Position numbers and translations under genes: made by a program. A DNA stretch of 64,000 nt from Candidatus Falkowbacteria bacterium (GTDB lineage Bacteria > Patescibacteriota > Patescibacteriia > UBA11705 > JABHMO01): assembly GCA_018674305.1 (NCBI GenBank), contig JABHAL010000004.1, positions 192,446 through 256,445 on the forward strand. Direction: 5' to 3'. The notes under the pieces are model-generated. The model was given only the letters and a program-made list of their open reading frames with translations, ran no database searches and was not told where the DNA came from. Shown here piece after piece: positions 1-64,000 of this stretch. Positions within the stretch are counted from its first letter, which is position 1. The number at the start of each line of letters is the position of its first letter.

Positions 1-129
1 GTCCTGGGTGTTTTCAAATTTTAATTCCATGTTCTGTCCGCAGCAAACTAGTACTCCCTGTGAGCCGTGAACCATGGCAACTATATTTCCGCAGACATTA
101 CATTTGTAGATAGCGTTTAATTGAGGCAT
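1..129 (-). CDS. Desulfoferrodoxin/superoxide reductase, N-terminal desulforedoxin-like domain (5' part only; gene continues past window start)
   Basis: Reverse-strand translation from ATG at 129: MPQLNAIYKCNVCGNIVAMVHGSQGVLVCCGQNMELKFENTQD, matching the Dx-domain motif CxxCG...VCCG. Under 60 aa in window, so absent from the ORF track. Confidence 0.55.
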   Translation of the reverse strand, partial: MPQLNAIYKCNVCGNIVAMVHGSQGVLVCCGQNMELKFENTQD

Positions 130-136
130 ATAAAAA

Positions 137-215
137 TGAGTACTGATTCCTACTGATATACTGATAATATAACTACTACGGTAATCAGTAAATCAGTACA
201 GTCAGTAATCAGTTA
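137..215. repeat. Array of TCAGTA/TACTGA heptamer repeats (both orientations) between dfx start and rbr stop
   Basis: tactgattcctactgatatactgata ... aatcagtaaatcagtacagtcagtaatcag. Same ~30-nt unit (TATCAGTATATCAGTA..ATCAGTAA) recurs at 18351-18386 and 61674-61702. Confidence 0.6.
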
Positions 216-785
216 TTAATAATTTTCTGACTGAACTTGATAATAAGCTCGTGGATGGTCGCAACTTGGGCACATTTCTGGTGCTTCGTTGCCAGTGTGA
301 GTGTAACCGCATTCACGGCAGATCCAAACAGTTTCATTTTGTTTTTTGTGTACCGTACCGGCTTCTACTTCAGCTAATAATTTTTTGTAACGTTCTTCGT
401 GATGTTTTTCTGCGACGGCAATGGAACGAAAACGTTTGGCGATTTTATCCAAACCTTCTTCGTCTGCAGTTTTGGCAAATTCAGGATACATTTCAGTGTG
501 TTCATGATTTTCACCAGCAATGGCAGCTTTCAGGTTTTCAATCGTTGTGCCATAAACCGTTGGCGCTCCAGTTTCAATGATGACTTCCGCCTGTTCGCCT
601 TTGACTTCCTGAATATGTTCAAATAATCTTTTGGCATGAACCTTTTCTTGCTCTGCAGTTTCCATAAAAATGCCAGCTATTTGTTCAAGACCTTCTTTTT
701 TAGCAACCTTGGCATAAAAAGAGTAGCGATTACGCGCTTGTGATTCACCAACAAAAGCCTTGGTGAGATTTTCAAGTGTTTTCAT
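216..785 (-). CDS. rbr: Rubrerythrin
   Basis: 189 aa; N-terminal ferritin-like diiron domain (EQE..H motifs) plus C-terminal rubredoxin-like CxxC..CxxC (CRECGY...CPSCDHP). Confidence 0.9.
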
Positions 786-824
786 AAAGTATTCATTTAT
801 TATTTACTATTAATTATTGTTTTT

Positions 825-1202
825 TTACTCACACTCATGACACGGCCCTTCAAAGCTCATATTAATAGTTGAAACCCGGCCAAAAGATTTAACTTTTTGG
901 TTTACGTGATCAGCAATCATGGCTACGGCACCGTCATCAAGAGTAATATCTTTAACTTTACCACATACAGTACAAATAAAATGAAAATGGCGATCAGTTC
1001 TGGTGTGATAATGTTTTTGATTATCAGAATCAATTACTACTTTTAATCTTTCCTGTTTTTCTAAGTCAGCGAGCTGATCTAAGAAAGCTTGTTTACTCAA
1101 ATCAGGAGTTTCATTTTTAACTTTTTCAAAAAGTTCGTCTGCCGTGGGATGAGTTTCCGGTAATCGGAAGTATTTAAGAATTTGGTTTTTCATAGGGGAC
1201 AT
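825..1202 (-). CDS. Fur-family transcriptional regulator (PerR-like)
   Basis: 125 aa; HxHxH..CxxC..CxxC Fur-fold motifs (HYHTRTDRHFHFICTVCGK ... CHEC); adjacent to rbr/dfx oxidative-stress genes. Confidence 0.8.
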   Translation of the reverse strand: MSPMKNQILKYFRLPETHPTADELFEKVKNETPDLSKQAFLDQLADLEKQERLKVVIDSDNQKHYHTRTDRHFHFICTVCGKVKDITLDDGAVAMIADHVNQKVKSFGRVSTINMSFEGPCHECE

Positions 1203-1211
1203 AATTATAAA

Positions 1212-2195
1212 TTATTTAATTGAAAGTCCATTTTGGAATTTATTTAAGAATGTTTCACTAACAGTAATCACTTGGCCCCAGTTCCAACCATTTTGGTTCA
1301 TAGTTTCTAAATTTGGGACATGTCGCTTAGTTTTATTCTCCATTAAATATACTTTACCACTCTTAGCTGAACGAATCAAACTGCCAAATTCAAGTTTTAA
1401 TTCCGCTACAGTTGGAGAATAGCCGCTGTCAACCTCTTCTTTATCTAAATAACCATCCTTGTCAGTGTCATTAGAAATTAAACTAGTTTTGTAAATCAGT
1501 TCGAGTGACTTTTTTAATCCGTCTTGATCTCCGTCAGTTGAACCTGAATCCTTGATTTGGGGATTGGTAAAAATAGCTACTGGTGCTCCATTTTTTGTTT
1601 GGCCGTTGGGCAGATAATCATGGATTGCTTCGATTAAAACAGAATAAGAATACGGATAGTTATTGCCATGGCTGGTTCCGGGCTCTTGTGTGATAAAAGT
1701 TTTTGAGTTTTCGTCATAGCCAGAAATTACTATCATGTGATAATTAGATCCACCATTCAAAAAGTTCGGATTTTTTAGTGCTTTTCCGTAGGTTGGTATA
1801 ATTACTGGCCGTTGATTATCAATTTCGTTCTTTATTAATTCGACAGACGGATTATTTACCAACTTTGCTTCCCAGTTTAAATAATTGTTTATTAAAGTAA
1901 CTACCTGTTCGGCGTTTTCGTCCTTGGATTTACCAAAATATTGCTCTTTAATATTTAAAATATTTTGTAATTGATTTTGAGCGTCTGTGGAGGATAATGT
2001 TTTATTATTATAAAAAGCATCGACCATCACGATAGAAGCTTCTTCGCAAGTGTTTTGCCAGGGTTCTGCCCAATTACCCAATGGTGCCTGAGTAGTGAAC
2101 TTCATTTGAATCGTGTAAGCAATAATTGGCAGACTGGTGACAATTAAAAAAACAAGGCAAGCAATTAGTAGCTGTTTTAATTCGATTTTTCCCAT
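1212..2195 (-). CDS. Membrane-anchored protein with C39-like cysteine peptidase domain and C-terminal Ca-binding (dockerin/EF-hand-like) repeats
   Basis: N-terminal TM helix; QNTCEEASIVMVDAFY resembles the Peptidase_C39_2 catalytic Cys region; DGDQDG and DKDGYLDKEE loops near the C-terminus. Confidence 0.45.
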   Translation of the reverse strand: MGKIELKQLLIACLVFLIVTSLPIIAYTIQMKFTTQAPLGNWAEPWQNTCEEASIVMVDAFYNNKTLSSTDAQNQLQNILNIKEQYFGKSKDENAEQVVTLINNYLNWEAKLVNNPSVELIKNEIDNQRPVIIPTYGKALKNPNFLNGGSNYHMIVISGYDENSKTFITQEPGTSHGNNYPYSYSVLIEAIHDYLPNGQTKNGAPVAIFTNPQIKDSGSTDGDQDGLKKSLELIYKTSLISNDTDKDGYLDKEEVDSGYSPTVAELKLEFGSLIRSAKSGKVYLMENKTKRHVPNLETMNQNGWNWGQVITVSETFLNKFQNGLSIK

Positions 2196-2221
2196 ATGGT
2201 TTATTATATCATAAATTCAAA

Positions 2222-2255
2222 AAGCTCTGATTTCGACAATCAGAGCTTTTTTATT
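2222..2255. terminator. Bidirectional rho-independent terminator hairpin
   Basis: aaaaagctctgatttcgacaatcagagcttttttatt: 9-bp stem flanked by an A-run and a T-run. Confidence 0.6.
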
Positions 2256-2267
2256 TCCACCCCCTTC

Positions 2268-2338
2268 CGTGTCATTCCGGGCTTGACCCGGAATCTGTGA
2301 AGTTGAGGAGATCCCGGATCGTAGTCCGGGATGACTTT
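2268..2338. repeat. REP-like double-hairpin intergenic repeat, copy 1
   Basis: gtcattccgggcttgacccggaatc ... gatcccggatcgtagtccgggatgac. Related pair of hairpins at 16815-16898. Confidence 0.6.
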
Positions 2339-2354
2339 GGGGATAGTGGGGTAT

Positions 2355-3008
2355 TTATTTTTTCAGAATAAAGAAATTGTGAGCAGAGTTGGGGTTTAGT
2401 TCCTTGATAAGTTTTAGTTTGTTTTTTTTGAACAGTTTAACTAAATCTTTTCGATCTCTACGGATTCTACGAATTCCTGGTTGATTATTTTTGGGTAGTA
2501 GCCAGTTTGGTAATCTATTTTTTAATTTATAACGCCAATTGGTTCGTCGAGTATCAAAGTGCAGGTAGGCAATTCCCTTTTTGTTTAAGCAATCGGCTAT
2601 TTGTTGAATGGAGCTTTCAATAATGTGATAGTCTTTAATATGTTGAAAGGTTAAAATTGAATAAACTAGGTCGAATTTATGTTGATGCCAGTTTTCGGTA
2701 ATTGAATAAGACTCAATGTTGTTTTTGTTTTGTTTAAGTGCCTGCTGGGCTAGTAGTTTTAGCATTTCTGAGGAAATATCAACACCAATAGCTTGTTCAA
2801 AGTTATTGGCCATTGGTAATAAAACACGACCTACACCACAACCAAATTCCAAAACAAATCTCTTTTGTTGTAGGTTACTGCCAACATATTCCATGATTAA
2901 TGAAGATTGTTTTATTCCGTTTTGCCAAAACCTAGGCTCGCTACCCTTATAGTTGGTATCGATATAATAATAGGGATTAGTTTTGGCAAATGTATTCCAA
3001 ATGGTCAT
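2355..3008 (-). CDS. Class I SAM-dependent methyltransferase
   Basis: 217 aa; motif I VLEFGCGVGRVLL, post-I acidic residue GVDIS. Confidence 0.8.
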   Translation of the reverse strand: MTIWNTFAKTNPYYYIDTNYKGSEPRFWQNGIKQSSLIMEYVGSNLQQKRFVLEFGCGVGRVLLPMANNFEQAIGVDISSEMLKLLAQQALKQNKNNIESYSITENWHQHKFDLVYSILTFQHIKDYHIIESSIQQIADCLNKKGIAYLHFDTRRTNWRYKLKNRLPNWLLPKNNQPGIRRIRRDRKDLVKLFKKNKLKLIKELNPNSAHNFFILKK

Positions 3009-3624
3009 ATGACTTTAGAGGGTGAAATAAGGCGAAATAGGATAACATGGGTTAGGTTTTTGATTATTATAGTTTAGCTTGATTTATTTAAAATTGAAAG
3101 AACGGCAATGTATGAATTGCCGTTCTTGTGAGTCTAGCGCAAGAGTTCGCGCCCTAATGTAAGATTTTATGGCGGCTTGCGCTAAGAGTAGCGCCCCTTG
3201 TGTTGTGGCTTTGAAGATAGCTGATAGAAGATACTATCCTCGAAAAGCACAATACGCTTTGAGACGTTGGAGAAACATCTGTTAACCCTTCTTTGGAGAG
3301 AGCCTTTTACGGATCTCCTGTTTTAATTTTGTTTTTGTTTTTTTGGGTGGTAGTCCTAAGACTTTATGGGACGGATTTTGAAAAAGAAAAGTAGATAGAT
3401 GTTGTAGAGTGAATTTCCCAAATTGTGGATTTGAGTTAAATTGTGGGGAAAGAGCGAATGAACATTTTGTAAGAATTGATACGTTGACCTTTCCTTACAT
3501 TCATATTATATCATTATGAAAAAGCATGGTCAAGAGACACTGCCCATTTTCCTCTAATTAAAGCGCATTATACTAAAATTAAAGAAAAAACACACTTTTA
3601 CTGTATAAAATATGTGTTCAGTGC

Positions 3625-3661
3625 TGTGGATAACTTTGTGGATTTCTCTGGGTTATCCACA
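3625..3661. promoter_or_regulatory. Inverted pair of perfect DnaA boxes (TGTGGATAA ... TTATCCACA) with a degenerate box between
   Basis: 3625-3633 TGTGGATAA; 3653-3661 TTATCCACA; 3637-3645 TGTGGATTT (2 mismatches). Two further degenerate boxes at ~3424 and ~3446; AT-rich tract at 3540-3620. Confidence 0.45.
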
Positions 3662-3673
3662 TGGTTGTATACA

Positions 3674-4924
3674 CTAGTCTATACAAATAGTTGTTCGATT
3701 AAAGGATTTGTTCGCAACGGTTATTTGTTTCAGTTGGTTTAATGAAGGGAACTGTTTTGGATTAATCATGATATAGGATTTATTTCCAAACTTTGAACAT
3801 TTTTTGAGTAGAGGCCCTATTTCAACTTGCTCTGATTGTGTTGGTTCTTCAATCCCATTTTGAAAAATGATGATTAGCTTATTATCATTGGCGTCAATTT
3901 TTAATTTAAATGGCTGATTTTGTTTGTTTATACGAAATGTCTGTGTAGTATCAATTTGTTCACTTTGTTCACTTTGTTCATCCTGCTCAAACTGCCAATA
4001 ATTTGGATCAGCTATGAATTGAGTTGCAACAGACCAGTCTGGTAAAGTTTTGGTTACTTTACTTGGATAGATAAAGGCCAGGATTTGTGAAATTTGCTTT
4101 TGGAGCTCACTTAGGTCATTTTTTTGACTATCTATAGTGAGAACATTCATTCCGGGTTGGTTTTCTAGAACAAATGGACCAGAAATGTTTTTCAAGATAT
4201 GAAACATAATGTTCTCTGGTTTGAATTCAGCGTTTTGGTCTAGGTTTTTAAGCTCAATGCCGTTAATTATAGAGATATAATCCTTTGGGACTGATAAGAT
4301 AGGAACAATTTTATGATTTTTGGTGATTATATTGTCATTTACTGTCAACGTTACTAAGTTATTTTTATTTTTACCTTGAATTAAAAGTGGTTGATTTGTT
4401 TCAGCATCAAAAGTGAATGGAATGTTTAGCAAACTGAGTTTTTTGAGGTAGATGTAAAATGAATTAAAGTAAAATTTAGGTTTTATTTGATTGAACCACT
4501 CTGTTTTTTCTAAGTTTAGTTGATCAATGTTTAATTCAGGAATATATATATGTTTGTCTTGCTGTAAATAACGAACGTTTGATTGATTCAGATAGTCTGT
4601 TAAATCTTCGTTTTCCTTAGTTAAAGCAAAAATCTGACCATTAATAGTGAAGAAACTGATTTGTTTAGAGCTTTTAGTTAGAATGTTCTTCCAAGTATCA
4701 GAAGCCAGACCACTTCGGTCAGTTAACCAATTAAAAAAATAGTCCTTTTTAGCCGTTTCGAGGTTGTTAATGATTTGTGTTTGGGAATTAAAATAAATCT
4801 CCGCAGACTGTGGAGTAAATTTTACTAAGTAATCGTGATTTTGGCTAAATAAAAACAACCAGCAGCCAATGAAAATTAAAACTGCTAGAATGAATGTCCA
4901 AAATTTAAACCAAAAGTTACGCAT
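3674..4924 (-). CDS. Hypothetical membrane-anchored protein
   Basis: 416 aa; single N-terminal TM helix; no recognisable domain; internal EQSEQSEQ repeat coded by a tandem DNA repeat. Confidence 0.5.
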   Translation of the reverse strand: MRNFWFKFWTFILAVLIFIGCWLFLFSQNHDYLVKFTPQSAEIYFNSQTQIINNLETAKKDYFFNWLTDRSGLASDTWKNILTKSSKQISFFTINGQIFALTKENEDLTDYLNQSNVRYLQQDKHIYIPELNIDQLNLEKTEWFNQIKPKFYFNSFYIYLKKLSLLNIPFTFDAETNQPLLIQGKNKNNLVTLTVNDNIITKNHKIVPILSVPKDYISIINGIELKNLDQNAEFKPENIMFHILKNISGPFVLENQPGMNVLTIDSQKNDLSELQKQISQILAFIYPSKVTKTLPDWSVATQFIADPNYWQFEQDEQSEQSEQIDTTQTFRINKQNQPFKLKIDANDNKLIIIFQNGIEEPTQSEQVEIGPLLKKCSKFGNKSYIMINPKQFPSLNQLKQITVANKSFNRTTICID

Positions 4925-4996
4925 ATAAAGTTATTTTACCTTTTTTTTAATAAAAAATCCAATTAGAAAGATTATTAACTGGATTTTTGTATTGTT

Positions 4997-6256
4997 TTAT
5001 TGTAGTTTTTCAAAAATCTTTAGTTTTCGAGCTTTTCGTAGAACTTTAAGAAATCGGGATTGCAGCTGTTCGTTGGCCAAAAGGAATTTAGCAGGACTCA
5101 GAGTAAAAATGACGCCAACTAAATTACGCAACATTTCATTTGTCCATAAACTGTAATTATCAAAGATATAATTTCGTAGTTTGCCTTTTTCAATAGCATT
5201 CAAAACACAACGTTCAAAAGTATCTTCAGGAACAAAAGCAGTTTTGTCTCTCCGTTTGATTTCAATTGCTTTAACGGCACAAAAGCGATGACAAACTCCA
5301 CAACCCAGGCAAACCTTTTTGTCAACAATTGCTTTCTTGTTTTTTAATTTGATAGCATCAACGGGACATTTTTTTACGCAAATACCACAGCCAGTACATT
5401 GTTTAGAATTGATAATGGCCATAAAGCTACTACTTAGCTTGTCATAAAAACCTAGTTCTTTATAAGCTAGTATGGCCTCACAACAACAGCCACAACAATT
5501 ACAAATCCAGCCAACCCCCTTTTGTGTATTGTCGCCAATTTGTACTAAACCGTGATCAATACATCTTTGCAGTATTTTATGAGCTTCGGGTTTAGAAATT
5601 TTTTTAGCAATGCCATGTTTAGTTAAAGTTTTGGCCGCACTATTAAATGTTAAACAAACATCTTGTGGTTGGTCGCAGGCTTTACCGACATGCTCCATTT
5701 TGTGTCGACAGTAGCAAGTTCCGACGGCACAAGCTGTAGAAGTTTTAATAACCTCGGTGGCTCTTTCATAGCTCAAAATTTCTGACTGTGGAGCTATGGA
5801 TTTTTCATGTACAAAAGTTCGAGCCATTGCTGGGTTTTGGTTCATGGTTCGTGCCACAAAATCATCTTCTTCGTTGATGTATTGATAATAAAGTTCTGAT
5901 AAGACTTTACGATTGAATTTTCCGTCTGTCCTCATTAAAGAAAATTCAAAAAATCCAGCCATAGTTGGTGCCATGACGTAACGTTGAACTTTTCCATCAT
6001 CTAAGTCAAATAAAATACCTTTATCAGCCAAATCGTTCAAGGTTTTTTGAGTTTCAGCTTCAGAAGTTTTCCAACGCTTGGCCGCGGTTTTAACTGTAAA
6101 CGGTTTAATCGGAAGGAGAGCTGTTTTTCCTGCTTCTTCTTCAGTAAATAATATTTTTAAAATGTTAAATAAAGCCTCAGATTCTGGCGCACCTTGAGCA
6201 CTCATGTCTAGACGTTTTTGTAGTTGCAAATATTTTCTTGGTGTGATGTGACCCAT
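4997..6256 (-). CDS. Fe-S cluster-binding protein (two 4Fe-4S ferredoxin motifs plus extra Cys-rich clusters)
   Basis: 419 aa; CTGCGICVKKCP and CLGCGVCHRFC ferredoxin motifs; additional CAVGTCYC and WICNCCGCCCE Cys clusters. Confidence 0.6.
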   Translation of the reverse strand: MGHITPRKYLQLQKRLDMSAQGAPESEALFNILKILFTEEEAGKTALLPIKPFTVKTAAKRWKTSEAETQKTLNDLADKGILFDLDDGKVQRYVMAPTMAGFFEFSLMRTDGKFNRKVLSELYYQYINEEDDFVARTMNQNPAMARTFVHEKSIAPQSEILSYERATEVIKTSTACAVGTCYCRHKMEHVGKACDQPQDVCLTFNSAAKTLTKHGIAKKISKPEAHKILQRCIDHGLVQIGDNTQKGVGWICNCCGCCCEAILAYKELGFYDKLSSSFMAIINSKQCTGCGICVKKCPVDAIKLKNKKAIVDKKVCLGCGVCHRFCAVKAIEIKRRDKTAFVPEDTFERCVLNAIEKGKLRNYIFDNYSLWTNEMLRNLVGVIFTLSPAKFLLANEQLQSRFLKVLRKARKLKIFEKLQ

Positions 6257-6431
6257 AGTTGTTGGTAATTGGTAACTAGTAAATTGTAATTAGTAATTAC
6301 TTCGGTATAACTCATAATCATACTCCATATTCCATAATACTTGATACTTAATCCACATAAACGCATTGTAGAGGATTTTTAGAAGCTTGTAAATAATATT
6401 TTTCTAAAATTAAACAAAATAGACCTAGGGA

Positions 6432-6460
6432 TTGACATTTAGATTTTTGTATGATATAGT
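6432..6460 (+). promoter_or_regulatory. Sigma70-type promoter TTGACA-N17-TATAGT
   Basis: ttgaca 6432-6437, tatagt 6455-6460, upstream of the 6514 gene. Confidence 0.5.
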
Positions 6461-6513
6461 AAATTGTTCTGATTTGAATTAATTTTCCAATAACAATTAA
6501 GAGGGAGTAAGAG

Positions 6514-6795
6514 ATGAAATACTACTTTCAAAGATGGCTTCGCGTTTTGGCGTGCTGGTTGATTCGTAAGACGGATGAGCCGGAAGTTCCGCACGCGCGT
6601 TTTTACTGCGGACATTGCAATTCTCAGCTTTCCATTTTGCAGAATCCGCTCGCCTGGAAATCTCCCGGCGCACAGTGCGATAGTTGTAATGCTATTATTT
6701 CCGATAAGAATATTCGGGTGCAACTGGTTCATTCCGGTGATAACTGGTTCGTTGGCAAAGACCATGCTTACCGGCTGGGTTGGTGGTTGTCGTAA
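6514..6795 (+). CDS. Small zinc-ribbon protein, hypothetical
   Basis: 93 aa; RBS GAGGGAG 7 nt upstream; CGHC..x..CDSC; locally GC-richer than flanks by eye; followed by a terminator. Confidence 0.55.
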   Translation: MKYYFQRWLRVLACWLIRKTDEPEVPHARFYCGHCNSQLSILQNPLAWKSPGAQCDSCNAIISDKNIRVQLVHSGDNWFVGKDHAYRLGWWLS

Positions 6796-6816
6796 TCAAA
6801 CAAAGTTCAACAAAAA

Positions 6817-6850
6817 AGAGCACTCGCAAGTGAGCGCTCTTTTTCTTTTT
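6817..6850 (+). terminator. Rho-independent terminator
   Basis: agagcactcgcaagtgagcgctct followed by ttttcttttt. Confidence 0.6.
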
Positions 6851-6868
6851 ATCAATTGACTACGTAAT

Positions 6869-9037
6869 TTATATTTGCTTGATTGACAACCCAATTTTAC
6901 CACTGGCTGAATCAATCTTAATTACTTTTACTTGAACTTCCTGTCCTTCTTTCAAGTATTTATTCACATCAGCAACTCTTTCTTTGTTTGTAATTTCAGA
7001 GATATGGCACATACCTTCAGTGCCAGGAAATATTTCAATGAAAGCACCAAAGTCCATGATCTTGATTACTTTTCCAGTATATATTTTGTTAAGTTCTGCT
7101 TCCTGAACAAGCGCTTCAATCATTTCTCTGGCTTTTCTCATGCCTTCTGCGCCAACGGAAGTAACAAATACACTACCATCTTCTTCGATGTCAATTTGTA
7201 CACCAGTTTCTTCGATGATTTTGTTAATCACCTTTCCGCCAGGGCCAATGACCATACGAATTTTATCTGGATGAATTTTTATTGTTTCAATTCTTGGAGC
7301 AAGTTCAGCTAAATCATTTCTTGGTTCTGGAAGTACCTTAGTAATTACATCTAAAATTTCGTTTAATGCTTGTCTTCCTTGAGACAAAGCATTTTTAATT
7401 ATTTCTAGAGTTATACCATTGGTCTTGGTATCCATTTGAATAGCAGTTAGTCCATCATAAGTGCCGGTCATTTTGAAATCCATTCCTCCATCACCGTCTT
7501 CTAAGTCTTGGATATCAGTAATGATTTTAACTTCTTTGTATTTATCAGAAGAAGCTAATCCCATGGCAATTCCAGCTACCGGTTTCTTAAGTGGTACACC
7601 AGCATCCATTAAAGCTAAGGTTGACCCACAGGTTGCTCCCATTGAGCTTGAACCATTTGAACCAAGAACTTCAGAAACAACTCGGATTGTATATGGGAAA
7701 TCTTCTTTTGATGGTAACATTGGTTGGATGGCTTTTTCAGCTAAAGCACCATGGCCAATATCTCTTCGACTGGCGCCTCTCATGAAAGAGGCTTCGCCAA
7801 CAGAAAATGGTGGAAAGTTATAGTGGTGTAAGTACCTTTTTTTACCAACTGTTTCCATTTCGTCAATGACTTGTTCGTCGCCAGGTGATCCTAGTGTAAC
7901 CACTGATAAAACCTGAGTTTCTCCACGGTTAAATAAGCCTGTTCCGTGAACTCTTGGCACCAAGCCTACTTGGCCACTCAACTCGCGAATTTCAGTTAGT
8001 TTTCGGCCGTCAACACGTTGTTCTCGCTCAATCAAAGCTTTGGTGATTTCTTCATCGACAAACTTATCAAAAAAACCAGTGACCTTTTTACGTCTTTCTT
8101 TTCCAACTTGTTTTTCTAATAGATATTCTTCCAAAAGATCCTTAACTTTATGTAGAGTTTTCTTTCTTTCGCCTTTACTTCCCTTGGGAATGTTAAATAG
8201 ATATTTTTCAAGTTCCTTGGCTGCGATTTTTTTGCATTCTTCTTGTAGTTTCTCTAATTCATCTAAACTCATTTTTTGGTTTTCATCTAAATCCTCTAGA
8301 TCAGCATCTACTATTGGAATTTCTGTTTTTTCTTTTCCAACCTTTTTTCGAATGTCTTCAATAAATTCAACTATTTTTTTCCCATGTGTTAGGCCAACTT
8401 CAAAAGCTTCAAAATAAGTTTTTTCATCAACATCATTAGCGTTTGATTCAACCATAACTACTTTATCTGCAGTTACAGACAGAGTTAAATCGATTGCAGA
8501 TTTTTCTCTTTCTTCGTAAGTCGGATTAATTACCCATTCATTATCGACTTGGCCAACTCTAACACCCGCAATTGGTTGTTTCATTGGAATGTCAGAAATG
8601 TGCAGGGCAATTGAGCTAGCGATGATAGCAACCACGTCTGGGTCATTTTTTTCATCAATAGCTAAAACACTCGTGATGACTTGGATTGTTCGACGAATTG
8701 ATTGATCAAATAGTGGTCTTAGCCCGCGATCAATCATTCGACCTGCCAAAACGGCTTCATCACTTGGTCTGGTTTCTCTTTTGATAAAACGAGAACCTTT
8801 GATTCGACCGGCTGCATACATTTTTTCAGAATATTCAACCATCAAAGGGAAATAGTTAGCCCCTTCATTAGTTTCACTATTCATGACCGCAGTGGCCAGG
8901 ATAACTGTGTCGCCGTACTGAACGCGACAGCTTCCATTTGCTTGAAGTGCTAAGTCACCGGTTGTAACAATTAGTTTTTTTCCGGCGAACTCAGTTTCAA
9001 AAGTTTGAACTTTGTTCATAGATTTGTGGTTGATCAT
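6869..9037 (-). CDS. pnp: Polynucleotide phosphorylase
   Basis: 722 aa; two RNase PH domains, then KH and S1 domains at the C-terminus; sits downstream of rpsO (conserved rpsO-pnp operon). Confidence 0.95.
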   Translation of the reverse strand: MINHKSMNKVQTFETEFAGKKLIVTTGDLALQANGSCRVQYGDTVILATAVMNSETNEGANYFPLMVEYSEKMYAAGRIKGSRFIKRETRPSDEAVLAGRMIDRGLRPLFDQSIRRTIQVITSVLAIDEKNDPDVVAIIASSIALHISDIPMKQPIAGVRVGQVDNEWVINPTYEEREKSAIDLTLSVTADKVVMVESNANDVDEKTYFEAFEVGLTHGKKIVEFIEDIRKKVGKEKTEIPIVDADLEDLDENQKMSLDELEKLQEECKKIAAKELEKYLFNIPKGSKGERKKTLHKVKDLLEEYLLEKQVGKERRKKVTGFFDKFVDEEITKALIEREQRVDGRKLTEIRELSGQVGLVPRVHGTGLFNRGETQVLSVVTLGSPGDEQVIDEMETVGKKRYLHHYNFPPFSVGEASFMRGASRRDIGHGALAEKAIQPMLPSKEDFPYTIRVVSEVLGSNGSSSMGATCGSTLALMDAGVPLKKPVAGIAMGLASSDKYKEVKIITDIQDLEDGDGGMDFKMTGTYDGLTAIQMDTKTNGITLEIIKNALSQGRQALNEILDVITKVLPEPRNDLAELAPRIETIKIHPDKIRMVIGPGGKVINKIIEETGVQIDIEEDGSVFVTSVGAEGMRKAREMIEALVQEAELNKIYTGKVIKIMDFGAFIEIFPGTEGMCHISEITNKERVADVNKYLKEGQEVQVKVIKIDSASGKIGLSIKQI

Positions 9038-9110
9038 CAGATTTTAGATCTCCATTATTTGTTGGAAATCTTCGTATCTAATGATCAACAAGTTATTTAA
9101 TAAAGTAAAT

Positions 9111-9136
9111 GCGGCCCTTGGTAAACCTAGGGCCGC
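9111..9136 (-). promoter_or_regulatory. Stable hairpin in the rpsO-pnp intergenic region (rpsO terminator / pnp leader)
   Basis: gcggccc ttggtaaaccta gggccgc, a perfect 7-bp GC stem. Confidence 0.5.
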
Positions 9137-9145
9137 AAACTATAA

Positions 9146-9526
9146 TTAGTTGTTCTTATTGTCTTTGGTTTCGGTTGTTTCTGTCTTTTCTAAATCATCT
9201 TCAGCTGCTTCTTCTTCTTCTAGAACTCTTTTGATTTCAGCTTCACGAATTGATCGGCGACTTGGCTTTAGTCCAAGCTCCTTGATTAACTTATGGTAGC
9301 TAGCATCGTTTTCAATTTCTAGATAACGCAAAAGTCTTCTTCTTTCCCCTACTTTTTTCAGTAAACCACGTCTTGAGGAGTGGTCGTGTTTGTGTTGTTG
9401 CAAATGCTTTGTCAATTCTTTAATTTCTTCAGACAAAATAGCGATTTGCACTTCAGAGGAACCTGTGTCAGTGTCATGCGTCTTGAACTTGGTGATGATC
9501 TGTTGCTTTTTTCTTTGATTTAACAT
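9146..9526 (-). CDS. rpsO: 30S ribosomal protein S15 with acidic C-terminal extension
   Basis: TGSSEVQIAILSEEIKELTKHLQQHKHDHSSRRGLLKKVGERRRLLRYL matches S15. Start taken at the internal Met (MLNQRKK); the ORF-track start at 9592 is probably too far upstream. Confidence 0.85.
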   Translation of the reverse strand: MLNQRKKQQIITKFKTHDTDTGSSEVQIAILSEEIKELTKHLQQHKHDHSSRRGLLKKVGERRRLLRYLEIENDASYHKLIKELGLKPSRRSIREAEIKRVLEEEEAAEDDLEKTETTETKDNKNN

Positions 9527-9678
9527 ATTTTGCGAATTCCACAGCAGCGTCGAGTATTCTATGAATAAGCTTAACAACTGCCACAGAGTCATTTATTGCT
9601 GTAATTATACTATCACATAAATAAATATTTGGCAAGGCTTGCATAAAATCTTCTGGTGTCGTAAAATGTAATTAAGAT

Positions 9679-10542
9679 ATGGTTAACATCGATCAATTAA
9701 TTACTGAGTTTCTAGGTAATCTAGAAAAGCGAAAAAGAACACTACGTACAGTGCGTAACTATGACTTTTATTTGCGTAGATTTTCAGTTTGGCTTAAAGA
9801 AAAAAACATTTCATCTCCAGAAGACATTAATAAAGATTTAATCAAGAAGTATAAAACATATTTAAAGAGAATTAAAAATCCAATAAAAAAAATTAATCTT
9901 AAGGAGACTACTCAGAACTATCACTTGATTGCACTAAGAGAATTTCTGAAATTTTTATATAAAAAAAATGTTCTAACAATAGGATCTAAACAGGTTCATT
10001 TGCATAAAGTAAAATCAGTAAAGGTATCATCGTTAAAAAAAGACGAAATAGGAAAATTTTTAGAAGCACCACAACAAATACGTCAAGATGCTCTCATTTC
10101 CCATAGAGATAGGGCTGTTTTGGAGATTATGTTTTGCACTGGCGCGAAGGTTTCTGAAGTCGCAGACTTGGTAATTAAAGATGTCGACTTCAAAAAACAG
10201 CAAGTGATAGTTGCAAAAGGAAGGAAAAATGAACGTGTGATAGACCTGTCTAATCAAAGTGTTTATTGGGTATCTAAATATTTAAAAAGTAGAGGAGGAA
10301 CACTTCCCTATTTGTTTGTTGGCCACGATAGAGCTAAATCAAAACGAAAACAAAAACCGATCTCAGCAAGAAGCTTGGAGCGTATCGTTCTAAAATATGG
10401 AAAGGTCGCAGGTCTTGAAAAAAAAGTCACACCTCAAATTTTACGTAGTACTTATGCAACTAATTTGGTGAAGAAAGGCCTTGGTTTCCAGTCCATTAAA
10501 AATAAACTTGGTACAACGTCGGATGGTTTCTTGAATTTGTAA
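9679..10542 (+). CDS. Tyrosine recombinase (XerC/D/integrase family)-like protein, probably catalytically inactive or truncated
   Basis: 287 aa; N-terminal SAM-like core-binding domain; box I HRDRAVLEIMFCTGAKVSEV and AKGRKNERV present, but HxxR reads QILR and the ORF stops (…LGTTSDGFLNL*) before the expected catalytic Tyr. Confidence 0.6.
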   Translation: MVNIDQLITEFLGNLEKRKRTLRTVRNYDFYLRRFSVWLKEKNISSPEDINKDLIKKYKTYLKRIKNPIKKINLKETTQNYHLIALREFLKFLYKKNVLTIGSKQVHLHKVKSVKVSSLKKDEIGKFLEAPQQIRQDALISHRDRAVLEIMFCTGAKVSEVADLVIKDVDFKKQQVIVAKGRKNERVIDLSNQSVYWVSKYLKSRGGTLPYLFVGHDRAKSKRKQKPISARSLERIVLKYGKVAGLEKKVTPQILRSTYATNLVKKGLGFQSIKNKLGTTSDGFLNL

Positions 10543-10688
10543 ATTGTGGTTATTGTGTTATACTTAAATTCCGCAATGTATACTCTAATTTTGACAGGAG
10601 TTCCTCATGACATCTCCAGAGTTTACCGCCCGCCGTTGAATAACATAGTTATTTAACGGCGTCTTTTTTACTAAAATTACTGAATGAT

Positions 10689-10716
10689 TTGACATTTTAA
10701 CACTATTTGTTATAAT
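10689..10716 (+). promoter_or_regulatory. Consensus sigma70 promoter TTGACA-N16-TATAAT for tRNA-Arg
   Basis: ttgaca 10689-10694; tataat 10711-10716; tRNA starts 10731. Confidence 0.6.
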
Positions 10717-10730
10717 CTTCACATGAAATT

Positions 10731-10807
10731 GGCGCCAGTAGCTCAGTGGATAGAGCAACACCCTTCTAAGGTGAAGGCCGAAGGTTCGATTCCTTCCTGG
10801 CGCACCA
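10731..10807 (+). tRNA. tRNA-Arg (anticodon TCT), CCA encoded
   Basis: GGCGCCA acceptor stem, D-arm AGCTCAGTGGATAGAGC, anticodon loop CTTCTAA, T-arm GAAGGTTCGATTCCTTC, ends with ACCA. Confidence 0.9.
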
Positions 10808-11105
10808 TTCTTTGCCCTTCGACAGGCTCAAGGCTGCGAATGGCGCAGCCATTTAACTATTTATTAATCCGCAAGATCCGCGTTATATCCGTGGGATCCG
10901 AATTTTCACTATGAATAAAGCAAAAAAAGTTGCTCGAAAAAAGCAACAAAAAAAACGAGGAAAAAACGTAGTTGTTCGACACAGATAATAGGTAATGCAA
11001 CGCCTATTATTTAGTTTTTTGTCGATGCTTAAATATTTTACGACACATTTTGTTGCTTAATTTTATTTGATATTGTGTATTTGGTATTAAATGTTTGCTT
11101 ATGAA

Positions 11106-11121
11106 TGTTCCACGTGGAACA
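11106..11121. promoter_or_regulatory. parS centromere-like site (TGTTCCACGTGGAACA)
   Basis: Perfect 16-bp palindrome matching the parS consensus tGTTnCACGTGnAACa; an identical copy lies at 12133-12148. Confidence 0.75.
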
Positions 11122-11129
11122 TTTAGCAT

Positions 11130-11205
11130 GTCCCGATAGTTCAGCTGGATAGAACACATCCCTCCTAAGGATGGGACCCAGGTTCAAGTCCTGGTCGGGA
11201 CACCA
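11130..11205 (+). tRNA. tRNA-Arg (anticodon CCT), CCA encoded
   Basis: GTCCCGA acceptor stem, anticodon loop CTCCTAA, T-arm CAGGTTCAAGTCCTGG, 3' end TCGGGACACCA. Confidence 0.9.
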
Positions 11206-11555
11206 TAAAAGTTGATTTTTTATAGTGACATATTTAGTTGATATGTTGATATTGAAAGTCAATTTTTTTGTATGAATATGAGTATTTAGGTAATGTAGTT
11301 GATATTTCTGATAACTTATATGATTGAATTATTGTAAATATTTAGATTCTAGAACATAAAATTCATAATGAATTGATCGAGTTTGTATAAATGTTCATGA
11401 ATTCACAAAAAATGTATATTAATGTGTATAACCTGTTGAAAAGTGGGCTTATTGGCTGTGTTTGTCCACACTAGTGTATGCAAATGCGATTAATCTTGAC
11501 AAATCCTAATTTGTTTGTTATATTTAGCAGTTAATATATAATGTGGAGGGAAATA

Positions 11556-12086
11556 ATGATTAACAGGCTCATTTACAAAGAATATGACCAGGATCAAATC
11601 GTCGGAATGTTGGCGAGACTACTTGGTGTAGCTGTCCTTTTCTCTATAGTGATAGCAATATTTGGCCATCTTGGCGTTCTGGTTCAAGACGTTGAAGCAG
11701 TTAGTCCAAATAGGTATGCAATTTTTGATACTAAATTCGCGCCAGTTTTGGTATTATTTTCTGCCTTGTTTGAAGAAATAATATTCAGATTCTTTCCAGT
11801 TTTTCTTTTAGTCATATGTTTCAGTTTTCGTACCAAAAAGCACTTATTTGTTGCTCAACTCGTTGTTTTAATGATTGCAAGTGTGGTGTTTGGATATGCT
11901 CACGGAGGATTTAGGCACATATTTACTCAGGGTGTGCTTGGAATGTTGATGTCATTGGTATTTATTTTGTCCGGAGGAAAGGATAAGAAATTTTCCAGGG
12001 CATTGTTCTTTAGTACACTTTTCCATTTTGCATATAATCTCATAATATTTTGTACACTTGCAGGCTTGTGCTACGTTTCAGGATGA
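11556..12086 (+). CDS. CPBP family intramembrane metalloprotease (CAAX protease/Abi-like)
   Basis: Multi-TM; EEIIFRFF (EExxxR) and HGGFRH motifs; RBS GGAGGG upstream of the ATG at 11556. Confidence 0.65.
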   Translation: MINRLIYKEYDQDQIVGMLARLLGVAVLFSIVIAIFGHLGVLVQDVEAVSPNRYAIFDTKFAPVLVLFSALFEEIIFRFFPVFLLVICFSFRTKKHLFVAQLVVLMIASVVFGYAHGGFRHIFTQGVLGMLMSLVFILSGGKDKKFSRALFFSTLFHFAYNLIIFCTLAGLCYVSG

Positions 12087-12132
12087 AATAACAAGGGGGT
12101 AGTCAATGATTGCCCCTTTTTATTTTGAGAAA

Positions 12133-12148
12133 TGTTCCACGTGGAACA
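12133..12148. promoter_or_regulatory. parS centromere-like site, second copy (TGTTCCACGTGGAACA)
   Basis: Identical to the 11106-11121 copy, 1027 bp away. Confidence 0.75.
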
Positions 12149-12303
12149 ATCTTATACAAATATCTAATGCAAAATATCAAATGCATAATAAAATTAGAGT
12201 ATAAAATGCGTCGTAAAATATTTGGTCAAATGCATGTATATTGCAAAATTCAATCCACATGATAGACTATTATTACAATTAGATATGTTGTTAAGGGGGA
12301 AAA

Positions 12304-12519
12304 GTGGAGACGATCAAAAAGAATCGTAATGACTTGTTTGAATTAATGAGACGAATGGAAGTATTTACTGCGCAGACGCTTATTCAGGAGTTTTCAAAAA
12401 ATCGTGCATCACTGCAAGTTGATACTCGTCAGACAATCAAGGGCTTACTTGAAGAACTGTGCTCTATCGGAGCACTTCATAGACAGAATGATATGTACAT
12501 GTTTCCCCAGTTAGTCTGA
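12304..12519 (+). CDS. Small hypothetical protein (possible winged-helix)
   Basis: 71 aa; GTG start with G-rich RBS; followed by terminator hairpin at 12529-12557. Confidence 0.4.
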   Translation: METIKKNRNDLFELMRRMEVFTAQTLIQEFSKNRASLQVDTRQTIKGLLEELCSIGALHRQNDMYMFPQLV

Positions 12520-12528
12520 AAAGAATCA

Positions 12529-12590
12529 AACCACTCTTCGTAAGGGTGGTTTTTTATTTTAAAATAAAAAAACCGCGAGTGGCGGTTAAT
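12529..12590. terminator. Back-to-back terminators for convergent genes
   Basis: aaccactcttcgtaagggtggtt+tttttt (plus strand) and aaaaaaa+aaccgcgagtggcggtt (serves minus-strand gene 12603..12866). Confidence 0.55.
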
Positions 12591-12602
12591 TTTGGTAGTT
12601 TG

Positions 12603-12866
12603 CTACCAGAAGATCCATTTTTCTTTTCTTCCAATAAGGATAGTTGGGATAATCATTACTGTGGCGGCTATTGTAAAAAGGGGATGCGCAACGTCAGAAC
12701 AAACTCCAATTACCCAGCCTGAGATACAACAGGCAAAACAGCATATGGCAAAAAATTGATCGATGTTAGTGAATTTATCAGCAAATTTATAGCGTAGAAT
12801 AAGAGCAGTCCAGATGATTGCACCTAGACCTAAAAGAACAGTTGCCAAAAGAGCGATGATCGGCAT
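12603..12866 (-). CDS. Small integral membrane protein, hypothetical
   Basis: 87 aa; three predicted TM helices. Confidence 0.45.
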   Translation of the reverse strand: MPIIALLATVLLGLGAIIWTALILRYKFADKFTNIDQFFAICCFACCISGWVIGVCSDVAHPLFTIAATVMIIPTILIGRKEKWIFW

Positions 12867-12881
12867 TTTTCCACCTCATTG

Positions 12882-13103
12882 TTAGATATCTAGATCAACA
12901 ACTTTGTTTTTGTTACTTAGTCCCTTGATTATTTTAATGCTAGATTTGGGTATCTTATAATGGTTACTCAAAAGGTCAACTAAAGCTTTGTTAGCTTTGC
13001 CTTTTTCTGGAACTGCCGTTGTTAAAACGTGAAGAAATTTTCTTTTGATTTCAATAACTTCATTGCGGGACGCTTTGGTAGTGATTTTGATATTGATTTG
13101 CAT
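12882..13103 (-). CDS. DUF167/YggU family protein
   Basis: 73 aa; GKANKALVDLLSNHYKIPKSSIKIIKGLSNKNKVV matches the YggU signature. Confidence 0.65.
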   Translation of the reverse strand: MQINIKITTKASRNEVIEIKRKFLHVLTTAVPEKGKANKALVDLLSNHYKIPKSSIKIIKGLSNKNKVVDLDI

Positions 13104-13222
13104 AGGATAATACTAATATATTAATGTATATGATTTGCATCATTCATATTATATATGATTGTTGTAAAAAAAAGAAGTCGGAACAATGTCCAGACTTCTG
13201 CGATTGGTTAACAGGAAACAAC

Positions 13223-13363
13223 TCAATAAAATTCCATTGGATCGTCGATCTTGTTTCGAACATGACTAAAGCTTTGATTGGTGTCAGTTTGTGAGCGGTC
13301 AACTAAAGTGCCAAGCACAAAACCCATAAAGAAACAGATAGCTCCGCCAATTAAAAATTCCAT
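13223..13363 (-). CDS. Possible small membrane peptide (46 aa), not in ORF track
   Basis: MEFLIGGAICFFMGFVLGTLVDRSQTDTNQSFSHVRNKIDDPMEFY; GGAGG 8 nt upstream of the ATG. Confidence 0.3.
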   Translation of the reverse strand: MEFLIGGAICFFMGFVLGTLVDRSQTDTNQSFSHVRNKIDDPMEFY

Positions 13364-13407
13364 TTGAAGGCCTCCATTGGTTTATTGTTCGTACTTCGTA
13401 TCTTATT

Positions 13408-14013
13408 TTATTCAAACAAACTCACATCGCCTTTACCTTTTCTAATAACGATTGGTTCATCGCCGGTTAAATCAATGACGCTTGAAGGAGCATTCTCTAA
13501 AATGCCTGCATCAATAATTAAGTCAACCTGATCACCAAAGTGTTTTTCAATATCTAAAGGATCAGAAAAGTGAGGAGCATGAACTAGGTTAACACTGGTT
13601 GTTACAATTGGGTGACCAAGGTTCTTTATGATATCTAAACAAACAGCATTATCAGGGATTCGAATGGCGACTGTTTTTTTATTTGGGATTAAATCTTTAG
13701 GAACCATTTTTGTAGCTTTAAAAATGAAAGTATAGGGACCTGGTAAAAGTCGTTTCATAATTCGGTAAGCATAGTCTGAAACAATTGCGTATTTAGAAAT
13801 ATCAGTTAAGTCTGGGCAAATAAAACTAAAGCCTGTAGCTTTTTTCTTTTTTATTTTATAAATGCGTTCTACTGCTTCTTTACAAAAAATATTACAACCG
13901 AAACCATAGATAGTATCAGTTGGATATACAATAACGCCACAGTTTTTTAAAATATCAACTGCTTGTTTAATTTTTGGGTATTCTGGGGTTTGGTTGTTTA
14001 TTTCTATAAGCAT
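13408..14013 (-). CDS. tsaC: L-threonylcarbamoyladenylate synthase (TsaC/YrdC/Sua5 family)
   Basis: YPTDTIYGFGCN motif; start set at first ATG (MLIEIN...). The ORF-track start at 14058 is a TTG inside a hairpin. Confidence 0.8.
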   Translation of the reverse strand: MLIEINNQTPEYPKIKQAVDILKNCGVIVYPTDTIYGFGCNIFCKEAVERIYKIKKKKATGFSFICPDLTDISKYAIVSDYAYRIMKRLLPGPYTFIFKATKMVPKDLIPNKKTVAIRIPDNAVCLDIIKNLGHPIVTTSVNLVHAPHFSDPLDIEKHFGDQVDLIIDAGILENAPSSVIDLTGDEPIVIRKGKGDVSLFE

Positions 14014-14193
14014 ATTTGGGATTACTAGATTTACCACAAAGTGGTCACTTCGTGACAAGATAACATACTATGAACTATAACGCCTGTCCTGTACTCATGC
14101 GTAGCAAGTAGTACAGGGACTTGAAGCGTTAAGTACATGGCAAGCAAGATATTACGAGATGATAAAATCTATTTTTAAGAAGATCTTGCAAGT

Positions 14194-14222
14194 ATTGACA
14201 AAAGTTAAAAAGTGTGCTATAA
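14194..14222 (+). promoter_or_regulatory. Consensus promoter TTGACA-N17-TATAAT
   Basis: ttgaca 14194-14199; tataat 14217-14222. Confidence 0.6.
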
Positions 14223-14253
14223 TTATAAGATTAATTTAACAATGGAGGCCATC

Positions 14254-14673
14254 ATGTTTGAAGGATTTGCTTTTTTTGTTTGTGTCTTGGGAGTGCTGGT
14301 GTTGGTAGCCACTGTGATTATGAGTCATGGTGGTGAAGGGATTAACTGGACTTCTGGAATCGCTGCTTTGATTTTTTTGGTGGCAGCTGCTTACTTTTTC
14401 AAAAGCGCTGAAGTCTCAGCTCAACTCAGTCATGTTGCAAATAACTTCGAAGCAGCGGCTGAAACCAATTGTCGGCCGGCCAAGAGTGATGAGTTTAAGG
14501 TCTTAAATTGCTCCAGTGTTTTGGATAAGATTATGGAAACACGAAATAAAATCTTATCTGAAAATTCTTGTTTGAGAGTCGGTTCTCGTTGGTGGGTGAG
14601 ACAGCCCAATGGCGGTGGTGGTGTAGTTGTGAACAACACCAGCCATCCGATTTGCGCACCTTGGCCATTCTGA
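14254..14673 (+). CDS. Hypothetical membrane protein (2 TM) with C-terminal soluble domain
   Basis: Start at MFEGF with GGAGG 5 nt upstream; the ORF-track start at 14212 lies inside the promoter. Confidence 0.5.
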   Translation: MFEGFAFFVCVLGVLVLVATVIMSHGGEGINWTSGIAALIFLVAAAYFFKSAEVSAQLSHVANNFEAAAETNCRPAKSDEFKVLNCSSVLDKIMETRNKILSENSCLRVGSRWWVRQPNGGGGVVVNNTSHPICAPWPF

Positions 14674-14715
14674 GAAACATGTCCCGTTCAACAAACTTGT
14701 TGGGCGGGATTTTTT

Positions 14716-15213
14716 TTATATTTGTTCGACAAGTTTTAAATCTAAAGTTTTCTTTTCATAATCATAAACTGCAAAAGTTGCTTTTTGAAACATTCCAGCA
14801 AGGGTTCCTGGATTAACAATAAATTTTCCTTCAACTTTATCCATCCAGGGCTTGTGATTGTGACCGTAAAAAACAATATCGTATTTTTGAGTTTTGGCTA
14901 GCTCGATAGCTTTTTCAGGATAATGGGTGACTGCCATTTTCATTTCCTTAACCTCTATTTCAAGTTCATCATCTTTTAGTATTATATCATGTTTTGTTGC
15001 AAACTTTTGCATAGTTTCATCATCAGCATGAACGTTCCCATATACTCCGTATATTTTACCCTTAAAATTTTCTCGAAAAAATTCCAAAACACTTGGTGCG
15101 CACCAGTCACCGCAATGAATTATGGTTTCAATTTCTTGATCATTACAATAATGTAAAAATCTGGAAATGTTTACTAGATTGTCGTGGGAATCTGAGCAGA
15201 TAGCTATTTTCAT
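14716..15213 (-). CDS. Metallophosphoesterase, YfcE/MJ0936 family
   Basis: MKIAICSDSHDN...HCGDW...GNVHADD...GHNHKP motifs. Confidence 0.8.
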   Translation of the reverse strand: MKIAICSDSHDNLVNISRFLHYCNDQEIETIIHCGDWCAPSVLEFFRENFKGKIYGVYGNVHADDETMQKFATKHDIILKDDELEIEVKEMKMAVTHYPEKAIELAKTQKYDIVFYGHNHKPWMDKVEGKFIVNPGTLAGMFQKATFAVYDYEKKTLDLKLVEQI

Positions 15214-15257
15214 ATTGGTTTTACAAGATCAATTAAAGATGAAGGAAAGAATAGAAA

Positions 15258-15893
15258 TTATTTTTTTCGTTCCGGTACGTCTGCTACAATCCTATCCCAA
15301 ATTTCCTTGAGTTCATCCAAAGTAAGTTTTTCATCAGAAGAAAATGTTATTGAGTTTGGTTCGATTTTTATTTCTGCCTTTTTGCTTTCTAACCAGGTTA
15401 TTAATTCGTCTGAGGGTTTGTAATTTGACAATTGTTCAGAATTAAAACCAATGATTTGTCTATTATCACCACCAAAACCTGATTCAAAAGAAATGTAACC
15501 CTTGTTTGATAAAGTAATTACAGCTTGTCGAACCTGTGGTTCAATATATTCAAGGTAAACGCCCTCAATCTGATTTGGTGTTTTATTATCAGCGATTTGT
15601 TTTTCAATGTCTGTAAATTCTGGGTTAGTTTGTTTTCTTTTTTCAGCCTCCTCGAAGCATTGTTGAACAGTTTGATGACGAAGCCGTTCATAGTGTAAAA
15701 ACAATTCAAATCTTTCAGGCGAAATCTTATGAAACTGTCTTAGATTTTCACGTTCTTCATCTGTTCCTTCAAGGACTATTCTACGAACAACTTCTTCATT
15801 ATACAGATCATTATACTCTTCTGTGCCTTTAAATCTTTTCTTGTGAAGTTCAGTGAGAGTTTCTTTTTTAGGTTGTGGTTTATCAAAAGTCAT
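15258..15893 (-). CDS. Hypothetical protein
   Basis: 211 aa, no recognisable motif; 2 nt from nfo. Confidence 0.5.
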   Translation of the reverse strand: MTFDKPQPKKETLTELHKKRFKGTEEYNDLYNEEVVRRIVLEGTDEERENLRQFHKISPERFELFLHYERLRHQTVQQCFEEAEKRKQTNPEFTDIEKQIADNKTPNQIEGVYLEYIEPQVRQAVITLSNKGYISFESGFGGDNRQIIGFNSEQLSNYKPSDELITWLESKKAEIKIEPNSITFSSDEKLTLDELKEIWDRIVADVPERKK

Positions 15894-15894
15894 A

Positions 15895-16725
15895 TTATTT
15901 CCTTAATTTTTTCAATAAATTCAAGCTTGGTATATTGTCTTCAACAACATCATGTGTTTCTAGTACGGCATCAACCTTTTTAAGTTTGGGGTGGTTGATG
16001 ATGAGGTCAAATGCTGTTTTTCCAATAAAACCTTTGCCAATGTTTTCGTGCCGATCTCGTTTTGATCCTAGCTCAGTTTTTGAATCATTAAAGTGGAACA
16101 ATTTAAGCTTATCTAATCCAATATATTTGTCAAATTCTTTAAGAGTTTTATTTAAGGCAAGCTTAGTTCGAATATCATAACCAGATGCAAAGCCGTGGCA
16201 GGTGTCATAACAGATTCCAACTTTATTTGAACTCACACCTTTCATGATTTTGCCTAATTCATCTATCTCATCACCAATAATTTGGCCAGAACCAGCCGAG
16301 TTTTCTAAAAGTAGAATAGTAGTGCCTTTGTAACTTTTTAAAATTTCTTTAATACCCTTGATCACAAGTTGTTGAGCTTTTGATTCTGAGTAATCTTTAG
16401 CACTTCCGAGGTGGGTCATTACATATTTGGCGCCTAACCTTGATCCAACTTCAAGTTCATCGCGAATTGCAGTGATTGAACCGTGACGAATTCGGTCATT
16501 TGAAGAAGCTAAGTTAATGTAGTATGGAGTGTGAATATAGTACTCCGTAAAGCCAAATTTTTCACAATTAGATTTGAATTTCTCGATTGTTTCTTTTGTA
16601 TAAGTTGGTTTACCTCCACGTGGACTTCGTGAGAAAAACTGAAAAACCTCACATCCTTTTTTGTGAGCATTAATTGGTGCGTTTTGTATACCGCCAGCTA
16701 TTGAGACGTGTACTCCGAATTTCAT
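15895..16725 (-). CDS. nfo: Endonuclease IV (AP endonuclease family 2)
   Basis: MKFGVHVSIAGG ... HTPYYINLAS ... CYDTCH metal-ligand motifs. Confidence 0.9.
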   Translation of the reverse strand: MKFGVHVSIAGGIQNAPINAHKKGCEVFQFFSRSPRGGKPTYTKETIEKFKSNCEKFGFTEYYIHTPYYINLASSNDRIRHGSITAIRDELEVGSRLGAKYVMTHLGSAKDYSESKAQQLVIKGIKEILKSYKGTTILLLENSAGSGQIIGDEIDELGKIMKGVSSNKVGICYDTCHGFASGYDIRTKLALNKTLKEFDKYIGLDKLKLFHFNDSKTELGSKRDRHENIGKGFIGKTAFDLIINHPKLKKVDAVLETHDVVEDNIPSLNLLKKLRK

Positions 16726-16811
16726 AATATTTATTTGATAGAGTTTATTGTTAAAGATATTACAATAGTTGATCTAAAGTATTCGATATGTATCGAACAA
16801 TCTAGGCGCGT

Positions 16812-16900
16812 TGAGATTCCGGATCAAGTCCGGAATGACGACCTGGGGCGGTTCGACACAATATCTCTCAAATGTCACTCCGGACTTGATCCGGAGTCTC
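16812..16900. repeat. REP-like double-hairpin intergenic repeat, copy 2
   Basis: gattccggatcaagtccggaatgac ... gtcactccggacttgatccggagtc; same family as 2268-2338. Confidence 0.6.
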
Positions 16901-17002
16901 GTGATCGCTTATAATAATTAACGTTATTAACTAATTAAGTATAACAAAAATAGCCCAAAAGGACTATTTTTTGAAATATTTCAATAGACTAATCTCTAAT
17001 TC

Positions 17003-18313
17003 CTAATCTCTGTTCACTATTTTAGCCTTTAACATTTCCAGGGTATTTCGGTTTATAATTACATTAGAAAAATATTGTTTAGCATTTTCTGATCGAATTT
17101 CTTTTTCTAGTTGATCAAGCTTATCTGCATAAGCAGGATTAAGTTTATAACTTGCTAAAGTACGTTCAAGCTCTTCGTGAAGGTCTTTTTCGTTAGCTTG
17201 GATATTTTCTTGTTTAGCAATGGCTCTAATCAAAAGTCCAGTTTTAACTCGTTTAATTGCGTCGGGTGTGAAATCAAGTCGTAGATCAGCTTCAGATTTC
17301 TTCATATGTTTTAAGTAATCATCAAAATTCATTCCTTGACGTGCGACATTGTCTTTCATTTCATGAAGCATTTTGTGTGTTTCTTGATCAATTAATACAT
17401 CTGGCAAGTCATCGAATTTACTAGCTGTAATTAATTTTTCTAAAAGCTCTAATTCAACACGTTGTTTTTCTTTGGTTTCTTTTTCTTGTTTTAAATTAGA
17501 TTCAACATTACTTTTTAGACTGGCCAAATCCTTCAATCCCATACTTTTCCCAAATTCATCATCAACCTTCGGCAATTCAACCTTGAAAACTCCAGTGATT
17601 TTAATTTTGAATGTAGCTTCTTTTCCTGCTAGGTTTTGAGCGTGATATTTTTTAGGAAAGTTTAATTTAAATTCTTTTTCTTCATCGGCTTTCATTCCTA
17701 TCAGATTATCTTCAAAGCCTGGAATCATCCGACCTTCACCAATTACTAGTTGATGTTTTTTTGCTTGCCCTCCATCGATTGGAACATTGTCAACAAAGGT
17801 GTCGAAGTTTAATTCAACTTTATCTCCTTTTTCAGTAGTTTTATCTTGTAGAGAATCCTTTGCTCTCATCTTTCTTAAATCTTCCATTACTTTATCGATA
17901 TCTTTTTGTTCAATTTTCACTTCTTTGGATGGCTTTACTTTTATGCTATCGAAATCACAAACTTCAATATTAGGAACAAGGTCTACAGTAGCTTTGTATA
18001 TAAAGGGGTTGCCTGGAGCTAGTTTTTGAACTTCAATTTTTGGTTGATCGACAATTTCTAGCTTTTCTTGATCAAGGGCTTTGTAAATGGTTCCCTCAAC
18101 GGCAAAATTTCCTGCTGTCTGGTAAACAAACATTTCTCCGGCGTTCTGGATAACAATATTAAGAGGAGCTTTGCCGGGGCGAAAACCTTGGATTTTTTTA
18201 TTTTTTGAGATTTCTACAGCAGCTTCTTCTAGATAAGGCTGTAATTCTTCGGTTGATAGTTCAATAATTAGTTCAAGCTGACATTTAGGTAATTCTTTCT
18301 TCTCAATTTTCAT
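17003..18313 (-). CDS. tig: Trigger factor
   Basis: 436 aa; N-terminal ribosome-binding GFRPGKAP signature, PPIase-like middle domain, helical C-terminal domain. Confidence 0.9.
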   Translation of the reverse strand: MKIEKKELPKCQLELIIELSTEELQPYLEEAAVEISKNKKIQGFRPGKAPLNIVIQNAGEMFVYQTAGNFAVEGTIYKALDQEKLEIVDQPKIEVQKLAPGNPFIYKATVDLVPNIEVCDFDSIKVKPSKEVKIEQKDIDKVMEDLRKMRAKDSLQDKTTEKGDKVELNFDTFVDNVPIDGGQAKKHQLVIGEGRMIPGFEDNLIGMKADEEKEFKLNFPKKYHAQNLAGKEATFKIKITGVFKVELPKVDDEFGKSMGLKDLASLKSNVESNLKQEKETKEKQRVELELLEKLITASKFDDLPDVLIDQETHKMLHEMKDNVARQGMNFDDYLKHMKKSEADLRLDFTPDAIKRVKTGLLIRAIAKQENIQANEKDLHEELERTLASYKLNPAYADKLDQLEKEIRSENAKQYFSNVIINRNTLEMLKAKIVNRD

Positions 18314-18320
18314 AGAAGGT

Positions 18321-18386
18321 TACAGATGTACAGATTAGTATACAGATAATACATATTATCAGTATATCAGTACAATCAGTAATCAT
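18321..18386. repeat. Heptamer arrays: TACAGAT x3 followed by ATCAGTA x3
   Basis: tacagatgtacagattagtatacagata ... ttatcagtatatcagtacaatcagtaatca, upstream of tig. Confidence 0.6.
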
Positions 18387-18440
18387 TTATTTACAGTTTG
18401 GATATGATATCATTAAATTAAATATAAATCAACCCCAAAT

Positions 18441-18478
18441 TTGTCAATATTGACAAATTTGTAAAATTGGTATATAAT
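18441..18478 (+). promoter_or_regulatory. Consensus promoter TTGACA-N17-TATAAT overlapping a perfect 16-bp palindrome TTGTCAATATTGACAA
   Basis: ttgaca 18450-18455, tataat 18473-18478. The palindrome probably represents back-to-back -35 boxes for divergent tig and 18511 promoters. Confidence 0.55.
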
Positions 18479-18510
18479 ACGATGTCCATTAAAAACACAA
18501 AGGAGTTGTC

Positions 18511-19002
18511 ATGAGCGAACATAACAGCTATGTACATGAGATCGGTTGTCCGGTTGTATGCCCGAGTTGTAATAAGAAAATGAATATAAGAGTCCGAGTT
18601 AATAGAGATAAAATTCTTTGCACTGGTGTTGTTTGCACAGGGTGTTATGAGGACTTTGAACTCTTGGACGAGACACAGAAGTATATTCTGCGAATGAGCC
18701 GTAAGGCAGAAACTGTAAGAATTAAGCCAAAGCTTGGGCCGGCTGTAGCAGTATCCGAAAACAGAGCCTCTGTTTCTAGAAAGAGGAGTTGGCTGATTAG
18801 TATTTTACTACATATTCCTTTTTTGGTTACAATTGCTGCTGGACTTTGGTTCGCGAGTTCTTTTTCTGGAGAGACTGGGCAGAAAACATTTGGTTTTCGG
18901 GAGATTGGATTGATCTTCATTTTCTGGCTTTCGTTGAAGCAGAGCTTGAAGTTGGTTCAGCGAGATCCGGTACAGCATTCTCCAAAAAAGACAGAAGAAT
19001 AA
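18511..19002 (+). CDS. Zinc-ribbon (2x CxxC) protein with C-terminal two-TM anchor, hypothetical
   Basis: CPVVCPSC...CTGVVCTGC, then two hydrophobic helices; AGGAG RBS. Confidence 0.5.
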   Translation: MSEHNSYVHEIGCPVVCPSCNKKMNIRVRVNRDKILCTGVVCTGCYEDFELLDETQKYILRMSRKAETVRIKPKLGPAVAVSENRASVSRKRSWLISILLHIPFLVTIAAGLWFASSFSGETGQKTFGFREIGLIFIFWLSLKQSLKLVQRDPVQHSPKKTEE

Positions 19003-19102
19003 AACGTATACTCCCTGGTCCAAATTGGATCAGGGAGTTTTTTTATTGACAATTTGTACCCAATAAGGGTAAGTTATAGTTAGTTAATTGACGGAGGTTA
19101 AG

Positions 19103-19645
19103 ATGATAGATAGATCTTTGAAAAAAGTTGACCACCTATTGATATATTTCTGTACTGGGTGTCATCAAAATTCACGCTGTAAAATTCAAATTGATGTGGA
19201 CTGTCTACCAGTAGATGACAAAGTTCAATGCTCACAGTGTGGCTATGAGCAGCCCATCTTACCAGGTGATATTCGTGATCTGAAAGATCAGTTAAGAATA
19301 GTTCGTGTTTTTCGATATCATTGTAATGCTTGCAATCGCACAGTCAAGATCAAGATAGAGTTCAACCAATTGAAAAAATTGAAGTCTAATAATATTCAGT
19401 GTCCACTTTGTCACCATGAAAGGGGTCTTACTGAAAAAGAACAAAGACTATTGGAAAATGTTGCAAGTGTTTCGAATAGGGCGATTTTGTTCGTGCAAAT
19501 ACTTTTTTTCTATATGTTGGTTCAACTTGGAGTAGCCTACATGACTGCGGGCGGATTTTCGTGGCAAATGTGGGTGGCTAAAGTTTTCATTGGGGCTATA
19601 GTAGCGGCGGTGTTGGCCTACGCAATTCTTCCTGTTAAACGATAA
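19103..19645 (+). CDS. Double zinc-ribbon protein with C-terminal two-TM anchor, hypothetical
   Basis: CTGC..CSQC and CNAC..CPLC, then 2 TM; GGAGG 5 nt upstream of the ATG at 19103. Confidence 0.5.
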   Translation: MIDRSLKKVDHLLIYFCTGCHQNSRCKIQIDVDCLPVDDKVQCSQCGYEQPILPGDIRDLKDQLRIVRVFRYHCNACNRTVKIKIEFNQLKKLKSNNIQCPLCHHERGLTEKEQRLLENVASVSNRAILFVQILFFYMLVQLGVAYMTAGGFSWQMWVAKVFIGAIVAAVLAYAILPVKR

Positions 19646-19654
19646 TGCAAATAA

Positions 19655-19689
19655 CCAAAAAGCGAGGAACGCATTCCTCGCTTTTTTAT
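19655..19689. terminator. Bidirectional terminator
   Basis: aaaaagcgaggaacgcattcctcgctttttt. Confidence 0.6.
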
Positions 19690-19712
19690 TGTACTTTTTG
19701 GTAATCTTTTTT

Positions 19713-21722
19713 TTACATCCAGAATTTTGATAGAACGCCAATCATTAGAAGGGCCACAATATTCAAAATTTTAATCATTGGATTAATGGCTGGTCCAGCA
19801 GTGTCCTTGTATGGATCGCCAACAGTATCTCCAGTTACAGCTGCTTTGTGAGCATCAGATCCTTTACCACCGTGATGACCGTCTTCAATATACTTTTTCG
19901 CATTATCCCAAGCTCCACCACCAGTGGTCATAGAAACAGCAACAAATAAACCTGTTACAATACTACCGACTAGTAAACCACCAAGAGCTAATGGCCCAAG
20001 AAATATACCTACAGCAATTGGAACTACAATTGGGATTAAGGCTGGAATAATCATTTGTTTAATAGCAGCTTTAGTTACGATGTCTACACAACGAGCATAA
20101 TCAGGTTTTGCGGTGCCTTCCATAATGCCAGGGATTTGTTTGAACTGTCGGCGGACTTCACTTACAACTTTGCCAGCAGTTTTGCCCACAGCTTGCATTG
20201 ATAAAGCTCCAAATAAATATGGTAAAAGACCACCCAGAAATAGGCCGACTAGAACTTCTGGTGAGCTCAAGCTAAAAATGAATGTTTTCCCAGTTTCTAT
20301 TGATAGAGCATGAGTGTAGTCTGCGAATAAAACCAAGGCAGCTAGGGCAGCTGAGCCGATTGCATAGCCTTTGGTTACAGCTTTGGTTGTATTACCAACT
20401 GCGTCTAGGGGGTCAGTTATATCACGAACTTCTTTTGGCATCTCTGCCATCTCTGCAATCCCGCCAGCATTATCTGTAATCGGGCCATAAGAATCAATAG
20501 CGACAATTATACCACTCATTGAAAGCATGCTCATAGCTGCGATTGCAATACCGTATAGGCCTGCAAAATGAAATGCACCAAGAATGCCCGCACAGATTAT
20601 AATTATCGGCCAACCGGTTGATTTCATTGAAACTGCTAAGCCTGCAATAATATTTGTACCGTGTCCAGTTTTGCTAGCATCAGCAATTTCTTTTACAGGT
20701 TTGTATTTTGTAGAAGTATAATACTCAGTAATGACAATAAGGCCAGCAGTAACTGCTAATCCGATTAATGAAGCGAAAAATAGACTATTGACTGAATATT
20801 CACCATTTCCATCCATTAGCCATTTAGTTGCGGGGTAAAAACCAATAGCTGCTAAAACACCGGCGGCGATTAGGCCTTTGTACAAGGCTCCCATTATATT
20901 TTTCTTGGATTTTAATTTAATAAACCAAGTTCCGATAATTGAAGCAACAATAGAGATACCACCTAAAACTAGTGGATATAAAATAGCATTATCATAACCA
21001 GTGAAAAGTAATGATCCTAAAAACATTGCGGCTACAGCAGTTACAGCGTAAGTTTCAAAAAGGTCAGCTGCCATACCAGCACAGTCACCAACATTGTCAC
21101 CAACATTGTCAGCGATTACAGCTGGGTTTCTTGGGTCGTCTTCTGGAATACCAGCTTCAACTTTACCAACCAAGTCAGCTCCGACATCAGCAGCCTTTGT
21201 AAAAATACCACCACCCAGTCTAGCAAAAATTGAAATTAAACTTCCACCAAAGCCCAAGCCAAGTAGAGCATGAACATCTTTGGTTATAGCATAATAGCCA
21301 GCTACACCGAACAAACCAAGTCCAACAACAAGCAGACCAGTTACCGTTCCTCCCTGGACAGCAACATTCATAGCTTTGCTAATACCGTCTCTAGCAGCCT
21401 CAGCAGTTCTTACATTAGATCGAACTGAAATGTTCATACCTATGTAACCAGCTAGTCCTGATAAAACAGCACCTACCAAAAAGCCAACGGCGGTTTTCCA
21501 GTCGAGGAAGATTAAAAGTAAAATAAAAACAATCACTCCGATAATAGCAATTGTTTTGTATTGACGATTCAAATAAGCTTTAGCTCCTTGTTGAATCGCT
21601 TTGGCAATTTCTTGCATTTTGTCATTGCCAGCGCCTTTTTTAAGAATTACTCTAATCAACACAACTCCGTAAAGAATTGCAATGATTGAAGTAACCAAGG
21701 CGAAAATAATTGGTAGATTCAT
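19713..21722 (-). CDS. hppA: Membrane-bound proton/sodium-translocating pyrophosphatase
   Basis: 669 aa; ~15 TM; GADLVGKVE...[21 protein letters not shown] signature. Confidence 0.9.
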
Positions 21723-21818
21723 AAAAGTGGTACTAGCGAGACTAGCGAGACTAGCAAGACCAGTTAGTTGTGTTGAATCTCTGGACTTGTCTTGCTTGTT
21801 TTACTTGTCTTGCTTCTT
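21723..21818. repeat. GCGAGAC / GTCTTGCTT repeat element with internal inverted symmetry
   Basis: actagcgagactagcgagactagcaagaccag ... cttgtcttgcttgttttacttgtcttgcttc. Related copy at 58801-58868, partial match inside CDS at 38170-38215. Confidence 0.55.
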
Positions 21819-22079
21819 TTATTTGTTTTTAAGTTTTGCCATTTTATCTTTGTCCTTTTGTTCTTGCTTCTTGCGTTTAGCGTCACGTTTTATTTTTACA
21901 TCGGCCTTGTTACGTAAAACTTGCTTACCTTTATAGTGGCCACAGGCAGGACAAGCTCGATGAGCTTTTATTGGAGCTTTACATTCCGGACAAAGTGCAG
22001 GTTGGGCAACTTTAAGAGCGTCATGGGATCTGCCCATGCGAGTTTTGGAATGAGTTTTTCTGTGTTTTGGTACTGACAT
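21819..22079 (-). CDS. rpmF: 50S ribosomal protein L32 with K-rich C-terminal extension
   Basis: MSVPKHRKTHSKTRMGRSH...CPECKAPIKAHRACPACGHY. Confidence 0.85.
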   Translation of the reverse strand: MSVPKHRKTHSKTRMGRSHDALKVAQPALCPECKAPIKAHRACPACGHYKGKQVLRNKADVKIKRDAKRKKQEQKDKDKMAKLKNK

Positions 22080-22219
22080 AAAATTAGTTAAAAGTTATAA
22101 TGTTAAAAGTTTAGAGTCAATGTGTAGAAATAGTAGCTTATTTTGGAAAATAAATCAAGTCCTGTGTTTAAAATTAAAAAGCAGAATTTGATATTGAACA
22201 AATTCCGCTTTTGTGGTAT

Positions 22220-22747
22220 TCAACGTTGAGGAAAATTATTTTTGAGGTAGTTTTTCCAATCCTTGGAAAATTTGATAAAAAGCGCCGTGCATACGACAAA
22301 GGTGAGCTCAAGTGTTAATCCCGGAAGGAAAAGAGCGGGGTCATGATCAAAGGCGTTGTAAGCCATGATCCAGACTGGGATATTGAGGATTGATAAAACG
22401 AGGAAGACAATTGCCCAGCGGTTGTTTTTTTTAATAGCAGCCCTTGCTCCAGTTTCACAAAACTCATTTATTCCTTGTGAATGAATTAGTACTGCTTCTT
22501 CTAGTGAAGTAGTTTGTCTTTGTTCAATCACGAAACTCTCCCTTTGTTGACTAGTGACATTTGTTTTACCTTGACTTTCTATATCAGGTACATCGGGATT
22601 TAGCATCTTCTGGCAATTATCTACAAACTGTTTCATTGATCTGTCGTTGAACTCTCTATACCTTTGGCTTTGTGTCTTTCCACTTTTCATGAACTCCTCC
22701 ATTCGTTGACTATGGATGATTATAGCATGACAAGATGGCATTGTCAA
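22220..22747 (-). CDS. Hypothetical protein with C-terminal TM helices
   Basis: 175 aa; no recognisable domain. Confidence 0.45.
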   Translation of the reverse strand: MTMPSCHAIIIHSQRMEEFMKSGKTQSQRYREFNDRSMKQFVDNCQKMLNPDVPDIESQGKTNVTSQQRESFVIEQRQTTSLEEAVLIHSQGINEFCETGARAAIKKNNRWAIVFLVLSILNIPVWIMAYNAFDHDPALFLPGLTLELTFVVCTALFIKFSKDWKNYLKNNFPQR

Positions 22748-22775
22748 TAATGTGGGGTATTTGCTTTTTTACTGC

Positions 22776-22804
22776 TTGACCTCTTGGTATTAATTTGCTA
22801 TTAT
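22776..22804 (+). promoter_or_regulatory. Promoter TTGACC-N17-TATTAT for tRNA-Glu
   Basis: ttgacc 22776-22781; tattat 22799-22804; spacer ends in tttgc (TRTG-like -16 element). Confidence 0.5.
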
Positions 22805-22878
22805 TTAGGCACAATTATTTCAATTATTTTGCTAGGCGATGGGGTTTACCTTGAACCTGAGCAGAGTGAATGGTTCGG

Positions 22879-22953
22879 GGCCCCATCGTCTAACGGTTAG
22901 GACATCAGGTTTTCATCCTGAAAATCGGGGTTCGATTCCCCGTGGGGTCACCA
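22879..22953 (+). tRNA. tRNA-Glu (anticodon TTC), CCA encoded
   Basis: GGCCCCATCGTCTAACGGTTAGGACATCAGGTTTTCATCCTGAAAATCGGGGTTCGATTCCCCGTGGGGTCACCA. Confidence 0.9.
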
Positions 22954-23170
22954 AAAAACGAATATCGAAAGATAATCGTTTTTTGATTGCTAAATATTCT
23001 TGTAACTTGGGGAATCGAACTAGGGATGGTAAGGGAAGGCTTCCCTTACTTTATGGGGGAGATGGAGGGGCAGAAGCCTTTCCAAGAGCACACGAAGAGG
23101 CGAGTGAGATTCCCCGCCCGCCTGCAACGCTATGCGTAGCATTGCGGACAGGTGGGGTCACCAAAAAAGA
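22954..23170 (+). other. Unassigned structured non-coding segment ending in a 17-bp direct repeat of the tRNA-Glu 3' end
   Basis: gtggggtcaccaaaaaa occurs at 22943-22959 and again at 23152-23168; the interval has hairpins (gtaagggaagg/cttcccttac, tgcaacgc/gcgtagca) and a T-loop-like gagattcccc. Confidence 0.3.
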
Positions 23171-23237
23171 ATCTAGAGGTAGGTTCTTTTTTGTTTATTG
23201 AAGAATTATAACATATAATGTATAGTGAACTATAAAT

Positions 23238-24320
23238 ATGAAGATTCTTGCCATTGAAACAAGCTGTGATGAAACTGCGGCTTCTGTTGTTGAGGTAAAC
23301 AGAGGTAATTTTAATGTACTCTCAAATGTAGTTTCTTCTCAAGAAAAAGTTCACGCCAAATATGGCGGAATTGTACCAGAAGTAGCTGCCCGTCTACATG
23401 TTGAAAAAATATTACCAATAGTTGATTTGGCTATTAAAAAGGCCAAGGTCACTTGGCCGAAAATTGATTACATCGCGGTGACTGCTGGACCGGGCTTAAT
23501 TAGTTCTTTAATGGTTGGAGTGGAGACCGCCAAAACTTTGGCTTATGCCCACAATAAACCCTTAGTTAAAGTTAATCATATCGAAGGCCACCTTTTGTCG
23601 ATTTTAGGGGCAAGAAAGAAAGAAAGCAAAAAAGAAAAAAAACAGCACAGTCGTCAACTCAATAAACCCAATCAACTAAAGTTTCCTGCGGTTGGCTTAG
23701 TTGTTTCCGGTGGACATACTCAAATTATTTTAGTTGAAGATTATTTAAAATATAAATTAATAGGGGAGACTCGAGACGATGCAGCTGGTGAAGCGTTTGA
23801 TAAGGTAGCAAAAATTTTAGGCCTTGGTTATCCAGGTGGACCGGCAATCTCTGCTATGGCAGAGAAGGGGCAAGGGGCAAAGGTTAAAGAGCAAGGAATA
23901 AAACTGCCAAGGCCAATGTTAGATTCCCCAAACTTTGATATGAGTTTTTCAGGATTAAAAACTGCGGTTTTGTATGCTTGGCGTGATTTAAAAGACAAAT
24001 CTGCTAATTCTAGAGCTGAAGTTGCCAAAGAATTCCAGGATGCAGTAGTTGAAGTTTTAGTAACTAAGACATTAAAAGCTGCCAAGAAGTATAATGCTAA
24101 AATGGTTATTCTCGGTGGCGGCGTAAGTGCTAATTCTGCGCTTCGCGAAACTTTGTCTTACGCCGCCACAAAACAGAACTTAAGTTTACTGATTCCAGAG
24201 CTAAAATTAACCGGAGATAATGCTGTTATGATTGGAATGGCAGCTTATTATCATATTCAAAATAAGGATTTTGTGGAACCGTTCAATTTAAGAGCAGATC
24301 CACAGTGGGAGTTAGTCTAA
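23238..24320 (+). CDS. tsaD: tRNA N6-adenosine threonylcarbamoyltransferase
   Basis: MKILAIETSCDETAASVV...; Kae1/TsaD fold with a K-rich insertion. Confidence 0.9.
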   Translation: MKILAIETSCDETAASVVEVNRGNFNVLSNVVSSQEKVHAKYGGIVPEVAARLHVEKILPIVDLAIKKAKVTWPKIDYIAVTAGPGLISSLMVGVETAKTLAYAHNKPLVKVNHIEGHLLSILGARKKESKKEKKQHSRQLNKPNQLKFPAVGLVVSGGHTQIILVEDYLKYKLIGETRDDAAGEAFDKVAKILGLGYPGGPAISAMAEKGQGAKVKEQGIKLPRPMLDSPNFDMSFSGLKTAVLYAWRDLKDKSANSRAEVAKEFQDAVVEVLVTKTLKAAKKYNAKMVILGGGVSANSALRETLSYAATKQNLSLLIPELKLTGDNAVMIGMAAYYHIQNKDFVEPFNLRADPQWELV

Positions 24321-24423
24321 TACGAATATACCTTATGCGAATGATGCAAATATGCGAATATAATTTTTGATGACTATTCGCGGCATTCGTGTATTAGCAT
24401 CATTCTCATTTAAGTTTATTCGT

Positions 24424-24852
24424 ATGCTTACTAATTCAGACAAAGAAACAATTAAACTCGGAAAAGATTTCGCTAAAAAATTAAAAGGTGGGGAAGTGGT
24501 GCTTTTGATTGGCGATCTGGGAGCGGGCAAAACTACATTTGTGAAAGGTGTAGCTCAAGGGCTTGGTATTAAAAAACATATCACCAGTCCAACATTTGTT
24601 TTATTAAAAGTTTATAAAGTCAAAAGCCTAAAGTTAAAAGTTAAAGAATTGATTCATATCGATACATATAGAGGCCTTGATTTGGAAGGTTTAGAAAATA
24701 TTGGAGCGGTTGAATATTTTGGTCGAAAAGACATCGTGTGTTTTGTGGAGTGGGGAGCTGGTTTGGAAAAATTTCTTAAAAAAGGTAAAATAAAGGTATA
24801 TAAAGTTAAAATTAAAAATCTTGATACATATAAAAGACAAATAAACATTTAA
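24424..24852 (+). CDS. tsaE: tRNA threonylcarbamoyladenosine biosynthesis ATPase TsaE
   Basis: P-loop GDLGAGKTTF and SPTFVLLKVY motifs. Start at the internal Met; upstream is a promoter-like tatgcgaat repeat with TATAAT. Confidence 0.8.
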   Translation: MLTNSDKETIKLGKDFAKKLKGGEVVLLIGDLGAGKTTFVKGVAQGLGIKKHITSPTFVLLKVYKVKSLKLKVKELIHIDTYRGLDLEGLENIGAVEYFGRKDIVCFVEWGAGLEKFLKKGKIKVYKVKIKNLDTYKRQINI

Positions 24853-24855
24853 TCT

Positions 24856-26211
24856 ATGGACGTAAACCTCGATAAAATTATTTATCCTAAAGCAAGTGAA
24901 GATTCTAAGGCCAGGGAATTGATTAACTCACCCGAAGAGCTGGAAATTCTAGATGCCCGTTTGGAATTGGCTATAGCATCGCATTGTGAGAAAATTAACG
25001 AAGGGAATAATGGGGTTATTTTTAAATTGAACATAGAAGAGGACGTAAGTGAAGAATTAGAAGCCTTGGTTGCTTATATTGATGAGAGTAGAACAGGGGA
25101 AGGTGAACCAGAAAATGTAGTAAAAATTCTTAAATTGTATAAGCCGGGATCTGGAAGGCGGGAATTTGAGATGCAAAGAAAAGCTTATGAACTTGTTCGT
25201 GATAAGGGAGGTGAAGATTGTGCCCAAATACCAGAACCTGTTTTGTTTAGGGATTTAGAAGTTAAGAATTCAAGAACAAAAGAATTTTTATCCTCAAGAG
25301 GGATTAAAGCTCAGGAGCACATAGAGGTTATTATTATGGATATGGTTCCTGGTGTTGATTTGGCCACTCATTTTTATCGCGAGGTTTTAAGAGGAAATAA
25401 AGGTGCAATTCATTTACATAACGATTTGGATGAAATGGATTTTGCGTCATTGCATCGCGAGGTTTCACAGATATTAAAATTTGAAATTGCTGGAGGCAAG
25501 TCTAGGGATGAAGGAGAAAAAGAATTCGAGAGACGAATGGTGCAAGCCGGTAATGCTAAAAAAATATTTGATACGTTGAAACGGCAAGGATATGTTTTGG
25601 ACCGTAGTATTTTGGATAGAATTGAGAAAACAATTGATATGTTTCATGATAATGGCTTAGCCTTTCGAGATGGGCATCACCGGAATTTTATGTTTAGTGG
25701 AGAAGGTGATGATTTGGAAGTTTTCGTTATTGACTTTGGTAGTTCAACAACCTTTGAAGGTAATTTGACTCGAGATGTATATATTGAGGGGGATAAAGAG
25801 TATCCACATGACAAATCGATAATCGAAAGTTTACGTTCATTAACTAAAACTCGAGAAGAATTAGCTGCTGAAGAATTACATGACGTAGAAACTGATCTAA
25901 AAGGTTTACGGCGGTTGCTCTCGAGGAGAGAAGAAGTGTGGCAACAAACGATAAGTGAATTAGGGGAAGAAGGTTTAAAAATGGAGCAGCTTTATAATTT
26001 ATTGGGAATTAGTCCATTATTGAAAGGTCAAAGCCTAGAGATAAAAAATAAAGCTTTAGTAGCTTTATTGATTGACTTTGTTCAGTCTGGACAATATACT
26101 AGAGAAGAAGTAAAGCAGGAATTAACGAAATTTATTGAAGAAAGTTCAGACTCGGGGCAACTGCCTGTTAGTCAAATAAATCAGTTAGTTCAATTTTTGA
26201 AAATCCTATAA
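24856..26211 (+). CDS. Protein kinase-like fold protein (atypical; RIO/Bud32/Kdo-kinase-like catalytic core)
   Basis: G-loop-like GNNGVIFK, VVKILK lysine, catalytic-loop FRDGHHRN (HRDxxxxN pattern), VIDFG; 4 nt after tsaE. Confidence 0.5.
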   Translation: MDVNLDKIIYPKASEDSKARELINSPEELEILDARLELAIASHCEKINEGNNGVIFKLNIEEDVSEELEALVAYIDESRTGEGEPENVVKILKLYKPGSGRREFEMQRKAYELVRDKGGEDCAQIPEPVLFRDLEVKNSRTKEFLSSRGIKAQEHIEVIIMDMVPGVDLATHFYREVLRGNKGAIHLHNDLDEMDFASLHREVSQILKFEIAGGKSRDEGEKEFERRMVQAGNAKKIFDTLKRQGYVLDRSILDRIEKTIDMFHDNGLAFRDGHHRNFMFSGEGDDLEVFVIDFGSSTTFEGNLTRDVYIEGDKEYPHDKSIIESLRSLTKTREELAAEELHDVETDLKGLRRLLSRREEVWQQTISELGEEGLKMEQLYNLLGISPLLKGQSLEIKNKALVALLIDFVQSGQYTREEVKQELTKFIEESSDSGQLPVSQINQLVQFLKIL

Positions 26212-26256
26212 CTGCAGTAAAATAAAAAAGAGGATCACTAGTTGTGGTGGTCCTCT

Positions 26257-26433
26257 TTAGATTAGAAAATGTTTGACATTGTAGATAGAAATTTTTCCGG
26301 TTGTAAAGGTTACTTTGACTTTGTTACCTCCTTCAATAAGTTCAAATTTCTCTACCAAATCACGTGCTAAAACTGTTTGCTTTGCAATTTGTAGTTTCCT
26401 TTTTTCTTCTTGGTCAAAAGTTCTTTTTTTCAT
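26257..26433 (-). CDS. Possible small protein (58 aa), not in ORF track
   Basis: MKKRTFDQEEKRKLQIAKQTVLARDLVEKFELIEGGNKVKVTFTTGKISIYNVKHFLI; AGGAG 6 nt upstream; TTGACA-containing promoter further upstream. Confidence 0.3.
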   Translation of the reverse strand: MKKRTFDQEEKRKLQIAKQTVLARDLVEKFELIEGGNKVKVTFTTGKISIYNVKHFLI

Positions 26434-26510
26434 AGTTGCTCCTAATTAAAACAGCAAGTCATTATTTTACTGACTTGCTACTTTATATCATATAATAAAA
26501 TTTGTCAAGT

Positions 26511-28313
26511 CTATTCACTAACCCTAAACACTTCTTCAACTGAAGTGATGCCAGCCAGAGCTTTAATAATTCCATCTTGAACCATGGTTATCATTCCGTT
26601 CTTAATCGCAATTTGTAGCATGTCGTACTCTGAGACCTTACCACCAAGAATAACTTTCTCGATTTCTGGGGTCATGGCCATGATTTCATAAATACCAATT
26701 CTGCCTTTATACCCCAAGTTATTACAAGCATCACAACCTTTGCCTTTGAAAAATTTAAGTTTAGTCAGGTCTGGTCTGTCTGGATGATCTTCGGGAATAA
26801 CTTCTATTATTTCTTTAACTCGGGCTAATTTCTTTTCATCAATTGGATCTTCTTCTTTACATTTTTCACAAACTCGGCGTACCAGACGTTGACCCATAAT
26901 AGCGTTCAAAGCCGGCGCTAATAAAAAGGGCTTAACTCCCATAGACAAGAATCGAGGAACTGCTCCAGCTGCGCTGTTAGTATGAATGGTGGAAATTACC
27001 ATGTGGCCAGTTAAAGCAGCATTAATAGCTACATCAGCAGTTTCCAGGTCACGCATTTCTCCAACCATGACAATATCAGGATCTTGACGCAAGATTGAGC
27101 GTAGTCCATCGGCAAAAGAGTAGCCTTTGCTGTGATCAATTTGACTTTGATTGATACCAGCTAATTTATATTCAACAGGGTCTTCTAATGTAATAATTTT
27201 TACACCTTCAAGATTCAATTTATTTAAGATAGCGTATAGAGTCGTTGTTTTACCAGAACCGGTAGGACCAGTAGTTACAATCATACCATTAGGTCTCTCA
27301 ACCTGGAATTTAAGATTTTCAAAGGATTTACCAGTGATTCCTAGGTCCTCGAATCCAAGACTAATTGAAGATGATTTTAATAATCGCATAACGACACTTT
27401 CGCCCCAAGTAGTTGGCAGGGTAGAGGTACGAACATCGATATCTTGTTCTTTGGAATGAATTGTAAAACGGCCATCTTGTGGTTTGGCAGTAATATTCAT
27501 TTTTAGACCAGCTAAAAGTTTAATTCTAGAAATTACTTTTGGCCAGATCTTTACATCGATAGATGCAGTTTCGTGTAAAATACCATCGACTCGAAAACGT
27601 ACTTTAACAGCATCCTCTTCTGCCTCAATATGAATATCAGATGAGCCTGCCTGTACTCCTGCAGCAATAATCATACTAACCATTTCTGTCATACTGACCT
27701 TTCTTAAATGTTCGTCCAGATCTTTGAAGTTCTTTCCAATTTCCTTGAATTTCTCTAATTCTTCTTCTGTTATTTCTACACCTTTAACTGCGGGTTTGTA
27801 TTTTGGTAACTTGGCATAAAGTTCAAGTGCATGTTTTAGATTACGTTCTGAAAACAAATACGTTTCAACTTTTGCATTTTGAGCTTCTTGCAGGCTATTG
27901 GCAATTTTGGTAATTTCAGGATTTGTCGAATTAGTTGTCGCTAATCGAATCTGTTCACCGGTCGCCACAAAGGCGACAACCTTTTCTTTTTTGCAAACAG
28001 TCTCCGGGATTAAACGTAGTGCTTCACTGCTGATCGGAAATTCTGTCAAATCAATATAAGGCACATTTAACTCATTTGCTTTTTTTTGAACAGCCTTTTC
28101 TTTGTCAGAAAAGCCTAGTTTTTTTAGTTTGTTTTTCAATCGATCTTCGGTAGTAGCAGGTTTGATGACTTTAGGCTTAGTAGGATCCTTTTTATTATCA
28201 TTGTCATCATCAGATGCCGTAGGGCTGGCTTTTTTTCCAGTTAATTTTGATTGAGAGCCACCTGAAAGTAGATCTTCAATTGAAGAAGTTGCTTTACTCA
28301 TATTATCTATCAA
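26511..28313 (-). CDS. pilB: Type II/IV secretion-system ATPase (PilB/GspE family) with K/D-rich N-terminal extension
   Basis: Walker A GPTGSGKTTT, Asp box, His box, Walker B; C-terminal CxxC tetracysteine. Confidence 0.85.
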   Translation of the reverse strand: MIDNMSKATSSIEDLLSGGSQSKLTGKKASPTASDDDNDNKKDPTKPKVIKPATTEDRLKNKLKKLGFSDKEKAVQKKANELNVPYIDLTEFPISSEALRLIPETVCKKEKVVAFVATGEQIRLATTNSTNPEITKIANSLQEAQNAKVETYLFSERNLKHALELYAKLPKYKPAVKGVEITEEELEKFKEIGKNFKDLDEHLRKVSMTEMVSMIIAAGVQAGSSDIHIEAEEDAVKVRFRVDGILHETASIDVKIWPKVISRIKLLAGLKMNITAKPQDGRFTIHSKEQDIDVRTSTLPTTWGESVVMRLLKSSSISLGFEDLGITGKSFENLKFQVERPNGMIVTTGPTGSGKTTTLYAILNKLNLEGVKIITLEDPVEYKLAGINQSQIDHSKGYSFADGLRSILRQDPDIVMVGEMRDLETADVAINAALTGHMVISTIHTNSAAGAVPRFLSMGVKPFLLAPALNAIMGQRLVRRVCEKCKEEDPIDEKKLARVKEIIEVIPEDHPDRPDLTKLKFFKGKGCDACNNLGYKGRIGIYEIMAMTPEIEKVILGGKVSEYDMLQIAIKNGMITMVQDGIIKALAGITSVEEVFRVSE

Positions 28314-28477
28314 TAATAAATTTTAGTTCATATTAATTATAACGTTTTACGGTGTTTTTGGCAATCTAAGTCACTACTTACGTCCTGTGAGTAAAAATTT
28401 GCTAAATTTTAAAATCATGTTAAAATGGTGATGATCAGGAGGGACTATTAAAATAAATAAAAATTAACAGAGACTCT

Positions 28478-29395
28478 ATGCCAGTTGATAATTTTTTAGA
28501 AGAATTGGAACAAGAAGAAGAAACAAAGAGCAGTGGGCCTGCTAAAAAGGCTAAAAAAGTTAAAAAACGCAAAAAGGCCAAAAAGAAGCCAGTGGTTAAA
28601 GAAAAAGCAACATTGACTGATACAGTCAAGAAGGCTAAGTCCAAAGATGATAATAATTTATTTAATCTTGTGATTGCTGTAGTTGTTATTTTAGGTATAA
28701 TCGGGATCGTGTTTGGTTATACTAAGGACAAGATTGGAGAAATCAAGGAGGGAGGTACGGAGGTAACAAAAGGGTTGGAACAAGAAGTTGAAAGCCTAAA
28801 ATCAAAATTAGAGAAATTACAAGAAAAAGCAGAATCAATCGTTGAAGATAGTGAATTAAGCAAAAGTTTAGTAATTGATTTGTTTGATAAAAATAGAGAA
28901 ATTCCTAAAAAAGTTAATGCTGCCGGTTGGCAAGTTTTGGAAAGTGACGGTTTAACTTTTGTGGTTAGTTATCCTAGCACCTGGGAGAGAGTTAATGCCA
29001 TAATCAATAGTGGGAATGATCAAGCCAATGTTGAAGACATTGCTTATTTCCAGCCAATCGGAAACTCTGATTATTTGAACGCCATTACTATTAAATCTGA
29101 TTATGCTGATTTTGCTGATTTGGATCTTGATGATAAAATTGATATTTTTGAAGACTTGGATGCAGTTGACACACAATCATTTTCACATGGCTACATGATT
29201 TATTTTATCAACTTGGATAAAGATAATAATGAGGTGCCAACAATATTAATATTAACAGATGATAATATTTATCGAGCAACTTTCAATGTTTATAACAAGA
29301 AGCTAAAAGGGTACTTCAAGTATCGAAAAGATTTTGAGGAAATTGTTGCCACTTTTGGTGTTGCTCCGGAACAGTACATTGAAGAGATAGAGTAG
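28478..29395 (+). CDS. Hypothetical membrane-anchored protein (K-rich N-terminus, TM, coiled coil)
   Basis: 305 aa; no recognisable domain. Confidence 0.5.
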   Translation: MPVDNFLEELEQEEETKSSGPAKKAKKVKKRKKAKKKPVVKEKATLTDTVKKAKSKDDNNLFNLVIAVVVILGIIGIVFGYTKDKIGEIKEGGTEVTKGLEQEVESLKSKLEKLQEKAESIVEDSELSKSLVIDLFDKNREIPKKVNAAGWQVLESDGLTFVVSYPSTWERVNAIINSGNDQANVEDIAYFQPIGNSDYLNAITIKSDYADFADLDLDDKIDIFEDLDAVDTQSFSHGYMIYFINLDKDNNEVPTILILTDDNIYRATFNVYNKKLKGYFKYRKDFEEIVATFGVAPEQYIEEIE

Positions 29396-29422
29396 ACAAA
29401 GTTAAAAAAATGATATATATTA

Positions 29423-29450
29423 AGAGACGTGCGTAGCACGTCTCTTTTAA
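29423..29450 (+). terminator. Rho-independent terminator
   Basis: aagagacgtgcgtagcacgtctctttt. Confidence 0.6.
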
Positions 29451-29592
29451 GTACCAATTAAGCAATTGATCAAGTGACAATTAAATTTCAAGTCTCAAAA
29501 TCTAAATATTTGAAGTAATTTGGAGATTAAATAGTTAGAATTTTGAATTTATTTGAAAGTTGTATAATTGATCATTGGTAATTATAAAATTT

Positions 29593-30681
29593 ATGTCTTT
29601 CTCAATAGGAATTGTTGGTTTACCTAATGTTGGAAAATCAACTTTATTCAAAGCCTTAACTAAAAAAACAATTGATATTGCTAATTATCCTTTTTGTACC
29701 ATTGAACCAAATAAAGGTATTGTTTTGGTTCCCGATCACAGATTAGACGAGCTGGCTAAAATTTCTAAATCAGAAAAAATAATTAATACCACCATTGAGT
29801 TTGTTGATATTGCTGGGCTAGTTAAAAATGCGCACAAAGGTGAAGGTTTGGGAAATCAATTTTTACATAATATTCGTGATGTAGATGCGATTTGTCATGT
29901 GGTCCGAAATTTTCACAGCGGTGACATTATTCATGTTGATGGAAGAGTTAATCCTGAAGATGATGCTGAAACAATTGATATTGAACTAGCATTTGCAGAT
30001 TTAGATTTAGTTAAAAAACATTTAGCAAAACTTAAGGATAAATTAAAAGCAGCATCTCTAAAAGAAGAAAAAGCAACTAGGGTTATTGCTGAGTTCTTGG
30101 AAACAAAAATTATTCCTGCCTTGGAAAATGGACAGCCTGTTCGAAAGTTGGATTTATCAGAAAAAGAGTCAAAAGAAATTCAATATTTAAATCTTTTGAC
30201 TAATAAGCCGATGATATATCTTTTGAATGTTGACGAGGATAAGGTTAATGAGCAATTTGATTTATCAAAATTAAAGAGCGAGGTAGTAATTCCAGTTTGT
30301 GCTAAGATAGAAGCGGACTTGGCGGAATTATCCAAAGAAGAAGCAGCGGAATATTTAACTGAAGTGGGGATCAAAACTTCAGGACTTGATCAGATTATTA
30401 TCAAGGCTTATGAGATATTAAATTTAATTAGTTTTTTAACCACTGGCCCCAAAGAAACACGAGCTTGGACAATTACTCGTGGTTCTAGCGCCCCACAGGC
30501 TGCTGGCAAGATTCATGGTGACTTTGAACGAGGTTTTATCGCAGTAGAAGTATATAACTGGAAAGATATGGTGGATGTTGGATCTGAGGTTGCTGCCAAA
30601 GAAAAGGGGTTAATTCGTCTGGAGGGAAAAGAGTACATTGTTCGGGATGGTGATACATGTAATTTTAGATTTAGCGTGTAA
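29593..30681 (+). CDS. ychF: Ribosome-binding ATPase YchF
   Basis: IGIVGLPNVGKSTLFKALT G1 motif; C-terminal TGS domain; start at MSFSIGIVG. Confidence 0.9.
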   Translation: MSFSIGIVGLPNVGKSTLFKALTKKTIDIANYPFCTIEPNKGIVLVPDHRLDELAKISKSEKIINTTIEFVDIAGLVKNAHKGEGLGNQFLHNIRDVDAICHVVRNFHSGDIIHVDGRVNPEDDAETIDIELAFADLDLVKKHLAKLKDKLKAASLKEEKATRVIAEFLETKIIPALENGQPVRKLDLSEKESKEIQYLNLLTNKPMIYLLNVDEDKVNEQFDLSKLKSEVVIPVCAKIEADLAELSKEEAAEYLTEVGIKTSGLDQIIIKAYEILNLISFLTTGPKETRAWTITRGSSAPQAAGKIHGDFERGFIAVEVYNWKDMVDVGSEVAAKEKGLIRLEGKEYIVRDGDTCNFRFSV

Positions 30682-30704
30682 CAAAAATTTTTTATAATAA
30701 ATAT

Positions 30705-30740
30705 CGCTCCCTCGTGTTACGAGGGAGCGTTTGTTTTTTT
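30705..30740. terminator. Bidirectional terminator
   Basis: cgctccctcgtgttacgagggagcg followed by tttgttttttt. Confidence 0.6.
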
Positions 30741-31298
30741 CTAGTTATCGTGATTTTCGAAATCAAGAACTGCCTTGAAAAAGTTTTTTGGAATAGGACT
30801 TTTGTCACAGGCGCTATAGAGGAGACTGCTTTGTCTCCATTGAGGAGCTGAACCTTCCACTGTTGGAGGGATTTCCTCAAGAGCGATAAAAGAGAAATTC
30901 AGAGGACCTTCAAATACGTGAAGTAGCCGTCTGATGAGAGTTTTGAACTTGGGCGTTTTAAAATTACTTGTGGCCGGTACCAGGAAAAGACTGAGATACT
31001 TTTTGTTGCCATCACCATTTAAATGAAAAGTTCGGTAGTGAATAATAAATCCCCAAATTGATTGCTCATGGAGGATTTTTAATACGATGACATGGTGATT
31101 CTTTCTGTTGTCGGACAAAGAAGCTTCAGTAAAGTCAAAGGCGCAAACAGGAGACACTTTATTGCCATAAGTTTTGTTGAGAACATGACTAAGGGCTGGG
31201 GCTTCCTTGAGCAAACCTTCAACTTTTCTCCTGATAGCTTCTTTGTCAGTCGTTCGAGTAACTTTTCCTGGGTTGAGTTTAGCCAAAGCGAATTCCAT
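30741..31298 (-). CDS. Hypothetical protein
   Basis: 185 aa, no motif recognised. Confidence 0.5.
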   Translation of the reverse strand: MEFALAKLNPGKVTRTTDKEAIRRKVEGLLKEAPALSHVLNKTYGNKVSPVCAFDFTEASLSDNRKNHHVIVLKILHEQSIWGFIIHYRTFHLNGDGNKKYLSLFLVPATSNFKTPKFKTLIRRLLHVFEGPLNFSFIALEEIPPTVEGSAPQWRQSSLLYSACDKSPIPKNFFKAVLDFENHDN

Positions 31299-31390
31299 TG
31301 ATAATCCTCTTTTTCGTGATGGTTAATTGAAATGAACGAAAACACAATACTTTTCTATCCTAACAGAAATACATTAATGTGTCAATAAAT

Positions 31391-31424
31391 AAAAAACCCT
31401 GAGTTAAATTTAACTCAGGGTTTG
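31391..31424 (-). terminator. Terminator for the 31429..31899 gene
   Basis: aaaaaaccctgagttaaatttaactcagggttt. Confidence 0.6.
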
Positions 31425-31428
31425 TGGT

Positions 31429-31899
31429 TCATTCAGGTTCCGTTTGAACCTGTTCAATAGCCTTTTTTCTTAATGTGGTTTTTGGAATAACCACTTCAAA
31501 AGTTGTTTCGGCTTCAAGCTTCACATCTTGATCATCGTGAGAAACTGTCTGTGTCGTTATCGTGACTGTCTCATATTGCATTTTGAAGGAATAATTACTA
31601 ACAGTTTTAGCCGCTCCACCAAGAATACAAGCAGCGATCAGGGCACCGATGAGTGGCCAGTTTCTAGTCATGAATAAAAGCACAATGAATACAATTCCGC
31701 CGACCAAATAACTGTAGAGGCGACTGGCTTCAACTGGGTCAGCGCCAAATTCATAAGCAAGGGTTGGAACAAAGATTGGTGCGATCAACCCAAGAGCAAT
31801 CAGAAATGTCCAAAGCAAAATACTATTCAATCTGGTATTTCGCTTTCTTGGTTTCTTTTCTTTGACTGGTTTTTCTTTAGTCGGTGTGACCTGTGCCAT
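31429..31899 (-). CDS. Hypothetical membrane protein
   Basis: 156 aa, 3-4 TM helices. Confidence 0.5.
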   Translation of the reverse strand: MAQVTPTKEKPVKEKKPRKRNTRLNSILLWTFLIALGLIAPIFVPTLAYEFGADPVEASRLYSYLVGGIVFIVLLFMTRNWPLIGALIAACILGGAAKTVSNYSFKMQYETVTITTQTVSHDDQDVKLEAETTFEVVIPKTTLRKKAIEQVQTEPE

Positions 31900-31918
31900 A
31901 GTATTTACCTCCGTTATT

Positions 31919-32560
31919 TTACTCTATGTCTTGTATTCCTTGACCAGGACAGTCCACGCAATCAGGCTTATTCTCCTTGGCCGGCGCTTTTTCGGTCTCA
32001 GGAATTGGAGTATCTTCAGCTGAAGGACATTCTGGTACTTCAGGGCAAACTTTTGTTAAAGATTCACGCATTTCTGAACGTTTCATAATAACAGTGAATT
32101 CAACTGGTTCATCCAATTCAACTAGCTCACCATTAACCACGATCTTATCGAGAGTGTATTCAACCTCAGTGTAGCGCATGTGAAAGCTGGCACTAGAAAT
32201 ACACAGGGTTAATATCAGGGCAAATAGAAATACACCTAAATGGAAAGCTACGTATAGTCCTACGCAGAAACCATCATCCTTGAATTCCTTGGGTGTACGT
32301 GCTTCTTTTTCAGCCTTAGAGTTTTCTTCTTCCTGTTCTTTGTCAAAATAGGTTTGAATATATTTATGTCCAAAACCTAATGCTATAAAGGCAAAGATCC
32401 AGCAAAAAATTTTCCCCAAAGTAGAGCCATTCCAGTCAAAGAGCTGTCCGATCCAGGGCAGGAAGATGGGCATAACCACTGCCCAAAAACCCCAGCGCAG
32501 TAGCCATTTTCCAACTTTGGTCTCGTTCCACTTTAATTTCTTTTCCTTTTTTACGGCCAT
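31919..32560 (-). CDS. Hypothetical membrane protein with Cys/Pro-rich C-terminal tail
   Basis: 213 aa; CPEVPECP...DCVDCPG. Confidence 0.5.
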   Translation of the reverse strand: MAVKKEKKLKWNETKVGKWLLRWGFWAVVMPIFLPWIGQLFDWNGSTLGKIFCWIFAFIALGFGHKYIQTYFDKEQEEENSKAEKEARTPKEFKDDGFCVGLYVAFHLGVFLFALILTLCISSASFHMRYTEVEYTLDKIVVNGELVELDEPVEFTVIMKRSEMRESLTKVCPEVPECPSAEDTPIPETEKAPAKENKPDCVDCPGQGIQDIE

Positions 32561-32737
32561 GACGGGCTCCTCATTGTTAAGGTTCTCAAATTACGTTGAC
32601 TGGCTACTTTAGTATATTATGAAAAATTTGTCAAGAGGTATAGTTAATTTACAAAAAAAACCTCCACTTACAAGCGGAGGTTTTTTTGTTTTGTTATTTG
32701 AGGATTGTGATTTGGTCATTCGAGGAGTTAGCCGAGT

Positions 32738-34399
<1,662 letters not shown>

Positions 34400-34404
34400 T
34401 TATC

Positions 34405-34513
34405 AAACTCTAAATTCTAGACAATGTTCCAATGTTTTAAATTCAAATATCTAAACAGTTTTGATATTGATTAATTTAAATTTTGAGTTTGTTTAGGATT
34501 TAGATTTTAGGAT
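34405..34513. repeat. MITE-like intergenic element, copy A (between groES and groEL)
   Basis: ~110 bp, homologous to 43849-43975 (ctaaattctagacaatgttccaatgtt... vs ctaaatcctaaacaatgttcaaagtt...); imperfect terminal inverted repeats built on CTAAATYCTA. Confidence 0.55.
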
Positions 34514-34801
34514 TTATTCAATTATTGCTAAGATGTCCTCCTCTCGCAGAACTAAACATTCCTGACCATCAGCTTTGATTTCATCAGGTGAATATTTTTT
34601 GAATATAACTTTGTTTCCGACTTGAATAGACATAGGAGATCTTTGTCCATTTTCTAACATTTTTCCGGGACCAATAGAGATAACTTCACCTTGTTCAGGC
34701 TTTTCTTTGTTTAGTGTGTCTGGCAAGATGATTCCAGACGCAGTTTTTTCTTCTTGTGATGTTGGCTTTACAATCACGTGATCATTAAGTGGTTTTAGCA
34801 T
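34514..34801 (-). CDS. groS: Co-chaperonin GroES
   Basis: MLKPLNDHVIVKP...; 95 aa. Confidence 0.9.
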   Translation of the reverse strand: MLKPLNDHVIVKPTSQEEKTASGIILPDTLNKEKPEQGEVISIGPGKMLENGQRSPMSIQVGNKVIFKKYSPDEIKADGQECLVLREEDILAIIE

Positions 34802-34950
34802 ATTTGTTTAATTTCGAATATCGAATACCGAATCGCGAAACTGTTTAGTTTCGAATTTCGTATTTCAATTTTCGTATTTATTATACTATGTTACTATAGA
34901 GTTTTAGCAAAAGTCAAGGCTTTTGTCAATATTGATGAAATACATTTTGG

Positions 34951-34979
34951 TTGACAGAGATTTAGTAAAATGATAATGT
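34951..34979 (+). promoter_or_regulatory. Promoter TTGACA-N17-TAATGT for the zinc-ribbon/PAP2 operon
   Basis: ttgaca 34951-34956; taatgt 34974-34979. Confidence 0.5.
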
Positions 34980-35020
34980 TTTTTAGATATGATGTTTGAA
35001 AATTAAAATGGAGATATTCA

Positions 35021-35386
35021 ATGAGTGAGCATAAGCTGGAGGTATTACCTGCCTTTCGATGTCCATATTGTGGCTGTTTTTTTCCAGTGATTAACGCGAC
35101 ACTTGCGTGTAGAGATTATTGTTTTGACTTGATAATCAATGCATATGCAAAAAGAGACGATATCATTTATTGTTCGTTGGAAACACGAGAGAACAACACT
35201 AGATTGCCAAAGAATCGCTATAGAGTATTGAAAGTACAAGTTTTAGTGACTAAAGGTAGTCGTTGGATTGCATATTCCTGCCAATTAGTAGGTGGTGAGC
35301 AAACAAGAGTTATTTCTGATAGAAATGTGATCAAACTTCTGAATAAGAATTTTCGATCAACCCCAGATACTATTATTGGAGGTTAA
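35021..35386 (+). CDS. Zinc-ribbon protein, paralog 1 of 3 (hypothetical)
   Basis: CPYCG...(16 aa)...CRDYC motif shared with the 35389 and 36404 proteins; C-terminal beta-rich region is also alignable among the three. Confidence 0.55.
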   Translation: MSEHKLEVLPAFRCPYCGCFFPVINATLACRDYCFDLIINAYAKRDDIIYCSLETRENNTRLPKNRYRVLKVQVLVTKGSRWIAYSCQLVGGEQTRVISDRNVIKLLNKNFRSTPDTIIGG

Positions 35387-35388
35387 TA

Positions 35389-35724
35389 ATGAGTCAGAAG
35401 AAAAAGAATATACTTTCAGTCCAAGCATATTGTTGTCCATACTGCGGATACTTGTGTGAAAATGAGAAAAAAGTATCTGATTGTAGAGAGGAATGCTGGA
35501 AGTTGATTGTTGGTTATTTCATTCAGGTTGGGATGATCATTGAGACTGTCAGAGAAAATGACAAAGGTCCGTTTGAGGTAAAGGCCATTGAAGTTTCTCG
35601 GGAAGCTAGTATAAGGCGTATGCGTTTTGTATGCAAGCGACTTAATAAAACAGCTCACGGCTTTAAAGGTAGACTGGTAACTTTTCCTGCCCATGTGATC
35701 AAGGGCCAAGTCGCGGTAGAATAA
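35389..35724 (+). CDS. Zinc-ribbon protein, paralog 2 of 3 (hypothetical)
   Basis: CCPYCGYLCENEKKVSDCREEC; 3-nt gap from paralog 1. Confidence 0.55.
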   Translation: MSQKKKNILSVQAYCCPYCGYLCENEKKVSDCREECWKLIVGYFIQVGMIIETVRENDKGPFEVKAIEVSREASIRRMRFVCKRLNKTAHGFKGRLVTFPAHVIKGQVAVE

Positions 35725-36363
35725 ATGTTTTCTTATCGGTACAAATATCCAATTGCTCTAGTTGTTTATACAGCTGGGGTATTGGGTTATTGGGTTACTA
35801 ATCAGTTTCAGGTTTTTGAACCAACAACCATGCCATTAACATGGGTAGATCAGGCGGTGCCTTTTTGGCCGGCTAGCGTATTGGTGTACCTGGCTATTAT
35901 CCCAGTGATTTTGCCAGTCCCGTTTATTATTGATAATGAAAACATGTTTAAACGGGCAATGTTGGCTACTGTTTTAATGTCGACTTTCAGTTTTCTGATA
36001 TATGTCTTTGTTCCAACACATTACCCTATTAGGCAGGATTTGCTGGAGCAAATTCAATCACCATTTTGGCGCTGGGGTTATGAAACAATGTATGCATTTG
36101 ATTCAAGCGCCAACTGTTTTCCCAGTTTTCATGTTAGCGTAGCCACAACTTTGACGTTTATCTACTTCAAAGAAAAAATGAAATTGTTCCGGTGGCATGT
36201 GGTGATTTGTAGCGTGATTATCTTCACAACATTGACAACCAAGCAGCACTATTTCTGGGATATCGTTGGTGGCGTTCTAGTTGCGCTGATGGCTTACGTG
36301 ATTGCTTACGAACAATATCCTGTAAAAAAGAAGAATTTGGATAAGGATAAGAATTGTAGCTAG
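35725..36363 (+). CDS. PAP2-superfamily membrane phosphatase-like protein
   Basis: Six TM helices; PSFHVS (PSGH-like) and TKQHYFWDIVGG (SRxxxxxHxxxD-like) motifs; start abuts the stop of paralog 2. Confidence 0.65.
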   Translation: MFSYRYKYPIALVVYTAGVLGYWVTNQFQVFEPTTMPLTWVDQAVPFWPASVLVYLAIIPVILPVPFIIDNENMFKRAMLATVLMSTFSFLIYVFVPTHYPIRQDLLEQIQSPFWRWGYETMYAFDSSANCFPSFHVSVATTLTFIYFKEKMKLFRWHVVICSVIIFTTLTTKQHYFWDIVGGVLVALMAYVIAYEQYPVKKKNLDKDKNCS

Positions 36364-36403
36364 TGACATCGTGAAAACGTTTAACCTTTTAATAGGGGGT
36401 AAT

Positions 36404-36745
36404 ATGTCGCAACCTAAACCTCCACTTATCAAAGCTCCTGGATATTTTTGTCCATATTGTGGTGAGTACTACAAGCATTTTGATCCAACTTGGTCTTGTC
36501 GTGATAAGTGCCATGAACTGATACTGCAAAGCAAGATTCAACCAGGTGATTTGATCACAGTGCGAAAAAAACATATCAAGTTTTCTCCATTGCAGCCTGA
36601 TCTATTTATTCGTTTTCGCTATACAGTTCAAGCCGTCCGTATTCAAAATGATTTGGGAGGTCAAAGATTTTCGTTTATTTATGAAGATGAGAATGGCAAA
36701 GAGCAAACTGTGCATGAGTTGTATATTGTAGAAAAAGCAAGGTAA
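36404..36745 (+). CDS. Zinc-ribbon protein, paralog 3 of 3 (hypothetical)
   Basis: FCPYCGEYYKHFDPTWSCRDKC; start at MSQPKPP with GGGGG RBS; the ORF-track start at 36371 is probably too early. Confidence 0.55.
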   Translation: MSQPKPPLIKAPGYFCPYCGEYYKHFDPTWSCRDKCHELILQSKIQPGDLITVRKKHIKFSPLQPDLFIRFRYTVQAVRIQNDLGGQRFSFIYEDENGKEQTVHELYIVEKAR

Positions 36746-36750
36746 AACAA

Positions 36751-36782
36751 AGAGCACCCCGCCGAGCGGGGGCTCTTTTTAA
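36751..36782. terminator. Bidirectional terminator (GC-rich)
   Basis: agagcaccccgccgagcgggggctcttttt. Confidence 0.65.
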
Positions 36783-36787
36783 TTTGA

Positions 36788-37168
36788 TTATTTTAGATAT
36801 TCTTCAATTACTGGCATTATATTTGGAGCACAGTTGTCAGGTAAATTATTTATATCAAACCAATCCCATTCAATAATATCTAAACCTTTAACAATCTCAC
36901 CGGAATAATCAGTTAAGTAGTGAACCAGCTCAACCTTAGTGGTTTCATCTTTTTGTGAAGTAATTGTAGTTAAATGTTTTAAGTTAAAAACATCAATAGC
37001 TAGTTCTTCTTTGGCTTCTCTAATGCAAGTTTGTTCTAGTGACTCTCCAGATTCAACTTTGCCACCTGGGTATTTCCAAAAAGCATCTTTAATGTCTTTA
37101 ATAAGAAGGACTTTATTATCTTTAATTATAACTGGACCAGAAACTTTAATTGTTTTCATATTTTGCAA
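36788..37168 (-). CDS. NUDIX hydrolase
   Basis: Nudix box GGKVESGESLEQTCIREAKEELAI. Confidence 0.8.
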   Translation of the reverse strand: MQNMKTIKVSGPVIIKDNKVLLIKDIKDAFWKYPGGKVESGESLEQTCIREAKEELAIDVFNLKHLTTITSQKDETTKVELVHYLTDYSGEIVKGLDIIEWDWFDINNLPDNCAPNIMPVIEEYLK

Positions 37169-38450
37169 AATTTAACCCGATAATTATCGCAGTTAACATT
37201 AACCCAACCCAGAAGCTCCATAAATAATGATCAAATAGTGCCAATCCGGCTAGACAAATTAAACAAATGAAACTTGTCCGTTTTTCAATTGACCAGGTGT
37301 GAGCTTTAAACAAGTTATATAAGCAGTAAATAATAAACAGTAAACTGAAACCGAGCCCGATTAAACCAAGCTCAGCCCAGGTTAATAAGTATGTATTATG
37401 AATTGGTTGATATTGCCAACCTTCGAGCGTTGGATCTTTCTCAACTATATGCATAACGTAATTACCTAAACCTGTCCCAGTTTTCCAGTTGGGTTTAATT
37501 ATTGAGCCGAACTGTTGATACTGTTCAATTCTAGTTGCATTTGATAAGTTTTCTAGACGATTATCACTCATTATTCTCGATTGTAGTAATTCGGGAAAGG
37601 AAACAATAAATAAAATGAAAATTATAATTGTGATCAAGGCAAATTTGGTTGTAACTTTGCTTTCGGCCTTATTTTTTCTAGTGGTAAAGGCAAATATTAT
37701 AATACAAATTATAAATACCAAAATTCCAGCTCGTGATAGGGTGGTCATCAGCGCTAAAAAATTAATTACAAAAAATACTGGTAGAATTTTTAGGTGTTTT
37801 TTGATTTTAGTCAAAGAATATAATCCAATAATCAAAATTAAACTTACAACTAGAAAGCCGGCTAAAATATTAGGGTGCGGGAGTGTCCCAAAAGTTCTAA
37901 GCCACCGGAGTTCGCCAATCTGAACAACAGGAACGCCCAGAGTTTGAGGATCTTGCTCTGCCATGCCTAGCCACTTGTTACCAACAATGTGTTGCACAAC
38001 GAATTGATTGATTGCCAAAGACGCTTGGATTAATCCTCCCCAAACAAAGGCCCAGGAAACTTTTTCCCAATTGGGTTTGAAAAACATGATTACGAAAACT
38101 AGTGCACTTGCCAGAATTAAGTGACCGAATTTATAAAAAGCTATTTCTTTATTTAAAGCGAGAAAACAGGAAAGCAAGACAAGCAAGACGAGCAAAACTA
38201 GTAAAACTACTCTTCGTAAATTCCTTTTTTCTTTTTTTATTTCTTTCTTTTTTATTCTCCAAACTAAATAAAAAATACTTAGTAACAATATTAATCCTAA
38301 TAATAATTCAGTTGCGTATAAACTCAAACTGCCATACTCAAAATTGAAACCATTAAGCGTAGCTTGTTTATAAATTAATCGTGTTTGCAGAGGTAGTAAA
38401 AAAATGAAGAGGTAGATTAACCAGTTGATTGATTGTTGTAGTTTTTGCAT
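37146..38450 (-). CDS. O-antigen ligase/polymerase-like (Wzy_C family) membrane protein
   Basis: 434 aa, ~10 TM with a large periplasmic loop; poly-LLV segment coded by the GTCTTGCTT tandem repeat. Confidence 0.55.
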   Translation of the reverse strand: MQKLQQSINWLIYLFIFLLPLQTRLIYKQATLNGFNFEYGSLSLYATELLLGLILLLSIFYLVWRIKKKEIKKEKRNLRRVVLLVLLVLLVLLSCFLALNKEIAFYKFGHLILASALVFVIMFFKPNWEKVSWAFVWGGLIQASLAINQFVVQHIVGNKWLGMAEQDPQTLGVPVVQIGELRWLRTFGTLPHPNILAGFLVVSLILIIGLYSLTKIKKHLKILPVFFVINFLALMTTLSRAGILVFIICIIIFAFTTRKNKAESKVTTKFALITIIIFILFIVSFPELLQSRIMSDNRLENLSNATRIEQYQQFGSIIKPNWKTGTGLGNYVMHIVEKDPTLEGWQYQPIHNTYLLTWAELGLIGLGFSLLFIIYCLYNLFKAHTWSIEKRTSFICLICLAGLALFDHYLWSFWVGLMLTAIIIGLNFAKYENN

Positions 38451-38524
38451 GGTATTGATTTTATTATAATAATATACTAATATAGTATAAGTTTATGGTT
38501 CATTTGACAAATGAGGAGGATCCA

Positions 38525-38932
38525 ATGAGAAATTTGTGGTTACTGTTTGTCGTTCTATTTGTTTGTTCCTGTGGGGAAAATAATAGAAAGAGTATAACCG
38601 AGCATAATCAAAAAGTTGTTGTTTCTCAAAAAGAGGAAGACGCAGCTGACGGTAGAAAAGACTGTAATAAGGTTTTACAGGATTCTTTTCGAGTCATACG
38701 TGCTAAACAAACCATACTTTATAAAAATGATGGTGACCAGAAGGTTAAATTAGATATTGCTAATAAACCAACAGAAGATAGTACAACCTTGATTGGTTAC
38801 GAGATTCTTCCATTTACTGGGGGAAAATACATTTTGCCATTTTTCCGCGGGGAACTGCTTGGCACTCTATATTTCCGAATCAATGATGGCAAGTGGTATG
38901 AAATTTGCGCTGAAGAAGATTCAGTGCAATGA
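38525..38932 (+). CDS. Secreted/lipoprotein-like hypothetical protein
   Basis: Start MRNLWLLFVVLFVCSCG (signal peptide, lipobox-like); GGAGG RBS. Confidence 0.45.
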   Translation: MRNLWLLFVVLFVCSCGENNRKSITEHNQKVVVSQKEEDAADGRKDCNKVLQDSFRVIRAKQTILYKNDGDQKVKLDIANKPTEDSTTLIGYEILPFTGGKYILPFFRGELLGTLYFRINDGKWYEICAEEDSVQ

Positions 38933-39044
38933 TATTCAAGACCTAGATAATATCTGGGTCTTTTTTTATATATTGACAAGGTGATTGTTTAATGATAATG
39001 TTGTATGATATTCTTTTAAAATTTATTGAACAACGGAGGAGAAG

Positions 39045-39500
39045 ATGAAGAATCTAAAATTCATAATAGTAGGTATTGTTGCTTTTTGGATGGGTGTATT
39101 TTCTATCGAGGAGATAACTTCTGGTCAAGAATATAAAGAATTAGATCCGGAAGTAGTTATTCGAAATGGATATTGCGTGGACGAATGGCAAGGAATGGTT
39201 ATTCAATCCAGTTATGATGACCAAAAAATCATCATTACCAAAAAAGAATTTGGAATAACACATTTTAAAATGGATTTTCGAGAGTTGCGGTTAAACGGTT
39301 GGTTTGCCCAAGGTGGTATTTTGGAATTAAGTTACAGATCTGCCGCCGGTGATTCTGCTATGAGCTGGGCACTCATGGAAGTGAACGGTGATAGGCAAGA
39401 TCTGCTTTTTGCCACCGAAGAATCTCCTGATAAATGCGGTCATCAGCCAACAAAGCATCCTTTTTACGATGAACTTGTTAAGCCCTTACAGAAAAAGTGA
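39045..39500 (+). CDS. Secreted hypothetical protein
   Basis: N-terminal signal peptide; GGAGG RBS. Confidence 0.45.
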   Translation: MKNLKFIIVGIVAFWMGVFSIEEITSGQEYKELDPEVVIRNGYCVDEWQGMVIQSSYDDQKIIITKKEFGITHFKMDFRELRLNGWFAQGGILELSYRSAAGDSAMSWALMEVNGDRQDLLFATEESPDKCGHQPTKHPFYDELVKPLQKK

Positions 39501-39508
39501 TCAAACAC

Positions 39509-39543
39509 AAAATCCCCTTGATCGAACTCGGGGGATTTTTTAT
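39509..39543. terminator. Bidirectional terminator
   Basis: aaaatccccttgatcgaactcgggggatttttt. Confidence 0.6.
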
Positions 39544-40475
39544 TTGAGGTTTTCAATTGTCTTCTCCCATTTGTCGCGAAACTGAATTCGCTTATCTTTA
39601 TCGTGAAATTTAAGAACTTCATCGGAAATAACCACGTTAGTATTATCTTCCTTTGCTAAATTATTCAAGTTTTTTGGCAAAATCTTTAACTGGAGTATTT
39701 TAAGAAGTTTATTTAATGGGCCACCAATCAATTTTGTTTTTAGGATTAATTCAAAAAATCGTTTATTCAAGCTTTTACTTTTTATAACCCATCGTTCATT
39801 GGTTGTTATTGGTTCAAAGTTTGGTAAACATTTTTTTGTCCAGGAATTACTATTGAAAAATTTTTCAATTAGTTCAGGTTTTCCGTATATAGGCAAAAAT
39901 TGATTTAACCAATAAGTGAAGTGGATATCATTTTTGTAAGCTAATGACTTAAGATTTAAGTTGCAAGTAGTTATGAAAAAACTTTGGCAAATTTTGTCTT
40001 GATGCTTGTTTTCAGTTGGTCTTTGTCCAAGCATTTTCATCAATAAGGTTGAGAAAAAACGAGCAGTCCAGATTCGATTGTTTTCACAAATGATTGCTAG
40101 GTCAATATCGCTTCCTTCAGATGCGTTCTGGTAAGCTAAATTATTACAAATAAAAATAGCCTTCACAAAGGGGATATGACTAATTAGCCATAACGATTTT
40201 TTGGCTTTTTTAATTTTATTTTGTGCATGTAAATACTTTTTTTTGCGGGTGGCTACTAAGTCTGCTTTGGTTTTAAAAAAATAAAATCCTTCGTTAGTAC
40301 CGAGGATTTTATTTTTATACAGTTTATCTAAAGTGCTTTTAACCTGTTCAAAGCTATATTGTTCAGTCGGTTTCCAAAGGTTTTTATAAATTTCCCAACT
40401 AGTTATAGGAAAATTGAAAATTTGAAAATAAGCTAGAGTGTCTAGGATGCATTTTTCAAGGGAAGTTAGAGACAT
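39540..40475 (-). CDS. Hypothetical protein, possible nucleotidyltransferase fold
   Basis: 311 aa; EGSDIDLAII resembles the NTase GS..DxD motif; weak. Confidence 0.35.
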   Translation of the reverse strand: MSLTSLEKCILDTLAYFQIFNFPITSWEIYKNLWKPTEQYSFEQVKSTLDKLYKNKILGTNEGFYFFKTKADLVATRKKKYLHAQNKIKKAKKSLWLISHIPFVKAIFICNNLAYQNASEGSDIDLAIICENNRIWTARFFSTLLMKMLGQRPTENKHQDKICQSFFITTCNLNLKSLAYKNDIHFTYWLNQFLPIYGKPELIEKFFNSNSWTKKCLPNFEPITTNERWVIKSKSLNKRFFELILKTKLIGGPLNKLLKILQLKILPKNLNNLAKEDNTNVVISDEVLKFHDKDKRIQFRDKWEKTIENLK

Positions 40476-40478
40476 ACG

Positions 40479-40787
40479 CTATTTTTTCATTTCTGCCTGA
40501 GTGGTAGGTGCTTTATTTAAGTTTACGGGCTGTTTTGCAATTTGTTTGATTTGTGATTCCTCAATGTTGTCTTGTACGACAATTTTATCTGTTTCTATTC
40601 TGATAATCTGACTAGGAGCAAGAAGTAAACGAGGGCTTCTTGACCACAAACGTTTTTTAACTACAAAATATTTAATTACTTGATGGCTTTTTGTATCAAG
40701 CTCCATATTAACTATTCGTCCGAGATTAATTCCATTTTTTTCAGTTTCAACTGTCAGTTTTTTTAATTTTTTTAATTCAACTCGCAT
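40479..40787 (-). CDS. Small PRC-barrel-like protein, hypothetical
   Basis: 102 aa; loose resemblance to YlmC/YmxH PRC-barrel proteins. Confidence 0.35.
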   Translation of the reverse strand: MRVELKKLKKLTVETEKNGINLGRIVNMELDTKSHQVIKYFVVKKRLWSRSPRLLLAPSQIIRIETDKIVVQDNIEESQIKQIAKQPVNLNKAPTTQAEMKK

Positions 40788-40801
40788 ATTTATGTGAGAG
40801 T

Positions 40802-41596
40802 TTAGCTTTTAAGTTGTTTGTTTTCTGGTTCATTTGTTTTCGTTGTTTCTGGTACGTCAGTTGGAGGAATTATTTCGGGTTGTCCTGGTGGATCAGTTTT
40901 TCTGAACATGACTTTTTGTTGCAAACTGGTAAAAACAGTTGTTAAAAACCAGTAAAAGGTTAAACCACCAGGTAGGCTCATTCCAATAAGGACGGTCATG
41001 AATGGCATAAAGTACATCATACTTTTATTCATGTTGGCCATCATGCTTTCATCTTTAGCACCTTTCACTTTTGGTGGTTTTTTGGCTGAAAGCATTTGGG
41101 TTTGAACGTATTGAGCGGCCCCAGCTAGTATTGCAAGGGCAATGCTAGGAACAGCCATGTTGATAAAACCAAAAGCCATTGGATTAATGTGACCAGGGTT
41201 AGCCACAAAAGAATATAGAATTTCAAAATTTTCGCTGGTTAAACCTACTCGGAATGCTTGATATACAGCAATTAGAAAAGGAAACTGAACTAATAGTGGT
41301 AAACATGAAGATAGTGGATTAACCTTTTGCTCTTTGTAGAGCTTCATTGTTTCTGCGGCTAGTTTTTCTTTTTCGCCCTTATGCTTCTTTTTTAGAGCAT
41401 CCATTTTTGGTTGGAGTTCTTGAAGTGATTTTTGTGAGCGAACAGCAGACAGGCTTAGAGGTAGTAGTATAAGTTTTACAACTATAGTTATTGCAATAAT
41501 TGCCAATCCTATATCATTTCCAGGTACTACGTTGTAAAAGAATATTAGTAGATTGTAAATTGGTTCGTAGAGAAACGTATTGAAAATTCCGACCAT
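40802..41596 (-). CDS. yidC: Membrane protein insertase YidC (short form)
   Basis: 264 aa; five TM helices, conserved PLLVQFPFLIAVYQAF and GGLTFYWF. Confidence 0.8.
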   Translation of the reverse strand: MVGIFNTFLYEPIYNLLIFFYNVVPGNDIGLAIIAITIVVKLILLPLSLSAVRSQKSLQELQPKMDALKKKHKGEKEKLAAETMKLYKEQKVNPLSSCLPLLVQFPFLIAVYQAFRVGLTSENFEILYSFVANPGHINPMAFGFINMAVPSIALAILAGAAQYVQTQMLSAKKPPKVKGAKDESMMANMNKSMMYFMPFMTVLIGMSLPGGLTFYWFLTTVFTSLQQKVMFRKTDPPGQPEIIPPTDVPETTKTNEPENKQLKS

Positions 41597-41613
41597 ATAG
41601 TATTAAATTCGTT

Positions 41614-43044
41614 TTATTTTTTATTTTCTTTTTTTACTTTAGTAGCTTTCTTAACGGTTGTTTTTTTAACTACTTTTTTCTTCTTTTTGGCTGCGCTTGA
41701 AGTTTTTGACGGTTTTTCTTCTTTCTCCGCTTTCTCGGTGCTGACCTCAGCAACGACTTCTTTTTCTTTAGTATCGTCAGTTGAATTCATGCCAATTTCC
41801 TCTGGCCCAATTTCTTTGCCACTTTCTTGTTCCTTAATATTTAATCGCCAGTCAGTTAATTTTGAAGCCAGTCTTACGTTTTGTCCAGCCCGACCAATGG
41901 TCAATGATAATTGATCTTGTGGGACAGTTACGGTAGCTTGTTTTTCTTTTTCATCAACTTCTACATTTGTGATTTTAGCTGGTAGAAGTGCATTAGTAAT
42001 AAATTTAATTGGATCATCTGAATATTCAATGATATCGATCTTTTCACCATTTAATTCGTTGATAATTGTTTGAATACGAGCACCACGTTGGCCAATGCAT
42101 GAACCAATTGGGTCAATGTTTTCATCTTCAGTATGAACGGCGATTTTGGTTCGACTACCAGCTTCTCTGGCAATACCTTTAATTTCAATTATTCCATTTG
42201 CAATTTCAGGAATTTCTAACCCAAACAACATTTTAACAATTTCTGGATGAGCGCGCGAAACAATTATTTCAGGGCCACGAGTTGTTAGTGCAATGCTGCT
42301 AAGATAAACTTTGGCACGGTCACCAACTTTAAATCTTTCGCCGCGTATTTGTTCATGTGGTGGTAAGATAGCTGAAGCCTTGTCTAGGTCAATAACAATA
42401 TTTCGGCCATCGAATTTTTGGACCATCCCGGTAACAATTTGACCTTCTTTTTCTTTATAATCCTGATAAATTATATTTCGTTCTGCTTCACGTAGTTTTT
42501 GAATAATAACTTGTTTTGCAGTTTGGGCAGCCATACGACCAAATTCACCAGGAATGTCTAGCTCTGTTTTAACAAAATCACCGAGCTTGTAAGATTTTTT
42601 AATTTCTTTGGCCTCTTTTATTTGAATTTGCGTTTTGGGATTGAAGCGTCTAGCTTCATCGTCATCTTCCTCACCTTCTCCCTCATTTTTGTTTTCATTA
42701 TGTTCTGCTAACCTTTGAGCTTCTTTTTCTTCACGGATTTGTTTTAATTCCTCGGCTGAGATTTCACCGTTAGCAATTTTCTCTTTTAATTCTTCTCTCT
42801 CAATTCTTAATTGTTCCAAAGCCTCTAACTCTTCTTCGGATAGATCCTCAACAACTTCCTTGATATCAAAAATTTTTGCTTGCGCAGTAGAGGCATCAAA
42901 TTCAGCTTGGATATTTTGGGTTTTGTCCCCAAAATCCTTTCGAAAAGCAGCAGCAAGAGCAGAATTAATGGTTTCTAAAACTGAATCTTCAGATAAACCT
43001 TTTTCTGCACAAATTTGTTTAATTACTTGTTTAATGTTTTCCAT
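41614..43044 (-). CDS. nusA: Transcription termination/antitermination factor NusA
   Basis: N-terminal domain MENIKQVIKQICAEKGL, S1 and two KH domains, acidic insertion and K-rich C-terminal tail. Confidence 0.9.
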   Translation of the reverse strand: MENIKQVIKQICAEKGLSEDSVLETINSALAAAFRKDFGDKTQNIQAEFDASTAQAKIFDIKEVVEDLSEEELEALEQLRIEREELKEKIANGEISAEELKQIREEKEAQRLAEHNENKNEGEGEEDDDEARRFNPKTQIQIKEAKEIKKSYKLGDFVKTELDIPGEFGRMAAQTAKQVIIQKLREAERNIIYQDYKEKEGQIVTGMVQKFDGRNIVIDLDKASAILPPHEQIRGERFKVGDRAKVYLSSIALTTRGPEIIVSRAHPEIVKMLFGLEIPEIANGIIEIKGIAREAGSRTKIAVHTEDENIDPIGSCIGQRGARIQTIINELNGEKIDIIEYSDDPIKFITNALLPAKITNVEVDEKEKQATVTVPQDQLSLTIGRAGQNVRLASKLTDWRLNIKEQESGKEIGPEEIGMNSTDDTKEKEVVAEVSTEKAEKEEKPSKTSSAAKKKKKVVKKTTVKKATKVKKENKK

Positions 43045-43321
43045 ATCTTTAACAAAAGCACTATTAAATAATAAATGATAAATTTAGTACTTAATACATA
43101 ATTATAAATTTTTATAAAAAATGCTAGTTTAATAATCATAAACTAGCTTACGGTGATAGTATAACATGAGCATAATATTTTGTCTAGATAGGCCTTGCTA
43201 AATTCAACTTTGTGTGCTAAAGTAATAGCAGTTTATAAATAAAGATATTCTGCTTGTATAGCCCATTAATTTTGACCAGCTTCTATTGGTGTAAAATTAC
43301 AGAATGTCGAAACAATTTAAT

Positions 43322-43846
43322 ATGACAGAGCACTATGAATTACTTTATATCGTGCCGATTAAGTTTTTGGATGACGATTTGCAAAAGATAACTGAGCAAG
43401 TTGATGTTATGATTAAGAAATTTAATGGTGAAATTACCAAACAGGACAATTTAGGTAAACAACGATTGTCTTATGCTATCAATGATATTCATCAAGGTAC
43501 ATATGTTTTGGTTGAGTACGACATGGACAAAGCTAATAATAAACAGCTTGACGATCAACTTCTTTTGACTCCAGAAGTTTTGCGACACATGATTGTTTGT
43601 CGAAAGGTAAAGACAGAAGCTGAAGTAAAGAGACAAGAAATGATTAAAGAAGGCATGAGAAAGTCCAAAGAAGAAGAGTTAGCTGAGATTGAAGAAAAGG
43701 AAAAAGATGGTGTAAAAAAGGAAGAGTTGTCAGGTGTTGAATCAGCAAAGCCAATAGTTACAAAAGAGAAAGAAAAATCTCAAAGATCAACTTTAGAAGA
43801 GTTAGACAAAAAGTTGGATGAAATTTTGACTGATGATATACTTTAA
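43322..43846 (+). CDS. rpsF: 30S ribosomal protein S6 with long E/K-rich C-terminal extension
   Basis: MTEHYELLYIV...QGTYVLVEYD matches S6; the ORF-track start at 43304 is probably too early. Confidence 0.85.
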   Translation: MTEHYELLYIVPIKFLDDDLQKITEQVDVMIKKFNGEITKQDNLGKQRLSYAINDIHQGTYVLVEYDMDKANNKQLDDQLLLTPEVLRHMIVCRKVKTEAEVKRQEMIKEGMRKSKEEELAEIEEKEKDGVKKEELSGVESAKPIVTKEKEKSQRSTLEELDKKLDEILTDDIL

Positions 43847-43848
43847 AA

Positions 43849-43975
43849 TAAATTCTAAATCCTAAATTCTAAATCCTAAACAATGTTCAAAGTTCAAAAT
43901 TAAAAGTGAGTTGTTGATGCTAATATTTTTAAGATTTGAATTTGTTTAGAGTTTCGGTATTAGAAATTAGAGTTT
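43849..43975. repeat. MITE-like intergenic element, copy B (between rpsF and ssb)
   Basis: Homologous to 34405-34513 with related terminal inverted repeats (aaattctaaatcctaaa ... ttagaaattagagttt). Confidence 0.55.
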
Positions 43976-43983
43976 AAAAAAAT

Positions 43984-44484
43984 ATGGATTTAAACAAAGC
44001 CATGATGATTGGCAGATTAACTAGAGATCCAGAGGGAAGAACTACACCACAAGGTGCTACAGTTGCAAGCTTTGCAGTTGCTACAAATTTTGTGTGGAAT
44101 GATGCCAATGGTCAACGTCAAGAAAGAGTAGAATTTCATAATGTTGTTGCTTGGCGAAAGTTAGCTGACATTTGTACTCAGTATTTACGAAAAGGTAGTC
44201 GAGTTTATATTGAAGGTCGTATGCAAACAAGAGATTGGGAAGGCCAAGATGGTATCAAGCGTTATCGAACTGAAATTGTTGCTGATAATATGATTATGTT
44301 GGACTCTCGAGGTTCTGCAGCTGGACAACCACAGCAGTCTGGACCAGCTCCATTGCCAACAATTCAGGCAGATGCCCCTGATCCTGATACTCAGATCCCA
44401 CAAAGTAATGAAGGTGGCAATAGTGGTAGTAGTGACAGTGGTGCTAGTGAAGATGAAATTAAAATTGAAAATATACCTTTTTAA
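43984..44484 (+). CDS. ssb: Single-stranded DNA-binding protein
   Basis: OB-fold MMIGRLTRDPE...FHNVVAWRKLA...; acidic tail ending ...ENIPF. Confidence 0.9.
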   Translation: MDLNKAMMIGRLTRDPEGRTTPQGATVASFAVATNFVWNDANGQRQERVEFHNVVAWRKLADICTQYLRKGSRVYIEGRMQTRDWEGQDGIKRYRTEIVADNMIMLDSRGSAAGQPQQSGPAPLPTIQADAPDPDTQIPQSNEGGNSGSSDSGASEDEIKIENIPF

Positions 44485-44565
44485 ACATTTTGATTTCAGG
44501 TTTAATTTACAAGATTATACAAGATTGTAAAATCAATTTTGTTTGCCACTACTGTGGTAATCCGT

Positions 44566-44598
44566 ATTATCTGTATATTAATCTGTAATCTGTATATA
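44566..44598. repeat. ATCTGTA heptamer array (x3) immediately upstream of rpsR
   Basis: ttatctgtatattaatctgtaatctgtatatatg. Confidence 0.5.
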
Positions 44599-44822
44599 TG
44601 AAAAATTCGTTAACCAAAAAACCAAAGAAATGCTATTTTTGTGAAAATGGAGTAGTGGATATTGATTATAAAGATATCCAGGTTTTACGTAAGTTTCTTT
44701 CTTCTTATGCTAAGATTTTACCTAAACGAAGAACAAAGGTTTGTTCTAAGCATCAACGTAAAGTAGCTCAAGCAATTAAGAGAGCCAGAATTATGGCTAT
44801 GCTTCCTTTTGTAAATAGATAA
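44598..44822 (+). CDS. rpsR: 30S ribosomal protein S18
   Basis: KKCYFCENGVVDIDYKDIQVLRKFLSSYAKILPKRRT; sits in the rpsF-ssb-rpsR cluster. Confidence 0.9.
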   Translation: MKNSLTKKPKKCYFCENGVVDIDYKDIQVLRKFLSSYAKILPKRRTKVCSKHQRKVAQAIKRARIMAMLPFVNR

Positions 44823-44909
44823 AATTGTAAGGCTAAATATGGCTATAAAGGGTAACAGGATTTTATAGAGTCTTGCTACCTTGTATAGCCTTGTTTAGCC
44901 CTTTTCATT

Positions 44910-45473
44910 ATGTTAGATATTTCACAAGTTCGCCTTGGCTCTGTTGTAAAACATGATGGTGCACCTTACACTGTTATTTCAGCAGCTCAAAAACAAGTTG
45001 GCCGTGGTGGTTCAATCAAAACAATCAAAATAAAAAATCTTATCGACGGAAAAGTCCTAGAAAAGACTTTGCAGGGAAATGATAAAATGGATTCCGCTGA
45101 CTTGGCTAGAGGTAAAGCTCAGTATTTATACAAAGAAGGTGGGGAAGTCCATTTTATGAATAATGAAACCTTCGAACAGTTTAGCATTGAAAAAGAAAAC
45201 GTTGGTGAATCAATTAACTTTTTAGTTGAAGGCGCTGATGTTACAATTTTATATTTTGAGGGCAATGCAGTATCTGTAGAAATTCCTACAAAAGCTGAAT
45301 TAACAGTAACTGAAGCACCTCCTGGTGTTAAGGGTGATACTGCAGGAACTGCAACTAAAACAATTACTCTAGAAACCGGTTATCAGGTGAATGCACCTTT
45401 GTTTATTAAGGAAGGTGATAAAGTTAGAATCAACACTGAGACTGGGCAGTATGTTGAAAGAGTTAAAAGTTAG
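44910..45473 (+). CDS. efp: Elongation factor P
   Basis: 187 aa; three beta-barrel domains, conserved loop QKQVGRGGSIKT. Confidence 0.85.
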   Translation: MLDISQVRLGSVVKHDGAPYTVISAAQKQVGRGGSIKTIKIKNLIDGKVLEKTLQGNDKMDSADLARGKAQYLYKEGGEVHFMNNETFEQFSIEKENVGESINFLVEGADVTILYFEGNAVSVEIPTKAELTVTEAPPGVKGDTAGTATKTITLETGYQVNAPLFIKEGDKVRINTETGQYVERVKS

Positions 45474-45504
45474 AAAGTTACAAGTTTATAAAGTGAAAAT
45501 ATAA

Positions 45505-45536
45505 AAACACCCCAATTTATGGGGTTGTTTTTTTTG
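45505..45536 (+). terminator. Rho-independent terminator
   Basis: aacaccccaatttatggggttgttttttttg. Confidence 0.6.
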
Positions 45537-45619
45537 TATTGACAATTTAATGTTAATTTGCTAAATTGGAGTGTTCCGAATTGATAATGATTGTACTTTT
45601 ACAGTAGGAGGCTTAAGAC

Positions 45620-45811
45620 ATGGAACAGTCAATTGTTGAGCCAGCTGTTAGTTGGTTTAGTTTGTCTTTAATTATTGCGGGAATTGCACAAGGAAAAAAC
45701 CGGGATGGTTTTGGATGTTGGTTATTTGGTCTATTCACTGGACCTTTTGCCTTGTTCTGTTTAGTGGCTTTGGCTCCAAAGCTTGATGAGGCTTCAGAAT
45801 TGAAAGAATAA
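45620..45811 (+). CDS. Small two-TM membrane protein, hypothetical
   Basis: 63 aa; AGGAGG RBS; promoter TTGACA...TTTGCTAAATT upstream. Confidence 0.5.
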   Translation: MEQSIVEPAVSWFSLSLIIAGIAQGKNRDGFGCWLFGLFTGPFALFCLVALAPKLDEASELKE

Positions 45812-45852
45812 TTTTCTCAAAATGCCCATATTCTCAAATTGAGGAGGTTGTA

Positions 45853-46083
45853 ATGGTAGACTGCTCTAAGTGTAATGACACAGGCGTAAACGAAACCGGC
45901 AACAATGATTTGCCATGTGAATGTCCAGCTGGTGACACGGCGTTGTTTAATACTGTGGAAGCTAGTGAGCCTATTCCGGGTAGGCTTATCAAGCGACACT
46001 TTTACAATAATTCGCCGGATCCTTTGCATTATAGACATGGACAGCCGTACACGGTTGCTGAGCTAGAAGCTCGAGCAAAGTAA
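45853..46083 (+). CDS. Small Cys-containing hypothetical protein
   Basis: 76 aa; GAGGAGG RBS; CSKCN...CECP; terminator aaggcccttccaacatcggagggcttttttt follows. Confidence 0.45.
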   Translation: MVDCSKCNDTGVNETGNNDLPCECPAGDTALFNTVEASEPIPGRLIKRHFYNNSPDPLHYRHGQPYTVAELEARAK

Positions 46084-46152
46084 AAACAAAAGGCCCTTCC
46101 AACATCGGAGGGCTTTTTTTATTATGGTATAGTTTTATATCAGATATTATTA

Positions 46153-46629
46153 TTAAACTTCTTTTCTCTGATCAACAAAACCACCTATATATTTGGCTTG
46201 ATAAATTTCTTTGCCGTTTTCTGTAATGATTTCTTCGCCAGAAAAATTATCAACTTCTCCGGTGAAGCTATTGGAATAGGATAAAACATCTTCGTCGTAT
46301 TTTTCAGGACCACGATAGGGTTTGTCTTTTGGGATAAGTTTCAAAGCATTCATTAAAATTCCGTAAACTTTATTATGATCCGAAACAGATTCATCAACCA
46401 ACCCGTAATAAACCATTATATAAATAGGTTCACCCTTGAAAAATACAACTTCTCGGCCACCATAAGGTTCTCCACCAAAATAGTTGTCATGATATTTCCA
46501 ATCACCAGATTCGAAAATTAAAGTTGTTGATTTATCCTCATTAATAGTTTTTTCTGCTGAATCACTAGCTGCATAAGTAGATTTTTTTGCTTTTACCAAA
46601 AACTTACACAGTTCGTTTTTATTAAACAT
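46153..46629 (-). CDS. Hypothetical protein
   Basis: 158 aa; no motif recognised. Confidence 0.5.
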   Translation of the reverse strand: MFNKNELCKFLVKAKKSTYAASDSAEKTINEDKSTTLIFESGDWKYHDNYFGGEPYGGREVVFFKGEPIYIMVYYGLVDESVSDHNKVYGILMNALKLIPKDKPYRGPEKYDEDVLSYSNSFTGEVDNFSGEEIITENGKEIYQAKYIGGFVDQRKEV

Positions 46630-46683
46630 ATAAAGGTGTTACTTTTTATTAATAATTTTTTTAGACCCATGTTTTAAAACAAG

Positions 46684-47289
46684 TTATTTCTTTTCAGTTT
46701 CCAATATTGCATCTACAATTTTTTGAGCTTTTTCTCCCAGTTTTTTCCTTTTTTCAACTAATGCTAGATCATCCTTAAAAGCTTTTATGTATTCTTTCGT
46801 GGCGTCAGCAATTTTCTCGAAAAAATCAAAAATTGACGGCTCGCTGAGTGTCATTGGCTTACCGTCGTACATTCCAGAAAGGTTAAACTCCTCATGAAAT
46901 TTTTCTTCACGTGCACGTTGCAAGTAGGCCTCACAACGAGCAATATCAAAGTCTCCTCCAGTGATCTTTGTGTTTGGATCTTTCATAGAATCTTCTACTT
47001 CTTGCTGTCGCTTTGAAAAGTAGTCAACAATCAGATTTACAGCGATTTCTTTGCTGGGGAACTGCTTTGTCTCAATAAACACCACTATTTGCTCTTTTTT
47101 ATCAATATAATCTCTCATAACCTGAAGTGCTTCTTTGTTGCCCGCTTCAGCTTTCGCTTTAAGTTCAGCAAAACCTAAACCACCAGATATTTTTTCCAAT
47201 TCGGACATTAATTTACCGAAATGTTGTTGCTGAACATCGGTGAAGTTAGCATGGAGTGCTTGTTCTTGGATTTGTTCTAGTGCTCTCAT
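46684..47289 (-). CDS. Hypothetical protein, paralog B (shared N-terminal ~75-aa domain, divergent C-terminus)
   Basis: Residues 5-75 align to the 47370..48071 protein (LHANFTxVQQxHFxKLMxxLxxISxGLGFxELKxKAExG..ALQVxRDYIxxKEQIVxFIE). Confidence 0.5.
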   Translation of the reverse strand: MRALEQIQEQALHANFTDVQQQHFGKLMSELEKISGGLGFAELKAKAEAGNKEALQVMRDYIDKKEQIVVFIETKQFPSKEIAVNLIVDYFSKRQQEVEDSMKDPNTKITGGDFDIARCEAYLQRAREEKFHEEFNLSGMYDGKPMTLSEPSIFDFFEKIADATKEYIKAFKDDLALVEKRKKLGEKAQKIVDAILETEKK

Positions 47290-47369
47290 GTTAAATCTTA
47301 GGTATACGTTATTTTTTATTACGTTATTATTCTGGTTTTGTTGTAGTGAAGATAAAACAATAAATTTTA

Positions 47370-48071
47370 TTAATCCGCCCCTAGTGTGTCTGCAAAAGCT
47401 TTAGCTTTCTTGTAAAGTTCATAAACATCAGCTACTGTTTCTGCTTCTTTCATCGCAAAGTCGTATACTTTTTTGGCATTTTTGGGATTTTCGTCAATTC
47501 TGAATACTTGGTCACTAATGCCTATTGCTTGAACTTTATCATCAGGGTCAAGTTGGGGAAAATAAAGAGTGTAATCCTGGTACGTACTATCGTAACCAAT
47601 ACTTATGCGAATACCGTTTATTTCAGTTTGTTCATGATATTCCTCTACTAAAAAATCATTTACTTCCCAGTCATAAGCTGTAGGATTTCTGGTGCCAGAA
47701 AATTGAACCTCAAAACCTTGAGCATCAACTTTAACAATGTCACCATGCATCTGTCCATCGGGTAGCATTACTCTTTTTCCCACTACTATTTGTTCTCGGG
47801 TGAGGTAGGGTGTTTTTTCCTCTGGCTCCAACGGGATTCGCTTGTTTTCAATAAATTCGACTATCTGTTCTTTATTTTCAATATAATCGCGTAAAACCTG
47901 CAACGCATCCCTATCTCCGGTTTCAGCTTTTTCTTTTAGCTCATCAAAACCAAGACCATCGGAAATTTCTTTTAGTTTAGCCATCAGCTTATCAAAATGA
48001 ACCTGCTGAACTTCGGTGAAGTTAGCATGAAGGGATTTTTCTTGAATTTGGTTTACTTCCGGAGAAATCAT
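47370..48071 (-). CDS. Hypothetical protein, paralog A (shared N-terminal domain, distinct C-terminal domain)
   Basis: See paralog B; lies immediately downstream of recA. Confidence 0.5.
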   Translation of the reverse strand: MISPEVNQIQEKSLHANFTEVQQVHFDKLMAKLKEISDGLGFDELKEKAETGDRDALQVLRDYIENKEQIVEFIENKRIPLEPEEKTPYLTREQIVVGKRVMLPDGQMHGDIVKVDAQGFEVQFSGTRNPTAYDWEVNDFLVEEYHEQTEINGIRISIGYDSTYQDYTLYFPQLDPDDKVQAIGISDQVFRIDENPKNAKKVYDFAMKEAETVADVYELYKKAKAFADTLGAD

Positions 48072-48171
48072 ATTTTAATAGATGATAATTCATCCCGCAG
48101 AATGAGGGAACGTTAAACAATAAACCTGCATCAATACATTGTTTATTATTTAAGGTTTACTAGTTACTTTT

Positions 48172-49200
48172 CTAGAGGTCTTCTTTTCTTTTTTCTAAAA
48201 CAGCAACCCAAATTTCCTTATTGATTTTATCGAGAAGTTTTTTATTTTCACGAAGATATCGTTTGGCAGTTTCTCTGCCAACGCCTAATTTTTCATCACC
48301 ATATGAATATGAGTTGCCAGCTTTGCTGACTACTCCATATTTTAATCCGGTATCAATTGCATCACCTGAAACTGAGATGCCTTCATTGTACATAATATCA
48401 AATTCGCAAGTCTGAAAGGGTGGTGCAACCTTGTTTTTTACAACTTTGGATTTCACTCGGTTTCCGATGGTCATTTCTGCTTTTTTAATTTGCGCAGCTC
48501 GGCGAACTTCAATTCGAACAGAACTGTAAAACTTAAGTGCCATACCACCAGTAGTAGTTTCTGGATTCCCAAAAAACACACCGATTTTTTGGCGAGTTTG
48601 ATTAATAAAAATCACAGTTGTCTTGGTTTTTCCAACAATTGCGGCAAGTTTACGAAGAGCCTGACTCATTAATCTAGCTTGAAGGCCCATGTGTCTGTCG
48701 CCCATCTCGCCTTCGATTTCTGCCTTTGGAGTTAAAGCTGCTACAGAATCAATAACAATGATGTCCATCGCATTTGACCTGACTAAAGTTTCTACGATCT
48801 CTAATGCCTGTTCTCCTGTGTCGGGCTGAGAAATAAACATTTCATTAATGTCTATACCGATCTTTTTGGCATAGTCAGGATCTAGGGCGTGTTCTGCGTC
48901 GATAAAAGCGGCAGTGCCACCTGTTTTTTGTACTTCAGCTACAATGTGCTGAGACAAAGTTGTCTTTCCTGAAGATTCAGGGCCATAAATTTCAATAATA
49001 CGGCCACGAGGTACGCCACCAACACCTAGAGCAATATTCAGAGAGATACTGCCAGTGGAAATAGCTTCAACGTTCATTGTGGCTGCTTCTCCTAGTTTCA
49101 TAATTGCGCCTTCACCAAATTTTTCTTGAATTTGGGCAATTGCATCGGTAGCAGCATTTTGTTTTTGGGTTTCCTCTGTTGTACTTGATTTTTTTTTCAT
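48172..49200 (-). CDS. recA: Recombinase RecA
   Basis: Walker [10 protein letters not shown]; conserved L1/L2 regions. Confidence 0.95.
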
Positions 49201-49272
49201 ACTATCTCTTCAATAATCAAAGCATGGGGGTGTTTATCGAAGATGGTTAAATAAATTATATTGCTTAAATTT

Positions 49273-49974
49273 TTATTGTATTGGCTCAGTAAGTTGTTCA
49301 TCGGTTACAATTACTTTTTTGTAAACAACTTTTTCTTTGCTGTGTTTCTTTTGTGCTGATATTTTAATAATATTTAATCCTTTTTGCAAGTCGAGAACTA
49401 TGGAAAAGTTTCCATTCTTATCACTTAGCAAGGGGCGATCATTAATTCTTAGGTGAACTTCTTTTTCTGTTTGCCCTTGGATTTTTACTTGACTGGTCTG
49501 AGTGATTAGATTATCGGGAGGTGAGGCAATGATTAATTCAGGTGAAGAAGTTATCGTGTTAACCTCGCTTCCGATGTAGAGCAAAATTGCTGCGATAAAA
49601 ATTATTATGACGGAATATTTCAGAGTTTTAGGATTTAGAAAACGGTTGAGCATTTTCTGGGACCGACTGAGCTTTATCGGCTTTATTCTCTTTTGAGTCT
49701 TGGAGTAAAGTGCTTTTTCTTTTTTGTATAAGTCTTCTACAGTTGAGGGATTTAATTCTAATAAGTCAGCATAAGCACGAATAATGTTCAAGGCATAAAC
49801 ATCAGCTGGCATTTGCCCGTAAGCATTAGTTTCTAGATATCTAAGGTAACGAACATTAATATTAATTGCCCGAGCTGCCTTGTCTCGTGATAAACCTTTT
49901 TCTTTCCGATGCTTTGCCAATCTCTCTCCTAGCGTCTGAATAGTTTCAATTTTTTTGTTGATAAAACCGGTCAT
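49273..49974 (-). CDS. RodZ-like protein (N-terminal XRE-type HTH, single TM, C-terminal domain)
   Basis: LGERLAKHRKEKGLSRDKAARAININVRYLRYLE HTH, then TM helix. Confidence 0.55.
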   Translation of the reverse strand: MTGFINKKIETIQTLGERLAKHRKEKGLSRDKAARAININVRYLRYLETNAYGQMPADVYALNIIRAYADLLELNPSTVEDLYKKEKALYSKTQKRIKPIKLSRSQKMLNRFLNPKTLKYSVIIIFIAAILLYIGSEVNTITSSPELIIASPPDNLITQTSQVKIQGQTEKEVHLRINDRPLLSDKNGNFSIVLDLQKGLNIIKISAQKKHSKEKVVYKKVIVTDEQLTEPIQ

Positions 49975-49994
49975 AGTATAATGCCAATTACAAA

Positions 49995-52457
49995 CTAGTA
50001 AATTTCATCAGCATTGGACTTCTGAGTTTTCTTTGTTTTTGGTTCTTCTATTTCATCATTTGCTTCATCTTCAAAGTCCTCGTCCAATTCGTCTTCATCA
50101 AATTCACCCTCCTCCGATAAATCCTCGGAGGACAGATTATCTTCTTCCTCATTCTCATCATCTTCTAATTCTTCATCATCTGCACTTTCGTTTTCGACTT
50201 CATCTTCAAACTCCTCATCAGCGGAGTCGTCTTCTTCATATTCATCTTCGTCTTCAATATCATCTTCTTGACTTGAAAATGGAGTAACCTCAGAGCTCAC
50301 TGCAACTTCTTCTTGGTCACCAAAAACTTGTCGTGGCTTGGCGCCATCGGCTGGACCAACAATACCTGAATCTTCTAACATATCAATTAAACGAGCTGCT
50401 CTTGCATAGCCAATACGTAATCTTCTTTGTAAATAAGATGCAGAGGCTTTACCTGATTCAAGAATCAAATGTTTAGCTTCGTCAAATAGTTCATCTCCAT
50501 CATTGCCACCTGCACCCTTGAAATCAAAACTGGTGCTGCTGCCACTATTTGGTTTTTCAGTCACTGCATCATGATAATCAGCTTCTCCTCCACAAGCATT
50601 TTTCAAGAAATTAACTACTCGTTTAATTTCTTCATCACTAACAAAAGCACCTTGCAATCTTATTGGCTTTGCGGTTTGTGGAGTCATGAATAGCAGGTCT
50701 CCTTTTCCAACTAGTTTTTCAGCACCTGAAGAATCAAGTATGGTACGTGAATCCATCAAGGAGGCAACACTGAAGGCAATACGACATGGAATGTTAGCTT
50801 TAATTAATCCAGTAATAACGTCAACTGATGGTCTTTGTGTGGCAACTACCATATGAATGCCAACAGCTCTTGCCATTTGTGTTAAACGGATAATACAACC
50901 TTCTACTTCAGCTGCCGCTGCAACCATTAGATCGGCCAACTCATCTATAATAATAACAATGTAAGGCATTTTTTCTTTGGAAGATAGATTGTAGGATCCA
51001 ATATTACGTTTTTTTACTTTAGCTAATATGTCAAAACGCCTATCCATTTCACTAATAGCCCAACGTAAAGAATAAACAGTTTTGGTTACATCTGTAATAA
51101 CTGGAGTTAGTAGATGGGGAATCCCATTATATACTGGAAACTCAACTCTTTTTGGATCAACCAGAATCAAGCGGAGCATGTCTGGATTGTTTTGATATAG
51201 TAAACTCATTATTATTGCATTTAAACAAACACTTTTTCCAGACCCGGTTGCACCCGCAACCAGTAGGTGAGGCATGCTAGTTATATCATCGATCAGGCAT
51301 TTTCCACTTACGTCTTTTCCGAGAACAATCGATAAATTTGTTTTACGATTTTTAAAAGATCTTGATTGTAGAACTTCTCGGATTCTGACAACAGCTGGCT
51401 TTTGGTTTGGCACTTCAATACCAACCAAAGATTTCCCTGGGATTGGTGCTTCTATACGAATAGGGTGAGCTGCTAGTGCCAAAGCTAAATCATTGCTCAA
51501 AGTTGTAATGCGAGAAAGCTTTATGCCCTCTGCTGGTTTTAGTGTGTATTGTGTAACGGTTGGTCCGACTTGCACTGTGTCCATTTCTACCGGAATATTG
51601 AAATTTTCTAAAGTCTTGGAAATTCGTTCAGTCCCAGCTTTGATGTCGCCACTTGTTGGTTTTGATTTACGGTCATCAAGTAGTTTCATTGGTAAATCAA
51701 TTTTGATATTTGTTGAACGAATACCTGCGGGTGTGGCTGTTTTATCACGGTTAGTTAAACTTTGAGCGGTTACCTTTACATCACTAACTTTTGTTGGTGC
51801 AATTTCTTCTTCGTACTCATCTTCTTCGTCTTCGTATTCATCCTCATCCTCTTCCTCGTCTTCATATTCATCTTCGTCATCTGTTTCGTCTCTATTTGAC
51901 TTTCTACCTAGCATAGCTGGGATTTGTTTGAAGATGTTTGATTTTTCGAACAAATTTTCTAGACTTGTATTAAACATTAATAAAATACTGGCCAGCAAAA
52001 GTCCTACTAAAATAAGTAGCCCGGCCCAAAAGCCTAAATATAGTACTAACGGGTAACTAATTGCATACCCAATGATACCACCACCAAGTCCACTAAAAGA
52101 TAATTCAAAAGAGTTAACAAAAGGGACTTTGAGATGTAGGAGACCATGGATACTTAGAAAAAATATACCAATGCCAGTGTAATTTGAAATGGTAACTTGA
52201 TGTTCGTTTGGTTTTGCTAGTGCGTACCCTAGGCCAATTAAAATTAGGGGAAATATAAAGCGACCCCAACCAAGGGTAATACCCAAGGCCCAATCAATAT
52301 AGACTCCAGCCTTACCAGCTAAATCTAAAAAACTTAAAATGCAAATTATGGCAATAATAAAAAGGAATATAATAATAATTCCCTTTTTAGTTTCTGGACT
52401 TAAGTTATAGTACTCAACCTCTTGATAACGTTTTGATTTTTTTCTTCGTTTAGCCAT
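49995..52457 (-). CDS. ftsK: DNA translocase FtsK
   Basis: Four N-terminal TM helices, acidic linker, motor domain GATGSGKS, gamma domain (SYLQRRLRIGYARAARLIDMLE), D/E-rich C-terminal tail. Confidence 0.9.
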   Translation of the reverse strand: MAKRRKKSKRYQEVEYYNLSPETKKGIIIIFLFIIAIICILSFLDLAGKAGVYIDWALGITLGWGRFIFPLILIGLGYALAKPNEHQVTISNYTGIGIFFLSIHGLLHLKVPFVNSFELSFSGLGGGIIGYAISYPLVLYLGFWAGLLILVGLLLASILLMFNTSLENLFEKSNIFKQIPAMLGRKSNRDETDDEDEYEDEEEDEDEYEDEEDEYEEEIAPTKVSDVKVTAQSLTNRDKTATPAGIRSTNIKIDLPMKLLDDRKSKPTSGDIKAGTERISKTLENFNIPVEMDTVQVGPTVTQYTLKPAEGIKLSRITTLSNDLALALAAHPIRIEAPIPGKSLVGIEVPNQKPAVVRIREVLQSRSFKNRKTNLSIVLGKDVSGKCLIDDITSMPHLLVAGATGSGKSVCLNAIIMSLLYQNNPDMLRLILVDPKRVEFPVYNGIPHLLTPVITDVTKTVYSLRWAISEMDRRFDILAKVKKRNIGSYNLSSKEKMPYIVIIIDELADLMVAAAAEVEGCIIRLTQMARAVGIHMVVATQRPSVDVITGLIKANIPCRIAFSVASLMDSRTILDSSGAEKLVGKGDLLFMTPQTAKPIRLQGAFVSDEEIKRVVNFLKNACGGEADYHDAVTEKPNSGSSTSFDFKGAGGNDGDELFDEAKHLILESGKASASYLQRRLRIGYARAARLIDMLEDSGIVGPADGAKPRQVFGDQEEVAVSSEVTPFSSQEDDIEDEDEYEEDDSADEEFEDEVENESADDEELEDDENEEEDNLSSEDLSEEGEFDEDELDEDFEDEANDEIEEPKTKKTQKSNADEIY

Positions 52458-52704
52458 TTGTTTATATTAGAATCTAAGGGCAAAAGTTTTGATTTGGCCC
52501 TATATTCTTTATTTTTATGTTTGTTTCTATAAGCTATTTTATCATATACAGCTGTAGATGTACAGCATGAACAATTACCAATTACTCAAATAATAAGTAT
52601 CAATTAAATCCAAATTTGCAAATTACAATTTCTAAAGTTATTTTGAGTTTTGAAAATTTATATTTGTAGTTTAATTGGAACTTGTGGCATTGATCAATTG
52701 ATCA

Positions 52705-53171
52705 TTTAAAAATAAAGGAGGACAGCTCACACGGAGCTGCCCCCTTCATATAATTTGGGAAATTGGAGGGAACTTCCCAAAAGAGCAGACAAATTTCACA
52801 ACGAAATTATAAAAAGATCAATTTATGGTGTTGTGAAAAGAGGAGAGAGATCCCTCCAGGGCTTGTCTACTCATTTGAAAAGTTCACTTAAGAGAATTTA
52901 ACTTCCAGAAAAATGATGAGGGGGGGCGTACGAGCTCTTATATAAGTTTGTAGCCCAGCCTCTCTCCCCATCAATTTTCTGAAAGTTAATTATCAGCAAA
53001 ATGATGTAGAGGAAATTGGAACAGTTGAGCAATAAATGAATAATTCTCATTTGTCCAATAGTTGATGATAGAGATGGGCCAGCTTAATCGAGGTTAATCA
53101 ATTTAGCTAGCGACCATCTACTTTCTCTCTCCTCGTACATCATTCTACAGATAAATTATTAAGTATGTTAA
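52705..53171 (-). ncRNA. Candidate large structured non-coding RNA (~470 nt), identity unknown
   Basis: Perfect minus-strand promoter (TTGACA at rc 53201-53206, N17, TATAAT at rc 53178-53183); GC-rich terminator hairpin at 52715-52746 followed on minus by TATTTTT; several long-range helices; no ORF with a start codon in between. Confidence 0.4.
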
Positions 53172-53425
53172 TGGGACATTATAGCACATATTTAATATTT
53201 TGTCAATAGGTTCTGGCGGTTATAATGATATTTAGCTAAAATTAGAGTAATGCTCGCGTTAGTAATATATAATAAAGGTAGTTTTTGACTTGACAATTAA
53301 AATGAAATATAATATAGTTGATTATCAGTTCAAAGTTTATAAAGTAAAAAGTTCATAAAGTCGATCAAGTTGATTACAGTAAATGTTTATTGTTATCTCC
53401 TTTCTCCCCTTTATCCCATATAAAT

Positions 53426-53998
53426 ATGCATTTAATCCCAACGGTAGTTGAAAAAAGTCATTATGGTGAAAGAGCCTATGATATTTATTCAAGATTATTG
53501 AAAGAAAGAATTATTTTCATTGGTTCAGCCATTGATGATCAAGTGGCCAATTCAGTAATTGCACAGTTATTGTATTTAGAAAGTGAAGATCCCAAAAAAG
53601 ATATTAAGGTTTATGTTAATTCACCTGGCGGTTCAGTCAGTGCTGGCTTAGCAATTTATGACACCATGCAGTATATAAAACCGGATGTAGTTACAATTTG
53701 CGTAGGCTTAGCTGCTAGTATGGGTTCATTACTTTTGACAGCAGGAACTAAAGGAAAACGATTTTCTTTACCAAATTCAAAGATAATGATTCATCAGGTT
53801 ATGGGTGGCGCGCAAGGACAGGCAAGTGATATAAAAATTCAAGCAGAAGAAATTATCAAGGTAAAAGAAAATTTAAATAAGATACTTGCCAAACATACTG
53901 GTCAACCATTAGAAAAAGTTGAGCAGGATTCTGATCGTGATAATTATATGACAGCAGAAGAAGCGAAAAAGTATGGTTTGATTGATAAGATTATATAA
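53426..53998 (+). CDS. clpP: ATP-dependent Clp protease proteolytic subunit
   Basis: [29 protein letters not shown]; catalytic Ser in GLAASMGS. Start at the internal Met; ORF-track start is 53390. Confidence 0.9.
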
Positions 53999-54046
53999 AC
54001 ACGTAACACGAATCACATATCACACATATATTACGTAACATAACAA

Positions 54047-54070
54047 AAACAGCTGTTAGGCTGTTTTTGT
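54047..54070 (+). terminator. Probable clpP terminator
   Basis: aacagctgttaggctgttttt. Confidence 0.4.
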
Positions 54071-54229
54071 GTGTATAAACTGAGGATAATGTCGGGATAG
54101 TCAAGGGGTAGAGAAGAGGGAGTTTAAATGTTATACTGTAAGTAGTTGTTTAAGTAAATAAAAAATGGATAATCCTCTCTATGCCGATTTTGCTAAATTT
54201 AGACAACAATGTGCAAGTGTTATCGGCTA

Positions 54230-54294
54230 TTGACAAAGTTTTGAAAGTTTGCTATTATACTTAGTTGACAAAGATACCTAATCTTTGCTACATT
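54230..54294 (+). promoter_or_regulatory. Tandem duplicated promoters (TTGACAAAG-N-TTTGCTA-TTAT / -CAT)
   Basis: ttgaca 54230-54235 + N17 + tattat 54253-54258; ttgaca 54265-54270 + N17/18 + tacatt. Confidence 0.5.
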
Positions 54295-54300
54295 GATATG

Positions 54301-54422
54301 AAAAGTCTCTTTTTACGGGCAGACACGACAAGCATGGGATTTTTGCTTTAGGTAAGATCAGGCTTCGGCTCGATTTGACCTGAGTAAAAATTTCTTGTCT
54401 GTCCATAAAAAGAGGTTTTTTT
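54301..54422 (+). ncRNA. Candidate small RNA (~120 nt)
   Basis: Transcript from the tandem promoters; 19-bp closing helix (54306-54325 with 54396-54415) around a UUCG-containing hairpin, then a U7 run; no ORF. Confidence 0.35.
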
Positions 54423-54524
54423 ATTTTAAAGAATATAATGTTGTATTGACAAAAGTTATAATTTATATTAATCTTTACTATCATGATGTTCATTATAATC
54501 TAACTTAAATAATGGAGGACAGAC

Positions 54525-55019
54525 ATGCCAGGACCTGATGGAAATTCCAAGACTGAAAAGCCCGGAACTCTGGCGAAAGCAAAGTCATCAGCTTCTCGTT
54601 GTAAGTGTTGGTATAAAAAGTCCTACCGAGAAAAGGACGTAAGTGGGCAGACTCAACAACAAAAGGTTGTCGATTTTTTAAATTCACAGGGGGTCGGCCC
54701 CAGGGACTATGTAGTTTGCAGTCATGTTTTCAGTGATTGTTATGCCGTTTATTTGTTCTTTTATGCTCCGGCAATTAATTGTCAGCATTGCAATTCGGGG
54801 AACAGCAATCACAGAAAGAAAAGGCAGAAACGGGGTGACCGTAAGCTATTCGGCAGGTTGTGTTCTAGTAAGCAGGATAAAAACCGATCACCAATTGATC
54901 AAGTTGTAGATTTTCTAAACAAGCATGATCTACATCCTGAAGATGTTCAGATTTCAAGTGGAATGTTCGAGGGGTATGTTATTTTCATTCAGTATTTTGC
55001 TGAGCAAGAGCTGAAGTGA
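54525..55019 (+). CDS. Hypothetical protein with two tandem ~38-aa repeats and Cys/Lys-rich linkers (repeat 1 weakly HicA/YcfA-like)
   Basis: GGAGG RBS; repeats QKVVDFLNSQGVGPRDYVVCSHVF / DQVVDFLNKHDLHPEDVQISSGMF; CKCW and CQHC linkers. Confidence 0.45.
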   Translation: MPGPDGNSKTEKPGTLAKAKSSASRCKCWYKKSYREKDVSGQTQQQKVVDFLNSQGVGPRDYVVCSHVFSDCYAVYLFFYAPAINCQHCNSGNSNHRKKRQKRGDRKLFGRLCSSKQDKNRSPIDQVVDFLNKHDLHPEDVQISSGMFEGYVIFIQYFAEQELK

Positions 55020-55041
55020 TAAACTTTGTTGACCAGGGAGG

Positions 55042-56103
55042 ATGAGGATGAAAAGGTTGAGAGTGGCAGTCAATGGTTGTGGTCGAATTGGTCGGCAGAC
55101 TATTGTGATGTTGGTTGAAGATTACAGCGAATATTTTGACGTAGTCGCGGTGAATGATTTGGCGAGTATTGAAGATATTCAACGTCGCCTGGAAAGGGAT
55201 TCGGTTTATGGTAAATTCCCTGGGTTTGTCGACTGTCTTGAAGGAAAAGATCGGCCGACTCTCTCCATTAAGAACAGTTCATGTTCGCATGTTCACTATG
55301 TCAGTGTTTGTTCAGAGAGTGAGCCTGCTCAGTTGCCTTGGAAGGAACTGGAAGTGAACATTGTTATTGATGCCACTGGCCGATTTACTACACGTGAACA
55401 GTTGAATGCTCATTTTATCGCGGGAGCCAAGAGAGTTGTTCTGACTGCCCCGACGAAAGATGAGTCCATTCCCATGTACGTGAATGGTGTGAATACGGAT
55501 GGTGATGATTTTGAAAAGCATAACATCATTTCCAATGCATCATGTACCACCAATTGTGTGGCGCCGGTACTGTTCCTACTTCAAGAATTGTTTGGAGTTG
55601 ATAAAGCGTATTTGAACACAGTTCACGCTGTTACCAACGGACAAAAGTTGTTTGACGGTATGGGGGGAAAAGATCCTCGACGTGATCGTGCTTGCATGTC
55701 TAGCATTATTCCGGCTTCGACCGGAGCGGCCGTGGCGTTGGAAAAGATTTTGCCAAAGCTGAAGGGTCGACTTGGAGGCGAAGCTACGCGTGTTCCTTTG
55801 GTAACTGGTTCCTATGTTGATCTGGAAGTTGTTTTAAATGAAGACATCTCAGTCGAGGAGCTGAAGACTATATTTCTGGAGAGTGTTTGTGGTTATGGTC
55901 TTGAAGGAGTTGTGGAGCTGATCGATGATCCGCAGTTTGTGTCAATCGACGTATCTGGGATGACAGCTCCATCAGTTGTTAGTTTAGACTTGATCAAGAG
56001 AACCTGGGAGAAAACTTTCCGAATCAAGATTTGGTACGACAATGAGTTGAGTTATGTATATCAGCTTTGCGAACTGATTTTCTTACACAATGTTGAGCAC
56101 TGA
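55042..56103 (+). CDS. gap: Glyceraldehyde-3-phosphate dehydrogenase (type I), divergent
   Basis: VAVNGCGRIGR, AVNDL, SNASCTTNCVAPV (catalytic Cys), IIPASTGAA, WYDNE motifs. Confidence 0.85.
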   Translation: MRMKRLRVAVNGCGRIGRQTIVMLVEDYSEYFDVVAVNDLASIEDIQRRLERDSVYGKFPGFVDCLEGKDRPTLSIKNSSCSHVHYVSVCSESEPAQLPWKELEVNIVIDATGRFTTREQLNAHFIAGAKRVVLTAPTKDESIPMYVNGVNTDGDDFEKHNIISNASCTTNCVAPVLFLLQELFGVDKAYLNTVHAVTNGQKLFDGMGGKDPRRDRACMSSIIPASTGAAVALEKILPKLKGRLGGEATRVPLVTGSYVDLEVVLNEDISVEELKTIFLESVCGYGLEGVVELIDDPQFVSIDVSGMTAPSVVSLDLIKRTWEKTFRIKIWYDNELSYVYQLCELIFLHNVEH

Positions 56104-56114
56104 TAGCTAAACCA

Positions 56115-56146
56115 AAAAGCTGAGACAAAATTGTCTCAGCTTTATT
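56115..56146 (+). terminator. Rho-independent terminator
   Basis: aaaagctgagacaaaattgtctcagctttatt. Confidence 0.6.
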
Positions 56147-56226
56147 ATTGGCAATTGACAGATAAAATTGGAAATAGTAAGCTTTAAATCGAGCAGCTTT
56201 AACGGCACCAATCTAGGAGGTTTGCC

Positions 56227-56577
56227 ATGAGAAGAACATCAAGAGAAAATTGGCTGGCTTTTTTCGAAATGCTAAAGCATCTTGTCAATGCAGATATAAT
56301 TGGTCTTACCACTGATGATGAGCACAAGGTCTTAAAAAGGGAAGGGCTTTTTTATCAGGAAAACAATCGTTGCGATTGCGGTACCTTTGATTGTGATGAT
56401 GTTTGTGAAGAAGGTCACTGCTCTAGCTTTGAACCAAATTTCAAGTTCGGTAAAATTGAGATTCGTTGGTCTGGAACTGATCCGTCCACTTGCAAGGAAT
56501 TTCCAGATCTCCATCACAATGATTTTCGTAAACTGGTGGCAGATGTTACTGCTTTGCTGAAGATGCGGAATTATTAA
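56227..56577 (+). CDS. Cys-rich hypothetical protein
   Basis: 116 aa; AGGAGG RBS; CDCGTFDCDDVCEEGHC cluster. Confidence 0.5.
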   Translation: MRRTSRENWLAFFEMLKHLVNADIIGLTTDDEHKVLKREGLFYQENNRCDCGTFDCDDVCEEGHCSSFEPNFKFGKIEIRWSGTDPSTCKEFPDLHHNDFRKLVADVTALLKMRNY

Positions 56578-56584
56578 AACCACA

Positions 56585-56617
56585 AACCCGTTCCGATAAT
56601 TATCGGAACGGGTTTTA
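56585..56617. terminator. Bidirectional terminator
   Basis: aacccgttccgataattatcggaacgggttttat. Confidence 0.6.
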
Positions 56618-56637
56618 TATTTGTATAATTAATTTAC

Positions 56638-58581
56638 TTATTCTTCAGTTGTTACCGTCTCTTCCGCTTCTTCCTCCTCCGGATCATTCGTAACTTCTGG
56701 ATCGTCAGCTAAGGCCTCAGCTTCTTGCTCTTCAATTATATCCTGGGCTTCCTTTTCTTTAGCCTCCGGATCAACTCCCACTAGAAAAACTTCTTGCCAC
56801 GCAACGTAATGACTGGAGTAAGTAATTTTCTCAGTTTCTTGTCCAGGTTTAGTTATATAATGATAAAAAACTGTATCTGCTCCGTTGTGCGCATGCTCAG
56901 TTCTTTTCTTCTCTCCTGGTTCTAAATCTGTGGTTTCTATTTCTTTGGCTGGGCCAGGTTTAGTTATATTAAAGATAGTTGGTTTTAGATATCGGACATT
57001 GGCAACATTCGTTTGTCCTTCAAAGCTAACCTTTCTGCCATCTTTAGTTCCCCAGATTTCGAACATTAAATTATTGCCCCATATTTTTGATTGGATTAGG
57101 ACGTGGTGTTCTGTGTCATTGATAAATTTAAAGTCTGGCCAGGGATCGTAAATGGTGGCATCAGTGCCGGCCGGTTCGTAATAACCAACGCGGTAAGAAT
57201 GGTTTCTGCGAGCAGTTATTTTTAAGCCGGACTGCAAAACAGAGCGGAAAATTGTTGTACCAACTTGGCAAAGACCTCCTCCGTACTCAGGTATAGTTTC
57301 GCCTTTTTTGATAACCAATTCTGGTTTGTATCCATGTTGCCCATCAATATCACCCAAGATTCCAATTAAAGAAAACTCTTCACCTGGCGCAATGAGTGCA
57401 CCGTGTAGAGAAGCTGCGCCTATCCCAATATTATGCCGTCGGTTAGAAGGACTGCCAGAAAAATCAGACCAGCCAGAGCCAATCATTTCTTTGATTCCTA
57501 AGTCATTTGTACTGCCAACATTTACCTCGGGATTAGTGACCTCAACGATTAGTTCAATCTTGGGGTTTTTATTCTTAATTATTTCTTGCAAAATTTTGTT
57601 ATACGACTCTTCTTGGTTTAATTCAAGACCATCTTCACTTGCTTGAAATTCAGCTACTCGGCCAGCTTTAATTTGCAATTTAGCATCAATTGCTGGTTGG
57701 TTGATTTCCTGACCAATTGATTCTAGTTGACCATTAACCATGTCTTGATTTAGGGAAATTGAAACTAATTCTTGTTCATTTAAATCTAACTCCAGCCAAT
57801 GAGTAAAATCCTCCCAGCCAATTTCCCATTGTTTATCAGTATAAGTGAAAATTATTTTTTCTAATTGCAAAAGCTCTTTGATTAATTCACTTTGTGTCAA
57901 AGCATCGTTCTTGGTTATTTGGGGTTGATCAACGCTGTGGATTAAGGTGATAGCTGGATTACTAAAATTTTGAATTGCTAGATCGAGTTGATTTATTGCT
58001 TGATTAAAATTAAAAGTTTCGCCCTGTTTGGCTTCAGAAAAATCTAGGGTGTATTGTTGTTCTTCTGGATCATTAATTTCAATTATAATTTCCGAGTTTT
58101 GAGCCGGTTTCTCCAGAATAGCGAACTCTGTTTGTAGGTTTTGTTTTAATAATTCTTTGTCAAAACGATAGTCGACAGGAATTGATTTTTTAGTGATAGG
58201 AAAGGCTAATAGTTTCAAGTATTTTTTCCAATAGGCATCATTATGTCCAACCGTAAAAGCCTGGTCAATTAAACTTTCCAAGTTCAGGGTTAAAATATTT
58301 TCATCGAGGTTTTCAATTTGTTTAGTGTTGTCTAAATATGAAAAAGTAAAACCATCTTTGTAGGTTTGCTTAAACTTACCTTTAATTATATTAGTGGCCT
58401 GAGTTTTGGTTAACCCACCGAGATTAACATCATCAATTTTTATACCTGGATAAATTTGGTTACTGTATTTATAAGCCAAGGCCATTGAAGTTCCAAATAA
58501 AATAAGTGCAATTATAAAAATAATGCCCAGGGTTATGCCTAGCCACTTAAGATATTTTTTGTTATTTAAATCAAGTGTCAT
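56638..58581 (-). CDS. VanW/YoaR-family protein (N-terminal TM, C-terminal VanW domain, acidic tail)
   Basis: GGGLCQVGTTIFRSVLQSGLKITARRNHS...GTDATI matches the VanW domain signature. Confidence 0.7.
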   Translation of the reverse strand: MTLDLNNKKYLKWLGITLGIIFIIALILFGTSMALAYKYSNQIYPGIKIDDVNLGGLTKTQATNIIKGKFKQTYKDGFTFSYLDNTKQIENLDENILTLNLESLIDQAFTVGHNDAYWKKYLKLLAFPITKKSIPVDYRFDKELLKQNLQTEFAILEKPAQNSEIIIEINDPEEQQYTLDFSEAKQGETFNFNQAINQLDLAIQNFSNPAITLIHSVDQPQITKNDALTQSELIKELLQLEKIIFTYTDKQWEIGWEDFTHWLELDLNEQELVSISLNQDMVNGQLESIGQEINQPAIDAKLQIKAGRVAEFQASEDGLELNQEESYNKILQEIIKNKNPKIELIVEVTNPEVNVGSTNDLGIKEMIGSGWSDFSGSPSNRRHNIGIGAASLHGALIAPGEEFSLIGILGDIDGQHGYKPELVIKKGETIPEYGGGLCQVGTTIFRSVLQSGLKITARRNHSYRVGYYEPAGTDATIYDPWPDFKFINDTEHHVLIQSKIWGNNLMFEIWGTKDGRKVSFEGQTNVANVRYLKPTIFNITKPGPAKEIETTDLEPGEKKRTEHAHNGADTVFYHYITKPGQETEKITYSSHYVAWQEVFLVGVDPEAKEKEAQDIIEEQEAEALADDPEVTNDPEEEEAEETVTTEE

Positions 58582-58800
58582 TTAGTCATCCTTTAATATT
58601 TCGTTAAGTACGTTAACAGCGGTATTTTCTGAAATGGTGGTTTGTTCTACGTCTTCGGTAATGTGAATTCTAACTGCATCACCTTCGTGGTGATTTGTGG
58701 GTAGTTTGTCGACAGGCCAGGTTAGATTGTGGCCATTTCCCAGGTTGATAACAGCTTTATCTTCCTCGATCCGATCAATTGTACCTTTGATGTAATTCAT
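58582..58800 (-). CDS. Small DUF3006-like protein
   Basis: 72 aa; GTIDRIEEDKAVINLGNG pattern; 1 nt from the VanW gene. Confidence 0.4.
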   Translation of the reverse strand: MNYIKGTIDRIEEDKAVINLGNGHNLTWPVDKLPTNHHEGDAVRIHITEDVEQTTISENTAVNVLNEILKDD

Positions 58801-58868
58801 AGCTAGATAGCGATACGAGCGAGACGAGTAGATATTTAACTTGTTTTACTAGTCTTGCTTGTTTCGCT
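58801..58868. repeat. GCGAGAC / GTCTTGCTT repeat element, copy 2
   Basis: tagcgatacgagcgagacgag ... acttgttttactagtcttgcttgtttcgc; arms are imperfect inverted repeats with G-U-compatible differences. Confidence 0.55.
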
Positions 58869-59369
58869 TTAATGTTCCTTTACTTTGATGCTGATCTTTT
58901 TCGTTTCATCAGCTTTTGGTAATTTTATTTTTAAAACATTATCCTTGAGGGTGGCTTCAATCTTGTCTGCCAGAACAGGAAAAGGTAAAATTACACTTCG
59001 GGAAAATTTACCCCAGTAACATTCTTGATATATATATTGATTATGTTTTTCAGCTGCATATTCGCTGGTGCGTTCACCTTTGATGGTCAGTATGTCTTTG
59101 TCTAAGTGAATATCAAGACTCTGGGATAGTGATCCGGCCACAGGAGTAATTACATATAGATTATCTTCGTCTTGATAAATATCAATTGAAAGTTGGGCCT
59201 CCTCTGGAATGTCCGCTTCTTCAGTGAAGGCTGGTGCATAATAGTGATCCTTGACACTTGCTTCGTCCGTTGGTTTAGATATTTCATCAGAAAAAAATTT
59301 ATCTGGATGATAGTGTTGTTCTAGATCATCTAGGTGGTTGAACCAATTTTGATTAAAGTCGTCAGTCAT
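58869..59369 (-). CDS. Hsp20/alpha-crystallin family small heat-shock protein
   Basis: 166 aa; alpha-crystallin domain (YVITPVAGSLSQSLDIHLDKDILTIKGER...LKIKLPK). Confidence 0.8.
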   Translation of the reverse strand: MTDDFNQNWFNHLDDLEQHYHPDKFFSDEISKPTDEASVKDHYYAPAFTEEADIPEEAQLSIDIYQDEDNLYVITPVAGSLSQSLDIHLDKDILTIKGERTSEYAAEKHNQYIYQECYWGKFSRSVILPFPVLADKIEATLKDNVLKIKLPKADETKKISIKVKEH

Positions 59370-59476
59370 ATTAAATAAATTGTTAAATTGTTAAATTGTT
59401 AAACTGTTGTTTAAACAATATAGCAATATAACAATATAACAGTATAACTTCATTATATAATGAAACTCAGGAAAAC

Positions 59477-59512
59477 AAAAGAGTCCCACGTGAGGACTCT
59501 TTTGTTTTATGT
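59477..59512 (-). terminator. Terminator downstream of hup
   Basis: aaaagagtcccacgtgaggactcttttgtttt. Confidence 0.6.
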
Positions 59513-59517
59513 AAAGT

Positions 59518-59874
59518 TTACATTACATCTGAACTTTCATCTACTGGTTCATTTACTGTTTCTTCTACTGGAGCAGCTGGAGCTTCAGCGTGTTGAGATG
59601 CTTTAAGCGCATCTTTTAGAGTTTTTCCAGCTTTGAATTTTACAACCTTAGTTGGAGGAATAGTAATTGGTTGTGATGGATTTTGTGGATTTACACCTTC
59701 ACGACCTTTTCTAACTCTAGCGGAAAAAGTTCCAAACCCGGTTAATGTTACTTCACCACCACTTTTGATAGTTTCTGTAACGGTACTGGTAAGACATTCA
59801 AGCATGTCTTCAGCTTGTTTTTTTGTGACGCCAACTTTGTCAGCAATAACGCCAGCTAATTCTGCTTTATTCAT
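59518..59874 (-). CDS. hup: DNA-binding protein HU with C-terminal extension
   Basis: MNKAELAGVIADKVGVTKKQAEDMLECL...GFGTFSARVRKGREGVNPQ. Confidence 0.9.
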   Translation of the reverse strand: MNKAELAGVIADKVGVTKKQAEDMLECLTSTVTETIKSGGEVTLTGFGTFSARVRKGREGVNPQNPSQPITIPPTKVVKFKAGKTLKDALKASQHAEAPAAPVEETVNEPVDESSDVM

Positions 59875-59924
59875 AGAATCGTTTATTAGTTGTTAGATTT
59901 TAGATTTAAGTTTAAGTAATTAGG

Positions 59925-60287
59925 TTATTTTTTATGTTTTAAAATCAGTGACTTTTCTAAGCCATAAAGCATTTTAGAACATTCATTATACCTAAGAATA
60001 TATGAAAAGAGTTGTTTTTTAGTAAGATAACCTTTAGCCGTAGCAATTTTTAAATGATGTTTTGTCTCTCTAATTTCTCCTTGTGCTCTGCTTATGCATT
60101 CAAGATATATATTGGTATGTTTATTTCCAAACCCTTCAGCTAGATTCGCTGGAGGAGAATTTGAGGAGCGTCTTAATTGAGAACCTAATTCAAAAAGTTC
60201 AAATTTAGGAAAAGACTTTGTAAGGTGATTGATCTCCAGTGTTAAAGTGAATAATTTTTTATAGACATCTAGATCTTCAACTCTCAT
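59925..60287 (-). CDS. Four-helix-bundle protein (TIGR02436-like)
   Basis: YKKLFTLTLEINHLTKSFPKFELFELGSQLRRSSNSPPANLAEGFG signature. Confidence 0.7.
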   Translation of the reverse strand: MRVEDLDVYKKLFTLTLEINHLTKSFPKFELFELGSQLRRSSNSPPANLAEGFGNKHTNIYLECISRAQGEIRETKHHLKIATAKGYLTKKQLFSYILRYNECSKMLYGLEKSLILKHKK

Positions 60288-60321
60288 AATGTTCTTTAAT
60301 CTTAAATCCTACAACTTGAAT

Positions 60322-61122
60322 CTATACTTCAACATTTATTTTAATTCTTTCAATTGACTCAGCAAGTCCTGTTTCTGGCTTAATTATAGCAAAAATTCCA
60401 TCAATTTGGCAAGTCCCAGTTTCTGGAATCTCGTGAACCGCTGGAGTTTGAGTTAAAAAGTTTTTCATAACATTATCAAGACCAACGCCTAAACTTGAGT
60501 TTTTTAGACCAACCATACCAGCATCAGAAATCATGGCCGTGCCTTTTTCTAGGATTTGTTCGTCTGCGGTTTGTACATGTGTGTGTGTTCCAATGACTGC
60601 GCTGATTTGTCCGTCAAAGTATCTTGGTAAAGCGTTTTTTTCTGAAGTAGCTTCCGCATGCAAATCAACAATGACACCTGCTAGGTTACTGTCTTTGTAT
60701 TCGTCTAATATTTCTTGGAGCTTTCGAAAAGGGCAGTCAAACTGCTCACGAAAAAACACTCGTCCCATTAAATTAACAATTAAAATCTTATATGCCCCAA
60801 CTTCAACTACTCTATAACCATCACCGGGTACACCTGGAGGGTAGTTGGCAGGTCGAATGATTGGTAATTTCCCTTCAGATAGAATTTGCTCAACCTCAGC
60901 AGCATTAGAAAAGACATGATTTCCAGAAGTAAAAAAATCAACACCGGCGGAAATCATTTCCTTCAGAGTTTTTTCTGTAATGCCTTTACCATGCGCTAAA
61001 TTTTCTGCATTAGCAATGACTAAATCAGGTTTATATTTTTTCTTTAGCTTTGGTAAAGCCTTGGTTAGCCCTTTACGGCCAATTTTGCCCATGATGTCAC
61101 CAAAGAATAAAATTTTGATCAT
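60322..61122 (-). CDS. ymdB: YmdB-family metallophosphoesterase (TIGR00282)
   Basis: MIKILFFGDIMGKIGRKGL...NAENLAHGKGIT...GNHVF; near rny as in Firmicutes. Confidence 0.8.
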   Translation of the reverse strand: MIKILFFGDIMGKIGRKGLTKALPKLKKKYKPDLVIANAENLAHGKGITEKTLKEMISAGVDFFTSGNHVFSNAAEVEQILSEGKLPIIRPANYPPGVPGDGYRVVEVGAYKILIVNLMGRVFFREQFDCPFRKLQEILDEYKDSNLAGVIVDLHAEATSEKNALPRYFDGQISAVIGTHTHVQTADEQILEKGTAMISDAGMVGLKNSSLGVGLDNVMKNFLTQTPAVHEIPETGTCQIDGIFAIIKPETGLAESIERIKINVEV

Positions 61123-61268
61123 AAATTTATTTGCTAAATATCGTATAGGGATTATAACACCTTTGCTAAATTAACACAACAATAAAAATGGTTGTGTGGA
61201 TATCTTGACGTTTTGCCGCTTTTTAATTAAGATTAAATAAAGGTTGCTCTTTCAATAAGGAGATACTC

Positions 61269-61529
61269 ATGAAAACCTATATTATGGAAATCGGTTTAGT
61301 CTGGGACAATATGGCCGCTGCTGTTGATAAAACAGAATGTCGATTTTCTATGAGAGGCCCAGTTTCAGATCATGATGTTTTGATTCACGCTCAAAATGTG
61401 TTTAGCGGTTTTCATTTTGATCCGCGAGATAGTGAAATAAAAAGTGTTGTTGAAGTTCTGGAAGAACAGCAAGAAACCTTAGAAGATGGAACAGTGAAAC
61501 TTGTTCGCAAGACAAGAGTTGTAACATAA
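61269..61529 (+). CDS. Small hypothetical protein
   Basis: 86 aa; AAGGAG RBS; followed by two tandem terminator hairpins (61537-61570 and 61581-61638). Confidence 0.5.
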   Translation: MKTYIMEIGLVWDNMAAAVDKTECRFSMRGPVSDHDVLIHAQNVFSGFHFDPRDSEIKSVVEVLEEQQETLEDGTVKLVRKTRVVT

Positions 61530-61536
61530 AACCAAA

Positions 61537-61570
61537 AGCACTCCTCGACTACGTTCGGAGTGCTTTTTTA
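61537..61570 (+). terminator. Rho-independent terminator, first of two
   Basis: aagcactcctcgactacgttcggagtgcttttttaa. Confidence 0.6.
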
Positions 61571-61673
61571 ATTTAAACAAAACTCCCCACTTCTAGATAC
61601 TGAAACAAGTTCAGCATGACAGAAGCGGGGAGTTTTTATTTGGTTGCTATAATTTAGTATTTGGAGATTTAGT

Positions 61674-61702
61674 TTATCAGTATATCAGTAAAAATCAGTA
61701 AA
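61674..61702. repeat. ATCAGTA heptamer array (x3)
   Basis: tttatcagtatatcagtaaaaatcagtaaac; near-identical to 18351-18386. Confidence 0.55.
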
Positions 61703-61704
61703 CA

Positions 61705-63222
61705 TTACCTTGCGTATTCAGTAATCCGACTTTCACGAATAATGGTAACTCTAATCTCACCAGGGTATTTAAGTTCTTCTTCAATTTCTTTAGCAACTTT
61801 TTGAGCAAGCTTTTCTGCCGCAAGGTCATTTATTTTATCTGGTTCTACGAATACACGAACTTCACGACCTGCCTGAATAGCATAAACCTTATCTACTCCA
61901 TCATGTCGTTTGGCAATGCCTTCAAGTTCTTCCAGTCGTTGAAGGTATCTTTCATAAGTATCTTTACGTGCGCCTGGACGAGCACCAGAAATAGCATCAG
62001 CAACTTTAACAATGACTGCTTCTAAGGTTGGTGGTTTATCGTCGTGGTGAGTTAGAATTGGAGCAATTATTTCATCTGAAAGCTTAAACTTTTTACCGAT
62101 ATCACGACCTATTTCAGGATGAGTTCCCTGGATTTCGTGATCAACTGCTTTTCCAATATCATGTAAAAACCCAGCCTTCTTGGCTATTGTTACATTGGCG
62201 CCTAAACGTTCAGCTAGTAATGCTGACAAATGAGAAACTTCAATTGAATGTTGTAAAACATTTTGACCGTAACTAGTTCTGTATTTCAAGCGTCCAACAA
62301 TTTGTACTAATTTTGGATCTAGGCCAGCGACACCAACTTCATAACAGGCCTCTTCTCCAGCTTTTTTAATTTCAAGAGCAATTTCTTTTTTTGATTCTTC
62401 AATAGCTTCTTCAATTCGGGCTGGATGAATTCTTCCATCCAAAATTAATTTTTCTAAAGCCTTCTTTGCTACTTGTCTTCGAATTGGGCTAAAGGCTGAA
62501 ACTGTTATTGCTTGTGGTGTGTCGTCAACAATGATTTCTACTCCGGTAGCTTGTTCTATGGCACGAATGTTGCGACCTTCGCGACCAATAATTCGTCCTT
62601 TCATTTCGTCAGATGGTAAATCAACAATAGAGGTAGTTGATTCAACCGCATGAGAAATAGAACAACGTTGAATAACCAAAGCTAAACTTTCTTTGGCTAA
62701 TTTTTCCAGTTCAGTTGAGTTTTCATCTTCTAGTTTTTTGATTCGGCTTACTAAATTTTCGGCCATGTCGCTTTCAACGTTGTTCAGAAGAACTTCCCTT
62801 GCTTGTTCTTTGTTCAAGCCAGCAATTTTTTCTAATTTAGCAAGTTGTTCTTTTTTAATTTCCTGAATTTGAGCTTTAATGTTTTCTAATTTTGTCGCAC
62901 GTTCTTGAAGTTTTGTTTGCTTAGATTCTAGATTTAATAGTTTTTGATCAAATAGAGACTCACGTTTTTCCAATCTTTTTTGCAACTCCCTTATTTCAGA
63001 TCGACGACTGGTTTCTTCTTTTTTCGCTTCATCTATGACTGACAAGGCTTGGTCTTTTGCTTTTAGCAAAATTTCTTTTTCTTGAGTCTTGGCCTCACTA
63101 ATCATGTTTTGCATTTTGGATTCTAGGGAATCTGCTTCTACTTGAGCCATTTTTTTTCTGACAAAATATCCAGCTAAGATACCTAGGATTACACCTGCTC
63201 CAATCAAAATAGGATATAGCAT
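61705..63222 (-). CDS. rny: Ribonuclease Y
   Basis: N-terminal TM, coiled coil, KH domain, HD domain (HDIGK...HHDDKPPT). Confidence 0.9.
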   Translation of the reverse strand: MLYPILIGAGVILGILAGYFVRKKMAQVEADSLESKMQNMISEAKTQEKEILLKAKDQALSVIDEAKKEETSRRSEIRELQKRLEKRESLFDQKLLNLESKQTKLQERATKLENIKAQIQEIKKEQLAKLEKIAGLNKEQAREVLLNNVESDMAENLVSRIKKLEDENSTELEKLAKESLALVIQRCSISHAVESTTSIVDLPSDEMKGRIIGREGRNIRAIEQATGVEIIVDDTPQAITVSAFSPIRRQVAKKALEKLILDGRIHPARIEEAIEESKKEIALEIKKAGEEACYEVGVAGLDPKLVQIVGRLKYRTSYGQNVLQHSIEVSHLSALLAERLGANVTIAKKAGFLHDIGKAVDHEIQGTHPEIGRDIGKKFKLSDEIIAPILTHHDDKPPTLEAVIVKVADAISGARPGARKDTYERYLQRLEELEGIAKRHDGVDKVYAIQAGREVRVFVEPDKINDLAAEKLAQKVAKEIEEELKYPGEIRVTIIRESRITEYAR

Positions 63223-63645
63223 ATTGTATAACTGCTACTCCTGAAGAAACATTTGGCAAGAGGGTCTGTTGTTGAATACTTGTCCGACAGCAGGCCCTTA
63301 TAGAAACACAAAACTAGAAGTCCGTTTTTCGGGGCTTTTTTAGCAAAAGTCCAGTTTTTGAAGAAGTAATTAAATTCATGTTTTTATATTTCTAATTGTC
63401 CTAAAATTAGGACAACGAAGAAAGAAAGTAAGTTTAATCTTGTTCAACCAAATGCGCTTTTTCAAGAGATAGCAATCAATTTATTATTTCTTAATTGTAC
63501 ATACATTATAGCAAGGATTTCAAGGTTTGTCAATGTGTAAAAAGAGGCTTAATTTAGTTGTTGACATTTTGTTTTTTATGGCTTATTCTATAGTATTGGC
63601 TAAAAAGTGAATTTGTATTTAGTTTTTTCAACAATGAGGAGTGCT

Positions 63646-64000
63646 ATGTCAGAACAACTTACAGAGGTATGTCAAAGGGTTTATAATGAAGTTCAAGATG
63701 TTTATTGTTTACGAAGTCGTCTTGAGATTCTAAAAGCTTTTTATGAAGAAGCTTGTAATGTTGTCGAGGCAGTTTTTCAAATTCCTGAAATAGCAAAAAA
63801 AGTACATGCAATTTTGGATGACAATGGAAGTGATATTTTTCGACTTTACCCTAGTTATGGGGTGAGAGGATATTTAGTACTTAGGGTTGATGATAAATTT
63901 CGATTTGTTATGGCCTATTTAGAGAATTCACTTGGCTGTCCGATGAGTAATGATATGTTTGAAGACATTACCCTTGATAATATGAGTGGAGTAAAATCAT
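63646..64000 (+). CDS. Hypothetical protein, 5' part (runs off window end)
   Basis: ATG at 63646 with GAGGAG RBS; 118 codons open to the window end; absent from ORF track. Confidence 0.45.
   Translation, partial: MSEQLTEVCQRVYNEVQDVYCLRSRLEILKAFYEEACNVVEAVFQIPEIAKKVHAILDDNGSDIFRLYPSYGVRGYLVLRVDDKFRFVMAYLENSLGCPMSNDMFEDITLDNMSGVKS

Follow-up and report, generated by a model that had tools for sequence, protein, structure and literature searches.

The parS sites of chromosomal ParABS systems (consensus tGTTNCACGTGNAACa) are 16-bp palindromes that occur in few clustered copies within intergenic DNA, and in most bacteria these clusters are located close to dnaA. A composite organization typifies P1 parS (a plasmid/phage centromere), in which ParB box A and box B motifs are arranged around an IHF site, and in Myxococcus xanthus a bactofilin (BacNOP)-PadC scaffold positions the ParB-parS complexes. 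Clusters of DnaA boxes outside oriC are furthermore known from B. subtilis. The candidate phyla radiation (CPR) bacteria are ultra-small, mostly uncultured and often episymbiotic, and database annotations indicate that Patescibacteria (Candidatus Falkowbacteria belongs to the Patescibacteria/Parcubacteria group) encode ParB. To our knowledge, chromosome segregation in the CPR is essentially undescribed, and a literature search found no paper linking ParB, parS or ParABS with Patescibacteria.

The locus described here (found in a 64-kb window, i.e. the whole stretch of DNA that was analysed) resembles the chromosomal systems in its palindrome, low copy number, clustering and intergenic setting, and departs from them in three respects: its sites have no parAB genes alongside or within 94 kb, they are (in the lineage of the window) not beside dnaA, with the origin more than 21 kb away, and they display an outer co-motif 59-61 bp off and the bracketing of tRNA-Arg(CCT). 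With P1 parS it would share a ParB-type site accompanied by a second element at fixed distance, a combination that gives a centromere two unequal sides and suggests either bending of the DNA or contact with a second protein; it differs in that the core is a chromosomal-type palindrome and the co-motif is unlike the IHF consensus. The likeness to M. xanthus resides in a bactofilin gene positioned beside parS in one group of related loci (Type B, see below), which hints, by gene adjacency only, at a scaffold-centromere link; unlike in M. xanthus, the window and its flanks contain no bactofilin gene and no PadC-like adaptor was identified. Off-origin clusters of DnaA-box-like 9-mers (one between the parS sites and one at 3421-3661) recall those of B. 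subtilis but comprise only 2-5 predicted boxes each, and their relation to a ParB/Soj-type control of initiation is speculative. The kind of element is therefore known (parS), and the composite, widespread in Patescibacteria, of an inward-facing pair, a 60-bp outer co-motif and an embedded tRNA-Arg(CCT) appears undescribed; searches of the literature found no parS with a fixed-distance co-motif and tRNA-Arg(CCT) bracketing, and returned only unrelated oligonucleotides for the co-motif string.

The candidate parS pair and its inverted repeat

Scanning of the whole 64-kb window recovered TGTTCCACGTGGAACA as exact matches at 11106-11121 (parS-1) and 12133-12148 (parS-2), at a distance of 1027 bp from one another and both in intergenic DNA. 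The features of the region are as follows (coordinates, strand, description):

10732..10807, plus strand: tRNA-Arg(TCT), at which the conserved Type A synteny has its left boundary (see below)
11031..11124, plus strand: arm A, the whole module (co-motif, 61-nt AT-rich spacer, parS-1)
11034..11046, plus strand: co-motif A, TATTTTACGACAC, placed outward of parS-1; its TTTTACGAC ends 61 nt before parS-1
11106..11121, no strand: parS-1, tRNA-proximal, perfect 16-bp palindrome TGTTCCACGTGGAACA, conserved exactly in the two nearest reference genomes and in the module loci
11130..11205, plus strand: tRNA-Arg(CCT), 8 nt 3' of parS-1 and co-oriented with module A (ARAGORN, Rfam)
11423..11487, plus strand: conserved non-coding element between tRNA-Arg(CCT) and the CPBP gene
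11541..12086, plus strand: CPBP/Rce1-like membrane protease gene, 181 aa (Pfam)
12130..12223, minus strand: arm B, the inverted module (parS-2, 61-nt spacer, co-motif)
12133..12148, no strand: parS-2, distal, 16-bp palindrome identical to parS-1, with an exact counterpart in most related loci
12208..12220, minus strand: co-motif B, TATTTTACGACGC as read on the minus strand, on the outer side of parS-2, spacing also 61 nt

Both copies are 16-bp inverted repeats that match tGTTNCACGTGNAACa at 16/16 positions (the palindrome of parS-1 extends to 20 bp, AATGTTCCACGTGGAACATT), and the same 16-mer constitutes the perfect, experimentally studied parS of Pseudomonas aeruginosa (parS1-4; PMC4368675, PMC5098823, PMC7022226). 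With up to 3 mismatches allowed, zero sites beyond the two were found, either in the 64-kb window, for which shuffled sequences predict 0.12, or in 93.8 kb of contiguous DNA (a stretch rebuilt from metagenome contigs identical to the window at the overlaps), for which the base composition predicts 1.1e-5 exact copies. Likewise, 78 control loci from unrelated genomes (~1.3 Mb) held no site within 1 mismatch of the parS consensus, so that over the 93.8 kb and the controls the pair shows the rarity and clustering of parS sites. Proteins identical to those of the window were found on JGI, ENA and NCBI metagenome contigs that reach 0.5 Mb (including bin GCA_018703365.1, in which MurE carries the name Candidatus Falkowbacteria), and the same-strain contigs that cover the region (7 of 7, all independent) carry both parS at unchanged relative positions.

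An earlier note on this DNA had described two identical perfect palindromes, had called them parS and had placed them on either side of tRNA-Arg(CCT) and a CPBP gene. The observation was borne out: the palindromes were recovered at both positions, ARAGORN and Rfam on the one hand and Pfam on the other recognized the tRNA (11130-11205) and the CPBP ORF (11541-12086) between them, and the assignment to parS is strongly supported by the identity to the P. aeruginosa sites, by the syntenic invariance in relatives and by the absence from the ~1.3 Mb of controls. What that reading had overlooked is a 94-nt imperfect inverted repeat, at whose inner ends the two parS sites are found and whose arms are 78% complementary without gaps. 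Each arm starts, on its outer side, with AATATTTTACGAC (of which the window holds no further copy) and represents a module of the formula TATTTTACGAC(A/G)C, 59-61 nt, parS, in which the co-motif occupies the outer side.

Conservation of the module in relatives and metagenomes

The reference genomes scanned do not include the window's own species, and the best of them reached 84% PNPase identity (L017, a Candidatus Kuenenbacteria bin), followed by L018 with 80%. Of these two nearest genomes, L017 has one parS and L018 has two (which bracket tRNA-Arg(CCT)), and each of the three is preceded by the module at a spacing of 59-60 nt. ATGTTCCACGTGGAACAT is the same in all five arms (window, L017 and L018), which apart from it and the co-motif have diverged, so that the site is conserved amid divergence of its flanks; the distal site is also exact in ~30 further loci.

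A metagenome scan with the pattern TTTTRCGAC-N55-65-TGTTCCACGTGGAACA returned 68 loci, in which the co-motif-parS spacing (79 matches) was 60 nt in 42 cases, 59 in 11, 61 in 8 and 58 in 7. As chance would produce a flat distribution, this sharp peak points to a real module and not to a chance co-occurrence. About 14 of the 68 loci (GC-rich, with off-peak spacing and from other bacteria) were set aside from the counts, among them L122, possibly wrongly; several of these GC-rich loci have soj-spo0J beside parS. The module carriers consequently amount to ~54 AT-rich CPR-type metagenome loci and two reference genomes, and the consensus of the ~54 loci reads aTATTTTACGAC(a/g)C, ~9 nt, gCTAAnnTTAGC.AAAaT, an AT-rich stretch and aaA-TGTTCCACGTGGAACA-tTT. 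Across 87 unique parS sites the co-motif was present at the right distance exactly in 54, with one mismatch in 15, with two in 2 and not at all in 16; in other words, a co-motif with at most 2 mismatches accompanies 71/87 parS sites, as compared to 3% of random positions. Several of the one-mismatch versions (TTTTACGAA, TTTTACGAT and TATTACGAC) were outside the reach of the search pattern and hence provide independent evidence for the module. A second parS, which the pattern did not demand, is exact in nearly every locus of sufficient length and usually located 0.4-3.6 kb from the first, and in a few loci there is also a third site, which has one mismatch. Because the scan demanded an exact parS, it under-samples variation at the tRNA-proximal site. 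Wherever both sites of a pair have a co-motif, the co-motifs are outer-sided (in every pair). In 32 of the 52 evaluable modules a co-oriented tRNA-Arg(CCT) follows 4-185 nt after parS, the other 20 being inverted distal modules. Since this distance varies and the distance between co-motif and parS is fixed, we consider that the co-motif is tied to parS and not to the tRNA.

Clustering of ORFs and mapping of tRNAs resolved the loci into two syntenic architectures. Type A, the architecture of the window's lineage, runs from hyp416, PNPase, S15, an Xer-like recombinase and tRNA-Arg(TCT) to [module>parS], tRNA-Arg(CCT) and parS, beyond which (distally) follow, often after a TrmB-like gene, YggU, Sua5, YfcE and trigger factor. 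Type B is composed of dnaA, YidC, a DAGK-like gene, bactofilin, [module>parS], tRNA-Arg(CCT), tRNA-Ala(CGC), tRNA-Ala(GGC), TrxB, [parS<module], thioredoxin and GDH. Pfam confirmed the bactofilin, TrxB, DAGK, TrmB-like and thioredoxin genes, and in ~20 Type B loci the bactofilin gene is found directly beside the parS module (Pfam E 1.3e-21). IS200-like genes were observed inside or near some Type B pairs.

The interior of the pair is more variable in its gene content. The 181-aa ORF of the window matches the Pfam Rce1-like/CPBP family (E 4e-6, 27.5 bits; cut-off 22.4) and is succeeded by a terminator-like hairpin (12093-12119) shortly before parS-2. This gene is missing between the sites in L017, L018 and other Type A loci, and as the pair of L018 brackets tRNA-Arg(CCT) without it, the protease gene is species-specific cargo between the sites; a distant CPBP-like gene was found between the parS sites in L164/L133 and adjoining a parS in L122. 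The conserved non-coding element (11423..11487) holds the DnaA-box-like 9-mers TGTGTATAA and TTGTCCACA together with the palindrome ACACTAGTGT, and across Type A loci the density of DnaA-box-like sites is 2.21/kb between the parS sites vs 0.30/kb outside. A further DnaA-box cluster, with two perfect boxes, is present at 3421-3661.

Position relative to the replication origin

The earlier note had further stated that parAB and dnaA are not in the window, and had considered the window as probably near oriC on account of its parS sites. The first statement holds, as searches with Pfam, tblastn and phmmer found no dnaA, parA or parB over an interval from -10 to +84 kb relative to the window. The second found no support here, given this lack of dnaA, parA and parB over the same interval and a GC3 skew that never flips (the GC-skew check for a nearby origin yielded no sign change along the stretch). 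The cumulative GC skew rises throughout the stretch, and the GC3 skew of the plus strand, with a mean of +0.24 in the 34 plus-strand genes and +0.18 in the 49 minus-strand genes, keeps its sign from -9 to +73 kb (about 83 kb). Because it is positive for the genes of both strands, neither origin nor terminus lies inside; the segment belongs to one replichore, in which the plus strand is the leading one, and the origin is therefore located left of the sites, more than 21 kb away. As the GC3 skew is positive on both sides, neither the cluster of DnaA boxes at 3421-3661 nor those found between the two parS sites were retained as a candidate oriC.

In 2.2 Mb of DNA, B. subtilis Spo0J, Soj and DnaA queries detected ParB/Soj only in GC-rich chance loci, and DnaA matches (tblastn/phmmer) were confined to Type B and SAR11 loci; a large protein search with Spo0J gave, among the matches listed, Bacillus proteins only. 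The proximity to oriC expected for the window holds in the sister lineage (Type B), where dnaA is located 3.4-4.3 kb from the parS/tRNA-Arg(CCT) unit in four loci, with YidC nearby and (in two of the four) an rpmH-like ORF adjoining dnaA. This dnaA-YidC-rpmH setting is a classical origin neighbourhood, and it places the Type B cluster within ~4 kb of dnaA, like the parS clusters of most bacteria. The Type B arrangement shows that the unit is origin-adjacent in other lineages, and it probably was so ancestrally.

A candidate bipartite centromere and its alternatives

Invariance across deep lineages, rarity and absence from the controls are as predicted for a ParB site, and they would not be expected if the palindrome had arisen by chance, acted as an RNA hairpin or formed the core of a recombination site. 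On these sequence grounds we estimate at roughly 80% the probability that the two 16-mers are the ParB-binding chromosomal centromere (parS) of this uncultured Patescibacteria bacterium.

The alternative that fares best, and which we nevertheless regard as improbable, is that the palindrome is the operator of a non-ParB transcription factor that regulates tRNA-Arg(CCT) and the neighbouring genes, its likeness to parS being coincidental or co-opted. Such an operator would account for the tRNA-adjacent module being always 5' of tRNA-Arg(CCT) and co-oriented with it, for the distal co-motif being located ~80-135 nt upstream of an outward-facing gene (thioredoxin in Type B; a 71-aa ORF at 12304 in the window) and for the TrmB-like regulator genes that often adjoin the distal site. 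It would not account for a 16/16 match to canonical parS that stays unchanged across deep lineages (as recognition by ParB predicts), nor for the parS-tRNA distance, which is not fixed (4-185 nt); moreover, distal modules that face inward run into trxB or CPBP genes from the 3' side, a place in which a promoter would serve little purpose. No gene for a regulator or a candidate co-motif binder was found to be common to Type A and Type B loci. The promoter evidence bears on the same point: the organism uses canonical promoters, as indicated by the textbook TTGACA-16-TATAAT (10689-10716) ahead of tRNA-Arg(TCT), and a sigma-70 promoter scan found no site in arm A or arm B. The best recurrent promoter-like geometry of the co-motif is TTTACG-15 nt-TAAnnT (40% of modules) and its reverse strand offers a -10-like TAAAAT without a -35; as there is no conserved placement of -35 and -10 hexamers with 16-18 bp between them, the co-motif was rejected as a sigma-70 promoter, and the lack of a conserved sigma-70 geometry likewise speaks against the operator.

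A role of the 94-nt repeats as recombination sites, at which the Xer-like recombinase would flip the tRNA/CPBP segment, is very unlikely. The repeats do bracket a 1-kb segment, and a gene encoding a XerC/XerD-like tyrosine recombinase (9679-10542) is located 0.6 kb from the pair and is syntenic in Type A loci. However, no flipped version was encountered in ~45 loci or in the 7 same-strain contigs (a single orientation was found throughout), tRNA-Arg(TCT) outside and tRNA-Arg(CCT) inside the pair are co-oriented in every Type A locus, and the inner genes of Type B hold one orientation relative to bactofilin and Trx. Furthermore, with the exception of one locus (L118), Type B loci have no adjacent recombinase, and the conservation of the arms is restricted to parS and co-motif, with no site of the recombinase core type.

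We give hardly any credit to the proposal that the palindromes act as RNA hairpins (i.e. processing or termination signals carried by the tRNA precursor or by transcripts nearby): a palindrome that is perfect over 16 nt would fold, and the first site precedes the tRNA by 8 nt and the second follows the CPBP terminator, but the sequence is invariant across lineages without covariation, its spacing to the tRNA differs between loci, neither site is followed by a T-run, and the fixed partner is a DNA motif situated 60 nt outward in both orientations. Rfam, even at relaxed thresholds, reported tRNAs only and no other RNA family. Finally, we see next to no probability in a MITE/transposon-like element with CPBP as cargo, for which the arms would serve as terminal inverted repeats (or as att scars of an island inserted at the tRNA): a tRNA and a species-specific gene do have inverted repeats on both sides, and IS200-like genes accompany some Type B pairs, but there is one locus per genome stretch in constant synteny, no target-site duplication next to 11031 or 12223, no other copy of co-motif or arm dispersed in the window, a single match (GC-rich and due to chance) in 2.9 million viral contigs, and a pair devoid of the cargo gene in L018, L099, L143 and others.

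Under the centromere reading, a ParB dimer of the canonical kind, with its gene in another part of the genome, would recognise each palindrome, bind CTP and close as a clamp, and the clamps would spread over the ~1-kb interval and its neighbourhood to form the partition complex that is segregated, ParA moving this complex and/or SMC being loaded there. ParB is the presumed binder of the palindromes. We consider the pair as ancestral to a large group of Patescibacteria: one lineage has it beside dnaA, and in the lineage of the window the unit as a whole has probably moved to the PNPase-S15-Xer neighbourhood, with 21 kb or more between it and the origin. The co-motif keeps a constant distance to parS, occupies the outer side whichever way the module faces and survives at diverged distal arms, and these three features point to a second DNA-binding factor acting with ParB-parS, which would bind the co-motif and in this way provide the symmetric parS with a direction. 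Our preferred guess, held with low confidence, is that this putative factor is a boundary/architectural protein with the role of confining or stabilising the complex of ParB; alternatively, the co-motif may be a non-canonical promoter or the site of a regulator through which the transcription of nearby genes would depend on ParB occupancy.

Extending the centromere reading to the group, we tentatively raise the possibility (which we hold to be less likely than its opposite) that many Patescibacteria possess a bipartite, direction-giving centromere, made of a facing parS pair across tRNA-Arg(CCT), each with a putative protein site ~60 bp outside. The outer site would be TATTTTACGACRC, often followed by CTAAnnTTAGC, and the protein recruited there would delimit, bend or anchor the array of ParB clamps, so that ParB may be kept within a compact domain of 0.5-3.6 kb that covers an active tRNA locus. 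A centromere of this kind might function without an adjacent parAB operon, with bactofilin as a possible scaffold in some lineages.

Taken together, the locus represents a precise and testable centromere candidate for CPR bacteria, offers evidence of an ancient centromere that moved as a unit with one tRNA gene, and presents a conserved fixed-distance partner motif that current ParABS models leave unexplained. The confinement of ParB clamps is currently studied with artificial roadblocks, and if the co-motif binds a boundary/anchoring factor, it would constitute a natural example of the confinement of the ParB sliding clamp. Moreover, the parS/tRNA-Arg(CCT) module may serve as a compact centromere marker in CPR metagenome bins and, in one lineage, as a marker of the origin region.

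DnaA-box-like sites between the parS sites and upstream of them

Among loci of the window's own lineage (Type A, with the parS pair in the PNPase-S15-Xer neighbourhood), DnaA-box-like sites with at most one mismatch were found to be about 7 times as dense inside the parS pair as outside it (2.21/kb versus 0.30/kb), occurring within the pair in 13 of 15 loci and often arranged in tandem, 10-11 bp apart. Loci of the sister architecture (Type B, adjoining dnaA) revealed no inter-parS enrichment of such sites at the same threshold. The window contains:

11423-11487, DnaA-box-like element between the parS sites
3421-3661, cluster of DnaA-box-like 9-mers, inside a 665-bp intergenic region (3009-3673)

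The inter-parS element continues into the palindrome ACACTAGTGT, and a sequence resembling this palindrome (ACACTAGTCTA) follows one of the boxes of the cluster (at 3653). This box and a second one at 3625 are perfect TTATCCACA matches (in inverted orientation, 28 bp apart), accompanied in the cluster by three boxes with two mismatches; the perfect pair, with its 28-bp spacing, recurs in two related loci (L099, 1621/1649; L143, 719/747; local coordinates), at a distance of 6-7.5 kb from parS. As a replication origin the cluster was ruled out, since the GC3 skew does not switch there.

A GC-rich, hairpin-rich stretch (3100-3330), set within otherwise AT-rich intergenic DNA, could represent an unannotated structured RNA; its sole match in Rfam was an insignificant L20-leader (E 0.18). 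The strand that is lagging by GC3 skew carries 49 of the 83 genes predicted across the window and its reconstructed flanks (-9 to +73 kb). So weak a gene-strand bias, or even a reversal of it, is unusual in a bacterium whose replication skew is clear.

Copy number of parS and a conserved small ORF

One Type A relative (L147) harbors four exact parS sites (8250, 8404, 9081 and 9291) in a 1.1-kb span at the same locus, and therefore the cluster can expand. Type B loci often possess a third site, with one mismatch, some 1.8-1.9 kb past the distal one:

L110, 9140, at or near the GDH gene
L118, 1470, at or near the GDH gene
L130, 2614
L145, 8130, at or near the GDH gene

Upstream of the window's parS module we observed a conserved reading frame:

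10911-10988, + strand, 25-codon ORF MNKAKKVARKKQQKKRGKNVVVRHR, downstream of tRNA-Arg(TCT) and ahead of the module

Eleven or more Type A loci retain its length, frame and basic character, at 56-88% identity, and it may encode an unannotated small basic protein; a Pfam search gave no match.

Genes adjoining parS in other lineages

A bactofilin gene (Pfam E 1.3e-21), transcribed away from the parS module, directly adjoins it in about 20 Type B loci; none was seen in the window. Examples are:

L104, 8708-9240
L125, 164-697
L145
L111

In Myxococcus, bactofilin scaffolds position ParB-parS, an arrangement that the Type B loci recall by gene adjacency.

Distant CPBP/Rce1-like genes, whose products share about 30% identity with the window's 181-aa protein, are situated between parS sites or immediately beside one in other lineages:

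L164, 8293-8847
L133, 2576-2845
L122, 3677-4090

A gene for a TrmB-like regulator often accompanies them near parS. As CPBP/Rce1-like genes occur close to parS in these other lineages too, the CPBP-parS neighbourhood may not be accidental.

Follow-up and report, generated by a model that had tools for sequence, protein, structure and literature searches.

The window analyzed here, a stretch of 64,000 nucleotides from a Candidatus Falkowbacteria bacterium (Patescibacteria), carries directly downstream of tsaD and tsaE a gene whose 451-aa product belongs to the protein-kinase-like (PKL) superfamily, having both its bilobal fold and its catalytic residues. In the explanation that we favor and regard as reasonably probable, this protein is a catalytically competent PKL phosphotransferase of an uncharacterized Patescibacteria family. 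It is paired with a small protein and would act independently of t6A synthesis, not as a subunit of the t6A machinery.

Assignment to the protein-kinase-like superfamily

24856..26211, plus strand: kinase-like gene, 451 aa (ORF translation)

The open reading frame is present as an earlier note on this DNA had described it, and the four motifs from which that note had read a kinase-like core were all found in the translation (EGNNGVIFK at aa 49–57, VVKILK at 88–93, FRDGHHRN at 270–277, and VIDFG at 291–295). The kinase-like core was borne out by Pfam, PDB sequence, and AlphaFold2 (AF2)/Foldseek matches together with an intact catalytic set. The Pfam, PDB profile, and Foldseek matches and the conserved catalytic residues place the kinase assignment beyond chance.

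APH (PF01636) was the sole Pfam model to reach its gathering score with the window protein, by a slight margin (E = 6e-5, 23.4 bits, cutoff 23.2), and it covers aa 91–297, from the N-lobe to the DFG motif. Relatives of the protein scored 16.5–27.5 bits with the same model. The Pkinase model (PF00069) stayed below its cutoff of 31.7 with the window protein (E = 0.0025, 17.7 bits, profile positions 101–152 only), and several relatives exceeded the Pkinase gathering score, with a maximum of 43.3 bits and alignments limited to the catalytic core. Among PDB sequences, the protein or its family matched MSK1, CaMKIV, CDPK1, PknA, ULK1, and CK1, and the family profile reached CDPK1 at E = 1e-7. The AF2 model of the protein (pLDDT 79.8, pTM 0.70) was matched by Foldseek to MK2, CaMKII, CASK, Chk2, and PINK1 with a probability of 1.00 and an E of about 1e-4, the TM-scores against protein kinases being low (0.25–0.41).

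Domain architecture and active site

24997..25020, plus strand: glycine-rich loop codons N48-E-G50-N-N-G53-V-I55 (family conservation)
25123..25125, plus strand: codon of K90, the beta3 ATP-binding lysine of VVKILK, 98% conserved
25663..25686, plus strand: catalytic loop codons F270-RDGHHRN-277, with the catalytic base D272, the metal ligand N277, and the family-specific R276
25732..25740, plus strand: codons of D293-F-G295 (DFG, Mg-binding Asp), D293 99% conserved

Residues 1–23 of the kinase-like protein are predicted to be disordered and are followed by an N-terminal helix (aa 26–43). The N-lobe spans about aa 44–162 and holds the G-loop (aa 48–55), K90, and E103. The C-lobe (about aa 163–330) contains the catalytic loop (aa 270–277) and the DFG motif (aa 293–295), and it is interrupted between αD and αE by a helical insertion (roughly 70 aa, aa ~170–245). 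The C-terminal domain behind it (aa 333–450, about 120 aa) is helical and specific to the family.

The residues expected to carry out catalysis are strongly conserved in the family. Over 156 family sequences, G50, K90, E103, D272, N277, and D293 are conserved at 97–99%, with G50 at 97% and D272, R276, and N277 at 99% each; G53 is conserved at 90%. N48, G50, N51, N52, and G53 are invariant in the family alignment. The catalytic loop FRDGHHRN aligns with the HRDxxxxN of MSK1 and CaMKIV, and D319 (89% conserved in the 156 sequences) is the putative αF Asp. Given the 97–99% conservation of its catalytic residues, the kinase-like protein is probably an active phosphotransferase.

The G-loop is atypical, with GNNG for GxGxxG, and the His of the HRD motif is replaced by Phe. 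These departures are what one would look for in a pseudokinase scaffold without catalysis, or in a chance ORF. We find such an explanation hardly credible, as the conservation of the catalytic residues argues against it, as do full-length conservation over 342 clusters and a reasonably confident fold model.

In an active phosphotransferase, ATP would lie under the N48–G53 glycine loop and would be positioned by the K90–E103 pair. D272 would serve as the catalytic base, and N277 and D293 would hold Mg2+. The acceptor of the γ-phosphate would most likely be a protein side chain. Recognition of substrates or partners is probably the task of the family-specific helices inserted between αD and αE and of those in the C-terminal domain.

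A kinase family of Patescibacteria

At E ≤ 1e-30 and with clustering at 50% identity, the kinase family comprises about 342 clusters, whose representatives are almost all of full length. Its members are roughly 430–480 aa long and come from genomes of Magasanik-, Uhr-, Buchanan-, Parcu-, and Falkowbacteria, and a scan of the longer members for informative domain fusions found none. The family is an uncharacterized one of Patescibacteria, and our literature search found nothing on Hanks-type kinases in this group. Signaling in the reduced, host-dependent Patescibacteria is almost unstudied. If the favored explanation is true, the gene stands for a kinase family that has yet to be characterized, occurs in Patescibacteria only, is built in an unusual way, and has a micro-protein as its conserved partner. 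Both the kinase and the small protein lack a curated family or name, and structural and biochemical study of the family would be worthwhile.

A small convergent ORF at the kinase 3′ end

26257..26433, minus strand: small convergent ORF, 58 aa, 46 nt past the kinase stop (NCBI annotation: hypothetical protein HN858_03270)

Of the 27 loci with downstream sequence, 19 have a counterpart of this ORF at the kinase 3′ end, convergent and within about 70 nt of the stop. The encoded proteins are basic and about 60 aa long, and that of the window is predicted to form a helix and three β-strands. In a search of 6852 six-frame ORFs, matches to the small-ORF HMM were confined to kinase 3′-end positions. 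A reciprocal profile search brought up two independent new small proteins, both convergent to a kinase-family gene (2/2). An HMM built from the loci without tsaE alone failed to recover the window's own small ORF. We count the window ORF as a member because its position, size, orientation, and helix-plus-strands pattern agree with those of the others and because intermediate sequences link them. In the favored explanation, the small protein would be a regulator, an adaptor, or a substrate of the kinase.

The small protein gave no Pfam match. Its AF2 model, made from a two-sequence alignment, has a pLDDT of 69, and a Foldseek search with this model returned nothing below E = 0.4. A loose resemblance to HicA was considered; a HicA-like fold was rejected on an hhalign probability of 3.5% and the missing Pfam match.

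The conserved association of a kinase gene with the gene of a very small basic protein, and the loose likeness to HicA, could also point to a toxin-antitoxin or anti-phage defense pair of the HipA or Stk2 type. We regard this as very improbable. PADLOC and PHROGs gave no specific match, only generic catalytic-loop matches for one distant member, and a defense or phage origin was discarded on this result; the hhalign value speaks against HicA. The convergent orientation is atypical of toxin-antitoxin operons. The housekeeping context is stable within each clade, with no sign of mobility, and the kinase and the small ORF appear to be vertically inherited across Patescibacteria.

Protein or small-molecule substrates

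Hanks-type Ser/Thr kinases, including the CAMK members MK2, CaMKII, the MSK1 C-terminal domain, and CDPK1 as well as the bacterial PknA/PknB, are the best sequence and fold matches of the window kinase. They have in common with it the bilobal fold, the β3 Lys, the αC Glu, an xRDxxxxN-type loop, and the DFG Asp. However, only some 60 residues (αE, catalytic loop, and DFG) are similar in sequence. Unlike the Hanks-type kinases, the window kinase has a GNNG G-loop, lacks the APE motif and a recognizable GHI subdomain, and carries the extra ~70-aa αD–αE insertion and the ~120-aa helical C-terminal domain. Kinases of the APH/choline-kinase type resemble it in a short post-DFG segment and extra C-lobe helices. 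The APH catalytic loop is typically HGDxxxxN, whereas that of the window kinase reads RDGHHRN, and in the fold search protein kinases ranked above APH-type structures.

The enzyme might phosphorylate a metabolite, an antibiotic, a sugar, or a lipid head group in the manner of APH, choline kinase, or Kdo kinase, and not a protein. Such a substrate would agree with APH as the only Pfam model at its gathering score, a model that also matches relatives, and with the short post-DFG segment, the absent APE motif, and the family-specific R276 of the catalytic loop. A PAP2 lipid-phosphatase gene also neighbors the kinase gene in one clade. We give this alternative a rather small chance, since every top match by structure or sequence is a protein kinase and several family members score above the Pkinase gathering score. 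D319 probably occupies the expected αF Asp site, and the small protein conserved beside the kinase hints at a protein-protein function.

The apparent tsaD-tsaE operon and t6A genes in the window

13408..14058, minus strand: tsaC (Sua5/YrdC family), 216 aa; Pfam PF01300, E = 4.1e-54
23198-23226: promoter-like site ahead of tsaD (promoter/terminator scan)
23238..24320, plus strand: tsaD, 360 aa, bacterial type, first gene of the apparent operon
24370..24852, plus strand: tsaE, 160 aa from the ATG at 24370, immediately upstream of the kinase gene

The TsaD, TsaE, and TsaC proteins of the window are canonical bacterial types by their NCBIfam and Pfam scores. TsaD scored 401.9 bits with TIGR03723 (cutoff 296.1) against 175.9 bits with the archaeal Kae1 model TIGR03722 (cutoff 375). 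TsaE matched the Pfam TsaE model at E = 4e-34 and TIGR00150 with 108.1 bits (cutoff 60.1). An in-frame TTG lies at 24367 ahead of the tsaE ATG; public records also call tsaE as 160 aa. The third t6A gene, tsaC, is about 10 kb off and outside the tsaD-tsaE operon.

The tight succession of tsaD, tsaE, and the kinase gene that the earlier note had reported stood up when the junction was read: tsaE closes with a TAA whose last letter is 24852, the kinase gene starts with the ATG at 24856, and 3 nt separate the two. The three genes run head to tail, and a scan for terminator-like sites between them found none. They are probably transcribed together.

The window and the 10 kb past either end (about 84 kb in total) yielded no tsaB, in agreement with the earlier note, which had seen none. 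The search used phmmer with the window TsaD and an approximate E. coli YeaZ sequence as well as Pfam on 20 mid-sized window ORFs, and it took in 10 kb beyond each window end. The only PF00814 or YeaZ-like ORF in the window was tsaD itself, and there was none within 10 kb of the ends. The binding site of TsaE is the asymmetric interface between TsaB and TsaD, and homodimers are not bound (PMC6009658); no bacterium with TsaE but without TsaB was reported in PMC4615747. By published structures, TsaE requires the TsaB-TsaD heterodimer, so a genome that keeps TsaE would be expected to keep TsaB, and we expect tsaB to lie elsewhere in this Falkowbacteria genome. Our literature search found nothing on t6A genes in CPR/Patescibacteria.

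Gene contexts in relatives

26511..28313, minus strand: PilB-like T2SSE/MshEN ATPase gene, conserved member of a lineage-specific synteny block

The linkage to tsaD that had drawn the earlier note to this gene recurs in relatives of one lineage, with tight junctions, but in most relatives the gene is not near tsaD or tsaE. tsaE lies immediately upstream of the kinase gene in 7 of the 24 informative loci, all of one lineage, and in one further locus with rearranged order tsaD-tsaE lie 2 kb downstream of it. Within 6 kb of the kinase gene, tsaD or tsaE is found in 8/24 loci, following lineage; in 16/24 the gene is away from both. At the tsaE-kinase junctions in relatives, the genes overlap by up to 44 nt or leave a gap of up to 5 nt, with kinases 31–85% identical to that of the window. 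Persistence of a tight junction over this range of identity can reflect selection for co-expression.

The pilB-like gene is kept downstream in all seven tsaE-kinase loci, and the synteny block reads tsaD-tsaE-kinase / small ORF-pilB. In the lineage that includes this Falkowbacteria genome, the kinase gene was probably inherited inside this block, and we read the tsaD-tsaE-kinase linkage as an operon layout handed down in a compact genome. The steadiest genomic partner of the kinase is the small ORF, not the tRNA-modification genes.

Comparison with Bud32 and a possible role in t6A synthesis

In archaea and eukaryotes, the kinase-fold protein Bud32 partners Kae1, the TsaD homolog. Bud32 is a minimal kinase of about 200–260 aa without extra domains. 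The window kinase is of the same superfamily as Bud32 and RIO, and its co-operonic position with tsaD recalls the Kae1 partnership. However, at 451 aa it is twice the length of Bud32 and has the insertion and C-terminal domain described above. Its genomic partner is a bacterial TsaD with TsaE, whereas that of Bud32 is Kae1 with Pcc1 and Cgi121. The association of Bud32 with Kae1 is obligate, and the tsaD/tsaE linkage of the window kinase is confined to one lineage. Measured against the TsaB-TsaD-TsaE complex, tsaD and tsaE are canonical here with tsaC about 10 kb away, but the known complex has no kinase-fold subunit.

The Bud32/KEOPS analogy raised in the earlier note was not supported by the profile scores. 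The NCBIfam Bud32 model TIGR03724 (profile length 193) matched the kinase-like protein with 12.9 bits, far below its cutoff of 125, at E = 0.057 and in the catalytic loop only. The Pfam RIO1 model gave no match to the window protein, and Bud32 and RIO were absent from the top 50 Foldseek and the top 60 PDB sequence matches. In the family placement that the note had proposed as a check, canonical CAMK-type, PknA, and CK1 kinases and marginally APH ranked first, not Bud32, RIO, or Kdo kinases. Membership in these three groups was rejected on the NCBIfam and Pfam scores and the fold ranking. With most loci also having no tsaD or tsaE nearby, a Bud32-like role for the protein is unlikely. Two of the outcomes that the earlier note had named as speaking against its reading, placement in another family and missing synteny with tsaD in relatives, have largely come true. 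A kinase does not become a bacterial Bud32 just by lying next to tsaD-tsaE, and these results correct an attractive but weakly founded analogy.

The kinase could still be part of TsaD-TsaE or its regulator, by docking on TsaD as a Bud32-like ATPase or kinase, by substituting for TsaB, or by phosphorylating TsaD or TsaE. The tight-junction operon kept in seven loci down to 31% kinase identity, the linkage retained in one rearranged genome, and the presence of tsaC, tsaD, and tsaE without a detected tsaB in about 84 kb are consistent with such a role. In archaea, Kae1 and Bud32 are adjacent or fused (PMC9654439), which offers a precedent. We nevertheless judge it improbable. The kinase has no specific similarity to Bud32 or RIO and is far larger than a minimal Bud32 of ~220 aa, the window TsaD is not Kae1-like, tsaD and tsaE are missing nearby in two-thirds of the informative loci, and the tsaE linkage is no stronger than the pilB linkage. 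The idea of a Bud32-like protein standing in for TsaB is weak, because the structural counterpart of TsaB is Pcc1, not Bud32, and TsaE needs the TsaB-TsaD heterodimer (PMC6009658). A kinase fold presumably could not mimic the ASKHA-fold helical-bundle partner.

A bolder version holds that one Patescibacteria lineage, with Falkowbacteria, Uhrbacteria, and their relatives, recruited the kinase and its 60-aa partner to the t6A machinery as an independent counterpart of Kae1-Bud32, possibly offsetting a lost or divergent TsaB. The kinase would then be translated together with TsaD-TsaE and would have them as its targets or partners. We hold this to be quite improbable, and our literature search found no kinase partner of bacterial TsaD/TsaE. 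If it is true, a kinase fold was recruited convergently to the t6A pathway, which is universal, and this would bear on what Bud32 and TsaE do there.

The gene contexts track the clades of the kinase tree. In other clades, a Der-like GTPase gene lies divergently upstream of the kinase gene, or the neighbors are NTP-transferase and PAP2 genes, and Pth and QueA are also among the contexts seen elsewhere. Der, Pth, and QueA are translation-related, and a kinase role tied to translation therefore has to be kept in view.

Apparent operon organization of the kinase gene

The kinase-fold gene lies right behind tsaD-tsaE, as the earlier note had observed, with its ATG at 24856 after a tsaE stop codon ending at 24852. 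The features of the region are as follows.

13408-14058, - strand, tsaC of the Sua5/YrdC family (Pfam E=4e-54), separated from tsaD-tsaE by about 10 kb
23238-24320, + strand, tsaD, 360 aa, bacterial type by TIGR03723
24370-24852, + strand, tsaE, passing TIGR00150
24856-26211, + strand, kinase-fold ORF, 451 aa
26257-26433, - strand, small ORF, 58 aa, convergent to the kinase gene

The window TsaD passed the bacterial equivalog model TIGR03723 (401.9 bits vs a cutoff of 296.1) and failed the archaeal Kae1 model (175.9 bits vs 375), and TsaE passed TIGR00150 (108.1 bits vs 60.1). A site scan of the window found a promoter-like site 5' of tsaD and no terminator-like site between tsaD, tsaE, and the kinase gene. 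Just 5' of tsaD is a tRNA-Glu(UUC) gene (22879-22953, +), which has a promoter-like and a terminator-like site to itself and accounts for a spurious 120-aa ORF at 22839-23201. tRNA-Glu is not a t6A substrate.

Fold and active site of the kinase family

In fold and active site, the window protein is a kinase. All four kinase motifs quoted previously were found, at aa 49-57, 88-93, 270-277, and 291-295. It reaches the gathering score of Pfam APH marginally (E=6e-5) and scores weakly with Pkinase and Kdo. In a phmmer search of PDB sequences, aa 233-304 aligned with MSK1 and CaMKIV over αE, the catalytic loop, and DFG, and a family profile of 10 sequences matched CDPK1 at E=1e-7, followed by PknA, ULK1, and CK1. 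The AlphaFold2 model (pLDDT 79.8, pTM 0.70) consists of an N-lobe, a C-lobe whose αD and αE are separated by a ~70-residue helical insertion, and a C-terminal domain of ~120 residues that is also helical. Searched against the PDB with Foldseek, it matched the canonical kinases MK2, CaMKII, CASK, MSK1, Chk2, and PINK1 with a probability of 1.00; the TM-scores are low (0.25-0.41) because of the extra elements of the protein.

An exhaustive profile search at E<=1e-30 collected 342 cluster representatives (50% identity), nearly all of 430-480 aa and matching end to end. In an alignment of 156 of these, G50, K90, E103, D272, N277, and D293 are 97-99% conserved. The same holds for K93 and R276, which are specific to the family; the figure for D319 is 89%. 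Judged from these residues, the family members are probably active enzymes rather than pseudokinases. Members occur in GTDB species representatives among Magasanik-, Uhr-, Buchanan-, Parcu-, and Paceibacteria MAGs, and the whole window locus is also present in NCBI assembly GCA_018703365.1 and many marine metagenome contigs. No curated family model is specific to the family, and no description of it was found in the literature. It is a new, divergent family in a well-known superfamily; its architecture is unusual, its micro-protein partner is conserved, and it is worth notice for researchers of Patescibacteria and kinase evolution. Elsewhere in the window, a 233-aa ORF (47370-48071, -) matched the Pan3 pseudokinase domain of Pfam below the cutoff (E=0.0017), which is probably noise; it is still a second kinase-related hint within the window.

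Relation to the t6A machinery

Of the four t6A genes of bacteria, the window contains three (tsaC, tsaD, and tsaE). The previous statement that no tsaB is visible held for the window, both in phmmer searches with TsaD and an approximate E. coli YeaZ sequence and in Pfam scans of 20 mid-sized ORFs, as well as for 10 kb past either window end; none was found within 6 kb of any kinase-family locus examined. The idea that the kinase is a Bud32-like t6A accessory, however, gained no specific support. The window protein scored 12.9 bits with the NCBIfam Bud32 model against a cutoff of 125, through the catalytic loop alone, had no match to the RIO1 model, and is about twice as large as Bud32; in the PDB, neither Bud32 nor RIO was among its 50 best fold or 60 best sequence matches.

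In the TsaBDE crystal structure, TsaE contacts TsaB and TsaD asymmetrically and binds neither homodimer, and the helical-bundle interface of TsaB-TsaD is mimicked by Pcc1, not Bud32 (PMC6009658). A kinase fold is thus not an expected substitute for TsaB. A survey recorded bacteria without TsaE, and two without both TsaB and TsaE, but reported none with TsaE and without TsaB (PMC4615747). Given this structure and survey, TsaB is expected in the window genome, which has canonical TsaC, TsaD, and TsaE. A genuine tie of the kinase to the t6A machinery would fit two real observations, that the tsaE-kinase junction is tight and long-conserved and that no tsaB lies nearby, but nothing specific speaks for it and we regard it as unlikely. 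As it stands, the kinase finding is unsurprising for the t6A field.

Synteny across relatives

Synteny was compared over 29 distinct kinase-family loci, 24 of them with informative upstream sequence. Linkage of the kinase to tsaD-tsaE recurs in a minority of these loci. tsaE is directly upstream in 7 of the 24 (the window and the relatives' loci L001, L003, L004, L010, L012, and L019; L008 is from the same organism as L019), and in L020 tsaD-tsaE lies 2 kb downstream of the kinase gene. Other clades have stable contexts of their own: a Der-like GTPase gene divergently upstream in six loci, or an NTP-transferase upstream with PAP2 downstream in three. In all seven tsaE-linked loci the junction is tight, the genes overlapping by up to 44 nt or standing at most 5 nt apart, although their kinases share only 31-85% identity with the window kinase. 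On the opposite flank of the kinase gene, all of these seven also retain a pilB-like T2SSE gene, so the kinase is as "linked" to pilB as to tsaE. Gene contexts track the clades of a neighbour-joining tree of the kinases, the pattern expected of inherited gene order with occasional break-up. The best-supported reading for the Falkow/Uhrbacteria lineage is co-transcription of the kinase with tsaD-tsaE because the operon structure was inherited.

At 2193-5908 of L019 (Candidatus Uhrbacteria bacterium SJ814, JADZEJ010000001.1), the tsaD 3' end and the whole of tsaE form a direct repeat of ~700 bp flanking a ~1.5 kb insert with unrelated ORFs; the second copy (tsaD fragment and tsaE) is directly 5' of the kinase gene. 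This looks like an insertion or duplication event within the operon. At 1714-4831 of L004, the kinase/small-ORF pair and pilB are separated by several small ORFs, by a gene with a CYTH domain, and by one matching Phage_30_3 and NADAR; this insert may be mobile or phage-derived.

The small convergent protein and the kinase substrate

All loci examined first have an opposite-strand ORF of 56-71 aa starting 7-67 nt past the kinase stop codon. The encoded proteins have in common a basic helix followed by RG[LF]xVxφ...G...TG[KR] (φ, hydrophobic residue). The window copy matches [quoted passage not shown] at 100% identity. An HMM of 16 small proteins, searched against 6852 six-frame ORFs of all loci and the whole window, matched only at the position 3' of the kinase and recovered the non-seed member L013 (E=5.6e-6). 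An HMM made solely from tsaE-less loci found the L013, L012, and L010 copies and missed those of the window, L003, L004, and L008. The window copy is therefore a divergent member; its assignment draws on position, size, and orientation, on the secondary-structure pattern, and on intermediate sequences.

Of 27 kinase-family loci with downstream sequence, 19 have the small ORF in this place, so it accompanies the kinase more consistently than tsaE does; the other eight are mostly those of the Der-linked kinases, which are the most distant. When a database was searched with the small-protein profile, the seed proteins came back together with two new ones, both convergent to a kinase-family gene. 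The L037 kinase is 38% identical to the window kinase (E=2e-68); the L039 neighbour, truncated by the contig end, has a C-terminal YLE...DLARNRKGAE string in common with it. The small protein had no match in Pfam, PADLOC, or PHROG, and its model (a helix and three strands, pLDDT 69) had no significant fold neighbour. A suspected likeness to HicA was rejected (hhalign probability 3.5%).

The kinase is best read as an active protein-kinase-like phosphotransferase of an uncharacterized Patescibacteria family, with the small convergent protein as its best-supported conserved functional partner. A protein substrate is suggested by nearest matches that are all protein kinases, by D319 at the place expected for the αF Asp, and by a partner that is itself a protein. 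A small-molecule substrate, a live alternative that we consider improbable, is suggested by the borderline APH match, the lack of an APE motif, and the shortness of the segment after DFG.

Other features of the region

A tyrosine-recombinase (phage-integrase family) gene at 9679-10542 (+) is directly beside two tRNA genes:

10732-10807, + strand, tRNA-Arg, anticodon UCU
11130-11205, + strand, tRNA-Arg, anticodon CCU

The recombinase could be XerC/D-like or the marker of an integrated element. Genes for a membrane H+-pyrophosphatase, rubrerythrin, a Fur-family regulator, and desulfoferrodoxin (window 19713-21722, -, and 216-785, -; L035, a relative's locus, 10657-11031) fit Patescibacteria that live as anaerobes or microaerophiles and defend themselves against oxidative stress.

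Follow-up and report, generated by a model that had tools for sequence, protein, structure and literature searches.

The gap between ftsK and clpP in the analysed stretch of Candidatus Falkowbacteria DNA (64 kb, hereafter the window) carries on its minus strand what we regard, with high confidence, as an independent gene for a structured, non-coding RNA that belongs to no described family. A reading made from the letters of this DNA without database searches, referred to below as the sequence-only reading, had proposed an undescribed large structured RNA at this place. The proposal is supported: assignment to a known RNA family and a protein-coding frame shared by related genomes were both looked for, and neither was found. 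The RNA itself probably acts in trans. Our best guess for its function is that of a stable scaffold, RNA-only or protein-bound, which would be organised by the pairing of two complementary tracts. For this explanation as a whole, gene identity and scaffold mechanism taken together, we estimate a probability of about 0.6. Literature searches returned no description of this RNA, nor of any lineage-specific non-coding RNA in Patescibacteria.

The transcription unit between ftsK and clpP

The ftsK gene occupies positions 49995..52457 of the minus strand and its product is 100% identical to an NCBI protein from Candidatus Falkowbacteria. The clpP gene most likely begins at ATG 53426 and not at TTG 53390, because only the 190-aa product of the former start is on record (contig JABJLN010000023.1, GCA_018703365.1); the gap is therefore 968 bp long, and not 930 bp as first given. 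Within it, a perfect minus-strand promoter had been claimed, and the site at 53206..53178 indeed matches the sigma-70 consensus TTGACA-N17-TATAAT at 12/12 positions, with the TG of an extended -10 element in addition. Perfect sites of this type occur five times in the window against 0.03 expected, and another of them stands in front of an ordinary protein gene that has GGAGG as its ribosome-binding site, which indicates that TTGACA-N17-TATAAT is a real promoter type of this organism. From the position of the promoter, transcription is predicted to start near 53172 on the minus strand.

At the other end lies an intrinsic terminator (52708..52747, minus strand), a hairpin with the conserved loop CCGUGUGA and a run of U. 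It had been described as a 12-bp hairpin; the terminator is present, but its stem (52744..52718) counts 11 pairs, seven of them G-C, with a loop of five nucleotides followed by CTTTATTTTT. The predicted primary transcript would thus be non-coding and of about 465 nt (52708..53172, minus strand), as judged by a folding z of -12.3, by the bounds of conservation and by the lack of a conserved open reading frame. Transcription of the RNA, its ends and its abundance are all deduced from the sequence. The G+C content is 0.38 inside the unit and 0.23-0.29 in the flanks, in agreement with the richer interior reported before.

The unit had also been said to hold no reading frame with a start codon, which is not the case. 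An ATG frame of 50 aa with a hydrophobic stretch lies at 52898..53050 of the minus strand, and a second frame of 28 aa begins with TTG; neither is conserved in any homologue. These frames were overlooked by the sequence-only reading, as was the modular, repeat-like build of the RNA described below. Gene callers set short spurious frames on the homologue loci. A start codon following a Shine-Dalgarno (SD)-like tract, read from the sequence in several modules, was discarded as a candidate, being unconserved and giving no shared peptide.

Taken together, the 50-aa frame, the gene-caller frames on the homologues and the long inverted repeats could suggest that this is no RNA gene, but a gene or pseudogene for a small protein, a palindromic DNA repeat or a mobile element. 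However, among the 12 complete versions, window copy included, the frames of 25 aa or longer agree neither in position, frame or strand nor in sequence, so that no conserved frame exists, and the 50-aa frame has no counterpart in any homologue. The element is moreover single-copy, both in the window and at each homologue locus, and sits at a syntenic clpP/ftsK site, unlike a repeat or mobile element of the MITE or REP kind. Finally, the compensatory changes with G-U pairs and the conserved promoter and terminator show selection on a transcript of one strand. We regard these non-RNA readings as largely refuted.

Homologues and independence from ftsK

Besides the window copy, 13 further versions were obtained, 11 of them complete and two partial (L094 and L102), by tracing the contigs of close FtsK relatives and by a motif scan of metagenome contigs. 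The predicted RNA is 414 to 829 nt long. Among close FtsK relatives the order clpP, gap, ftsK is nearly always kept, with a gap of 650-1100 bp that contains a recognisable homologue. The metagenome scan returned 22 loci, eight of which were true, the rest being chance matches in unrelated or coding DNA; it added L092, L094, L099/L111, L102 and L110. Where FtsK identity is known for the genomes that bear a homologue, it is 55-77%. The sample is small and narrow, 13 homologues from one lineage, and within it the RNA is conserved in Candidatus Falkowbacteria-like Patescibacteria.

The signals that delimit the unit are kept in these relatives. A TTGACA-N17-TAnAnT promoter stands at the same place in 11/11 complete homologues and also in the partial L102, and a hairpin with a T run terminates 11/11 complete homologues and the partial L094. 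In an alignment of the whole gaps of the window and three relatives, identity to the window was 0.44-0.82 inside the unit, from promoter to terminator, and fell to 0.26-0.42 directly past the terminator and to 0.35-0.48 more than about 100 nt upstream of the promoter. Conservation is thus confined to the stretch from near the promoter to the terminator. With a promoter and a terminator of its own, conservation that stays within its bounds and the helix covariation presented below, the unit shows the general marks of an independent structured RNA gene.

Searches further afield gave no additional copies. No homologue was found with nhmmer at 80 ClpP loci from GTDB genomes, either with the first profile or with improved ones; these loci come mostly from other phyla, with a top ClpP match of 77% identity, and the result carries little information on the wider distribution of the RNA. 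The RNA is absent from the L088 locus, whose FtsK is 61% identical. Two motif patterns run on 2.9 million viral contigs yielded no homologue (three chance matches in coding DNA with one pattern, and none with the other). The genes around the homologue loci are ordinary housekeeping genes in plain synteny, and a search of these neighbourhoods for a partner or a functional clue found none.

As the RNA lies directly upstream of ftsK, in the same orientation, in 12/13 homologues and ends in a terminator, it could be conceived as a long leader or attenuator that acts in cis on the ftsK-rodZ-like-recA operon, with the terminator as the regulated element. We consider this very unlikely. An extended -10 promoter for ftsK, TATGnTAAAAT, is predicted between the terminator and ftsK (52564..52536, minus strand); the element is kept in most relatives, L117 being the exception, and is present also in L088, which lacks the RNA. 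The 50-250 nt past the terminator thus hold a promoter that is conserved separately. The downstream gene is not constant either, since in L110 a DEAD/DEAH helicase gene follows the RNA instead of ftsK. Furthermore, conservation is at background directly past the terminator, no structure alternative to the terminator was found, and no riboswitch or T-box family matched the window copy or L090. According to these data the RNA is not a leader of ftsK.

With genomes of only some 1 Mb, Patescibacteria (the Candidate Phyla Radiation) have lost most non-essential sequence. It is unlikely that an RNA of 414-829 nt is dispensable there, because its consensus promoter and the selection on its structure are kept where FtsK is only 55% identical.

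Fold and modular build

All positions in this section refer to the minus strand. The 468-nt stretch of the window folds with a minimum free energy of -173.2 kcal/mol, compared with -102 +/- 5.8 for dinucleotide shuffles (z = -12.3), and in all 11 complete homologues z lies between -10 and -15. The predicted architecture is a series of rod-like hairpin domains, M1, Mid, C, D and the terminator. MAFFT alignments are unreliable inside P2, P3 and C2, so that these helices, like the Mid hairpin, are supported by single-sequence folds; P1 and C1 could be examined for covariation.

Module M1 (52992..53152) is predicted to be a three-way junction with a closing helix, P1, and two hairpins, P2 and P3. 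P1 has about 25 bp, its 5' strand at 53130-53152 and its 3' strand at 52992-53013, and contains AUGAUG/CAUCAU and GAGGA/UCCUC, after which comes the junction with GAGAGA. P2 (53071-53121) is variable; P3 (53016-53058) has a large AU-rich loop ending in UAUUGCCC; the linker J2/3, UAUCAUCAACUA (53059-53070), joins the two. This P1/P2/P3 shape is common to 17/17 modules from the 13 homologues, each folded alone. In a MAFFT alignment of 16 modules, 89.8% of the cells at the 25 pairs of P1 are paired and 15/25 pairs have changed on both sides, as opposed to 36-60% pairing when the partners are slid. The covariation score is 0.379, against 0.061-0.121 for slid partners, and 0/500 shuffles reach the observed value.

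M1 is followed by the Mid hairpin (52898..52989), with a 24-bp stem; its internal loop holds GGGGAGAGAGG (52959-52969), a degenerate purine tract, and its apical element, GGCUGGGCU...AGCUCGUACGCC, is conserved. The arms of its inverted repeat, 24 nt each (52898-52921 and 52966-52989), are 88% complementary. Over 24 nt, the 3' strand of the Mid stem shares 79% identity with that of the M1 stem (direct repeat D1), so the Mid hairpin is a degenerate paralogue of M1. A long Mid hairpin was seen in 10/11 versions examined; it is read inside a longer fold in L099 and is shorter in L110.

Domain C (52776..52879) consists of helix C1 (17 pairs, 52863-52879 with 52776-52792) enclosing an internal loop and hairpin C2, and it folds alike in 12/12 sequences, each folded alone. 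When the two anchored strands of the domain were joined for the test, 95.6% of the cells of C1 were paired and 6/17 pairs had changed on both sides, slid controls reaching at most 48%; an example of compensation is AAA/UUU to AUU/AAU in L090 and L099. RNAalifold, applied to a separate alignment, predicted C1 and the terminator independently, with 19/31 pairs compensated, and most of its 12 terminator pairs showed compensatory changes. Hairpin C2 (52794-52838), with arms TTTCACAAC and GTTGTGAAA (52794-52802 and 52830-52838) and a conserved loop UUGAUCUUUU, forms in 12/12 sequences despite their differing stems. The C2 loop UUGAU/UUGUU could pair with AUCAA/AACAA of J2/3, which is suggestive, but these are low-complexity sequences. 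G-U pairs are frequent in both P1 and C1, and the opposite strand would give A-C mismatches at these places, indicating that the RNA is read from the minus strand.

Between domain C and the terminator, hairpin D (52757..52778; inverted repeat I5) is predicted from GGGAAGUU...AAUUUCCC with the loop UCCCUCCA. A hairpin is apparent at this position in most homologues and is unclear in L083 and L116; the loop is CCCUCC in only four. Two other pairings were tried and dropped: that of the D loop CCCUCC with GGAGGG (I6), present in only three homologues, and that of the 5' leader with the region before domain C, which on inspection is unconserved.

The number of modules varies. Nine complete versions have a single M1; the other two, L090/L091 and L099/L111, carry three in tandem, which brings their RNAs to 806-829 nt. 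The three modules of L090 and L099 are unlike one another, but each is conserved between these two genomes. This could mean that the modules are released as individual products, that is, that the transcript is a precursor in which the closing helices of M1, Mid and domain C (17-25 bp) serve as RNase III sites and give rise to several separate stable hairpin RNAs. Three consecutive domains each closed by a long, nearly perfect helix would fit such a precursor, as would the folding scores, since compact ribozymes and riboswitches are usually less extreme than z -10 to -15, and the inner helix AUGAUG/CAUCAU, conserved in sequence although paired. However, the helices hold mismatches and G-U pairs, the unit has a single promoter and a single terminator, and the complementary tracts are placed on separate domains, which speaks for domains working together. 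Processing of this kind is therefore unlikely in our estimation, and it does not exclude the scaffold, with which it is compatible.

Complementary tracts, possible function and relation to known RNAs

The near-invariant purine tract GAGGAGAGAGA (53124..53134, minus strand) spans the inner end of P1, where it contributes GAGGA, and the junction strand J1/2, with GAGAGA. The pyrimidine tract UCUCUCUCCUC (52840..52850, minus strand) is located in the internal loop of domain C and complements the purine tract of M1 exactly, GAGGAGAGAGA and TCTCTCTCCTC being 100% complementary over 11 nt (53124-53134 with 52840-52850; inverted repeat I4). All three long-range complementarities named in the sequence-only reading were found. 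The purine tract is near-invariant in 17 M1-type modules, a set that includes L114 and leaves out the partial L102. Its variation comprises A-to-G changes opposite U in three modules and one compensated change of G-C to A-U in L117; uncompensated changes are a G-to-U in L114 and, in the pyrimidine tract of L090, a U-to-G that breaks one pair. The core CUCUCC of the pyrimidine tract is invariant in 12 sequences. The minimum-energy folds of L090, L099 and L094 leave this tract unpaired, and it is predicted to be single-stranded wherever it lacks a local partner.

In the scaffold we favour, the purine tract of the module would pair with the single pyrimidine tract of domain C. The resulting helix is plausible and compatible with the data, but is not demonstrated, because the tracts vary too little and because shuffled and slid partners pair too: 96.8% of the cells pair, with one compensated change, and 104/500 shuffles reach the observed score, and as the tracts are (AG)n/(CU)n, a slide by two still pairs 76-83%. 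In addition, in 16/16 modules aligned GAGGA has a predicted local partner, the UCCUC of the same module, so the two pairings should compete, and by this model the full 11-bp long-range helix and a complete P1 cannot both form. That the tracts pair at all must accordingly be held tentative, the odds being somewhat against it. If they do, the contact might, within one molecule, dock the 3' domain into the junction, or it might link different molecules, and the alternative pairing of GAGGA with UCCUC may act as a conformational switch. In the three-module versions the purine tracts outnumber the one pyrimidine tract, which makes it probable that the modules serve as repeated binding units for an additional partner; this could be another copy of the RNA or a protein. 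The scaffold is proposed by analogy with the large bacterial RNAs OLE, ROOL and GOLLD, which are organised by RNA-RNA contacts (PMC12286853).

The same tracts could have another use. The GAGGAGAGAGA units, which contain GGA and the SD core AGGAG, might titrate a protein or the anti-SD tail of 16S rRNA, and the CU-rich tract and the CCCUCC loop might pair with purine-rich ribosome-binding sites of mRNAs, like CsrB/RsmZ or the C-rich sRNAs of Gram-positive bacteria. Such a sequestering or regulatory RNA would account for a purine-tract module present in one to three copies plus a degenerate one, for tracts that are invariant in sequence rather than covarying, for the exposure of the CU-rich tract in an internal loop and for the CCCUCC loop of hairpin D in the four homologues that have it. 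Nevertheless, GAGGA lies within helix P1 and not in a hairpin loop, and the one to four sites are far below the number in CsrB. A search of the window for other matches to either tract found a single extra one, inside the rodZ-like gene, and none near a start codon. SD sequences also seem to be few in this genome (12/57 by a crude count), clpP and ftsK having none. On balance this use of the tracts is improbable, though it retains some weight.

A bolder version of the favoured scaffold, to which we grant only a minor chance, is that this RNA represents a new class, self-assembling or switchable, that only the ultra-small Patescibacteria have. One to three purine-tract modules would then pair with the single pyrimidine tract between molecules, forming a superstructure of RNA only or of RNA and protein, or else gating SD-like and anti-SD-like sequences. 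If this were true, reduced genomes would gain from an RNA a function that other bacteria obtain from proteins. In any case, the few large bacterial non-coding RNAs without known function, several of which proved to have unexpected quaternary structures (PMC12286853), would be joined by a further family. Its rods, its repeatable three-way-junction unit and its invariant 11-nt tract with an exact complement offer handles for experiments.

Comparison with known families returned nothing above threshold. The window copy had no match at gathering thresholds among the 4227 families of Rfam 15 and, at E<=10, only hairpin look-alikes far below threshold, such as MIR8008 (32 bits against a gathering score of 66) and MicC; the three-module version of L090 gave only sub-threshold chance matches at E<=10, and none of the 11 homologue loci searched had a gathering-level match. 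This includes OLE, GOLLD, ROOL, HEARO, raiA and the other large non-coding RNAs of Rfam, for the window and the 11 loci at gathering level. A resemblance of AGAGAGGCU to a PyrR-binding site was not supported, as no Rfam PyrR family matched.

A very divergent housekeeping RNA (RNase P RNA, tmRNA, 6S or SRP RNA) could still have been missed by the models. The size would suit RNase P RNA or tmRNA, the promoter is strong and the genome small, GAGGAGAG is similar to the beginning of GAGGAAAG, the CR-I motif of RNase P, and no RNase P RNA or tmRNA was seen at another place in the window. Yet the bacterial RNase P models (RNaseP_bact_a/b) matched neither the window copy nor L090 at E<=10, nor any of the 11 loci at gathering level, and no other housekeeping model matched the window copy or L090 at E<=10. 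The CR-I motif GAGGAAAGUCC and the CR-V motif ACAGAAnnCGGCUUA are absent from all homologues even when two or three mismatches are allowed; the SRP motif is absent as well, and the tmRNA T-arm motif was not found in them apart from one weak chance match. ARAGORN detected three tRNAs and no tmRNA in the window. These Rfam, ARAGORN and motif checks agree with the sequence-only reading, which by eye had seen neither the P4 motifs of RNase P nor the ends of a tmRNA. The tRNA-like domain and tag frame of a tmRNA were not recognised in the RNA, and its 3' end is an intrinsic terminator; it has no 6S match at E<=10, and its predicted fold of several rods and a three-way junction is not that of 6S; its serial hairpins contrast with the nested P1-P4 topology of RNase P RNA, and its module number varies from one to three. 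A hidden housekeeping RNA is thus highly improbable.

The likenesses that do exist are of a more general kind. With RNase P RNA it shares a similar length, and the long-range pairing of the GAGGA strand would recall helix P4, but the helix topology differs and the RNA ends in a terminator hairpin and lacks the universal motifs. Like 6S RNA it would be a strongly expressed, housekeeping-style RNA dominated by long, imperfect double-stranded rods; 6S, however, consists of one rod only, about 180 nt long and with a bubble at its centre, whereas this RNA is predicted to have three to five rods, a three-way junction and a variable number of modules. CsrB/RsmZ, abundant stand-alone RNAs with a terminator, also repeat a short GGA-containing purine motif in a variable number of units. 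Here, in contrast, the motif has a length of 11 nt, is located in a helix end and junction instead of hairpin loops, occurs in one to four copies and has an exact internal complement, and the units are three-way junctions of 160 nt. In the pRNA of phi29-type phages, a unit of about 120-170 nt combines a long closing helix with a three-way junction that bears two hairpins, much as predicted for M1, and pRNAs multimerise by loop-loop pairing. Nonetheless, pRNA belongs to phages and operates together with a packaging motor, whereas the present RNA is chromosomal and syntenic, has no phage genes nearby and shows no sequence similarity to it.

The closest parallel is with OLE, GOLLD and ROOL. They too are lineage-restricted RNAs of several hundred nucleotides encoded by stand-alone genes, with many conserved helices and conserved unpaired sequences and with a function that cannot be deduced from context. 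By cryo-EM, they form homo-oligomers via RNA-RNA contacts (PMC12286853). The complementary tracts described here would permit assembly of this type. The present RNA differs from them in its host lineage, the Patescibacteria, and in having neither associated protein genes of the oapA kind nor a phage or mobile-element context. Moreover, while OLE, GOLLD and ROOL each adopt one compact multi-junction fold, this RNA would consist of long rods in series, among them a module that can be repeated.

Variants of the RNA and neighbouring coding sequences

The RNA occurs in longer versions in two relatives, at 2948-3794 of locus L090 and at 790-1658 of locus L099 (equal to 3199-4067 of L111), where modules of the M1 type, the three-way junction that carries the purine tract, are found three times in tandem instead of once. 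The three modules are distinct from one another, yet each is conserved between L090 and L099, and some of their P2 hairpins carry GGUUCAAGGACC or a UUCG loop. Another variation concerns hairpin D, which lies between domain C and the terminator. In the window its loop, UUCCCUCCA, is complementary to UGGAGGGAUCU, located directly 5' of the pyrimidine tract (52764-52774 with 52848-52858, minus strand). L092 and L110 have these two sequences as well, and the remaining homologues lack them; loop and target could form a lineage-specific pseudoknot.

Public annotations place short ORFs on the RNA or antisense to it, of 82 aa in L087 (4327-4575, minus strand) and of 36 aa in L090 (3492-3602, minus strand), and a third call, of 31 aa, adjoins the RNA in L083 and overlaps the ftsK start (4945-5040, plus strand). 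The calls on the RNA in L087 and L090 showed no conservation among the homologues and are probably spurious. A few kb from the RNA, a 120-aa protein with the Pfam domain 23S_rRNA_IVP is encoded in the window neighbourhood (L081, 16500-16862) and in L086 (1148-1510), where bAvd was also matched. No reverse transcriptase, which would have pointed to a diversity-generating retroelement, was seen in the loci examined.

Promoters of ftsK and of other genes in the window

Shortly before its start codon, the ftsK gene is served by a separate extended -10 element, TATG(C/A)TAAAAT, which is conserved (52536-52564, minus strand). Equivalent sites were found in L083, L086, L087, L088, L090, L092, L094, L099 and L114-L116, and the element is kept both with and without a preceding RNA gene.

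Besides the RNA promoter, the window contains four perfect matches to TTGACA-N17-TATAAT (0.03 expected), at 14195-14223 and 18450-18478 on the plus strand and at 22719-22747 and 63505-63533 on the minus strand, three of which have TGn ahead of the -10. The promoter at 14195 drives an ORF of 153 aa, which has GGAGG as its ribosome-binding site; those at 18450, 22719 and 63505 could mark other highly expressed genes or RNAs.

Translation signals and the clpP side of the gap

A Shine-Dalgarno sequence is lacking at both clpP (start 53426) and ftsK (start 52457), and by a crude count only 12 of the 57 long ORFs of the window have GGAG, GAGG or AGGA at -20 to -4. Initiation led by such sequences may be little used in this lineage, a point that bears on any Shine-Dalgarno or anti-Shine-Dalgarno reading of the tracts of the RNA. 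Just 5' of the clpP start codon, in the putative 5' UTR, lies a run of pyrimidines, TCTCCTTTCTCCCC (53395-53410, plus strand), which is window-specific and is missing from L083 and L087. Farther upstream, the side of the gap with the clpP promoter has direct GTCAA repeats, TTGTCAAGTCAAAAA (about 53285-53305), with a counterpart in L083, GGTCAAAAGTCAAAA (4300-4320), on the same side. These repeats presumably resemble an operator of the CtsR type.
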